Below, one piece after another: positions 1-44,017 of a DNA stretch of 44,017 nt; position 1 is the stretch's first letter; the number at the start of each line of letters is the position of its first letter. The notes below the pieces were generated by a model. It was not told where the DNA came from. It saw only the letters and a program-made list of their open reading frames with translations, and ran no database searches. Made by a program: the position numbers and the translations under genes. Location of the stretch: contig JAVJWO010000031.1 of NCBI GenBank assembly GCA_040222015.1, positions 1 to 44,017 of the forward strand, read 5' to 3'. The DNA is from Coleofasciculus chthonoplastes F2-STO-03 (GTDB lineage: Bacteria > Cyanobacteriota > Cyanobacteriia > Cyanobacteriales > Coleofasciculaceae).

Positions 1-101
1 CGTTCTACCGGATTGCGAAGGATGGCAATGAGTTTAGCCTTGGGGATGTGGCTTTTGATCCGTTCCGGCGCTTTAGGAATATAGAGATATTCAGTAGATG
101 G
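1..101 (-). pseudogene. 5'-truncated sulfotransferase fragment (continues beyond window start)
   Basis: Minus strand reads PSTEYLYIPKAPERIKSHIPKAKLIAILRNPVER, the typical sulfotransferase region containing LRNP. Upstream the frame runs into a 9-mer repeat and stop codons (~168-176) with no start codon. Confidence 0.7.
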
Positions 102-145
102 GAGATGGGGGAGATGGGGGAGATAGGGGAGATGGGGGAGATGGA
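96..145. repeat. Short tandem repeat (GGGGGAGAT)n
   Basis: About 5 imperfect 9-mer units seen directly; the same family occurs in reverse at 9195-9262 and 27293-27313. Confidence 0.85.
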
Positions 146-155
146 AAGTCTGTTG

Positions 156-215
156 TAGGGGCGGGTTTTACTGCTAACGTTTGCTTTGCACCCTGATATA
201 ACTAAACCCGCCCCG
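156..215. repeat. GTAG-type REP-like long palindrome (GTAGGGGCGGGTTT...AAACCCGCCCC)
   Basis: Inverted arms around a ~30-nt spacer. Related copies at ~3944-4003, 8452-8513, 27222-27285, 40056-40114 and 43887-43950. Confidence 0.8.
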
Positions 216-324
216 ACTTGACCAATGACGAACGATGAATGACAAATGACAACTGACTCACCGGATTCATTTTATGATCGAAAGGAATTAAGAATTGTAT
301 ACACTCATCTGCTAAACAAGCTTC

Positions 325-1533
325 ATGGATACAAAAGCCTTCAAACGTTCACTCCATAGTTCAGAAAACTATCACCGTAAGGGATTTGGTCACGATGCTG
401 AGGTGGCGATTCAGCTTCAATCTGAATATCAAAGCAGCTTGATTCAAGAAATCCGCGATAATAACTATCGACTCAAACGGGGAAATGTGACCATTCACCT
501 GGCAGAGGCATTTGGCTTTTGCTGGGGTGTGGAACGCGCTGTGGCTATGGCGTATGAAACTCGCCAACATTTTCCCACCGAGCGCATCTGGATGACGAAT
601 GAAATTATCCATAATCCCTCCGTCAACCAGCACCTACAGAATATGAACGTCAACTTTGTTCCCGTTGAGGACGGAACAAAAGACTTTTCCATCGTTGGTG
701 CGGGTGATGTGGTAATTTTACCCGCCTTTGGTGCCAGCGTTCAGGAAATGCAACTGCTCAATGACAAAAACTGTAAGATTGTCGATACCACCTGTCCATG
801 GGTGTCTAAAGTGTGGCATACGGTGGAGAAGCATAAGAAGAAAGAATACACCTCCATTATCCACGGCAAGTATAAGCACGAAGAAACCATCGCCACCAGT
901 TCCTTTGCGGGGAAATACCTGGTGGTGCTGAATCTGCAAGAAGCCGAGTATGTCGCCGACTATATCCTCAATGGTGGGAATCGGGACGAGTTTTTGGCAA
1001 AATTCAGCCGCGCCACGTCCGAAGGATTTGACCCAGAGCGGGATTTGGAGCATGTTGGCATCGCTAACCAAACCACCATGCTCAAAAGTGAAACCGAGCA
1101 AATTGGTAAGCTGTTTGAGCGCACGATGATGAAAAAGTATGGTCCGGTTCAGCTAAATCAGCATTTCCAGAGTTTTAACACCATCTGCGATGCCACTCAA
1201 GAACGGCAGGATGCGATGTTGGAGCTAGTGGAAGAACGGTTAGATTTAATGGTAGTGATTGGTGGCTTTAACTCATCCAATACCACGCAACTGCAACAAA
1301 TTGCCATTGAACGGAAGATTCCGTCTTATCACATCGATAGCGCTGAGCGAATTGGTCCGGGGAATCGGATTGATCACAAGGTACTGCATCACGATATGAC
1401 GGTGACGGAAAATTGGCTTCCAGATGGTGAAACTGTTGTCGGTGTAACGTCTGGAGCATCTACACCAGATAAGGTGGTTGAAGATGTCATTGAGAAGATT
1501 TTTGAGTTGAAAGCCACTGCGGTAGCTGTTTAA
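325..1533 (+). CDS. ispH: 4-hydroxy-3-methylbut-2-enyl diphosphate reductase
   Basis: [29 protein letters not shown] and GASTP motifs; cyanobacterial long form. Confidence 0.98.
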
Positions 1534-1556
1534 TTTGTTCGGTTAGTATCGATTCA

Positions 1557-1585
1557 GTAGGGGCATGGTAGTGCCATGCCCCTAC
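1557..1585. repeat. REP-like hairpin GTAGGGGCATGG-TAGTG-CCATGCCCCTAC, possible terminator/stabiliser after ispH
   Basis: Perfect inverted repeat between convergent genes. Confidence 0.75.
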
Positions 1586-1604
1586 ATCACTGATGTTTAT
1601 CTTA

Positions 1605-1780
1605 ACAGGGGTTTGGGGAGGTCGTAAGACCCACGCTGTAATCTGTGATGAGCGCGTTGGGATACACGACTCCCCAAGGTCAATTTAGGTAACTCAATGT
1701 CCACCTAAATTGACATTTAACATTGCGCGGCTAGCTAGTAAATGTTGTATAATAAGGGTATGCTGACATTTAACTACTGC
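1605..1780 (+). mobile_element. IS200/IS605-family left-end remnant with first codons of a tnpB-like gene
   Basis: Hairpin TTGGGGAG(G)TCGT..ACGACTCCCCAA, perfect 12-bp IR 1679-1690/1703-1714, then TATAAT and ATG CTG ACA TTT AAC TAC (MLTFNY), resembling cyanobacterial TnpB N-termini. Confidence 0.45.
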
Positions 1781-1813
1781 TTCGGCTTCGCTCGATGTTG
1801 GTGTGGGAGGATG

Positions 1814-2605
1814 TCACTCAATCTCAATAGAGGTTGGTTGCGAATCGCTGGTTCCCGTTGTGGTCAATGGCGTGCGATACTCAGCATAGAGGCGATCGCG
1901 CCAGTCGAAGAAGGTTTGATACATGCTACTATCGGCTAAACCAGGAATACCTTTCCCGTTCAGGGAGTCAGGCAAATCCAGATAGGAACCTTCGGGAAAT
2001 TTCAGCAGTAAACTCACCCCAGCCACGGCAAAATCAGCTAAACAGGGACTGTCTGTGACCAGATAGGGGCGATCGGACAAAATTAAGCTGAGGGCTTCTA
2101 AGTCTTGCTTTAGGCTGTCTCTGGCGTCTTTGAGGGCGTCTGCACTGCAACCGAAACCAATCCCCAAAACCTCAAACACTTCTGCGGGAACACCGCCCAG
2201 AACGGTTTTGAAGAAATCTGGCGTATCGTTGGGTAAGACTGATGTACGATAGCTGGAATTGTGACTTAATGCCCCATAGAAGACTTTGCGACTTTTGACA
2301 CCAATGGACTCATCCGCCCATTCTTCCATCAGCAAGCATTGGGCACGTTGGTGGGGATCGGTGGGAATTAGGGGCTTGTCGGGATACTTGCGATCTAAGT
2401 ACATCGCGATCGCAGTTGAATCAGCAATGACGGTATCTCCATCTTTGAGAACCGGGACTTGCCGTTGACCCGATAGGCGATACAAGTCTAGCTGTCCGAT
2501 TCCGGGAGTGACTTCAATTTTGCGATAGGCTAGCCCTTTGTAATCTAGAATCAGCCGCACTTTTTCCGAAAACTGCGACATTTCAAATTGATACAGTTCC
2601 AACAT
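1814..2605 (-). CDS. Glutathione S-transferase family protein
   Basis: SQFSEKVRLIL, QVPVL, IADSTAI and ADFAVA GST motifs. Confidence 0.93.
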   Translation of the reverse strand: MLELYQFEMSQFSEKVRLILDYKGLAYRKIEVTPGIGQLDLYRLSGQRQVPVLKDGDTVIADSTAIAMYLDRKYPDKPLIPTDPHQRAQCLLMEEWADESIGVKSRKVFYGALSHNSSYRTSVLPNDTPDFFKTVLGGVPAEVFEVLGIGFGCSADALKDARDSLKQDLEALSLILSDRPYLVTDSPCLADFAVAGVSLLLKFPEGSYLDLPDSLNGKGIPGLADSSMYQTFFDWRDRLYAEYRTPLTTTGTSDSQPTSIEIE

Positions 2606-2702
2606 GATTTATCTCCTTAGGGAATAGGTTTGATCGTTTGTCCTTTGTCCTTGGTGATTGCCTAAATTGAACCAATAACTCCGGACAAGAATGTGCAGAA
2701 TA

Positions 2703-3479
2703 CTAAGCCATTTGAGGTGTCAGGTTAAGTTCCAGCGCTTCGTTTGGCTGAGGATCAATCACCTGAGTGGATAGGTTGTGCTGTGCCAGTTGCGATCGCA
2801 ACTCCTCCAGACTACCAACCTGATTCAACAGGAAATCTAACATTCCCTCGTACTGAACTCCACCTCCGGTGGCTGTGGGTAGAAACACTTGGGGTTGCAC
2901 CCATTGTGCCAGTTGCAGTGCGGTACGATGACCTTGAATAATCGGTCCCAGCACAGGTAATTCCAACGTCACCACGGGACTAATCACCACATCGATGGGA
3001 GCATACTCTTTTAACTGATCGGGTGGATACCCGTGAGGTTCATAATAGAGACTTGTGCCACTCTCTAACTGTTTGACCAGATAGGCGTTTTCCTGCAAAA
3101 AAGGACCAATCGGTGCCCCTGGTAAGGCGCGGATTTCAATTTGGTCAGCGAGGGTGAAGGTTTGACCAAAGGCTAACGGCGTCACCTGAGTATAGCCCAA
3201 CTCTCTCACCACCGTTGCTGCATTCTCTGAACCCACGACGGGAATCGTTTTGTCCAGCTTTTCCAAGGTAGGTTTGTGGGCGTGATCATCGAGTCCCTGA
3301 GATAGCAGAATCAAGTCTATCTGATCAGGAAGTGCATCCAAGGCTGGAGGTTTGTCGCCTTTGAACAACCAGGGCATATTGCTAAAGACTAAGGAATCCA
3401 CAAGCCAGGGATCAATCAGGATGTGTTTTTGCCCAAGTTCGAGTAGCCAGCTATTGGCGCCGAAGTAGGTTAGGTGCAT
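2703..3479 (-). CDS. MBL-fold metallo-hydrolase (cyanobacterial/plant type)
   Basis: ILIDPWL, LSQGLDDHAH variant metal motif, YYEPHG. Confidence 0.9.
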   Translation of the reverse strand: MHLTYFGANSWLLELGQKHILIDPWLVDSLVFSNMPWLFKGDKPPALDALPDQIDLILLSQGLDDHAHKPTLEKLDKTIPVVGSENAATVVRELGYTQVTPLAFGQTFTLADQIEIRALPGAPIGPFLQENAYLVKQLESGTSLYYEPHGYPPDQLKEYAPIDVVISPVVTLELPVLGPIIQGHRTALQLAQWVQPQVFLPTATGGGVQYEGMLDFLLNQVGSLEELRSQLAQHNLSTQVIDPQPNEALELNLTPQMA

Positions 3480-3570
3480 AGCAGTCCAACTATAGTGTCA
3501 TCTCTCCCAATTGTAAAGTTTCTTAAAGTTTCTGCCCGTTGTCTAGGAGGTGCGAGGGAGTGCTGCTGAC

Positions 3571-3919
3571 TTTTCACAAGGAAAGGACGGGAGAACGGAA
3601 GCTCCGTTCCTTCACTTCGTTCGAGGACATGATTTTTAAATCGGAGATGAAGTTCGACACGGCGAATAAATTCGCAGTGCTAAACTGGAGCTAACTTGCG
3701 GCTGCGAAGTCGAAGTTAACTTTTAAACAAGGTACCCATGGACTGTGGGAAACCCAAGCTGCAAAGTTGGAAACGCCTAGCCCTGAATTGACAGGGTCTG
3801 CCAGGAGATAACACAGCGCCCTTTGAGGCTTTCCGTTGTGTGCCGAGGAACCCGCTTATCGGGATATATAGGCTCAAAGGTCTATAGAATCTTCCTTCTA
3901 GAAGAAGGAAGAGTGTCAA
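3571..3919 (+). mobile_element. Non-autonomous IS200/IS605 derivative (PATE-like) retaining both ends and the reRNA region
   Basis: Preceded by CTGAC (3566-3570). Left hairpin GAACGGA-AGC-TCCGTTC; right hairpin TCTTCCTTCT-AGA-AGAAGGAAGA (3890-3912) followed by GTGTCAA. No ORF. Confidence 0.65.
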
Positions 3920-4494
3920 GGTATATAGTATAGTTTTGATTCTGTAGGGGCGGGTTTCACTACTATCTTGTCGATTTCACCCAGATGCAACTAAACTCGC
4001 CCCAACTTGCTCCTTTGATTCAAAGGATCGGACATGGCGTATGACTGCGACTTGGTATCAGGTACAAACAAATGGCGTAGCTTGCTTGCTCGTTGAGCGC
4101 GAGTTCTCCACCGTTAGCTTTTATTGTGTCCACCTACTTACTATTCTCGTTTTGTTCTCACCCTGATGTTATTGAACTAACCCCAACCAAAGTATCGCGC
4201 CCACCATTTTCTCCTGGCTTTACTCAAGCTTTAAACTATCTGTAAATAATTAAAGATTTTGTGAAGTTGCAATCTGATGTCTATCTTATTTATTGATGAT
4301 TGGTTACCATAACAGAGGCATAAAAAATCTGAATATTTCCCGCACATAAAACCTAGTTCTTTAATTCCGCTAGAGTTAATGAACTATTCTTAACCAGGAT
4401 TTACCCTTGTAGGGGTATATCGTGCATCAATCCCTAATTTATTTCCTCGGTAGCCTATTTTGTTTTATTTAAACGGATTGAAAGATATACCCAA

Positions 4495-5376
4495 ATGATG
4501 GCAATTGATGTAATTTCTAATCATTTCAAAGACTTCAGACTATTTCCATCCTGCATTCACTATATAACTAAAAACAATTATTGCAAGGGTATTAGCCAGA
4601 ATTATCTGGTCAATAAAGCCAACAACTTTAAGTTAAGTGAAATTCAGTCTCACTATTTTCATGATTCAATTTTCAATAATATTGATTTGAACGAGATTAT
4701 ACACTCACTCAAACAAAAAGGAATCTCTCGCAATCTTAACCTCCCTGCACAAATTATCCAAGAAATTCGAGACTTAGCGCTGACAACGCCTTGCCATGAA
4801 CCCAACAATACCCGATTCAGTTGTGATGTGTCTGAAAAAGAACAAGTCATGATGCAGAGGGAAAAACCATTGATTCGGGGAATTTACGATAATACTATAT
4901 TGTCATGTCCAACGATCAAGAAACTAGAAACTGATCCAACATTATTAGCAATTGCCGCCACATACCTCAACGCCGAACCGATTCACCACGACACTCAGCT
5001 GTGGTGGAGTTTTGCTGTAGAGTCAACTCTGTATGAGCGACGCCAAGAGGCTCAGAGGTTTTATCGAGCCACGAATAACCCGCGTAGCTTGACCTTTTAC
5101 TTTTATTTAACGGATGTGGATTTGTGCAGTAATCCTCACGTTTGTGTGCTGGAGAGTCACCGGAAGAAAAAGCTTGCCTATCGGTTTTTGAGTAAAGACT
5201 ATTCACTCCAAGACATCAGTAAGTATTATGGCTATCACAATATAACCCCTATGTGTGGTAAAGCGGGTTTAGGATTTGTGGAAGATGCCCGTTGCTTTCG
5301 CAAAAAAAGCTCTCCCAGCAGTAACGATCGCTTAACCTTAGAACTCAAGTTTGCCGCCAAGCCTCGTTCGATTTAA
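4495..5376 (+). CDS. PhyH/2OG-Fe(II) oxygenase-fold protein, apparently lacking metal ligands
   Basis: LWWSF, FYFYLTDVD, PHV..ESH, G.AGLGFVED and DRLTL match the cyanobacterial PhyH-like family. Confidence 0.7.
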   Translation: MMAIDVISNHFKDFRLFPSCIHYITKNNYCKGISQNYLVNKANNFKLSEIQSHYFHDSIFNNIDLNEIIHSLKQKGISRNLNLPAQIIQEIRDLALTTPCHEPNNTRFSCDVSEKEQVMMQREKPLIRGIYDNTILSCPTIKKLETDPTLLAIAATYLNAEPIHHDTQLWWSFAVESTLYERRQEAQRFYRATNNPRSLTFYFYLTDVDLCSNPHVCVLESHRKKKLAYRFLSKDYSLQDISKYYGYHNITPMCGKAGLGFVEDARCFRKKSSPSSNDRLTLELKFAAKPRSI

Positions 5377-5378
5377 GT

Positions 5379-6779
5379 TTAGAGTTTTTCCGAAAGTCGG
5401 GGCGATTCCTGACTCAATTCGCCAGACATTAACTCTCGAAACTGATGCAAAACCCGATCCAAACCCACAGAACGTGAGGCTTTGAACAGTAAGCGATCGC
5501 CCGGTTGCACAAATTCAGTTAAATGCTGTACCAAGGCGTCATCCTGGGCAAAAGCTTTGCTGGGTAACGTTGAGATTCCCCTAGTAATGGCTTCGGCTTC
5601 TCTATCCTTAAGAGCAATCAATACGGCATCTAATTGAAGTTGCTGGGCTTTCTGTCCAACTTGCTGGTGCAGTTGTTCCGAATGGTCTCCTAATTCCTTC
5701 ATTGATCCCAAAATAGCAATGTGTCGCTTACCCGGCGTCTGGGCGAGGAGATGTAACGCCGCGATCATGGCTTCAAATCCAGCATTATAGGTTTCATCGA
5801 GAATCACGATATTATTAGGCAACTCATAGCGTTGCGATCGCCCCCCAGACATCTGAACCGATAATCCTCTCCTCAAGGGTGTCCAATCAATCTGGAGATG
5901 TTTCGCCACGGCTAGGGCGGCTAAATAGTTGAGGGCATTATGTTCCCCCGGTAAAGGTAAGGTCAATGTGATATCATCTACCATTAGCCTAAACAGGTCA
6001 ATGAGTTTTCCCTGGACATCACCACCGTTTAAACCAAACGTCAACGTTTCTCCTTGCCAAACCGTAGCCGCCGTATCCATTAACCGTTGGTTATCATGAT
6101 TGAGAATCGCCACGCTTGTGTTCGGCATCTGCGCCAATAACTCACATTTTGCCTTTGCGATCGCATCCTCAGATCCTAAAAGTCCAATATGCGCCGTCCC
6201 CACATTCGTAATCACGCCAATCGTCGGACGGGCAATTTGGGTCAATAGGGCAATTTGCCCAGAACCCCGCATCGCCATTTCAATCACGGCATAATCATGA
6301 TTGGAGTCTAATTCCAGCAATGTTTTTGGCACACCAATCTCATTATTGTAATTTGCCTGGGTTTTCAGGACATTGCCTTGAGTAGACAAAACCGCCGCGA
6401 TTAATTCCTTCGTCGTCGTTTTTCCAGCAGAACCCGTAACCGCAATCACCGGAATATCAAACTGATCGCGCCACCATCGAGCAAGTTGCTGATATGCCTG
6501 TAGAGTATCATCGACTTGAAGCTGGGGTATATCCTGAAGATGGCGACCTTGGTCACGGTTAGTAATCACCGCGATCGCCCCTTTCTTAATCGCTACCTCA
6601 GCGTAGTCATGTCCATCAAAGGTTTCTCCCCGCAGTGCCAAAAAGATTTGACCCGATTCCAGGTTACGGGTATCAGTAGTAATACCATAGACCCCATTAA
6701 CCGTCATCGGCGCGGGCAGATTAACCGGAGTAGCCGCGAGGACTTCGATGAATTGGGTTAACGAAAGCTGACAAGGCAT
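5379..6779 (-). CDS. murF: UDP-N-acetylmuramoyl-tripeptide--D-Ala-D-Ala ligase
   Basis: FDGHDY, AVTGSAGKTTTKE, NYNNEIGVP, DETYNA, KASR. Confidence 0.97.
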   Translation of the reverse strand: MPCQLSLTQFIEVLAATPVNLPAPMTVNGVYGITTDTRNLESGQIFLALRGETFDGHDYAEVAIKKGAIAVITNRDQGRHLQDIPQLQVDDTLQAYQQLARWWRDQFDIPVIAVTGSAGKTTTKELIAAVLSTQGNVLKTQANYNNEIGVPKTLLELDSNHDYAVIEMAMRGSGQIALLTQIARPTIGVITNVGTAHIGLLGSEDAIAKAKCELLAQMPNTSVAILNHDNQRLMDTAATVWQGETLTFGLNGGDVQGKLIDLFRLMVDDITLTLPLPGEHNALNYLAALAVAKHLQIDWTPLRRGLSVQMSGGRSQRYELPNNIVILDETYNAGFEAMIAALHLLAQTPGKRHIAILGSMKELGDHSEQLHQQVGQKAQQLQLDAVLIALKDREAEAITRGISTLPSKAFAQDDALVQHLTEFVQPGDRLLFKASRSVGLDRVLHQFRELMSGELSQESPRLSEKL

Positions 6780-7115
6780 AATTCCAGGATGGTGAATAGG
6801 TTATGGCTGGTTGTGGGGCTTCTCGCCGGATAAGCTAAATCGCGTTTTATTCTATATTCACTGAATCTTCACACTTTTGCGGCATTATTTTACAGTATGA
6901 TCCATACTTAGTTTAGTATGCTTATATATAGAGATAATATAGTTTATTAGATTTAAGCAACTCTTGACCAAGCTCGTTTAAGCGGGGTAATTCATAAAAT
7001 GGATCAGGGTTTTCGGTTGTTGAAATACAGGGCAAGTCAAATTTGAGCTTAGATCTGCCAAATTCCATTCAAATCAACCAGCCCACGACTTTTGCGCGTA
7101 GGGGGGTAAACTGAA

Positions 7116-8390
7116 GTGAATACTAGTACTTGGACAGACTCTGACATCAGACAAACTAGCTCACAAGAGCAGCAACTGTACGACCATATCCTGTATTGCG
7201 TACAGGTAGAATCTCCGACGCAGACGCTTGAACGCTTCAAACAGCTATTCATGGACGGCTCTCGATATCCAGAGCCGGAAATCTGGATGGTCTTGGAAAA
7301 GCTAGCAATGGATAAGCAGGCTGAGCAAGAGTTCAAGTTCATCCTGAATCGTTGCTGTCACATTCTGATTAACCGCTGGCAAATACAACCGCAACACCAA
7401 AGCGCCATCCCTGAATTGGTGGCATTACTGGATAATATTCCACCCGCAACCGGGGTTTACTCTCGCGGTTCTAGGCGTCTGCGACATCTGCTACAGCTTT
7501 TTAAAGAAACCGACCAATATCTTACCCTACATCGCTTATCTCAGGTGGTCGGTGAAACATCCAACAGTTCTAAAGAAGTCGGACCTCTAATTCAGCGATA
7601 CCCTTATCTGTACGAACACTGTTTGCTGAGTGAAGATAGTAGTTACGAACATCGGCAAACCGTCCGGCAAATTCAATCCCGGCTCCAGCGGCGCTTTGAG
7701 GTAGATTTGTCACAGTACGTTACTTATCAGGTGCGATGCGCTCAAATGAAACGTCGGGACTCGAAAGAAGCCTCAACCAAAATTATCCAACCTGTCAAAA
7801 ATCCCACCCTTTTAACGGATCATGAGTTGGGGACTGCCCTAAAACAGTTTGTTGGCAAAGTCCAAGGCTCTCATACGTGCCGGGATTTGGCTCAAAGTTT
7901 TCTAACTCATAGCAGCCAGACTCCTTGCTACAAAGACTTTAAGGACGATTTGTATGAGTATCTGACGGCTTCCATTGATCCAGCTTACGGAAAACGGCAG
8001 TTTAATAGTCGGTTGCATGAACATCTGAAAAATACCTTACCTCAAAGTGATAATCAGAAACCCAGCGAATTTCTGATTTTGCGAACCTGTAGCCAATTAT
8101 TAAATTTTCTGGTTGTTGAGAGTTCTGTTCGCCCTAAACATTTTGTTTTTGTCGATCTAATCACGAATTTAGGCGCAACGGTTACTACGGTGTTGCTACT
8201 CAAGATTGTGTTGCTGTGTCGTAAAGTTAAACCCTATTTGGAGAAGCGATTTTCCATTTTGTTTAATCATTACGAATCTTCAACTAGAGACGGTGTACCC
8301 TGGTTAATTAAGTCTCTGGAAAACTTAAATGTTGCGTTTAGTATTCATTTTGGCAGAGCTGATCTTTCCTGTCTGAATCAAATTATGTAA
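7116..8390 (+). CDS. Conserved cyanobacterial hypothetical protein (all-helical)
   Basis: 424-aa ORF with GTG start and protein-like composition; no motif recognised. Confidence 0.8.
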   Translation: MNTSTWTDSDIRQTSSQEQQLYDHILYCVQVESPTQTLERFKQLFMDGSRYPEPEIWMVLEKLAMDKQAEQEFKFILNRCCHILINRWQIQPQHQSAIPELVALLDNIPPATGVYSRGSRRLRHLLQLFKETDQYLTLHRLSQVVGETSNSSKEVGPLIQRYPYLYEHCLLSEDSSYEHRQTVRQIQSRLQRRFEVDLSQYVTYQVRCAQMKRRDSKEASTKIIQPVKNPTLLTDHELGTALKQFVGKVQGSHTCRDLAQSFLTHSSQTPCYKDFKDDLYEYLTASIDPAYGKRQFNSRLHEHLKNTLPQSDNQKPSEFLILRTCSQLLNFLVVESSVRPKHFVFVDLITNLGATVTTVLLLKIVLLCRKVKPYLEKRFSILFNHYESSTRDGVPWLIKSLENLNVAFSIHFGRADLSCLNQIM

Positions 8391-8517
8391 ATTGGTCATT
8401 GGTCATTGGTCATTCGTTAATTCAAAACCAGGTTCCCTTGAGCAAAGTCAAGTCGGGCGAGTTTAGTCACATCTGGGTGCAAAGGAAACGATAGTAGTGA
8501 AACTCGCCCCTACACAC

Positions 8518-9123
8518 TCAACACTCAATTATCCGGCTATTGTAGAGGCTCATTGCCTTTTCGACGCCTTGCTTGAGGGAGAGTTCTATGGCGTCAACGG
8601 CGAGTGGAATGACTTCGGAGATGATCTTAGATTCTTCCGGAGAGAATTTGCCTAAAACGTGACCGACGGTGTTCTTGTCTGGCTCAGACTTGCCAATCCC
8701 AATGCGTAGGCGGGGGAAATTTTGTGTCCCCAGATGCGCGATCGCGGATTTCATGCCGTTGTGTCCTCCCGCAGAACCCGACAGGCGTAGGCGTAGCCGC
8801 CCTACGGGTAAATCAAGTTCGTCATAGACGATCAAAACTGACTCTGGGGGCATTTTATACCAATCTATCGCGGCACGAATCGCTTGCCCAGAACGATTCA
8901 TGTAGGTTAGGGGTTTGAGTAAACGTAGTTTGTCACCCGTTAAGCTACGTCCTTCCCCCAACAACGCTTGAAATCGACGATTTTCGCTCCAAGAAATTTG
9001 CACCCGACGGGCTAACTCATCGACGACTTCAAAACCAATGTTATGACGGGTTTTGTCATATTTGGGTTCGGGATTACCCAAACCTACAATTAGTTGAGGA
9101 ATCACTAAACTGTCATTTGTCAT
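8518..9123 (-). CDS. pth: Peptidyl-tRNA hydrolase
   Basis: LIVGLGNP, TRHNIGF, KPLTYMNRSG, GGHNG. Confidence 0.98.
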   Translation of the reverse strand: MTNDSLVIPQLIVGLGNPEPKYDKTRHNIGFEVVDELARRVQISWSENRRFQALLGEGRSLTGDKLRLLKPLTYMNRSGQAIRAAIDWYKMPPESVLIVYDELDLPVGRLRLRLSGSAGGHNGMKSAIAHLGTQNFPRLRIGIGKSEPDKNTVGHVLGKFSPEESKIISEVIPLAVDAIELSLKQGVEKAMSLYNSRIIEC

Positions 9124-9129
9124 TTTTTA

Positions 9130-9262
9130 GGGAACAGGGAACAGGGAACAGGGAACAGCTTATGATCTTATGTCATTGGTGAGTAGGGAAATTCTCCCCA
9201 GCTCCCCCAGCTCCCCCAGCTCCCCCAGCTCCCCCAGCTTTCCCAGCTCCAGCTCCCCATCT
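9130..9262. repeat. STRR arrays (GGGAACA)x4 and (CTCCCCCAG)n
   Basis: Seen directly between pth and the DUF2811 gene. Confidence 0.85.
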
Positions 9263-9273
9263 CACTACTTCAC

Positions 9274-9504
9274 TCAAGCCGGAGACTGAAATAGGGATTC
9301 TAGGTAGACACGAGCGCAAGCGCGATAGGTCTGGGATGCTTCATGGGTCTTACCACTTTCATTTTGGTTTTGGAGCAAAAACAGTGATAGCGCTGCGGCA
9401 AAAACCCGATCTTGATCCCAAGTGGGATGGGTTTCTAAGTAGCGCTTGAGGGACTCGTGTAGGTCTTCAGGGATTTCTGCCAAAATGCTTACGGTTGCGT
9501 TCAT
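9274..9504 (-). CDS. DUF2811 domain protein
   Basis: VSILAEIPEDLHESL..YLETHPTWDQDRVFAAALSLFLLQN. Confidence 0.85.
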   Translation of the reverse strand: MNATVSILAEIPEDLHESLKRYLETHPTWDQDRVFAAALSLFLLQNQNESGKTHEASQTYRACARVYLESLFQSPA

Positions 9505-9783
9505 AGTTACCTCTGTATCAAATAGCGTGTTGGGACAAAAGCCACCTTGCTCGCTCTCTACATGTCTGTGGAAATCGGCTAATGTAGCTAAAACCTAGCG
9601 GCAAATAGACTTAGACACAGCACCCACTGCTCTTGTTGCTTTTGCTTGTCTCAAGTTTTTTTATGGGTAGGTCGCACTATTCTCAACTGAGATGGGGTGG
9701 GGTTGTCAATGATACGAAATATTACAAGGTCACTCAAATCGGCAAAATGCTAACGATAGAATCAGCCTTTGAACTCGATTTTC

Positions 9784-9801
9784 GTTACATAAGTTTACAC
9801 A
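9784..9801. promoter_or_regulatory. HLR1-like (RpaB) direct repeat
   Basis: GTTACATA-AG-TTTACACA versus consensus KTTACAWW-N2-KTTACAWW, one mismatch. Confidence 0.5.
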
Positions 9802-9833
9802 AATTCAGTCTAGTATCGCCTCCATATCCTTGA

Positions 9834-9970
9834 TGGGGAAAATCCCCAACATGAGGGGATAGGCTCGATCCCGCCGTTCATCCCTGTGGAAAACCTTATG
9901 TAATTTGTGGAAAACGTGGAAATTTTATGTGGAAACACTGGGGAATCTAGTGGGGAAAACTAGGTGAAAA
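9834..9970. promoter_or_regulatory. Cluster of co-oriented cyanobacterial DnaA-box-like 9-mers
   Basis: TGTGGAAAA (= TTTTCCACA) exact at 9885 and 9906; one mismatch at 9834, 9928 and 9951; weaker at 9915, 9939 and 9962. Confidence 0.6.
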
Positions 9971-10079
9971 GATAAGAATTGCAAATTGTTTGATCGGGGA
10001 CGGATCAATACACGGATGAATACTACTCGGATCAGCTTGAGGGCGTCGATCCAGTCCCCACAGTTGACACTCAAAAGAA

Positions 10080-10107
10080 GTAGAGACGTTGCATGCAACG
10101 TCTCTAC
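10080..10107. repeat. REP-like palindrome GTAGAGACGTTGCATGCAACGTCTCTAC
   Basis: Perfect 28-bp palindrome; variants at 25508-25535, ~36428-36455 and inside the 102-bp MITE. Confidence 0.85.
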
Positions 10108-10168
10108 TTGCGGGTCTTGTTCCCCGTGCTTCCCCTGCTTCCCCGCACCTGTCTGGAATTGCCAGGGG

Positions 10169-11872
10169 TCAAGCCACAGAGTCAATGTTGAGGGAATGAC
10201 CCAATACGCTAAAAACTTGGCGTTGCTCAAATAACTCCACTAAGTCGCCGTTAATTTTATTTTTGGTTGCTTCTTGGCGAAGGATTTTCAGTGCTGTTTC
10301 CAGGGGTAGCCGCCGCTTGTAGGGGCGATCGCTGGCGGTGAGGGCGTCATAGATATCGGCAACGGTGAGCATCTGGGTTTGGATGGGAATTTCATCTTGC
10401 TTTAAGCCTCTGGGGTAGCCACTGCCATCGAGTTTCTCGTGATGTCCATAGGCAATAATCGGAACGTCTTTGAGATGTTTTGTCCAGGGAATGCGTTGGA
10501 GAAAATGGTATGTGTGGGTAACATGAGACTCAATGCCCAGACGCTCTTCAGGGGTTAAATTTCCTTTTGGTACAAGCAATTGAACCATCTCTGCCTTGGA
10601 AATCAGGGGTTTGAGTTGACCATCTACATCTCGATAGGTGTATTGGGATAAAACAGTTAGTTGAGTTAATGTTTCCTCTGTAAATGCCTGAAAATCGCGA
10701 GTGAGCAGTACTTCTGGCTGATTAAGTTGTTGCACAAATTCCCGATAATGCTTGATTGTTTGAATGGCTTGAGCCAGTTGGGTATCAAGCTGTTCTAGTT
10801 TTTGGCAGTGAGGACAGCTCGAAGTTGAATTGTTATTGTCATGGCGATGGTCAGGATGTTCGAGTAAATACTTGAACTTGTTTTGAGCGCATTCCATTTC
10901 TAGAGTGCGCTGCGCTAGGGCAAAGCGATGGAGAATCACCTCTAGCTGTGAGGGATAGAGTTTCTTGCGCTTGCCCAAAATGGCTTCTGGGACTCCCACT
11001 TTGCCAAAGTCATGTAATAATGCCGCATAGCGAAGTTCTCGGATTTGGCGATCGTTCAAATACACGGAACTCAGAGAACCCTTGGTGATTGCCGACGTCT
11101 CTTCACAGAGTCGCACGGTGAGTTCTGCCACCCGTTCCGAGTGACCAGATGTTGTCGGGTCGCGTGTCTCAATAATTTGCACAGAGGCTCTGACAAAGCC
11201 CTCAAACAGATTTTCGATACTTTCTTGAAGATGATTGCGTTCAATGGAAATCGCCGCCTGAGACGCCAGCGATCGCACAATCCGCTCCTCCCATTCTGAA
11301 TAGGGCTGGGTCACGTCCACAGCGTTTTGGGGTGTGAGCATGACATCAGGGCGGCGCTTGCGATTAATCAGTTGTAATACGCCAATAATTTCCCCGTCTG
11401 GTTTTTGCATCGGCAAAACTAATACCGAACAAGTCCGATAGGGCATGTTCGTGTCAAAACTGCGGTCAAGGGCGTAAGGCACATTGGCGGGCAATTGATA
11501 CGCATCTGCCAACTTTAAACTTTCACCCGTTAGCGCGACGTACCCCGCCAAACTTTTACGGTTGAGAGGCATTACGAACTCGTTGAATGGCTTGTTGGGT
11601 AGTGAGTCATTCTGTGCCACCTTAAATAACAATTTCGGCTCTGCCTGAGTGTGATCGATCAGATACAGACTACCTGCATCACTAAACGTAATTTCCCTGC
11701 TTTTGGATAAAATGAGTCTGAGTAATTCCTCCAAATCATTACTACTTGAAAGGGCTGTACCAATTGCCAGTAACTGCTCTATCAGTTCTACCCTCTCAGA
11801 TGATTCTTGTAAAAATTCTTGATTCTCAAGGTTGGAGATATGGATTGGCGCTATTTTCATAAGTTTTTCCAC
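10169..11872 (-). CDS. GAF + HD-GYP cyclic-di-GMP phosphodiesterase
   Basis: N-terminal GAF (IGVLQLIN), TSGHSERVA, LHDFGK, HHEKLDGSGYP, ADIYDAL..RPYK. Confidence 0.93.
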   Translation of the reverse strand: MEKLMKIAPIHISNLENQEFLQESSERVELIEQLLAIGTALSSSNDLEELLRLILSKSREITFSDAGSLYLIDHTQAEPKLLFKVAQNDSLPNKPFNEFVMPLNRKSLAGYVALTGESLKLADAYQLPANVPYALDRSFDTNMPYRTCSVLVLPMQKPDGEIIGVLQLINRKRRPDVMLTPQNAVDVTQPYSEWEERIVRSLASQAAISIERNHLQESIENLFEGFVRASVQIIETRDPTTSGHSERVAELTVRLCEETSAITKGSLSSVYLNDRQIRELRYAALLHDFGKVGVPEAILGKRKKLYPSQLEVILHRFALAQRTLEMECAQNKFKYLLEHPDHRHDNNNSTSSCPHCQKLEQLDTQLAQAIQTIKHYREFVQQLNQPEVLLTRDFQAFTEETLTQLTVLSQYTYRDVDGQLKPLISKAEMVQLLVPKGNLTPEERLGIESHVTHTYHFLQRIPWTKHLKDVPIIAYGHHEKLDGSGYPRGLKQDEIPIQTQMLTVADIYDALTASDRPYKRRLPLETALKILRQEATKNKINGDLVELFEQRQVFSVLGHSLNIDSVA

Positions 11873-12489
11873 AGATATAAAGGATCACATCTTAAGGACT
11901 TGTCATGAGTTCAATTCTTTGACCAGCAAAGCATTGAAATACTCCTTTGATAGGGATAGATTCTTTTCTATTCAAATATTAAATTGAATGAAAGTATCAA
12001 AGATCTAGTATACCCACTAAATTTACCAAAGGAATCCGCCAAATATTGTATTTTTTCGATAAAGATGCGCTTCATTTTTCTCTGAATAAAGAAAATTTTA
12101 CCTTGTTTTTGTATAGTGTCATTGGAGAATGGCATTGTTTTTTAGGCGTATTTTAAATTAATTGATAAATTTTTTTTCAAATTAAATTTGATTCTATTGT
12201 TTAAAGTGTTTAGGCAACGATTAAACCTCAATTAATTGACAAGACAATAAACATCATAGATCAATATTTTTATCCATTAAATGCTTATGTCGCTAACCTC
12301 CATAACTAGGCTATGGGCGGGGTCGTTGATGGCTCTGCATACTCAGTCATCGGCATCAATAAAATGCCGCTTAATACCCTTATTCAAGGGTTCTGGCAAA
12401 AACTCCGGACATTTAGGCGAAATTGTTAACCACCCTTGATATTAAGTCCGGTTGAATACTTACACTTTGGTGGAAACAAGGCAGAAGGG

Positions 12490-14019
12490 TTAAACCTGGC
12501 GTTTCGTCCGTTGACGGTGTGCCGCTTGGCGTAGTTTAAGGCGGTAAGGATCAGCATCTTTGCGCCAGATGACACGATGCCCTTGGAGTTGGGCGCAATG
12601 GTCGATTAGGCATTGTTGCCAGCCTTGGCGCGTACCGATAGTTTGGGTATTATCCAGCAGTCCCCAGTCTTCTTCCTGACGAGTGAGTTTGGCAAATTTT
12701 TCGTACAGGGGATAATCTGGAGTGACGAAGGTTTCTTTACGGTGTAAGACGGGGGGATTTCTGGAGGCATCGTAATGGCGATAGGTAACCTGTAAATCCT
12801 GCAAGTCAATGTTCATGCTTGTGTGTAGTTCTGGATGGGGTTCAGTGTCGAAATTGGGATAGAACAGGTAGGATATTTTGGGTTGATTAATATGAAACTT
12901 GACTAAGGTTGCCCCCTCTAGGCGACCAACAGTCCGGCTGGCGCACCCTTCGTAGAGTCGGAGTGGGGCTTCGAGGGCTTCGAGGGCACAAACGTGGACG
13001 TAGAGGGCGCTGGGGAGAAGTTTACCCACTGGAGAGCGCTTGCAGCAATTGGCAATTAAGCCGGGATTGCCCACACTCAAGAGGATTAAATCAGCCGCAG
13101 CACAGGCTTGTTGATAGTTACCAAAGAAGGCTCTAATATCATTTTGGACTAAGGGATGTAACTGACCGAACTTGGGACGACCATTGAATTTAGCTAGGGC
13201 GAGATAGACGAGGAAATCATGGCGACGTTTATCTGCGATCGCATCCCATTCATTTTGCTCAGTCACTTGTAAAATAACCTTAAAGGCACGGCGTAGGGTG
13301 CCGAATTCTTCCAGGATTTCTTCGGTATTGGCGAGTTCTAGGGGACTGGGAAGGCGTCCCCGTTCGGTGATAAATGCCATCAGAGGGGCAAGCATATCTT
13401 TATAGCTCTCGAACCGCTTCACGCTAACGCGGATTCTGGGGGTAATGGTACGAGAACGGAAGCGGGATGCCCGGAAGCTTTCGGCTTGAGTGGAATCTCG
13501 GAAGATAAAATAGATGCCTAAGTCAACGGGAATAGCATCAACCCCTAATACTTGGTCAATGTAGGCTTTGAGTTCTTCTTGTTCGTAGTATTTCTGAAAC
13601 GTATTCCGGCGGGTGACAATACCATCACCATAAGCAATTTGTCCAGAACTACGGTCATCAATTAAAACTTGGGCAGAGACAATCAGCACCTTTTGGGTGA
13701 GTTCCCAGGCTTTTAGTAAGGCTTGGCGACGTTCTCCTGGCTTTTCAATCACGTTGATTACGTAGCCTAGGTTAACGATATCAGCGGGTACTAGAGAATT
13801 GCCGCCATGGTAGTAGGGGTCCCAACCTGCACAGGTATAACCTTGCTGACGCATACGGTTGATGTCACTACCACGACCACAGCCGTAGTCAAAAAAGGAA
13901 GTATCTTTAGTCAGAATGGCACTTTCTAGGGCTAGTCGCACTGGTTTAGACAAGTTAGTGCGGACTATTGCAGCCCTGTGACGCTCGATTTCAGTACCGT
14001 CTGGGATAGGAGCAACCAT
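12490..14019 (-). CDS. DNA phosphorothioation-associated putative methyltransferase
   Basis: RHRAAIVR..LSKPV, FDYGCGRG, GWDPYY, VNLGYVINVIE, TFQKYY, VLHRKETF. Confidence 0.85.
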   Translation of the reverse strand: MVAPIPDGTEIERHRAAIVRTNLSKPVRLALESAILTKDTSFFDYGCGRGSDINRMRQQGYTCAGWDPYYHGGNSLVPADIVNLGYVINVIEKPGERRQALLKAWELTQKVLIVSAQVLIDDRSSGQIAYGDGIVTRRNTFQKYYEQEELKAYIDQVLGVDAIPVDLGIYFIFRDSTQAESFRASRFRSRTITPRIRVSVKRFESYKDMLAPLMAFITERGRLPSPLELANTEEILEEFGTLRRAFKVILQVTEQNEWDAIADKRRHDFLVYLALAKFNGRPKFGQLHPLVQNDIRAFFGNYQQACAAADLILLSVGNPGLIANCCKRSPVGKLLPSALYVHVCALEALEAPLRLYEGCASRTVGRLEGATLVKFHINQPKISYLFYPNFDTEPHPELHTSMNIDLQDLQVTYRHYDASRNPPVLHRKETFVTPDYPLYEKFAKLTRQEEDWGLLDNTQTIGTRQGWQQCLIDHCAQLQGHRVIWRKDADPYRLKLRQAAHRQRTKRQV

Positions 14020-14231
14020 AGCTGAGTCAGCGAGCTTTTTGACTAATATACTAGGAAATTTAAGTGAGCGCTACTCTTGATGATCACAAAACAGAGATGC
14101 GATCGCGTTTCCTGGTTTTTTGGTAAACTCAAAGGTATTCCTCGCCTCATCATCACCCAGCTATGACCACAGTGACGATCAGCCTCTAAGATAAGAAATA
14201 ATTACTGTTCCTTATACGTTAATTCATCATC

Positions 14232-14294
14232 TGACAAATGACAAATGACAAATGACAAATGACAAATGACAAATGACGAATGACAAATGACCAA
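14232..14294. repeat. STRR (TGACAAA)x9 abutting the helicase start codon
   Basis: Nine heptamers (two variant); the last A plus TG forms the ATG at 14294. Confidence 0.9.
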
Positions 14295-17200
14295 TGCCAC
14301 GCATCTTTGACAACATAGAACAATCGCTGTTACCGACATTACGGGATACCCTGAGAATTTCCCAACGGGCTGATTTTTGTGTCGGCTATTTTAATCTGAG
14401 AGGATGGCGTAAAATTGATGATACGATTGAACAGTTTGGTGGTGGTGAAGGTGCTTGTTGTCGGCTGTTAATTGGGATGCAGCGCTTACCGAAAGATGAT
14501 GTGCATTCGGCGTTGGCGTTGGGGTATGAAGATAGAGGGATTGATAATAGCACGATTATTATTTACAAGAAACAAATTGCCCAAGACTTTTGTGAACAAT
14601 TAACCTGGGGCGCACCCACGAATGAGGATGAAGCAGGTTTGCGCCGATTGAGTCAGCAACTTAAAACTCAGAAACTGAGTGTTAAATTATTTCTGAGATA
14701 TCCGCTTCATGCCAAACTCTATTTGATTCATCGCCAGGATATCAATAATCCCACGATTGGCTTTTTGGGTAGCAGTAATCTGACATTATCGGGGCTACAA
14801 TACCAGGGCGAGTTAAATGTTGATATTTTAGACCATGATGCTTGTCAGAAGCTACAACTCTGGTTCAATCAGCGCTGGAATGACCGCTGGTGTATTGATA
14901 TTTCCCAGGATTTGGCGGAAATTATTGATCAGAGTTGGGCAAGGGATAAACTGATTCCGCCTTACTATATTTATTTGAAAATTGCCTATCATTTATCTCA
15001 GGAAGCCCGGGCGGGATTATCGGAATATCAGATTCCGCGTGAGTTTCGCCATCAGTTATTTGACTTTCAAAAAGCTGCTGTACAAATTGCTGCCCGTCAT
15101 TTAAATCGTCGCGGTGGCGTATTGGTGGGAGATGTTGTCGGGTTGGGAAAAACGTTAATTGCTTCGGCGTTAGCGAAGATTTTGGAGGAGGATTTTTTCC
15201 TGGAAACTCTGATTATCTGTCCCAAAAACTTGGTGACAATGTGGCAGGACTATGTTCACCGCTACGGGTTACGGGCAAAGGTTTTGTCCTTAAGTCGGGT
15301 ACAGATAGAGTTACCCAATGAACGCCGTTATCGGGTGGTATTAATTGATGAGAGTCATAATTTGCGAAATCGGGAGGGGAAACGTTATCGGGCAATTCAG
15401 GAGTATATGGCGCTGAATGAGAGTCGTTGTATTCTGTTGACGGCGACGCCTTATAATAAAACTTATTTGGATTTATCGAATCAACTGCGTTTATTTGTTC
15501 CTGATGATCAAGATTTAGGGATTCGTCCGGAAAAACTGTTGAGTGAGTTGGGCGGAGAAATCGAATTTAGCCGTAAACATCAAGCCCCCGTGCGTTCATT
15601 GGCGGCGTTTGAAAAGAGTGAGTATCCGGATGATTGGCGAGAATTGATGCGGCTGTATATGGTGCGTCGAACGCGCAGTTTTATTCAGGAAAATTATACG
15701 AAAGATGATGAACGAGGGCGCAAATATCTCACGTTTCCGGATGGGAGACGGGCATATTTTCCCCTGCGCCAACCCCAGACGATTCGGTTTAGTTTGGGTG
15801 CGGGGAATGATCCTTATGCGGCGCTTTATTCAGAGGAGATGGTTAATCTGTTGAATTCCTTAAATTTGCCTCGATATGGGTTGGGGAATTACGCGATATC
15901 AGAAAAGTCAGCCAAGGAGAAATCCTTAACCGCAGCGGAAGCGGTACAGCTTAAAGGGTTATCTCGCGCCGGGAAACGATTGATGGGATTTTGTCGGACT
16001 AACTTATTTAAACGCTTAGAAAGTGGTGGGGTAGCATTCCTGCAATCCATTGACCGCCATATCTTACGCAATTATATTTTCTTGCACGCGATCGCACAAG
16101 GCTTACCGTTACCCATTGGTTCCCAAGCGGCGGCGCTGCTGGATACTCGCACCAATGATGAGGATATGGATTCGGTGGCGGGAATGCTGTTAGATTCTGA
16201 TGATGAGGAAGAAGTCACCGGGGAAGAGTTATTATCTCAAACCGAGATAGACTATCGCCAACGGGCGGCGCTAATTTATCATGACTATGCGACTCGGTAT
16301 CAGGGGCGGTTTAAGTGGTTGCGTTCTCAGTTATTTAAGGCGTCGCTGAAAAAAGATTTACTGGCTGATGCGAAAGCCTTAATCAGTCTGCTGAATCAAT
16401 GTGGGGAATGGGATGCAAATCAAGATACTAAATTGGCGGCGTTAGTTCAGCTACTCACTCAGGTTCATCCCCAAGAAAAGGTATTGATTTTTAGTCAGTT
16501 TGCGGATACGGTACATTATCTGACTAACCAACTCCAGCAACGGGGAATTAATCAGGTTGCAGGCGTAACTGGGAATTCTATTAACCCGGCTGAAATCGCG
16601 TGGCGTTTTAGTCCTCTGAGTAACGATAAGTCTGTCTCCTCTGAAGAGGAATTACGGGTTTTAATTGCCACCGATGTCCTGAGTGAAGGGTTAAATTTAC
16701 AAGACTGTGCCATTATTGTCAATTATGACTTACCTTGGGCAATTATTCGCCTAATTCAACGGGCGGGACGAGTAGACAGAATTGGTCAAAATGCGGCTAA
16801 GATTCTTTGCTATTCGTTTTTACCCGCAGCGGGAGTGGAACGGATTATTCGACTCCGAGAACGCTTGCGTCAACGATTGCAAGAAAATGCGGAAGTGGTG
16901 GGGACAGATGAGGCGTTTTTTGAAGAGGATGGCAATGAACAGACGCTATTAGATTTGTATCACGAAAAAGCGGGAATTCTGGATGGCGATGAAGATAACG
17001 AAGTAGATTTAACGTCAGAGGCGTATCAAATTTGGCAGAATGCGACTCAGAATAATCCCACGTTGAAAAAGCAGATTGAAACCTTGGCAAATGTGGTCTA
17101 TTCCACCCGCAAGCATCTCCCCACGACTAGGCAACCGGAGGGGGTATTGCTGTATATGAAAACGGGGGAAGGTAATGATGCTTTAGCTTGGATAAATAAG

Positions 17201-17656
17201 CAGGGTAAAAGTGTTACTCAGTCTCAGTTTGAGATTCTGCGGATGGCGCGTTGCGAACCAGAAAATCAGGCAATTAACCGTCATCCTGACCATCACAATT
17301 TAGTGCAAAAGGGGGCGGAACTAATTGCGGAGGAAGAGAAAAGTACGGGGGGTCAATTGGGACGTCCTTCGGGGGCAAGATTTCGCACCTATACACGGCT
17401 GAAACGTTATGTGAAAGAGATGCCTTTGTTAGCCACGCCAGATTTACATAAAGCAATTGACCAAGTTTATCGTTATCCCTTGCGACAGTCAGCGATTGAC
17501 CGCTTGAATCGGTCGTTGAAAAGTGGGATGGATGACCAACAGTTTGCCGAGTTAGTCGTGGCGCTGTATTTAGATGACCGTTTGTGTTTTGTTCAGGAGG
17601 AAGGGAGAACTCAAGACCCGGAAATTATTTGTTCGTTAGGATTATTTCAAGGATAA
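14294..17656 (+). CDS. PLD-family nuclease fused to SF2 (SNF2-like) helicase
   Basis: LHAKLY..GSSNLT..ELN (PLD); GDVVGLGKT, DESH, TATP, VLIFSQF, SEGLNLQ, QRAGRVDRIG (helicase). Confidence 0.92.
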   Translation: MPRIFDNIEQSLLPTLRDTLRISQRADFCVGYFNLRGWRKIDDTIEQFGGGEGACCRLLIGMQRLPKDDVHSALALGYEDRGIDNSTIIIYKKQIAQDFCEQLTWGAPTNEDEAGLRRLSQQLKTQKLSVKLFLRYPLHAKLYLIHRQDINNPTIGFLGSSNLTLSGLQYQGELNVDILDHDACQKLQLWFNQRWNDRWCIDISQDLAEIIDQSWARDKLIPPYYIYLKIAYHLSQEARAGLSEYQIPREFRHQLFDFQKAAVQIAARHLNRRGGVLVGDVVGLGKTLIASALAKILEEDFFLETLIICPKNLVTMWQDYVHRYGLRAKVLSLSRVQIELPNERRYRVVLIDESHNLRNREGKRYRAIQEYMALNESRCILLTATPYNKTYLDLSNQLRLFVPDDQDLGIRPEKLLSELGGEIEFSRKHQAPVRSLAAFEKSEYPDDWRELMRLYMVRRTRSFIQENYTKDDERGRKYLTFPDGRRAYFPLRQPQTIRFSLGAGNDPYAALYSEEMVNLLNSLNLPRYGLGNYAISEKSAKEKSLTAAEAVQLKGLSRAGKRLMGFCRTNLFKRLESGGVAFLQSIDRHILRNYIFLHAIAQGLPLPIGSQAAALLDTRTNDEDMDSVAGMLLDSDDEEEVTGEELLSQTEIDYRQRAALIYHDYATRYQGRFKWLRSQLFKASLKKDLLADAKALISLLNQCGEWDANQDTKLAALVQLLTQVHPQEKVLIFSQFADTVHYLTNQLQQRGINQVAGVTGNSINPAEIAWRFSPLSNDKSVSSEEELRVLIATDVLSEGLNLQDCAIIVNYDLPWAIIRLIQRAGRVDRIGQNAAKILCYSFLPAAGVERIIRLRERLRQRLQENAEVVGTDEAFFEEDGNEQTLLDLYHEKAGILDGDEDNEVDLTSEAYQIWQNATQNNPTLKKQIETLANVVYSTRKHLPTTRQPEGVLLYMKTGEGNDALAWINKQGKSVTQSQFEILRMARCEPENQAINRHPDHHNLVQKGAELIAEEEKSTGGQLGRPSGARFRTYTRLKRYVKEMPLLATPDLHKAIDQVYRYPLRQSAIDRLNRSLKSGMDDQQFAELVVALYLDDRLCFVQEEGRTQDPEIICSLGLFQG

Positions 17657-17667
17657 AATAGGAAATC

Positions 17668-18240
17668 ATGATGACATCACTCACTATTCCAGAAACCCAG
17701 TTAACCCTCGCCGAGTTTTTGGCACAACCGGAAACCAAGCCAGCCAGGGAATATGTCAACGGTCAAATTCACCAAAAGCCCATGCCTCAAGGAGAACATA
17801 GTGTTTTACAATGCCGCTTATCTGGAGCAATCAACCAGGTGGGTATCCCTGATAAGTTAGCTCATGCTTTTACTGAGTTACGCTGTACCTTCGGTGGACG
17901 TTCTATTGTTCCCGATGTATCCGTTTTTACCTGGGAGCGTATTCCACGTAAAGCCAATAACCGGATTGAGAATAAATTTAAAATTGCCCCAGATTGGACA
18001 ATTGAAATTCTCTCTCCTGACCAATCCCCTAGCCGGGTAATTGATAATATTCTGTTCTGTTTAAATCATGGGACAAAGCTGGGGTGGTTTATTGAACCGG
18101 ATGATGAATCGGTTATGGTATTTCAACCGAATCAGTTACCTGTTGTCAAGTATGAGGCAGATAGTTTACCCATTCTGGATAATTTAGGCGATTGGCAGCT
18201 TACGGTGGCAGATGTATTTAGTTGGTTGAATTTAGAGTAA
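17668..18240 (+). CDS. Uma2 family endonuclease-fold protein
   Basis: PARE..QKPMPQGEHS, VPDV, APDWTIEILSP. Confidence 0.92.
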   Translation: MMTSLTIPETQLTLAEFLAQPETKPAREYVNGQIHQKPMPQGEHSVLQCRLSGAINQVGIPDKLAHAFTELRCTFGGRSIVPDVSVFTWERIPRKANNRIENKFKIAPDWTIEILSPDQSPSRVIDNILFCLNHGTKLGWFIEPDDESVMVFQPNQLPVVKYEADSLPILDNLGDWQLTVADVFSWLNLE

Positions 18241-18360
18241 AATTGCGTAGGGGCGCACCGACGTGCGCCCAGATAATATGTAACTTTGAGTTGAATGGTA
18301 CTGAGGTAAGGCTGGTGGGCAGTGCCCACCCTACAGAAGCTATAGAAATGCGGTGATAAT

Positions 18361-19008
18361 ATGGTTCAAACAATTCAAGCTAGAGATGTCACGCTAGAAC
18401 AATTAGAAACTTACTTCCAGCTTCAGCGAGTTGAGGATGAACAGTTCTTCCCAGAATGGCATGGTGATTTACCTGAACTTACCGACTGGCAAAACCAACT
18501 TTTAGAACAAGTTCGTTCGGGCTATTTCAATTTACTCAAACAACCCCCTTTACTAGAAAAACCTATCAACCTCGCCGTTGTCTCCCCGTTATTATTTATC
18601 GGACAATTTTATCTATCGCCTTGGAATTTAAGAGCCGAGAGCAGTGTCCAAATCTCAACTCAAGACGAAGAACGCGGAATTATGGTTAAAGGGAATCTTG
18701 ACACCTTGGTTCTCAAGGACAGACTTTGGGTGATGGTGATTGAATCCAAGCAAGCTCATTTCTCTGTAGAAGCTGGATTAGCGCAAATTCTCGCCTATAT
18801 GCTAGGAAACCCTAATTCAGCGCAACCGAGTTTCGGGATGATTACGACTGGGGGAAGTTTTCTTTTCCTGAAAGTTGTCAAAGATACTACCCCTCTGTAT
18901 GCTATGTCTGATTTGTTTGGAATTGGCAATCGCCAAAATGGTTTGGGTGATGTCCTTAGAATCTTAAATAAACTGATTCATCTATCTATTTCTGCTAATT
19001 TGGAATAG
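18361..19008 (+). CDS. Small PD-(D/E)XK protein resembling the HsdR N-terminal domain
   Basis: GNLDTLVL..VIESK, AQILAYM, GMITTG..FLK; multi-copy cyanobacterial family. Confidence 0.8.
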   Translation: MVQTIQARDVTLEQLETYFQLQRVEDEQFFPEWHGDLPELTDWQNQLLEQVRSGYFNLLKQPPLLEKPINLAVVSPLLFIGQFYLSPWNLRAESSVQISTQDEERGIMVKGNLDTLVLKDRLWVMVIESKQAHFSVEAGLAQILAYMLGNPNSAQPSFGMITTGGSFLFLKVVKDTTPLYAMSDLFGIGNRQNGLGDVLRILNKLIHLSISANLE

Positions 19009-19023
19009 ATTGGTACATCATCC

Positions 19024-19449
19024 GTGTCAACTTAAGGTGAAACCAATACTGGCAATGGTTTAAGCTGTGTCTATCTACTCCTCGACATTTTTCCCCTCAT
19101 CCCCTAACCCCTTCTCCCTCTCTGGGGAGAAGGGGAACTGCCCTCACCCCTCTCCCTGACAGGTGTAGGTTTTTTATTTTAGGGTGGGGACAAGACAAGG
19201 AGGGCAAGGAAGGAAAGTAGACAATGGGGTAAAACCGTACAGAATTAGGTTCGGTAAAGCTAACTATAAAAAGCCGAAACGCCCTATTTTTCGTTCTCAA
19301 TCTTCCTTATCTACTGGTCTACCTGTCTTCCTTGTCTAACCTGAACCCCAATCTTAAAAAACCTACCCTTGTGAGCTCCCCTCTCCCCGGTGTGGGAGAG
19401 GGGCTGGGGGAGAGGGGCTGGGGGAGAGGGGTTAAGCTTAAGTTGACAC
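19024..19449. mobile_element. Nested MITE-like elements
   Basis: Perfect outer IR GTGTCAACTTAAG (19024-19036 / 19437-19449); imperfect inner IR (core GTAGGTTTTTTA) bounding 19159-19372; CCCCTCTCCC..GGGAGAGGGG hairpins. Confidence 0.65.
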
Positions 19450-19513
19450 CAACACCAATGACGGAGCGTGCGCCCCTACGAACCTGTATCCTGAATTTTA
19501 GGAGATACGACTT

Positions 19514-22500
19514 ATGCCCCTCAATTTTAAGCGCACCCGCGATTTACTCTATGATTTCCAGTTTCATGAGTTGTTTATTGAAGAATTAGGCTGGTATCAA
19601 CCCTCCACGAAGAAAGCGGTATCTTTTGAGATTGAGGAGAAAATCTATCAGTATCAACGAATTGCGGAAGCCTCTGGGGTGGTTGTGTTTGAAGTAACCG
19701 GAGACGATGGCAAAATTCCGGAAGCGAAACATCGGGTGGCGATTCATAAAGAACTGACAGAAAAGATTGCGGAAAATTTGTTGATTTTTGTGGATAAAGA
19801 GCGCAGTCGCAGTCTGTGGTATTGGGTGAAGCGGGAGGAGTATAAGCGTTATGTGCGTGACCATTTATATGTGAAGGGTCAACCGGGGGATTTGTTTTTG
19901 AGTAAGTTGGGTGGGTTGGTGATTGATATTTCTCACCTGGAAGATGGTGAACCGTCGGTAATTGAAGTCGCTCAACGGTTACAAAGTGCTTTTGATATTG
20001 AACGGGTGACGAAGAAGTTTTATCATGAGTTTCAGGAACAACATCAGGAGTTCCTTAGGTTTATCCAAGGGATTGATAGTGAAGCAGATTCTCGCTGGTA
20101 TACGTCGGTTATTCTGAATCGCTTAATGTTTGTTTACTTCTTGCAGAAGAAAGGGTTTATTGATAATGGAGATGGCGATTATCTGCACCATAAGGATTAT
20201 CTGCACCATAAGTTAGCGGAGAGTAAACAACGGGGAGAGAACCGCTTTTTTCGAGAGTTTCTCCAGGCGTTATTTTTTGAAGGCTTTGCTAAACCGGAAT
20301 TTGAACGGGAACCGGAGGTGCAAGGGTTAATTGGGCGGGTAAACTATTTAAATGGGGGATTATTTCTTAAGCATCGGATTGAACAAGAGTATCCGCATAT
20401 TGATATCGCGGATGAGGCGTTTGAGCAGATTTTGGATTTGTTTTCTCGCTATTCCTGGAATCTGGATGATACGCCAGGGGGTAAGGATGATGAGATTAAC
20501 CCAGATGTGTTGGGGTATATCTTTGAGAAGTATATTAACCAGAAGGCGTTTGGGGCGTATTATACCCGCCCGGAGATTACCGAGTATTTATGCGATCGCA
20601 CGATTAATAAGCTTATTCTAGATCGGGTGAATGCGACTATTATAGGGGATTCCTCCCCATCTGTCTCCAACCCAGGGGAAGGGTTTACGGATATCAACGA
20701 ACTCCTGATTAAGCTTGACTCCCCGTTGTGCGATCGCTTAATCCAGGATATCCTTCCTAATCTATCACTCCTTGACCCGGCTTGCGGTTCTGGAGCCTTC
20801 CTCGTCGCCGCCATGAAAACCCTGATTTCAGTCTACACGGCGGTTATCGGCACAATCAAGTTAAAGGGCGATCGGCGTTTGAAAGCGTGGTTAAATAAGA
20901 TTGAGGCAAATCATCCCTCATTATCCTATTTTGTCAAAAAGCGGATTATTACCGATAACCTCTATGGCGTAGACATCATGGAGGAGGCGACGGAAATTGC
21001 TAAATTACGGTTATTTTTGGCGCTGGTTTCTTCCGCCCAGGAGGTTGAGGAGTTAGAACCCTTACCGAATATTGATTTTAACATCATGGTGGGGAATTCA
21101 TTAATCGGTTTGATTCGGGTAGATGAGGAAGGATTTGATACGGTTGGCGACTCCAAATATAAACAGGGTAATTTACTACAATCTCTAGCCGCCAGTAGTT
21201 ATCGGCAGATTTTGGACGAAAAGAACCAAAATATAGATTTATACAAAAAACACGCTTTTCAGTCAGAGGATATTGAAGGAACCTCTCAGGATTATCGATT
21301 ACAAGCGCTGCGGAATGAGATTGAGAAGCTAAACCGTGATTCGTACAAGAAGTTAAATCAGTTATTACTGGATGAGTTTAGTAAAAGACTTGGCATCAAG
21401 TACGCGCAAGCACAGTTGAAAGGGAAACCCAAGAAACGTTTACTCACTGTTGAAGATATTGATAAGTTAAAGCCGTTTCACTGGGGCTATCACTTTGACA
21501 AGATTATTGAAGAGAGAGGCGGATTTGATGCGATTATCACTAATCCACCGTGGGAGATATTTAAGCCAAATGCTAAGGAGTTTTTCGCACAATACAGCGC
21601 TATTGTGACTAAAAACAAAATGGATATCAAAAAATTTGACAAAGAAAAGCAGAAATTACTAAAAAATCCCGAAATTGCCCAGGCTTGGTTGGAATACCAA
21701 AGCCAATATCCCTATATGAGTTCATACTATCGCTCATCAGAGCAGTATAAGAATCAAGTGTCAGTTGTTAATGGGAAAAAATCAGGAACAGATATTAACC
21801 TATATAAGCTTTTTTTTAGAACAGTGTTTTAACCTGCTCAAGTCTTGTGGCGAGTGCGGAATTGTTATTCCTAGTGGTATTTATACAGACTTAGGAGCCA
21901 AACAACTTCGAGCTATGCTTTTTCAGCAAACTAAAATTACTGGCTTATTTGGTTTTGAAAATCGCAAGAGTATTTTTGAAGGAGTTGATAGTCGCTTCAA
22001 GTTTGTTGTTTTGACGTTTGATAAGAATGGCATAACTAAAGAATTTCCAGCAAAATTTATGCGTCATAATGTACAGGAACTTTCAAACTTTCCTGATCAT
22101 GATAGTCTCTACATTAATGTTGATATAGTACACAGCCTTTCTCCTGATTCTCTCTCAGTGATGGAGTTTAAGAATGAGACAGACATTCGTATTGCCCAAA
22201 AGATGAGCAAGTTACCCTTACTAGGGGAAAAGATTGAAAACAAGTGGAATCTTAAATTAACGTCAGAGTTTCACATGACGAATGATAGTCATTTATTCAA
22301 TCCGCAATCAACATCAGGAAGATTACCTCTTTACGAAGGGAAAATGATTCATCAGTTTAACCATAACTGGAGTCAGCCTAAATATTGGCTGGATGACAGC
22401 AAAGCTCGCGAACAACTACTTGAATCTCGCTTAAAGAAAATTAAAACATTACTTAAATATACTAAATTTGACAAAAGTAGTATCAAAGCAGAATCGATTT

Positions 22501-23633
22501 TGCTTGATTATGAGTCTTATCGTCTTGGCTTTCGAGATGTCGCCAGAAATACAGACGAACGCACAATGATTGCGACCATTTTACATCCCAAATTGTTTTG
22601 TCCTCACACAATGAGTTTGGAAAGGGTTTATGAAGATAAAGTATCTGGAAATAGCCTTGAGTCAAATGTAACTGTAATGACTTCAGTATCTAGGCTTTTT
22701 CTCTGTGCTGTTCTCAACAGTTTGGTTATAGACTATGTGATTCGTCAAAAGGTAACAGCCCATGTATCTTTCTTCTTTGTCTATAATTTACCAGTCCCCC
22801 GTCTCACAGAAGGCGAACCCTACTTTAACGAAATCGTCGAACGCGCCGCCAAACTCATCTGCACCACTCCAGAATTCGATGATTTAGCCCAAGAAGTCGA
22901 ACTCGGTTCCCATAAAAACGGCGTCACCGACGAAACCGAACGCGCCAAACTTCGCGCTGAACTTGATGGCATGATTGCCCACCTCTATAACTTAACCGAA
23001 GCCGAATTTAAACACATTCTCAGCACCTTTCCCATCGTCCCCGAAGAAACCAAACAAGCCGCCCTAGACGCCTACAAAACCCTTACCCCCCTAACCAGTG
23101 ACGCAGACATTATTGACCTCATCAACCAAGGCGAAAGCACCGAATTAGAATTCAAATCATCCTCCCGTTGGGATATGCGGGAAAATAATAAAAATAAGGC
23201 GATGGAACAGGTTATCCTAAAAACCGTTGCTGCTTTCTTAAACACCCATCACGGTGGAACATTATTAATCGGCGTCAACGATGAAGGCAAAGTCATTGGC
23301 TTAAACCACGACTACCAAACCATCCAAAAGAAAAACCGCGACGGCTATGAACTCTTTTTAACCAACGACTTACTGCTAAAAGAACTCGGTAAAGACATCG
23401 CCCCCTACATTCATATCACCTTCCACGAAATCGAGGGTAAAGACGTTTGTCGGATTAGCCTTGACCCCTCCCCGCGTCCCGTCTATGTTAAACTCAAAGA
23501 CGCTAAAAGCGGTCAAATCAAAGAATGTCTGTTTATCCGCACGGGCAATTTAACTAGCCAACTCGATACGCCTAGTGAGATTCTCAATTATTGCCAAAAT
23601 CGCTGGAATTCTAGCAGTAGAAACATCGATTAG
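19514..23633 (+). pseudogene. Eco57I/type IIG-like N6-adenine methyltransferase + TRD + C-terminal AlbA_2 (Schlafen-like) domain, split by a +1 frameshift at T8 (21810-21817)
   Basis: YLNGGLF, GAYYT, LDPACGSGAFL and NPPW in ORF 19514-21832. PLYEGKMI, RAELD and GESTELEFK..AAFLNT..GGTLLIGVND in ORF 21765-23633. T7 restores NLYKLFLEQCF and a 1372-aa ORF. Confidence 0.88.
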
Positions 23634-23730
23634 GACAAACGAACAGTTGTTCCAGACGCGCCATGGCGCGTCTCTACATAATGATGTGTCTCTACATAAT
23701 GATGTGTCCTAACCGCTATGGCGGTTGCTA
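23612..23730 (-). mobile_element. Diverged copy of the 102-bp MITE overlapping the methyltransferase stop codon
   Basis: TAGCAGTAGAAACATCGATTAGGAC...GGCGGTTGCTA-TA, with an internal duplication of TCTCTACATAATGATGTG. Confidence 0.75.
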
Positions 23731-23801
23731 TACATGGAAAAGGGCGCAAGCCTTGCGCCCCTACAATACAATATGATCTCTATTTTCCAAACAACGAACA
23801 G

Positions 23802-24092
23802 TCACCGCCTTGTCTCAAATCCGCTCAACCCTTCCGGTTCTTCATACTCCACCGCCACATCTTTCACCACAGCAGCAGAAGGACCCTTATGACACCAATT
23901 AATCATTTCCTCAACTCCTGATTTATTTCCTTCAAATACCGCTTCTACTCGACCATCTGGCATATTTCGCACCCAACCAGTTACACCCCATCGATGGGCT
24001 TCACTGACGGTTGAAAAACGATAGCCAACGCCTTGAACTTGTCCAGAAATGAAAGCGTGGGCACGGATTTGTTCCTGTGATTGATTCGGCAT
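23802..24092 (-). CDS. acyP: Acylphosphatase
   Basis: GQVQGVGYR, GWVRNMPDGRVE, GP. Confidence 0.95.
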   Translation of the reverse strand: MPNQSQEQIRAHAFISGQVQGVGYRFSTVSEAHRWGVTGWVRNMPDGRVEAVFEGNKSGVEEMINWCHKGPSAAVVKDVAVEYEEPEGLSGFETRR

Positions 24093-24139
24093 TTTATTTT
24101 AACTTCGGTTGAATACTTACAGAAAAACAAGGCATAAGG

Positions 24140-24426
24140 TAAGCTATTCGGCATTTAAACCTTAATGTCAATAATGGCAAAATCCTTGTATGTAGTGCGA
24201 GCATCTTGCTCGCTACTAATACCAAGTTGCCGTCTAAGGTAGAATCTGTCATGCTGAGCAGAATGCAGTGAAACGGAATGACGCGAAGCATCTGTCCAGA
24301 TTCTCGTATCTCGTTCCTCGCTATAGCGAACGCTTCACGCAACGCTGTCCAATGAGATGATAGAATGCAACTTGGTATAAGCATCTTGCTCGCTACTAAT
24401 ACCCAATTTAAATGCATAACAGCTTA
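24140..24426. mobile_element. Nested MITE-like elements
   Basis: Outer IR TAAGCT.TT..GCATTTAAA (same end again at 40299-40327); inner IR TACCAAGTTGC (24220-24230 / 24367-24377); 24-bp direct repeat at 24200 and 24380. Confidence 0.6.
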
Positions 24427-24455
24427 GAAGACAGATTGCAGAAGAAAATCATATA

Positions 24456-24557
24456 TAGCAATAGACATATCGATTAGGACGTTCGGCACCATTGTAGAGA
24501 CGATGCATGCAACGTCTCTACATTAATGATGTGTCCTAACAGCCATGGCGGTTGCTA
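24456..24557 (-). mobile_element. 102-bp MITE, TA-flanked
   Basis: TAGCAA..TTGCTA ends with TA on both sides; reverse-complement relative of 31575-31676 with a variant central palindrome. Confidence 0.85.
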
Positions 24558-24569
24558 TAACACTTATCG

Positions 24570-24801
24570 GTGAGCTAGGGCGGGTTTTGTTGTTCAGTTA
24601 TTTCACCAATAGCTGACTGTTTGCAGAAGTGAGCTAGGGCGGGTTTTGTTGTTCAGTTATTTCACCAATAGCTGACTGTAGTTCCTAAACCCGCCCCTAC
24701 AATTGTGACTAAACCCGCCCCTACAATTGTGACTAAACCCGCCCCTACAATTGTGACTAAACCCGCCCCTACAATTGTGACTAAACCCACCCCTACAATT
24801 G
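24570..24801. repeat. Amplified REP: 51-bp duplication (24570, 24629) plus five tandem 24-bp units CTAAACCCGCCCCTACAATTGTGA (24685-24801)
   Basis: Seen directly; no spacers; last unit degenerate. Confidence 0.9.
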
Positions 24802-24842
24802 ACTTATGATTTATAAATTTAACATTTATCCTTTGCTTTTGT

Positions 24843-25478
24843 TCAGCTTTGTTGTAATTCTTCCTGAAGAATTCGCTGATATATTCCTGGCAAGTATCGA
24901 GTCATCGAATTCGTTTCAATACCATAACCCAGACTTGTCCAAGTTCCCGACAATCGTCGCAATACTTGATCCACTTTACCTTGGCGCAATTGTTGGGAAA
25001 TATCCATTCCCCACGCTTGATTATCACTCAACCAAGCATAAACGACTGCATCCTGATATTGTGGCTCAAAGCTATAGTTACTCCACCAAAATAGTTGCCA
25101 AGGCTGAGGATGATAGCGTTTAGCTTTGTCATCCCAAGTCGTGTTAATAAATTGATATCGTCCGGCGGCGGTGGTACAATTACCAACATTGGGACCTGCG
25201 ACAATCGGCACACAGCGGTTAGGATGATCACTCAAATCCCAAACATGCTCTCCTCCATACAATACCGAATAAGGTTGAGACACATTTGCCTCACTTGCGG
25301 AAATTGTTCGCATCAGCGCCCGAATATAAGGATCACCGCCTCGCATGACTAACGGTTGAGTCCCCTTTTCACCTCTGGGATTATTAAAACTCCATTCCCC
25401 TCGTTGATATCCTTCACGCAGTTCGAGGAATATAATCATTAAAATAAGGATATTAATCCACTGAATTAGACGTTTCAT
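24843..25478 (-). CDS. Membrane-anchored lambda-lysozyme-like muramidase (GH104-like)
   Basis: N-terminal hydrophobic helix, TISASE, YSVLYGG, TAAGRYQF..TW, YQD, TWTSL. Confidence 0.82.
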   Translation of the reverse strand: MKRLIQWINILILMIIFLELREGYQRGEWSFNNPRGEKGTQPLVMRGGDPYIRALMRTISASEANVSQPYSVLYGGEHVWDLSDHPNRCVPIVAGPNVGNCTTAAGRYQFINTTWDDKAKRYHPQPWQLFWWSNYSFEPQYQDAVVYAWLSDNQAWGMDISQQLRQGKVDQVLRRLSGTWTSLGYGIETNSMTRYLPGIYQRILQEELQQS

Positions 25479-25542
25479 AACCCATGGCTATAAAATTCGA
25501 TCCCATAGTAGAGACGCGCCATGGCGCGTCTCTACAGTTAGA

Positions 25543-26202
25543 TTAGACAACATTAGCGAATAGTTCTTGCCAACTGCGATCGCTCGCTTCTTTTTGGGCA
25601 ATCACTTCTACAATCTTATTACGCGCCTCGTCCTGAAATAGCGCCTCGACGCAAACCTGTGCCACTTTCGTGCGGGGAATACTCCCATCAAACAGTGTAT
25701 CTGCTGATGACATTACCACAGAATCAGGCGTATCTTCGTTTTTCAGCCCCCCAGGTCGGACAATGGTATAGGTTAAGCCACTTTTCTGGAGGTACTCCTC
25801 AGCTTGCTTTTTCCAAACCAAAATTAACCAAAACAGATTCAAGGGATGGAGTAGTTGAGAGACGCAAAGTGAGGAAACCATGACAAAATGCTCAACGCCC
25901 TTAGCTTTGGCAATATCGATCAGGTTCTTTGTCCCCTCATAATCCACTTGGTAGGGTTCTAGGGGATTGAAGCTGGGTGTAGCACCTGTGGCACAAAAAA
26001 TGACGGTGCTATCTCCCACAGCAGCGCTGAGACTCTCAGGCTTCAATACATCCCCAACGACTAACTCTGCTTCAGGGGGCAAAATTTCCTGCCCTTTCTC
26101 CAAGTTACGCACCAAAGCGCGGACGGGGATATTGCGTTTGACCAGTTCATTGACGATTCGGCGTCCTGTTTGACCTGTCGCTCCGGCGACCAATGCTTTC
26201 AT
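25543..26202 (-). CDS. Atypical SDR / NAD(P)H-binding oxidoreductase
   Basis: AGATGQTG, VDYEGT, IVRPGGL. Confidence 0.9.
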   Translation of the reverse strand: MKALVAGATGQTGRRIVNELVKRNIPVRALVRNLEKGQEILPPEAELVVGDVLKPESLSAAVGDSTVIFCATGATPSFNPLEPYQVDYEGTKNLIDIAKAKGVEHFVMVSSLCVSQLLHPLNLFWLILVWKKQAEEYLQKSGLTYTIVRPGGLKNEDTPDSVVMSSADTLFDGSIPRTKVAQVCVEALFQDEARNKIVEVIAQKEASDRSWQELFANVV

Positions 26203-26442
26203 CTAGAAATTTCCTTCAACAGTGAGAGTTGACGGCAAGATACACAAGTTATGCTGTAAAGAGCCAGTATTTTTTGATTCGATTCCTTAACATTCTCTTT
26301 TCAATTCTATAAATTATCAATGAAGTTTTACCAGATGTGCAGATTTATACCGTAAATTCGTGAAGATGAAAGAGAGAATGAACAATCGCCAGTGGGCATC
26401 CTAGCAATAGGCACCAACCCTAACTGACACCGTGGAGCAATT

Positions 26443-27153
26443 ATGCAGTCCCAATTCCTTAACCAGCAACCCATCACAATCGAGCCAGTGCATCTAGATA
26501 CCCAATCGACTTTTACCGAGCCTGAGAGGGACGAGTCCCAATCATGCCAATTAGCACCTGAGTTGACTCAGTTTTACGGTCACTTCCAAAATGGTGTAGA
26601 GATGTATGCCGAACCGGAACGAGTAACGGCTCATCTGGATACTCACCAAGAGTGGTTTTGTGACTGCGCCCAGCCGATGAAGGCTGAACCGATTGGAGCC
26701 AATGGTTATGCTTTAACGATTGGGCGTTTTGGGTCATTCGGCTATGAAGTTGAGCCAAAAATCGGGCTAGAACTACTCCCGCGCCAGGATGGGATCTATA
26801 AGATTCAGACGATCCCCGTCCCCGGTTACAATCCTCCTGGCTATGAGGTTGACTTTCAGGCAACTCAAGGGTTTGTGCCGATTCCAACTCACGAGTATTT
26901 TTCTGAGCAACAGCTTGAGGGACTAGACCTTCCTCCCACGATTACCCTTATCCAGTGGGAGCTTGATTTAACCGTTGGTGTACGGTTTCCTAAGTTTATC
27001 CACAAGTTACCCCAATCCTTGATCCAGACTACAGGCGATCGCCTGTTGCGGCAAATCGTCCGCCAAGTGTCTCGCCGCTTGAGTCACAAGGTACAGGAAG
27101 ACTTTCACAATCGGATGAATATTGCGATCCCCAAAAAATTAAAGCGACGCTGA
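26443..27153 (+). CDS. DUF1997 domain protein
   Basis: WFCDCAQPM, GSFGYEVEPKIGL, GDRLL.QIVRQVSRRL..VQEDFH. Confidence 0.8.
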   Translation: MQSQFLNQQPITIEPVHLDTQSTFTEPERDESQSCQLAPELTQFYGHFQNGVEMYAEPERVTAHLDTHQEWFCDCAQPMKAEPIGANGYALTIGRFGSFGYEVEPKIGLELLPRQDGIYKIQTIPVPGYNPPGYEVDFQATQGFVPIPTHEYFSEQQLEGLDLPPTITLIQWELDLTVGVRFPKFIHKLPQSLIQTTGDRLLRQIVRQVSRRLSHKVQEDFHNRMNIAIPKKLKRR

Positions 27154-27216
27154 TGTCATTTGTCATTTGTCATTTGTCATTTGTCATTTGTCATTTGTCA
27201 TTTGTCATGCGTCATT
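27154..27216. repeat. STRR (TGTCATT)n
   Basis: Seven perfect and two variant heptamers. Confidence 0.9.
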
Positions 27217-27313
27217 CGTACAGTCGGGGCGGGTTTAGTTACATCTGGGTGTAACCGAAAAGATAGTAGTGAAACCCGCCCCTACATAATTTCCCCCAGC
27301 TCCCCCAGCTCCC

Positions 27314-27700
27314 TCATCCCCTATGGGTGGCGATAAATTCCCGTAGCCGCAGTAAACTAAAGGTTTGACCCATATTTAACGGCAACATAGATACGCCTTC
27401 TAAGCGAGACTGTACCCATCCTTCACCCCAACACCATTCGTGATAGCCATCAATTCCCTGGCTCAATAGCAGTCGTAATCCGTAAGACTCAGCTACCTCT
27501 ACCTGATGTTGGATGGCAACTGGACCAATCCAACTGGTAAAGGTTACTCCGGGATGGAGTTGTTCAGGTAATCCGGGGGAAAGGCGTTGAGTCGGTAACC
27601 ACTGGCGCAGCTTCTCTGAATGGAGCAGACTGTCTCGGATAACAGTATGGGGAGCTTCGAGTTCAATGCGGAGGTGACTTTGTTGAAAGGTTCCCAACAT
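27314..27700 (-). CDS. Conserved cyanobacterial hypothetical protein
   Basis: 128-aa ORF; SQGIDGYHEW.WG.GWVQSRLEG resembles a conserved family; fold uncertain. Confidence 0.75.
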   Translation of the reverse strand: MLGTFQQSHLRIELEAPHTVIRDSLLHSEKLRQWLPTQRLSPGLPEQLHPGVTFTSWIGPVAIQHQVEVAESYGLRLLLSQGIDGYHEWCWGEGWVQSRLEGVSMLPLNMGQTFSLLRLREFIATHRG

Positions 27701-27906
27701 AATCTGTGTCCAAAAACAATAGGTCTGTTGCTCAAGAGTGTAACTCTCGATATCACATTATATTAATCCTTTTAATCCTTGTCGCCAGGGAAGGCACGGC
27801 TGTGATCCATCACCGACTATCAACAGTGCGATCGCGCCTTATACCAACGACCCGACCTAAAATAAAAAGGGAGTATGTTAAGAAGTGTAAAGTGTAAGGT
27901 TGATAC

Positions 27907-28806
27907 ATGGCTGATCAGTTAATTCGCGCCACAGCAGCAGCAGGGGGTATCCGCGCCGTCGGTGTGATTACCACGCGCCTCACCGAAGAAGCCCGCCAGC
28001 GCCATCAGCTCTCGTATGTGGCCACAGCTGCCCTAGGGCGCACGATGTCATCGGGCTTATTGTTGGCGTCTAATATGAAGCGGGAAGGGTCAAGGGTGAA
28101 TATTCGGGTGAAAGGAAATGGTCCCTTGGGCGGAATTTTGGTTGATGCGGGCTTAGATGGTACGGTTAGAGGATATGTGGATAACCCTGCCATTGAACTA
28201 CCGCCCAACGAATCTGGCAAACTCGATGTTGGCGGTGCAGTTGGGCGTGACGGTTATCTTTATGTGATCCGGGATGTGGGGTATGGCTATCCCTATTCCA
28301 GTACAGTAGAACTGGTGTCGGGAGAAATTGGCGATGACATTGCTCATTACCTGCTCACATCTGAACAAACCCCATCAGCACTGATTGTGGGTGTATTTGT
28401 CGGCGCTGAAGGCGTAACCGCATCGGGAGGGCTATTAATCCAAATCTTACCGAAAGCGGCTAGAGAGGAGTCTTTAGTGCAGATTTTGGAATCTCGCATC
28501 GCCAAGCTATCCGGATTCACACCTCTGTTGCAGGAAGGTAAAACGTTACCGGCTATCTTTGAACAGATTTTGGGTGATTTGGGCTTAGTAATTCTGCCCG
28601 AAATTCAACTGGTGCGTTTTGACTGCGGTTGCTCGTTTGATCGGGTTTTAGGAGCGCTGAAGATGCTAGGTGAAGCCGAACTTCAGGATATGATTGAAAA
28701 AGACGAAGGCGCTGAAGCAACTTGCCACTTCTGTGGGGAAGTTTACCAAGCGAGTGGAGATGAACTGGCTCAACTGATTCAGGCTTTAAAAGCTGAGTCC
28801 GTTTAA
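27907..28806 (+). CDS. hslO: Hsp33 redox-regulated chaperone
   Basis: ALGR, SGEIGDD, SEQTPS, CxC and CHFC zinc motif. Confidence 0.97.
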   Translation: MADQLIRATAAAGGIRAVGVITTRLTEEARQRHQLSYVATAALGRTMSSGLLLASNMKREGSRVNIRVKGNGPLGGILVDAGLDGTVRGYVDNPAIELPPNESGKLDVGGAVGRDGYLYVIRDVGYGYPYSSTVELVSGEIGDDIAHYLLTSEQTPSALIVGVFVGAEGVTASGGLLIQILPKAAREESLVQILESRIAKLSGFTPLLQEGKTLPAIFEQILGDLGLVILPEIQLVRFDCGCSFDRVLGALKMLGEAELQDMIEKDEGAEATCHFCGEVYQASGDELAQLIQALKAESV

Positions 28807-29075
28807 TCGAGATTGAGTTAGGGGAATTGGGAATGGGATAAGCTGAGAGTTCATGAACGGGTCCTTACTTCGTGAAGATGCGGATTGGCAGAGATGGCGT
28901 TAACGATTAGACACAAGAGCAATCTTGCTCATCTTAACGGCAATTGTACGGACTCTCATTCCCGATTAAATCTCCAGGAGAATATAGCTTTTTGTGTCTA
29001 ACGAGAGTACGATTGCAACAACTGAGGGTGCTATTAAACCCACAGCATTAGGCTTAGCGAGTGGTGGAGTGAGTT

Positions 29076-31292
29076 ATGACTAGAAATCGAAAAATGCCCG
29101 ATCATTGGTATGCTACCCGGTCTTCCCAACCCCGTTGGAGCCAGGATTGGCAACACCAGAGGAATGCTGTTGATCCTCTTCGGGTCGGACATTCAACCTC
29201 TCATCGTCAAACCACTCCCCAACCAGTGACGACGAAGCCAGCCCCACCCTCTCCTCAACATCCCCAAGAACCAAGACGACGCTTTACTTTCGGCTGGACA
29301 TTTTGGGTAACAATGACGATTCTGGTTTCGGGTGGGATAGGATTTTCCTCCGTTGCTCTTTTGCTGAAGCTACCAGCAGTGCCAAATTGTCCCTCAATTT
29401 TTTGGCCCACGGCTTCGGCATCGGTACGTATCTATTGTGGCCAGCTTGCGGCAAATAAACGCACCACCAAGGATTTGTTAGAAGCGATCGCACTCATTGA
29501 TGCTTTACCCAAAGACCACCCCTTACGCCCAGAAATTAACCGCCATATCGAAGAGTGGTCAGTAGAGATTTTAGCGATTGGCGAAGAAAAGTTTCAAGCC
29601 GGTCAGCTAGAGGAAGCGATTGAGATTGCTAACCGGATTCCCAGAGATGTTCCGGCGTTTACCCTAGTCAAAGAACAAATTAAGGAATGGGAAACGCTGT
29701 GGGAAAAGGCTTCAGGGATTTATGAACAAGCCGAGGAACACCTGAGACAGTCCAATTGGACATTAGCGTTTCGAGAAGCCGTCAAGCTGACAACGATAGA
29801 TAATCAATATTGGGCAGCGGTTAAGTACACCCAACTCGTGGATCTGATTCAAATCGGACGAGACGATAGTCAGAAGTTGGATCAAGCCTATCGGCTGAGT
29901 AAAAGTGGTCGAGTCGATGATATTTTAAAGGCGATTGAAGCTGCCGAGAAAATCACGCCCAAGAGTTTTGCCTACAAAGAAGCTCAAGATTTAATTGCTG
30001 AGAGTGGGAATAAATTACTCAAACTAGCCACAAGTCGCTTAGAACAACGGAACTGGCAAGGGGTGTTAGAGATTGCCAATAAGTTACCCGCTAGCGTGAA
30101 ATTACCAGACGTTAAGGCAGATTTAATTGACTTAGCCAATGCCATATCCACGGCTGAATCGGGAAGCAGTGGGGATTTGGAAATCGCGATCGCCTCAGTT
30201 CAGAAATTGGGTACTGATCGTCCTCTATATGATGAAGGTCAAGAATTAATTGCTCGATGGCAACGGGAACTGGAGGATGTGGCTCGACTGGAACGGGCGC
30301 GGACGTTTGCCAGTTCTGGGCTAGTCAACGATTTACAAACCGCGATCGCAGAAGCTCAACTGATTCCCAGCCCTAATCCCCGCTACCAAGAAGCGAGGGC
30401 TGAGATTAGCCAATGGACTCGTCAAATCCAAACCCTAGAAGATCAGCCTTATCTCGATCGCGCCACCCAACTTGCCAGCTTTGGCGGAGTCCAATCGTTA
30501 CAAGAAGCCATCAAAGAAGCCCGTCAGATTGCCCCCAATCGCGCTCTTTACTCAGAAGCACAAAGTAATATCAAGGACTGGACGCGCACGGTTCAACGCC
30601 TAGAAGACCAACCCTATCTTGACCGCGCTACCCAACTGGCTAACTTGGGCAGGGCAGAATCGTTAAAACAAGCCATCAAAGAAGCCCGTCAGATTGCCCC
30701 CAATCGCGCTCTTTATCCAGAAGCACAGAGTAAGATCAAAGACTGGACGCGCACGGTTCAACGCCTAGAAGACCAACCCTATCTCGACCAAGCTCGTACC
30801 CTCGCCAATTCCGGCAATCTTTCGGCTGCGATCGCGGCGGCTGAACAAATTAAATCGGGACGGGTACTCTATGGGGAAGCACAAAACCTGATTAAGGGCT
30901 GGAAGACAGAAGTTTTGGGACAACAGCGCTTGCAACAAGCCTACCAATCTGGCACTCTTGGTACTCCCAACGCCATTGTGGAGGCAATTCGTTTAGCTAG
31001 ACAAGTTCCTAGTTCTGCCAAGGTTAGAGGCGATGCTGTCTCGGCGGTTAATCGCTGGAGTTATCAACTGTTGGCATTGGCTCAAGATCGAGCGGCTCTT
31101 AGCTTAACTCAAGCGATTCAACTGGCGAAAATGATTCCTTCGGGAACCGAAGCCTATAATGCGGCTCAAGCGTCAATTCAAGAATGGCAAAGGATTTTAG
31201 AACCGCCTCCTCCCCTTGTCGTGGTTCCTCCGGGTAACGATGCTCAACCTTCACTAGAACCACCCGAACATGAATTGCCTCTGGATAATTAA
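29076..31292 (+). CDS. Single-TM helical-repeat protein (conserved cyanobacterial hypothetical)
   Basis: TM segment, PNCPSIFWPTASAS.R.YC motif, many A..I..W repeats, 55-aa tandem unit. Confidence 0.85.
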   Translation: MTRNRKMPDHWYATRSSQPRWSQDWQHQRNAVDPLRVGHSTSHRQTTPQPVTTKPAPPSPQHPQEPRRRFTFGWTFWVTMTILVSGGIGFSSVALLLKLPAVPNCPSIFWPTASASVRIYCGQLAANKRTTKDLLEAIALIDALPKDHPLRPEINRHIEEWSVEILAIGEEKFQAGQLEEAIEIANRIPRDVPAFTLVKEQIKEWETLWEKASGIYEQAEEHLRQSNWTLAFREAVKLTTIDNQYWAAVKYTQLVDLIQIGRDDSQKLDQAYRLSKSGRVDDILKAIEAAEKITPKSFAYKEAQDLIAESGNKLLKLATSRLEQRNWQGVLEIANKLPASVKLPDVKADLIDLANAISTAESGSSGDLEIAIASVQKLGTDRPLYDEGQELIARWQRELEDVARLERARTFASSGLVNDLQTAIAEAQLIPSPNPRYQEARAEISQWTRQIQTLEDQPYLDRATQLASFGGVQSLQEAIKEARQIAPNRALYSEAQSNIKDWTRTVQRLEDQPYLDRATQLANLGRAESLKQAIKEARQIAPNRALYPEAQSKIKDWTRTVQRLEDQPYLDQARTLANSGNLSAAIAAAEQIKSGRVLYGEAQNLIKGWKTEVLGQQRLQQAYQSGTLGTPNAIVEAIRLARQVPSSAKVRGDAVSAVNRWSYQLLALAQDRAALSLTQAIQLAKMIPSGTEAYNAAQASIQEWQRILEPPPPLVVVPPGNDAQPSLEPPEHELPLDN

Positions 31293-31503
31293 GCGGTTGA
31301 GGATTCTGGGCGCAAGAAAGCATGAAAATTTAGTCTTGCCACACCACCACTCTGGAATAATATGTCAACCCAAAAATTCAAATTGGACATTAAACTGACA
31401 GGAAAGTTACCTGAACTTCCAGGAATCCATCATGGTTAGAATAAGACGTATGATCAACCGATGTTGGAAACCAGATGCACTGTTTTAACTTATACCACTA
31501 CTG

Positions 31504-31943
31504 ATGATTCATCTAATCTGTTCTCGTGCTACCCAAGAACAAATTGACGAAATGCTTGAGACTCTTGGTTTGTATAGCAACCGCCATGGCTGTTAGGACA
31601 CATCATTTATGTAGAGACGCGCCATGGCGCGTCTCTACAATGGTGCCGAACGTCCTAATCGATGTGTCTATTGCTATACATTAAGCTAGCAGTAGATATT
31701 CAGCGTGGAATTCTCGCTGGTGGTGGAGAGTTCCACGCTGATTGTGAAACAGTGCTGCTCGAAGACGGGAGTGAGCAGGTAAACATTTGGGGAGCCGACT
31801 GGTATCCGGATAGCCAAACGGTAACCTATGAATCTCTAATTAATATACGTCCGAGACAAAATAACCGTTCAATGGAAATCCTTGATCTAGGGATTCGGGA
31901 GCAAGTTGCTAATATTGTTCATAATTTATTAGGAGGCGTATGA
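31504..31943 (+). pseudogene. DUF5674-family gene interrupted by the 102-bp MITE
   Basis: Removing 31575-31676 plus one TA joins MIHLICSRATQEQIDEMLETLGL-Y-IKLAVDIQRGILAGGGEFHADCE in frame. Confidence 0.85.
31575..31676 (+). mobile_element. 102-bp MITE with TA target duplication
   Basis: TA|TAGCAA...TTGCTA|TA; identical to 34075-34176. Confidence 0.92.
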
Positions 31944-32314
31944 AAGACTGGAAGGCTTTACAAGGGCGGTATTTAAATGACGAAGTACCAACTCGTCTAG
32001 GTGGATTAGCGGCTAACTTGGCTCGAATTAAATCTCTGACTAAAAGTGGAGTTAATGGCAATGCTGTGGAATATCTGATTAGAGAAAGCAAGTTCTTTAT
32101 TGAGTGGACAGCTATGGATGCGGGAATGGATCATGCAGCTGAGTTGGTTGAGTTGCAAGTTCAACTCGCTCGGTGGCAATTCCATTGGTCAAAGATTTGG
32201 GCAGATGATGCAAAACGCATCAATGTTGCTGAACAAGCAAGGGTTTGGACGGAGCGCGTGTTGGAGATGTCGGGACTTTTGTCGGAACCTGTTGCTAGTC
32301 CTAATCAAGGTTGA
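31940..32314 (+). CDS. Hypothetical helical protein coupled to the DUF5674 gene
   Basis: RBS AGGAGG and ATGA overlap with the upstream stop; 124 aa. Confidence 0.8.
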   Translation: MKDWKALQGRYLNDEVPTRLGGLAANLARIKSLTKSGVNGNAVEYLIRESKFFIEWTAMDAGMDHAAELVELQVQLARWQFHWSKIWADDAKRINVAEQARVWTERVLEMSGLLSEPVASPNQG

Positions 32315-32405
32315 ATGGGTTGTGCGATCGCCTTAGACTTGATTGAACAGCGATCGCTAATCGCTCATAATATATGAAAGTGTAATTAGTTTAAACCTTA
32401 CTAAG

Positions 32406-32651
32406 TTGATGGCGATGATTCCGATTAATAAAGCTAAACAGCAATTGCAAGATTTGATCGATGCCGTGAGTCAATCCCATGAGCCGATTGTTATTACTTC
32501 AGGAAGCAGCAATGCGATTTTACTGTCTGAAGCCGATTGGTTGGCGATTCAGGAAACACTGTATCTACTTTCGATACCGGGAATGCGGGAATCAATTCGT
32601 GCTGGTTTGGCGACTCCGATTGAAGAATGCGATCGGGAGTTGGAGTGGTGA
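32406..32651 (+). CDS. Phd/YefM family antitoxin
   Basis: LIDAV..SHEPIVIT..NAILLSE.DW.AIQETLYLLSIPGMRESI. Confidence 0.92.
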   Translation: MMAMIPINKAKQQLQDLIDAVSQSHEPIVITSGSSNAILLSEADWLAIQETLYLLSIPGMRESIRAGLATPIEECDRELEW

Positions 32652-32788
32652 CTTGGCAACTCGTCTACACAAAACAGGCTCAGAAAGATGCCAAGAAGCT
32701 CTCTCAAAGTAACTTACGAGATAAAGCGCAAGCACTACTCGATATCATTGAAATCAATCCATTACTCTCTATATTTTTGGAGAGATAA
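32648..32788 (+). pseudogene. Truncated Txe/YoeB family toxin
   Basis: GTGA overlap; MTWQLVYTKQAQKDAKKL..KAQALLDIIEINP, then unrelated sequence and a stop after 46 aa; catalytic C-terminal half missing. Confidence 0.85.
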
Positions 32789-32993
32789 GCTGTTTACAAT
32801 CTATATATTACTCTGATCTTGCTTCATTCCCTTGCTTCCTGTCTGGGGTTGAAACCCAAAAAACCAAAAGCTGGTATTCGTCTGGCATAGGATTGGAGCA
32901 GAGTTTTAGTCCATTTTAATGGACTTAAGCTATTAGCCCGGAGTTTGAACTCCGGGCGGGTGTTGCGGCTTACTCTTCCTAATTATTTGTCTG

Positions 32994-33959
32994 TCATATA
33001 TCCCAATTCCACATCACGGGATTATCGTCCAGGGGATCAGTAACAATACGCCCGATCGCGTCAATTTCTTGCACTTCTTCTTGAGATAACTTTACCTCAG
33101 CCGCCTTAGCATTACTAGAGGATTGTCCCTCATGACGCGCCCCCGCGATCGCATGAGTTTGTGGTTGGGCAATTAACCAAGCCAAGGATAATTGAGCCAG
33201 ACTACAATTATGGCGTTCGGCAATTGGGCGCAGTTTATCTAAAGCTTGCTGCGCTCGTTTATAGTTGTCTCCTTGAAACAGACGATTTTTGGCACGATGA
33301 TCCCCTTCTCTTAATTGATGATCGAGTCCAAATTTACCCGTGAGCAATCCTTGGGCAAGGGATGAATATGCCAGGATTGATATAGTATTCTCAATGCAGT
33401 AGGGTTGGGCATCCTGCTCGACTTGACGCCAAAACAAGGAATAAGGCGGTTGTAAGCTGTCAATCTTCCCATACTGAGCTGCTTCTTCTAACTGAGCGCG
33501 GGAAAAATTAGACACACCAATTGCCCGAATTTTGCCTTGTTCCTTTAGCTTATTCAACGCGCTCATTGTTTCCTCAATCGGCACTACCTCAGTATTAAAA
33601 TTCCCAGAGAACCAATGAATTTGGTATAAGTCAATATAGTCCGTCTGAAGATTTTTCAGAGAGCGATCGCAGGCTTCGATAACTTTATCGTATTTTAGAT
33701 TCCCCACCCACACTTTGGAGGCATAAACCACCTGATCGCGCACATCGGATAATGCCTGGGCAACAATCTGCTCCGAATGCCCATTACCATAGATTTCTGC
33801 GGTATCCACCGTCGTGATACCCGCGTCAAAAGCGGCTCGGATAGCTTTAATCGTTTCCGCGTCTTCAATCCCCACCCAGTGGGTTTTACCCGCCTGCCAG
33901 GTGCCCATTATAATCGGTGTGATTTTGATATCGGAAGTTCCTAAACGTCGCGTTTCCAT
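32994..33959 (-). CDS. Aldo/keto reductase
   Basis: DTAEIYG, DYIDLYQIHW, IGVSNF, YSSLAQGLLTGK; likely start METRRLG. Confidence 0.95.
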   Translation of the reverse strand: METRRLGTSDIKITPIIMGTWQAGKTHWVGIEDAETIKAIRAAFDAGITTVDTAEIYGNGHSEQIVAQALSDVRDQVVYASKVWVGNLKYDKVIEACDRSLKNLQTDYIDLYQIHWFSGNFNTEVVPIEETMSALNKLKEQGKIRAIGVSNFSRAQLEEAAQYGKIDSLQPPYSLFWRQVEQDAQPYCIENTISILAYSSLAQGLLTGKFGLDHQLREGDHRAKNRLFQGDNYKRAQQALDKLRPIAERHNCSLAQLSLAWLIAQPQTHAIAGARHEGQSSSNAKAAEVKLSQEEVQEIDAIGRIVTDPLDDNPVMWNWDI

Positions 33960-34074
33960 AGCCTGCTCCTGTTCTGTAGATAATTTTAACCCCAATGAGC
34001 CGGGGAATTAACCGATAAACTAATCCCATTTAATCTTCTAAGCTTTGGCAGAGTCTTGGCGTCTATCCCAGGTA

Positions 34075-34176
34075 TAGCAACCGCCATGGCTGTTAGGACA
34101 CATCATTTATGTAGAGACGCGCCATGGCGCGTCTCTACAATGGTGCCGAACGTCCTAATCGATGTGTCTATTGCTA
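34075..34176 (+). mobile_element. 102-bp MITE with TA target duplication
   Basis: Identical to 31575-31676; lies in a divergent promoter region. Confidence 0.92.
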
Positions 34177-34232
34177 TACAATTAGTTTGAACCTCCAGAT
34201 AGTAGTTGCTGAAAACCTCTGAGTCCAAGGAT

Positions 34233-34967
34233 ATGGAAGATCATACCCGTAAAATTGCCTTAGTGACAGGTGCCAATAAAGGATTAGGGTTTGAAATTAG
34301 TAAACAACTCGCCCAAAAAGGCATCCGCGTTATTCTTGGAGCGAGAGATGCCAACAAGGGGCGGGAAGCCTGCGACAAACTTAAGCAAGAAGGATTAGAC
34401 GTAGATTTCTGTCTTTTGGATATGAACAGTCGTGAAAGTATCCACAATGCCATTAGTTCGCTTAAACAAGAACTTGGCGAACTGCATATCCTCGTCAACA
34501 ATGCTGGGGTGCAACTCGATAGAACAACGTCTGTATTGGATGTAGATTTTGATACGCTCTTGCAAACTCTGCAAACAAATCTTTATGGCGCTTTTCTAAT
34601 GTGTCAAGCGTGCATTCCCTTGATGAAAGAATCAAATTATGGTCGCATTGTCAATATGTCTAGTACCCTGGGTTCTTTTGCGGAAATGAGTGATCCAAGT
34701 TCGCATTATTATGATATTCTCACTCCTACCTACAGACTTTCTAAAACAGCTCTCAACGCCGTTACCGGTTTGTTTGCCAAGGAGTTGCGAGGAACCAATA
34801 TTTTAATCAATTCGGCTTGTCCGGGTTGGGTAAAAACGGATATGGGTTCTGAAGCTGCACCGTTAAACATTGAGCAAGGTGCTGATACCCCTGTCTGGCT
34901 GGCAACTTTACCCAATGATGGACCCACTGGTGGATTTTTTAACCGTCGTCAGCCTATTGCTTGGTAA
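34233..34967 (+). CDS. SDR oxidoreductase (carbonyl-reductase-like)
   Basis: TGANKGLG, NNAG, YRLSK, CPGWVKTDMG. Confidence 0.94.
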   Translation: MEDHTRKIALVTGANKGLGFEISKQLAQKGIRVILGARDANKGREACDKLKQEGLDVDFCLLDMNSRESIHNAISSLKQELGELHILVNNAGVQLDRTTSVLDVDFDTLLQTLQTNLYGAFLMCQACIPLMKESNYGRIVNMSSTLGSFAEMSDPSSHYYDILTPTYRLSKTALNAVTGLFAKELRGTNILINSACPGWVKTDMGSEAAPLNIEQGADTPVWLATLPNDGPTGGFFNRRQPIAW

Positions 34968-35059
34968 ATAAAGTCGAGTAGAAAAGTAATGCGAATTCAG
35001 TGCAACTTTCCTACTTCCCTTCTGCCTTGGAGCCTTGTATCCACTAACCGGATATTGTA

Positions 35060-35368
35060 TCATCCTTTCCCTTCTAAAATTTCTATCAGCCTATCTTCTA
35101 AAGCATTCCGAGCCGCCACATCTGAACAATGATCAATGAGAGATTTTGCCGCCGATATCGCGGCTTGAGCTGTGGGGAAATCAAAACCGCCAAAGGGATC
35201 AATAATGGTCGGTTCGAGCAACTGTTCTGATTCTAGCCACGTTACTGTCCAACGCCCTGTTTTTCTCTCCCAAATCGGAATAATTAAATATTCATCCCAA
35301 TGGGTGTGGTAGCGTTCGGCTTGATCAAAGTTTGCCTTATAAGAGTGGCGTTTATAAACGTTATCCAC
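35060..35368 (-). CDS. Hypothetical protein
   Basis: 102-aa ORF with upstream GGAGG; no motif recognised. Confidence 0.55.
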   Translation of the reverse strand: MDNVYKRHSYKANFDQAERYHTHWDEYLIIPIWERKTGRWTVTWLESEQLLEPTIIDPFGGFDFPTAQAAISAAKSLIDHCSDVAARNALEDRLIEILEGKG

Positions 35369-35667
35369 TACTTTTTAATCCTCCCTGATTCTTGATGCTG
35401 TCCTAAACCCTGGTTTATAGTCCAGGACTTTGCCTTGAACGGTAATTTCCCCATAGTTTAAGTTTGAAAATCTCGCCTTTTTGCTTTCGTCGTACTATCA
35501 AATATTTGACATGATTAGTCGATTTTAGCTGATTTGGGCGAGGTTTCCCAAGCCTTTATTTGTGAAACTTTGTATAGCTCCCGCTTTTCTCCTCTACCTG
35601 CTGTTTTTAGGCTGAAGCGAGATAATTGCCGTCTCGCCTCAAACGTAGAGTCGAACTTCTAATTATA

Positions 35668-36351
35668 TCATGCGGGGACAGTCAAGGGTTGACCATTATC
35701 GGCAGGAGTCAACTGCAGCAAGAAGGGAACTGCTTTTTTCTTCCAATCTTGGATAGCCGTATAAGACGCCGCCTCTTTGCCATAGCAAACTTCCAGCATC
35801 TCGGTATGGATAATACCGGGACTTAGGGGAATCGCCGCCATTCCTTTAGGTAATTCTTGAGCTAGCGATCGCGTCATGCCTTCAATTGCCCATTTAGAGG
35901 TACAGTAGGATGAGACTTGGGGCGAGGTTGAGCGTCCCCATCCTGAACTCAGATTGACAATAATACCGCTTCCCCGGTCAATCATTGCTGGGATAAAATG
36001 GCGAATCACATTGGCGACTCCTTTGATATTGATATCAATCAGATGGGAGAAATCCTGGCTAGGAATCTCCCAAAGAGGTGCCAAATTATTGATAATTGCC
36101 GCATTATTAATCAGCAGATCCGGCGGACTGTACTCGTTGAGCAGAAGTTTTGCCCAAGCTGTGACCTGATCTTCATCGGCAATATCGACCACGGTAAAAT
36201 TATGGGGAGAACCAAAGGCTTGATTGAGATCCTTGATTGCTGCCTCGTTTCGAGCGCAACCCAAAACTGTATGTCCTTGAGCGATAAATCCCTCAGTCAT
36301 TGCTCGACCTAAACCCCGGCTGACACCTGTAATCACGATTACTTTTGCCAT
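35668..36351 (-). CDS. SDR oxidoreductase
   Basis: TGVSRGLG, NNAA, SSGWGRS, YCTSK; likely start MAKVIVITG. Confidence 0.93.
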   Translation of the reverse strand: MAKVIVITGVSRGLGRAMTEGFIAQGHTVLGCARNEAAIKDLNQAFGSPHNFTVVDIADEDQVTAWAKLLLNEYSPPDLLINNAAIINNLAPLWEIPSQDFSHLIDINIKGVANVIRHFIPAMIDRGSGIIVNLSSGWGRSTSPQVSSYCTSKWAIEGMTRSLAQELPKGMAAIPLSPGIIHTEMLEVCYGKEAASYTAIQDWKKKAVPFLLQLTPADNGQPLTVPA

Positions 36352-36454
36352 GGTTACTATTTTCCCTTGATACCTTTCCTCTAATAGATTAAGGCGATAC
36401 GGGAAGACAAACAAACTGTCTGGAGTCTGGAGACGTTCCACCGGAACGTCTCTA

Positions 36455-37042
36455 CTACATAATTCCCTTTAAATTCAACACAAATCCCGGCAACACATCT
36501 TCTCCTGACAGAGTAGCCGGAGAGTTGAGAATTTCTACATCCTCTCCTGGACGATAAATCTCAACTCGCTTATTTTTACGGTCAATTAACCATCCCAATT
36601 TTGCCCCGTTATCCCTATATTCTCTCATTTTTTCTTGTAGTTCTTTCAGCGAATCGGTTTCCGAACGCAATTCCACGACCAAATCTGGACAAATCGGGGC
36701 AAACTTCTTTTGTTGTGTCGGAGTTAACGCTTCCCATCGTTCCCGGCGTATCCAAGAGACATCAGGGGAACGCTCGGCACCATTGGGAAGTTTGAAGCCA
36801 CTCGATGAATCAAAGGCAATCCCTAAATTATTCTTACGGCTCCAAGCTTGGAGTTGATAGGCGAGTTCAATATTGCGATTTCCCGTTTCACTACCCGTTG
36901 GTGACATGATTAGTAATTCCCCTGATGTTGTCCGCTCAAATCGGTAATCTCGGTTTCTCTGACACAGCTCAAAGAACTGATCATCGGTTAAATCGATACT
37001 CAATTTTATCCGAGAAGGCAGAGTAATAGTTGCTCTATTCAT
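36455..37042 (-). CDS. Uma2 family endonuclease-fold protein
   Basis: FDSSSGF.LPNGA.RSPDVSW, CPDLVVELRS, LGWLID. Confidence 0.93.
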   Translation of the reverse strand: MNRATITLPSRIKLSIDLTDDQFFELCQRNRDYRFERTTSGELLIMSPTGSETGNRNIELAYQLQAWSRKNNLGIAFDSSSGFKLPNGAERSPDVSWIRRERWEALTPTQQKKFAPICPDLVVELRSETDSLKELQEKMREYRDNGAKLGWLIDRKNKRVEIYRPGEDVEILNSPATLSGEDVLPGFVLNLKGIM

Positions 37043-37097
37043 ACAGGTATTACCACAGCATATTTTATCGAATTTTTGAAACCCACCCATGCCGATT

Positions 37098-39617
37098 TTA
37101 TTGTGTTTCTCCTAGGAGCGATCGCCAATCTTGGATCGTCTGCTCAGACCAAAGCCAATTCTGACTCAGGGCGTCAGGCTGGAAATTCACAGGGTCATCT
37201 TGGAGAACTTTTTTCCGCAGTTTCAACGATTCATTTAAAAGATTGGTGCGCTTTTCGGCTGGCTGTGGTTGAGCAGATTTCCAGAATCCTAAAGCTAATC
37301 CCGCATACGCTGTTAACGCTTCTTTCTTCGCCCCATTTCCCGCCACATCTGCATCGATTTGCTCTTGTTCAATTAAGGTGAGAGCATCTAACCAAGCATT
37401 GTTAGCTCGCTCGAAATCTCCTTCTGCGTAGTAGGCAAAGCCAAGGGCATTGTGATATTTAGCCAAGTCAGGTTGGGCTTTAACTGCTGTTTCCCAATAC
37501 CGTCGCACATCGCTGATATTATAGTCTGTATCCCCAGTTTGAAGCGACTGCCAAGCCAGACGTCCTCTCAAAAAACTGATGGTTGGATTATCCAATTGGG
37601 AGGGAGAAACAGCCTTTAACGCTGCATCGGCTTGAGACAATGCACCTCTATTGAGTAAAGCTTCAACCGCTTCCGTTCCGGCTTCGATATTTCCCTGACC
37701 CAATTGTTCGATCGCTATAGCGGTGACGCGACTGGTTTCGGCTTGCGCTAAGTTGATCTGATCTGAGTCTGAGGGTTGGGGTAGACTCGGCACAGGAGAA
37801 TCAGGCGATGTAATTAACGTATCAGGTTGCGGCTGACGGTTCCAAACCAGGGCAAAACTTAATAGTGCGATCGCAACTGCACCAACCCCCAATCCAATCC
37901 ACAGTTTAGGCGCAACCAGCCAAGAACGCCATCCCTTTTGAGTCGGTTGCGCTGGCGAAGGTTTAGACTTAACCGTATCCTCAGATGACAGCCTTGCTGT
38001 TTTTGGCACAGACGTTGGTGCTGGCGCGGCTGAGGAAACCGGGGATTGCTGAGGCGGCGGGTTGGGTACGTCCTGATTCTCTTGTTCAGGCGCTGGTTGT
38101 GGGGGATGGTTCGGATCTAGGGGAGGTAATTTCGGTTCCTCGAGCTCCGGCTCACTATCCAGTTGTTCGAGTAAATTCTTAATAAAGCTAGACGGATCAT
38201 CCGCCTCATCTTCTGAGGGAATCTCCTCTGAGGGAGTCTCATCGAGCCAATTTTGCCTCGGTTGATACTCATACTTAGCTAGGGGAGGTTTCTCCTCTAG
38301 CAGGAATTCATCCTCATCCTCTAACCTCGTTCTGTTTAACATCGGTGGTGTGAATAGTTCGGCGTCACTTTCATCAGAGACTAATGGCATATCTGGTGGT
38401 TCCGATAACTGTAATCGTTCTTCCCGATGGTGATAGTCATCGTCCACGTTGGTGAGGAATCCATCAAATTCGGGATGCAGGTAAAGTACAGGCAGCGCCC
38501 AATATAATTGGTTAGAGCCATAGGCAGAAATTAGCCCCTGTCGCGCTCGACTCAGACTCAGATCAATCGGATAGCCTTGATTGAGATTCCGATACAGGAG
38601 GCGAGTCAGGGTGAGTGCCACTTCATCGGGAATTCGCTCTGCCATTGCCAGAACCCCAGGAATACCTCGCTTGACCAAGGCTTCGGCTAAATTGCGCTCT
38701 TTGCCATTGTCTAAGGGGTCTGAGGTGGCTGTATAGGCGCCACGACAGGAGTTAAATACAGCTAATTGCACGCCGTTATTTGCCAGCAATCCGGCTAAGT
38801 CATTACCGTTTAAGGTTTCCGTTAATCCGGTTTTATTACTCACTAAATAAACATCACCGCCAGAATCCCCCAGACTACTGTGACCCGCATAATGAAAGAC
38901 TTGATATTGACCTTGTTCTAAGGCTTGGGTAAGTTGTTCTCGTCCCGGTTGTTCGAGAATGGTGAGTTGAATCGCCGGGGGTTCTTGGCGAGAACGGTTT
39001 TTGAGTTCTTCTTGTAGATGTGCTGCTTCCTGTGCCAGTTCTAAACTCTCTTGGTCACTCGGTCCAGCAATAACCATAAGAATTTTCAGGACAGGATTGG
39101 GTTGAGGGGGAACAGAATGAATTGGTCGCATCAACCCGGTGCTGAGTTGATACCGGGAGAAGGCGACATCCGTCCCCGTTGCCAAAGGGCGATCGCCTGC
39201 ATGGAGAACTTCCCAGGGTAAGCGAGGTAAGCGATTTCCTTTGAGTCCCAGGCGCAGTCGCAATACAGTGCGTTGATTTTGCGCGATCGCTTGTGCCATC
39301 ATCCAGCTATCACGCAAGCTCCCTTGAAATAAAGCATTATAGAGTTCCTGACCCAGCGCCACCAAGTTTTGGCAGGATTGACGCACTTGCTGATCGGAGT
39401 TAGGCAAGAAAAACAACTCATCCATACCGCCAGCCCCCCCTTGTAACAAGCCCAGAAGGGGATCATTCATCAGTTGTCTCGCTTGCGTTAACCACTCATC
39501 CATGGGCCAACGCACTTGTTCTTCTGCCAAAGGCACCCCGGGTGCGACTCGTTCAATCCGCACTAGATGCTGGTCGTCCCCCAAAGGGGTCACAGAGATA
39601 TGGAATTCCTGTGCCAC
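37098..39617 (-). CDS. hetF: HetF-family CHAT (caspase-like) protease with TM helix and TPR-like C-terminus
   Basis: QEFHISVTP..APGVPLAEE N-terminus, LPWE, FHYAGH (His), FNSCRG (Cys), YWALPVLY; likely GTG start. Confidence 0.85.
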   Translation of the reverse strand: MAQEFHISVTPLGDDQHLVRIERVAPGVPLAEEQVRWPMDEWLTQARQLMNDPLLGLLQGGAGGMDELFFLPNSDQQVRQSCQNLVALGQELYNALFQGSLRDSWMMAQAIAQNQRTVLRLRLGLKGNRLPRLPWEVLHAGDRPLATGTDVAFSRYQLSTGLMRPIHSVPPQPNPVLKILMVIAGPSDQESLELAQEAAHLQEELKNRSRQEPPAIQLTILEQPGREQLTQALEQGQYQVFHYAGHSSLGDSGGDVYLVSNKTGLTETLNGNDLAGLLANNGVQLAVFNSCRGAYTATSDPLDNGKERNLAEALVKRGIPGVLAMAERIPDEVALTLTRLLYRNLNQGYPIDLSLSRARQGLISAYGSNQLYWALPVLYLHPEFDGFLTNVDDDYHHREERLQLSEPPDMPLVSDESDAELFTPPMLNRTRLEDEDEFLLEEKPPLAKYEYQPRQNWLDETPSEEIPSEDEADDPSSFIKNLLEQLDSEPELEEPKLPPLDPNHPPQPAPEQENQDVPNPPPQQSPVSSAAPAPTSVPKTARLSSEDTVKSKPSPAQPTQKGWRSWLVAPKLWIGLGVGAVAIALLSFALVWNRQPQPDTLITSPDSPVPSLPQPSDSDQINLAQAETSRVTAIAIEQLGQGNIEAGTEAVEALLNRGALSQADAALKAVSPSQLDNPTISFLRGRLAWQSLQTGDTDYNISDVRRYWETAVKAQPDLAKYHNALGFAYYAEGDFERANNAWLDALTLIEQEQIDADVAGNGAKKEALTAYAGLALGFWKSAQPQPAEKRTNLLNESLKLRKKVLQDDPVNFQPDALSQNWLWSEQTIQDWRSLLGETQ

Positions 39618-40347
39618 TGCTATTGCCTGGTCAAGTTTGCTGAATGTCAAGGGTTTTTACTGGGTTTACAATATTTATCGCATTCATAGTGTCTTTAGAT
39701 ATAGATTGATTTAATTCTATGAAAGTTTCCTTAGAGAGTTTAGGGACTCAGACGCGAGTTATGTATTCAATCAGACTTTTTGACCTTATGGATGAGGGGC
39801 GAGACATTAACCCTTGTTGAGAACGCTGGAATTTTTCGGCAGCGGATGCTATTGAACTCAAATTGAGAAACTGATCCAGGATTGTTCCGGATCAACCCCG
39901 CCTATTCCAGAAGAGTGAAATGGTAGATGCACCCTGATTGACGTTCCCTGGCTCACTGATTTGGGCTGGGGATTTTTTTTAGCCCTAGTGGGTAAGCCAC
40001 ATCCAGCATTTTTCCGTTGCTATGTACATCGAGATGAAGGAGTTTTTCCGAATGTCGGGGTGGGTTTCACGATTATCGTTTTTTTTTCGCCCCGATTTGA
40101 CTAAACCTGCCCCTAGAGAAGGTTTCAGTTGTGATTGTACAGACTGGTTCTGTTTGGGTTCAGTTCAATCTCTCTTATCTTAGCAACGGTTGTCCGATAG
40201 GGATACATCCGGAAATTCCTCTGGGAAAGGAAGTAGAAGTAGGGTGGGCATTGCCCACCAGCATACCAGTCATTACCTGTAGGGGAACGGCACTGCTGTA
40301 AGCTGTCATGCATTTAAATTGGGTATACTCAAAACTATTAAAGAATT

Positions 40348-40578
40348 ATGACTTCTTCAATGAACCAGCGCCGATTCTATCAGCAAATTATTCTGGAACA
40401 CTCAAAGAACCTTGTAAATCCAGGCAAAACCAATCCTGTAGATGGATATCATCGGGAACATAACCCAATGTGTGGTGACACGATTGAACTGACGATACAA
40501 CTGAATCCGACAGGCGATAGGATTGAAGATATTAAGTTTGAGGGAACAGGTTGTGCGAATGAAAAACTTTTTTATTAG
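40348..40578 (+). pseudogene. Truncated SufU/IscU-type Fe-S scaffold gene (N-terminal half)
   Basis: YQQIILEH, NPMCGD, IKFEGTGCA, then abrupt loss of similarity. Confidence 0.8.
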
Positions 40579-40608
40579 CTATAACCGTCACGATAAACAA
40601 TGGGCAGA

Positions 40609-40860
40609 GTCAACTACCGCACACCAACCCTTAGGGTATGGTGTGGGCTTGAATAAAGCCTGTTGACCAGACGGCTAGACTTGACTTCGCTCAGTCTAGC
40701 AGCCGTTAAGACTAAGGGTTAACGTTCGTACCAAGGAATGCGTGCCAGTTCCTTGCTCTACAACTGGGTAATTAAACAGGTTATTCGGAAAAGCCAGTGT
40801 TATCCAGAAAGTACCGACTCTTAACACCGTCGAGGCAAACTTAACCAGTAATGAGAGGTG
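40609..40860 (+). ncRNA. omegaRNA (HEARO-like) scaffold of IscB
   Basis: GTCAAC..GGCTTG..AAGCC.GTTGACCAG, GGAATGCGTGCCAGTTCC, TAAACAG..GCCAGTG and CGAGGCAAAC..ACC immediately upstream of iscB. Confidence 0.85.
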
Positions 40861-40865
40861 CAGTA

Positions 40866-42149
40866 ATGCGCGTTTTCGTTCTAGATAAAAACCTACAACC
40901 TCTTGACCCCTGTCATCCAGCACGGGCAAGAGAGTTACTCTCGCAAGGGAGGGCTAAGGTATTCAAGCGCTATCCGTTCACCATTGTTTTGCCAGACAGA
41001 ACTATTGATAAATCAGTCACGCATCCACACCGAATCAAGATTGACCCTGGCAGCAAGGTTACGGGATTTGCGGTTGTTCAAGAAGAGACAGGACGTGTCA
41101 CAAACGCTCTTGAAGTCTCGCACCGAGGGCAACAGATAAAAGACTTCCTTGAGGCTCGTAGAGCATTAAGAAGAGGGCGACGTAATCGTAAAACCCGTTA
41201 CCGCAAGCCTCGCTTCTTGAATCGGACTCGTAAGCAGGGTTGGTTACCTCCCTCTCTAGAGAGTCGAATTTCCAACATTGAGACTTGGGTAAGACGAATC
41301 AGGAAGCTCTGTCCAGTCACCGCCATTTCTCAAGAATTAGTCCGGTTCGACTTACAGCAGATGCAAAACCCAGAGATTAGCGGGATAGAGTACCAGAGAG
41401 GTGAACTGTTTGGCTTCGAGGTTAAAGAGTATCTCTTGACAAAATGGGGTAGAAAATGCGCTTATTGCGGCGTTGAAAATGTCCCATTCGAGATAGAACA
41501 CATTCTTGCCAAAAGCAATGGTGGTTCAAACCGAGTCAGTAATCTTTGCCTTAGCTGTCATTCTTGTAACCAAGCTAAAGGGAATAAGCCCATTGAGGAA
41601 TTCCTTAAGAAAAAGCCAGAAGTTCTCAAGCGAGTCCTGGCTCAAGCAAAAACACCCCTCAAGGATGCTGCTGTTGTTAACGCTACCCGATGGGAGCTGT
41701 ATCGGAGGCTTCAATCGACTGGTTTACCTGTAGAGGTTGGCTCTGGGGGGCGAACAAAGTTTAACCGTAAGACCACAGGGATTGAGAAACATCATTGGAC
41801 TGATGCAGCTTGCGTCGGCGCTTCAACTCCTGAAAAGCTTCTGATGAACGGAATCAAACCACTAAACATCAAAGCTAAGGGGCATGGAAGAAGGCAGCGT
41901 TGCGGTACAAACAAATTTGGCTTTCCCATTCGCCATGCGCCAGCTCAGAAGTTCTTCATGGGATTCCAGACTGGGGACTTGGTAAAAGCCGATGTCAAAA
42001 CGGGAAAGTACGCAGGAGTTTACACAGGTCGAATTGCCATTCGATTCAAGCCGAGCTTTAAATTAACAACAGGAAGGAAAAGTTTTGACGTGCATCCGAA
42101 ATATTTGAAGACAATTCACAGAGCTGACGGCTATGAATACACATCCTAA
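40866..42149 (+). CDS. iscB: RNA-guided endonuclease IscB
   Basis: PLDPCHP (PLMP), IDPGSK (RuvC-I), Arg-rich bridge helix, QELVRFD (RuvC-II), CAYC..EHI..NL..CHSCN (HNH), HWTDA (RuvC-III). Confidence 0.96.
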   Translation: MRVFVLDKNLQPLDPCHPARARELLSQGRAKVFKRYPFTIVLPDRTIDKSVTHPHRIKIDPGSKVTGFAVVQEETGRVTNALEVSHRGQQIKDFLEARRALRRGRRNRKTRYRKPRFLNRTRKQGWLPPSLESRISNIETWVRRIRKLCPVTAISQELVRFDLQQMQNPEISGIEYQRGELFGFEVKEYLLTKWGRKCAYCGVENVPFEIEHILAKSNGGSNRVSNLCLSCHSCNQAKGNKPIEEFLKKKPEVLKRVLAQAKTPLKDAAVVNATRWELYRRLQSTGLPVEVGSGGRTKFNRKTTGIEKHHWTDAACVGASTPEKLLMNGIKPLNIKAKGHGRRQRCGTNKFGFPIRHAPAQKFFMGFQTGDLVKADVKTGKYAGVYTGRIAIRFKPSFKLTTGRKSFDVHPKYLKTIHRADGYEYTS

Positions 42150-42422
42150 AAACAAGGATTCGCTGTCGCTCAATTTGCTATCTTGCGGCAATTCCCCAGA
42201 CGCTAAACCATTGGGGGTACTCACTGCGCTCGATATAAACCCCTCGGTTATAGCGTCCGCCCCCTTGCCGCATTTAAGGTGGATTGCCTGGACGCTGGAA
42301 GCAGCGGGGTATACTGTTGTTCTTCAAGCATGGGAATTTCCTCCCGGTGGCAACTTTGTATTATATATGCAACGGGCAATGACTGGGACAAAGCAAACGA
42401 TCGCAGTGTTGTCTGAGAATTA

Positions 42423-43841
42423 TGGACTCGCACTCAGCAACTTTTACAGTCCTCTCCCTTACTACCAAGCTGTGCTTTTGATGAATGGGGCTTTGTCTCC
42501 GATAGTCGCGATCGTTCAAAGGAGTCAAATCAGGAAGCTTTTTATCAATGTCAAAATCTCGTGGTAGAAAAATATAAACCTTATCACAAGGCTTTTCCTA
42601 AATATACTATTGCATGCTTGAACTTCTTTAGGCAAGCTGCATGGGTTTTGAACTTTCATCCCTATTTCAGGAACGGAGAAAATACTAGAGTTCAAGAACT
42701 TGCCCAGCAAGCCAATATCGATCTCAATCAACAGGCTCGTCTATCGGTACGAAATTTAGGGGATGCTCGGAAAGCCTTGCCTAAGTTCCAAGCAGAGTTT
42801 AGAAATCTTTTGATCCAATTTGCAGAAGTTGATGAGCTAAATAACTTAGAACGCTTAGAACAAGCCATATTTAACGATGTATGGTGTTCATGGTATTTCT
42901 TTGCCTTTCATCCCAATCGGCGATTCCAAAATGCCACCTGGCAATGTACACAGGAATTCAGTAATCAAGTTGGATAAATCAGAAAAAATATCAAGAGAGA
43001 GCTACGGAGGCTCTGCCAAACTGGTTTACAAGTCAGTATTCTCTCAGAGGACGTACTTTGGGAAGAGGAGCGAACTCTCTGGCTGGTGATTAATGGGGAA
43101 AATGTGTTTGATGTGTATAACACTGTAACTGTAGAAGAAGTAGTTTCTGCTATCCGTCGAGCGATCGCTGCTGCTCAGAACCATGAATTACGGTACTATG
43201 CTATCACATTCACTTGGTCAAATATTGTCATTGTGCCGTTGGTAAAGGGTAAATCTTTGGATGGAACAGCTCGGCGTTTTTCCTCAATTCTCTTCTCAGT
43301 AGACAGGGGTGAGGATACTTTTGGGCAATGTAATTTTGTGCCAGTTGCTATTCCCTCAAACGCTTTCTCTCAATTGGAACTCTCAACTTGGACATATCCT
43401 CGTTTGCTAGTTGGACAAAAACTCACAGGATTGCTGTTTCACTTGTCATTATTGGTGTCACACAGAAGAGAGTTTGAAAAACTGCCAGAGCTAGACGAGC
43501 AGGGACACGAGTTACTTCAGCAGTATATTCAACGGCTCACAACTCCGATGGGCGAGATATTCCAAGCTGTGTTAGACACAGAGACAGAAATGCTTAACTA
43601 TTTCAAGCAGCTTTCGCCTTCAGAGCAAGAAAATCGTCCCCATTTAACTACTGTAGTTCAGGGACTTGCGGAACTACAAGAACAAATCCTGCCAACTGCC
43701 GATTGTTCTAGAGACGGAAGAATTCAGTTAACCATGAACCTGCCAGAAGTTGCTGAGTGGGCTAACCGTTTAGAATCTATTCAACAATCCGTCTTTTCTA
43801 TGTATTTGTTTTGGGTGTCGGATGTGCTAGAGGAAGTGTAA
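42423..43841 (+). pseudogene. C-terminal remnant of a large unknown protein with one internal TAA
   Basis: ORFs 42561-42977 and 43086-43841 share a frame separated only by TAA at 42975-42977; the frame is open back to 42417. Confidence 0.7.
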
Positions 43842-44017
43842 TCTTCAAGTTGTAATTGAACAGGGAGAACCCGACATAAACGCTTTGTAGGGGCGAGTCG
43901 CTGGACTAACGGTAATAGGACAGCCTATTATTGGTGTTGACTCGCCCACTAATCAGTAAGACTTGGCTGGCTTTTGCCCAACCTGACGCGAATCCCATTG
44001 GGAGCAGGTCAAGTTTG

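Follow-up and report, generated by a model that had tools for sequence, protein, structure and literature searches.

A cyanobacterial copy of a widespread helicase–methyltransferase pair with an optional Schlafen domain, a candidate two-protein restriction system

The stretch of DNA analysed here (the window) comprises 44,017 nucleotides of Coleofasciculus chthonoplastes F2-STO-03 (contig JAVJWO010000031.1). It encodes a PLD nuclease–SNF2 helicase fusion and, downstream, an adenine methyltransferase whose gene ends in a Schlafen/AlbA_2 domain (Table 1). The initial annotation had described a PLD-helicase upstream of a co-oriented methyltransferase. Both genes, their motifs and their strand were recovered, but the two are not adjacent: two common cyanobacterial genes, Uma2 and HsdR_N-like, and inverted repeats of about 450 bp lie between them. 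Overall, the window carries a cyanobacterial version of a helicase–methyltransferase pair that has no name and is very widespread.

Table 1. Features of the helicase–methyltransferase locus (positions in the window)
Feature	Position	Strand	Basis
PLD nuclease–SNF2 helicase fusion, core gene 1, 1120 aa	14294..17656	+	Pfam PLDc_2 (aa 59-195), SNF2-rel_dom, Helicase_C
Uma2 putative endonuclease, inserted passenger, not core	17668..18240	+	Pfam Uma2
HsdR_N-like small protein, inserted passenger, not core	18361..19008	+	Pfam HSDR_N matches below cut-off
Nested inverted and G-rich repeats, between passengers and methyltransferase	19024..19449	no strand	
Adenine methyltransferase 5′ part, core gene 2, 772 aa	19514..21832	+	Pfam Eco57I, MmeI_Mtase; motifs I and IV; fold search; column conservation
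Methyltransferase 3′ part, 622 aa: catalytic-domain end, variable target-recognition region, Schlafen tail	21765..23633	+	
Run of 8 T shifting the methyltransferase reading frame (one extra T)	21810..21817	+	
Schlafen/AlbA_2 domain, intact Ex4ExK motif	23133..23561	+	ESTELEFK at 23133-23156

The helicase carries the motifs HAK at residue 139, GDVVGLGKT at residue 279 and DESH at residue 352. Positions H139, K141, N162, E173, K286, D352, E353 and H355 are invariant in 56/56 aligned homologues, and 58 of the 62 full-length metagenome helicases carry all motifs. The predicted model (pLDDT 77.7) resembles Swi2/Snf2 ATPases, including RapA. In Pfam searches, no target-recognition domain was recognisable in the helicase and the ResIII match was restricted to residues 342-387. 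The gene is present in 49 of 401 cyanobacterial genomes.

The 5′ part of the methyltransferase, with DPACGSG at residue 421 and NPPW at residue 677, consists of an N-terminal alpha/beta domain, an MmeI/PglX-like helical domain and motifs I and IV. The close relative L002 has 7 T at the site of the frameshift and its methyltransferase is one open gene of 1332 aa. The AlbA_2 domain that had been assigned to the last ~170 residues of the methyltransferase is indeed found (SLFN_AlbA_2 at residues 457-599 of the second ORF, 67.8 bits for a Pfam cut-off of 25.3), but the frameshift separates it, as sequenced, from the methyltransferase. The copy in this assembly is either off or mis-assembled. A search of sequencing runs returned no run sharing half of the words (best share 0.40, most below 0.2). 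Compared with L002, the target-recognition region shows 53% identity (dS 1.35) and its flanks 88-97% (dS 0.19-0.28), which shows, at the level of sequence, that this region was swapped between near-identical strains. In the intact relative P0001, methyltransferase and target recognition form a single chain. The N-terminal part of the methyltransferase is matched by 583 clusters (50% identity) at E 1e-30 or better.

The Uma2 gene has 15 tblastn matches in the genome. The HsdR_N-like gene has 9 and, among the loci compared, occurs only in the window's copies and in L001-L003. Both were rejected as a missing nuclease, because the genome has several copies of each and neither is present where helicase and methyltransferase lie side by side. 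The nested repeats are missing from the L001-L003 alignments. A link to the neighbouring phosphorothioation-associated methyltransferase (TIGR04096) was also discarded; among the loci compared, this gene is found only in the window and in L003. A scan for promoters and terminators was uninformative (25 against 18.7 ± 4.2 expected and 14 against 9.6 ± 3.2 expected, respectively).

The homologue survey proposed in the initial annotation bore out the linkage of the two genes. Within the 401 cyanobacterial genomes, a methyltransferase or its remnant lies within 4.3 kb on the same strand at 47 of the 53 helicase loci (hand tally); four of the other six stop at contig edges and two were left out (surroundings not retrieved). 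The helicase is directly upstream at 78 of 80 metagenome methyltransferase loci, the remaining two having less than 520 nt of upstream sequence. The pair also occurs on plasmids, and the two genes are adjacent on a Rhodococcus plasmid. Methyltransferases without the helicase, two at G137:C14 and partial ones in G346 and G264, count against the explanation favoured below.

Across 25 non-independent pairs, helicase C-terminal identity correlated with that of methyltransferase residues 1-160 (Spearman 0.84), the values being 0.33 for the distal core and 0.31 for the recognition region; physical linkage alone can be a sufficient cause of this co-divergence. The initial annotation had also suggested predicting the structure of the complex. 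Helicase residues 648-1120 with methyltransferase residues 1-345 gave a score of 0.45, the best of three controls reaching 0.00. Three runs yielded 0.45, 0.00 and 0.46, with contact agreement of at least 0% and partner pLDDT of at least 71. Among solved pairs 116 of 157 reach the mark used, among mismatched pairs 2 of 215, and scores of 0.60 or less that reach it comprise only 18 solved pairs and both mismatched pairs. Binding of the helicase C-terminal part to the methyltransferase N-terminal part is weakly predicted by the model.

We are modestly inclined to the view that the pair, in its intact form, is a two-protein, ATP-driven restriction-modification system in which the optional Schlafen tail serves as a backup tRNA nuclease. 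The methyltransferase would recognise a short asymmetric site via its swappable target-recognition region and methylate one adenine; its motifs and the region swapping are seen in the genes, and adenine methylation follows the assignment of Slr6050. It would likely not cut DNA itself, to judge from the lack of a conserved catalytic set. On unmethylated DNA, the helicase would be recruited through the N-terminal domain of the methyltransferase. Two helicase copies would then pair to build a single PLD active site, and cleavage would follow once sites had communicated by means of ATP. This mechanism is drawn by analogy with the proposal for MtsD of MANTIS; linkage and motifs are observed, and the binding is weakly predicted. 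A methyltransferase that selects and marks sites and brings in the ATP-driven nuclease would also resemble Type III systems. The pair likely destroys unmarked foreign DNA. As long as the enzyme is dispersed, the Schlafen domain would remain inactive; clustering of copies or jamming by a phage inhibitor would turn it on, leading to translation arrest. The trigger and substrate are proposed from other prokaryotic Schlafens; the motif and the selection are seen in the fusions themselves. A broader version, which we regard as possible but doubtful, would have the pair represent a two-protein, ATP-driven restriction class that lacks a name and embody the design of DISARM, ARMADA and MANTIS in its minimal form. 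A Schlafen tRNase would have been recruited to it on more than one occasion, to the tail and into the catalytic domain, and would act as a tripwire for phage blocking or clustering of the enzyme, the restriction enzyme being its own guard.

An Ex4(E/D)xK motif is kept in the Schlafen domain of 57 out of 58 close fusions and of all 12 distant ones; like the nuclease and motor motifs of the helicase, it is intact, as had been supposed. Its dN/dS of 0.11-0.15 (0.15 against L002) indicates purifying selection, and a role of the tail as a backup tRNase is plausible. In a genome sample, the domain is carried by 6 of 39 full-length methyltransferase genes and absent from the other 33; it is also absent from 78 of 80 metagenome methyltransferase loci. 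Intact pairs that bear it are found in Nostoc punctiforme (NPUN_RS35085 and NPUN_RS35080) and in L002. The initial annotation had presented it as built-in; it is instead an optional passenger of the system. Two positions are found, the methyltransferase C-terminus and, in P0166, P0211, P0268, L142 and L153, an insertion in the catalytic domain after motif I. The backbone of the Schlafen-domain tree has support too weak for counting origins, so that the independence of the two positions is read from architecture. A tree of 118 proteins requires the domain to have been gained or lost at least 15 times, and P0083 retains a truncated remnant. The subfamily of the window is also fused to response-regulator domains and has no sensor domain of its own. 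This scattered occurrence, the remnant and the other fusions would suit a core pair that works as described with a Schlafen domain that guards nothing: the domain could be an appendage for nucleic-acid binding or regulation, or a separate effector that rides on a defence gene and has a trigger to itself. We judge this unlikely, however, given the conserved catalytic motif, the purifying selection and the insertion within the catalytic domain, which couples the Schlafen domain to enzyme conformation.

Within methyltransferase residues 1-165, no (D/E)xK pair is conserved in at least half of 110 homologues, in keeping with the earlier remark that the N-terminus lacks a clear PD-(D/E)XK motif. In fold searches, residues 162-344 matched the MmeI helical domain (Z 10.2, rmsd 3.0, 132 aligned) and DrdV aligned weakly to residues 4-337 (Z 5.5, rmsd 12.1, 211 aligned). 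Other weak matches of the N-terminal domain were 9y1l (Z 4.2, rmsd 4.8, 110 aligned) and an epimerase-fold protein (Z 6.0). Residues 1-140 gave no clear fold match, so that a divergent nuclease might lie there. Foldseek with the N-terminal model returned nothing at E 0.001, and the P0001 sequence had 0 matches among solved structures. The best PADLOC match is REase_MTase_IIG (E 7.8e-119), far above a partial DrmMI match (84 bits over residues 416-681). This match, the MmeI and DrdV alignments and the helicase-free copies could mean that the methyltransferase is a self-sufficient Type IIG enzyme cutting DNA, with the helicase either assisting it or working independently as a modification-dependent nuclease like SauUSI. 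Such an arrangement is quite improbable: the profile amounts to little else than Slr6050 (2661.8 bits over 1-1100), a protein without demonstrated nuclease activity, the homologues share no (D/E)xK pair, and linkage to the helicase is near-obligate. The 'Type IIG' label of the family traces to Slr6050, which was never shown to cut.

In three genomes (G390, G368 and G146), as in the window, the methyltransferase is broken and the helicase ORF is intact, which is what a nuclease dependent on the methyltransferase would lead one to expect; in G390, a two-contig assembly, the break is an IS-flanked rearrangement. Together with the lack of a recognisable target-recognition domain in the helicase and the finding that MANTIS methyltransferase mutants are not toxic, these loci leave little room for a helicase-nuclease acting alone, with the methyltransferase serving purely for host protection in the manner of a Type II or addiction module. 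The occurrence on plasmids would fit that scheme, as would the slr6050 mutant, which could not be segregated (PMC6105098); non-segregation is not what a nuclease strictly needing the methyltransferase would predict. The two ClaI sites fall at codons 386 and 696, so that the N-terminal part would be retained in this mutant, and slr6050 has a VapBC pair as neighbour.

Very unlikely, finally, is a T run acting as a programmed phase-variation or slippage switch for the system or its Schlafen-bearing half: the break does fall within a homopolymer, apart from it both methyltransferase halves are intact and evolve under purifying selection, and the related Cj0031 phase-varies via a poly-G tract (PMC9881135), but 7 T occur at only 3 of 29 homologous sites and 8 T at none, most sites interrupting the run, the genome contains 413 runs of 8 T or A, and the break is equally well accounted for by mis-assembly or by a recent accidental slip.

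Filing the family as single-gene Type IIG has hidden the helicase partner. If the two-protein model is true, a restriction type exists with only two proteins, which would account for slr6050 being, oddly, essential in a model cyanobacterium and for a possible barrier to transforming that organism. It would also provide the simplest case for asking how a methyltransferase switches on a Schlafen nuclease, in a fusion catalogued in 2026, with the natural versions having no Schlafen, a tail Schlafen or an internal Schlafen as ready-made controls. The system had been put forward as undescribed. The pair is unnamed, and no description or test of it (slr6047 included) was found in the literature searched, subscription journals being largely outside it. 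Methyltransferase-Schlafen fusions (PMC13462974, PMC13056530) and a PLD-SNF/type II RM pairing (PMC9881135, Table 3) are however in print, and in the PADLOC library the methyltransferase family already carries the Type IIG label.

Plasmid pSYSX of Synechocystis sp. PCC 6803 shares both families and their order with the window: helicase (SGL_RS01585), VapBC, then slr6050 (M.Ssp6803IV), three genes after the helicase. This helicase is 56% identical to that of the window over its length, and Slr6050 is 43% identical to the methyltransferase over residues 1-364 and 34% over the core. Slr6050 differs by its other target-recognition half and has no Schlafen domain. It was tentatively assigned GA(m6A)GGC by elimination, and the protein could not be expressed; the accessible text of that study considers slr6050 alone, with 0 mentions of the helicase (PMC6105098).

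Genes of the Cj0031 kind are listed beside a PLD + SNF gene in Table 3 of PMC9881135, where the pairing is neither named nor tested. Type IIG/IIL enzymes (MmeI, DrdV, Cj0031-like) resemble the window methyltransferase in combining a helical domain, a gamma-order methyltransferase and a target-recognition region in one chain, whereas its N-terminus has no conserved nuclease motif. In Type III systems, Res carries a C-terminal PD-(D/E)XK nuclease and Mod is of the N6_N4 type; in the window, the nuclease is an N-terminal PLD and the methyltransferase is Eco57I-like. PrrC is a separate ABC-ATPase/HEPN protein, a tRNA nuclease guarding the restriction system EcoprrI. The proposed guard logic would be the same, but the Schlafen domain is fused in the methyltransferase gene.

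Methyltransferase-Schlafen fusions have been catalogued as Cluster 3 (PMC13462974) and pSlfn22 (PMC13056530). The 8 pSlfn22 members measure 350-784 aa, none being Eco57I-sized (PMC13056530, supplementary files 21 and 22), and a search of the PMC13462974 supplement found nothing placing the window's methyltransferase family in Cluster 3, which may nevertheless include it. Tested prokaryotic Schlafens cleave tRNA after a trigger and an oligomer change (PMC13056530, PMC13462974, 10.64898/2026.05.29.728809); the accessible parts of these three papers contain no experimentally tested methyltransferase-Schlafen fusion and no Schlafen inserted inside a catalytic domain.

Class 1 DISARM and ARMADA likewise place a SNF2/RapA-like helicase beside a PglX/DrmMI-like adenine methyltransferase (10.1101/2025.09.15.676423), but they have YprA-type DrmA and DrmB, which the window pair lacks, and the window PLD is fused, with no separate DrmC. 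No DrmA, DrmB or DrmC match was found in the window, in agreement with the initial annotation. The genome's own DrmA/B/C-like proteins matched nothing in 111 loci except their own, and the 80 metagenome loci gave 2 weak DrmA matches, both to ORFs of 420-460 aa. The genome's own DISARM-like cluster lies on another contig. The window helicase scores 141.6 bits with the DrmD profile NF038317 (cut-off 610) and 159.4 bits with the MtsD profile NF042964 (cut-off 1100). With the helicase so far below family cut-offs and no DrmA/B or DUF499 partner adjacent, the pair is neither DISARM nor MANTIS, and no full match to a named multi-gene system was found. Among five genomes searched, DUF499 genes lie on other contigs or more than 1 Mb away in four, and G029, which has the pair, gave no DUF499 match. 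Scattered DISARM or MANTIS partners serving the pair were also rejected, those clusters having their own helicases elsewhere. MANTIS, a Gao_RL or Type-2 BREX-related system, requires the DUF499 AAA+ ATPase MtsA, which is not found beside the window pair, and the DUF3780 protein MtsB; the two genes between the window helicase and methyltransferase are of the Uma2 and HsdR_N-like kinds. MANTIS nevertheless offers the best model of how the pair may work: its effector MtsD has the same N-terminal PLD/HKD–Swi2/Snf2 fusion as the window helicase and dimerises to form one active site, and an adenine methyltransferase gives the specificity, asymmetric sites being hemimethylated (10.64898/2026.09.23.753747, PMC12839542).

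The PLD-SNF2 helicase and the adenine methyltransferase form a real and coherent pair, very common and unnamed, with a recurrent optional Schlafen domain. Pfam searches confirmed the PLD/SNF2 fusion and the C-terminal AlbA_2 domain proposed in the initial annotation. The Schlafen/AlbA_2 domain is the end of the second methyltransferase ORF (67.8 bits, cut-off 25.3), and its ESTELEFK sequence fits Ex4(E/D)xK, the motif of those prokaryotic Schlafens that have been tested (10.1101/2025.07.24.666596). The window spans the entire contig C31 of a cyanobacterial genome. The helicase is present at 95-96% identity in three records named Coleofasciculus. The gene order, helicase upstream, had been read correctly, with omission of a Uma2 gene and an HsdR_N-like gene in the 1.86-kb gap. 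These have 15 and 9 tblastn matches in the genome, respectively, and are passengers.

Features of the locus and its surroundings
Feature	Position	Strand	Remarks
PLD-SNF2 helicase, 1120 aa	14294-17656	+	Pfam PLD, SNF2, Helicase_C domains
Methyltransferase, two ORFs	19514-21832 and 21765-23633	+	ORF break at a run of 8 T
In-frame 18-nt duplication	20177-20212		Within methyltransferase; not in L002, L003 (compared loci)
Phosphorothioation-associated putative methyltransferase	12490-14019	-	TIGR04096, 749 bits; divergent from helicase; among compared loci, next to the pair elsewhere only in L003
Heptamer tandem arrays, ~9 copies	14232-14296 and 27154-27216		First array ends at helicase start codon
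Two exact 51-nt copies, then about five 24-nt tandem copies	24570-24804		Downstream of locus
ORF, 738 aa	29076-31292	+	Internal 165-nt repeat; no Pfam match at 1e-5
RRXRR + HNH gene overlapping a 144-aa TIR_2 gene	40851-42567	+	RRXRR + HNH gene presumably IscB-like; two unannotated ORFs next

As assembled, the window copy is frameshifted. In the close relative L002, the break site carries 7 T and the methyltransferase is a single 1332-aa gene with the same Schlafen tail. Alignments to L001-L003 showed that the break is the sole uncompensated frameshift inside the compared genes; each remaining indel keeps the frame, is compensated or lies at the end of a gene. Because both methyltransferase halves keep a dN/dS of 0.11-0.24 (variable region excluded), the break appears to be either very recent or an assembly error. 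That the T run acts as a programmed switch is highly improbable, 7 T being found in only 3 of 29 homologous sites.

Among 401 cyanobacterial genomes, the helicase was found in 49 and the methyltransferase in 44 (threshold E 1e-60). A hand tally put a methyltransferase, or what remains of one, no more than 4.3 kb away on the same strand (in either order) in 47 of 53 helicase loci; the surroundings of 51 of the 53 were covered, and the other four of these stop at contig edges. Of 508 confirmed metagenome loci from a related methyltransferase branch, the 80 best were examined: the helicase is directly upstream in 78, mostly less than 60 nt away, and the two exceptions have less than 520 nt of upstream sequence each. 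These linkage counts include related genomes, so the samples are not independent. The same pair occurs on a Rhodococcus plasmid. Overall, helicase and methyltransferase form a conserved pair. Strict obligacy is opposed by helicase-free methyltransferases, two at G137:C14 and partial ones in genomes G346 and G264. The window's genome holds a second, distant pair (~29% identity), with its methyltransferase at C149:28020-31037 (contig end) and its helicase at C154:715-4074 (contig start). The two ends overlap by 29 nt, and this pair is probably contiguous across them.

PLD residues H139, K141, N162 and E173 (H-K-N-E being the catalytic set of BfiI-like nucleases) and ATPase residues K286, D352, E353 and H355 are kept in all 56 aligned helicases; all helicase motifs are intact in 58 of 62 full metagenome helicases. 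The N-terminal 370 residues of the methyltransferase were modelled with a pLDDT of 88.5. Residues 1-140 sit at the nuclease position with weak fold matches, and no conserved (D/E)xK pair was found there among 110 homologues, in agreement with the missing PD-(D/E)XK motif noted initially. In a fold search, residues 162-344 matched the MmeI helical domain (Z 10.2, rmsd 3.0, 132 aligned) and the PglX start (Z 7.4, rmsd 4.0, 144 aligned). The recognition region is 53% identical between L002 and the window (dS 1.35), as compared to 88-97% (about 0.2) in the flanks; it appears to have been swapped between near-identical strains. Such swapping is a typical way for restriction systems to change specificity.

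The nuclease of the pair would be the PLD-SNF2 helicase, dimerising and dependent on the methyltransferase. An intact helicase ORF stands beside a broken methyltransferase in three genomes (G390, G368, G146), which fits a nuclease needing the methyltransferase. In G390, the methyltransferase halves (L091/L092) lie 4.4 Mb apart, each adjoining a 534-aa ORF with the same start, and the helicase is intact, apparently the result of an IS-mediated rearrangement. Over 25 pairs, helicase C-terminal identity follows that of methyltransferase 1-160 (Spearman 0.84) more than that of the distal core (0.33) or the recognition region (0.31), a co-divergence that shared ancestry and linkage could explain. 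Complex prediction scored 0.45 (runs 0.45, 0.00, 0.46; best of 3 controls 0.00), with contact agreement of at least 0% and partner pLDDT of at least 71. Of 157 solved pairs 116 attain this mark, and of 215 mismatched pairs 2; those with a score of 0.60 or less comprise only 18 of the solved and both of the mismatched ones. The model faintly suggests docking.

The Synechocystis methyltransferase Slr6050 bears on this dependence. It was tentatively assigned, by elimination, as M.Ssp6803IV with motif GA(m6A)GGC, and its mutant failed to segregate (PMC6105098). A helicase 56% identical to the window's stands three genes upstream of slr6050, and goes unmentioned in that paper. The unsegregatable mutant points against nuclease dependence on the methyltransferase but is ambiguous, because the ClaI sites at codons 386 and 696 would leave the N-terminal part and because a VapBC pair adjoins the gene. 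Directly after slr6050, in the same pSYSX island, lie ThiF, E2/UBC and multiubiquitin genes, a ubiquitin-like cluster, and an ImmA/IrrE peptidase gene (L085:16924-20600).

The Schlafen domain is optional: it occurs in 6 of 39 full-length methyltransferase genes of the 401-genome sample, in 11 of the 84 proteins of full length within a set of 151 distant homologues and in 2 of the best 80 of 508 metagenome loci. The 58 of 120 top homologues carrying it are a query-biased count. Of 10 hand-picked long representatives (>1270 aa), 9 have it. Thus, the domain is an optional passenger of the family and not "built-in" as in the initial annotation. On a 118-protein tree, at least 15 gains or losses of the domain are needed (shuffled mean 39.8), and one truncated remnant is known. 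Nevertheless, 57 of 58 close and 12 of 12 distant fusions keep the motif intact, and the domain's dN/dS is 0.11-0.15. It lies either at the C-terminus or between motifs I and IV (P0166, P0211, P0268, L142 and L153, the last two helicase-linked), so it must have been recruited or relocated at least twice, beyond which the Schlafen-domain tree cannot resolve more. One 1513-aa member (P0126) extends about 200 residues past the domain with no Pfam match there. The same Schlafen subfamily is also fused to PF00072 receiver or PF19959 domains in ~290-aa proteins (P0315-P0387 set), possibly phosphorylation-controlled RNases.

Because tRNA cleavage by tested Schlafens follows a trigger, and single-lobe forms come together for it, we propose that the tail would become active on clustering or jamming of the enzyme. 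The core probably serves in restriction-modification; given that role, an active Schlafen backup is about an even bet. The pair is less new than the initial annotation held: a published table has PLD and SNF genes next to Cj0031-like ones, though under no name (PMC9881135 Table 3), and direct Schlafen-methyltransferase fusions are in print as Cluster 3 (PMC13462974) and pSlfn22 (8 members, 350-784 aa; PMC13056530). Schlafen backups also stand beside BREX (PMC12839542). No test of the pair, or of a fusion of this kind, came up in our literature searches.

Among named systems, the helicase falls far below the cut-offs for DrmD (141.6 bits vs 610), the Gao PLD anti-phage protein (159.4 vs 1100) and DpdE (101.4 vs 500). 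DrmA/B/C-like proteins of the window's genome matched none of 111 loci except their own, confirming the absence of DrmA/B. Their separate class 1 DISARM-like cluster (C52:91196-107142, minus strand) has a split methyltransferase gene (1148 + 308 aa) and a split DrmA-like gene (708 + 941 aa); several broken defence genes in this assembly may reflect decay or indel errors. Elsewhere in the genome, C210 carries a second DUF1998 cluster, while DUF499 genes lie on C41 and C134. In five genomes searched, DUF499 was unlinked to the pair in four and not found in one. By these comparisons, the pair appears to match no named multi-gene system. The top PADLOC profile for the methyltransferase, Type IIG PDLC03628, matches Slr6050 with 2661.8 bits over all 1100 positions; it is essentially Slr6050, and the output of a rule-based tool would therefore probably be Type IIG with a single gene. 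In MANTIS (DUF499 protein MtsA, MtsB, a methyltransferase and PLD-SNF2 effector MtsD; 10.64898/2026.09.23.753747, PMC12839542), the MtsD structure shows that a single PLD domain needs a dimer, and MtsD depends on MtsABC, which resembles the proposed need of the helicase for the methyltransferase. In its mode of action the pair likely resembles MANTIS or Type III systems, yet it belongs to neither.
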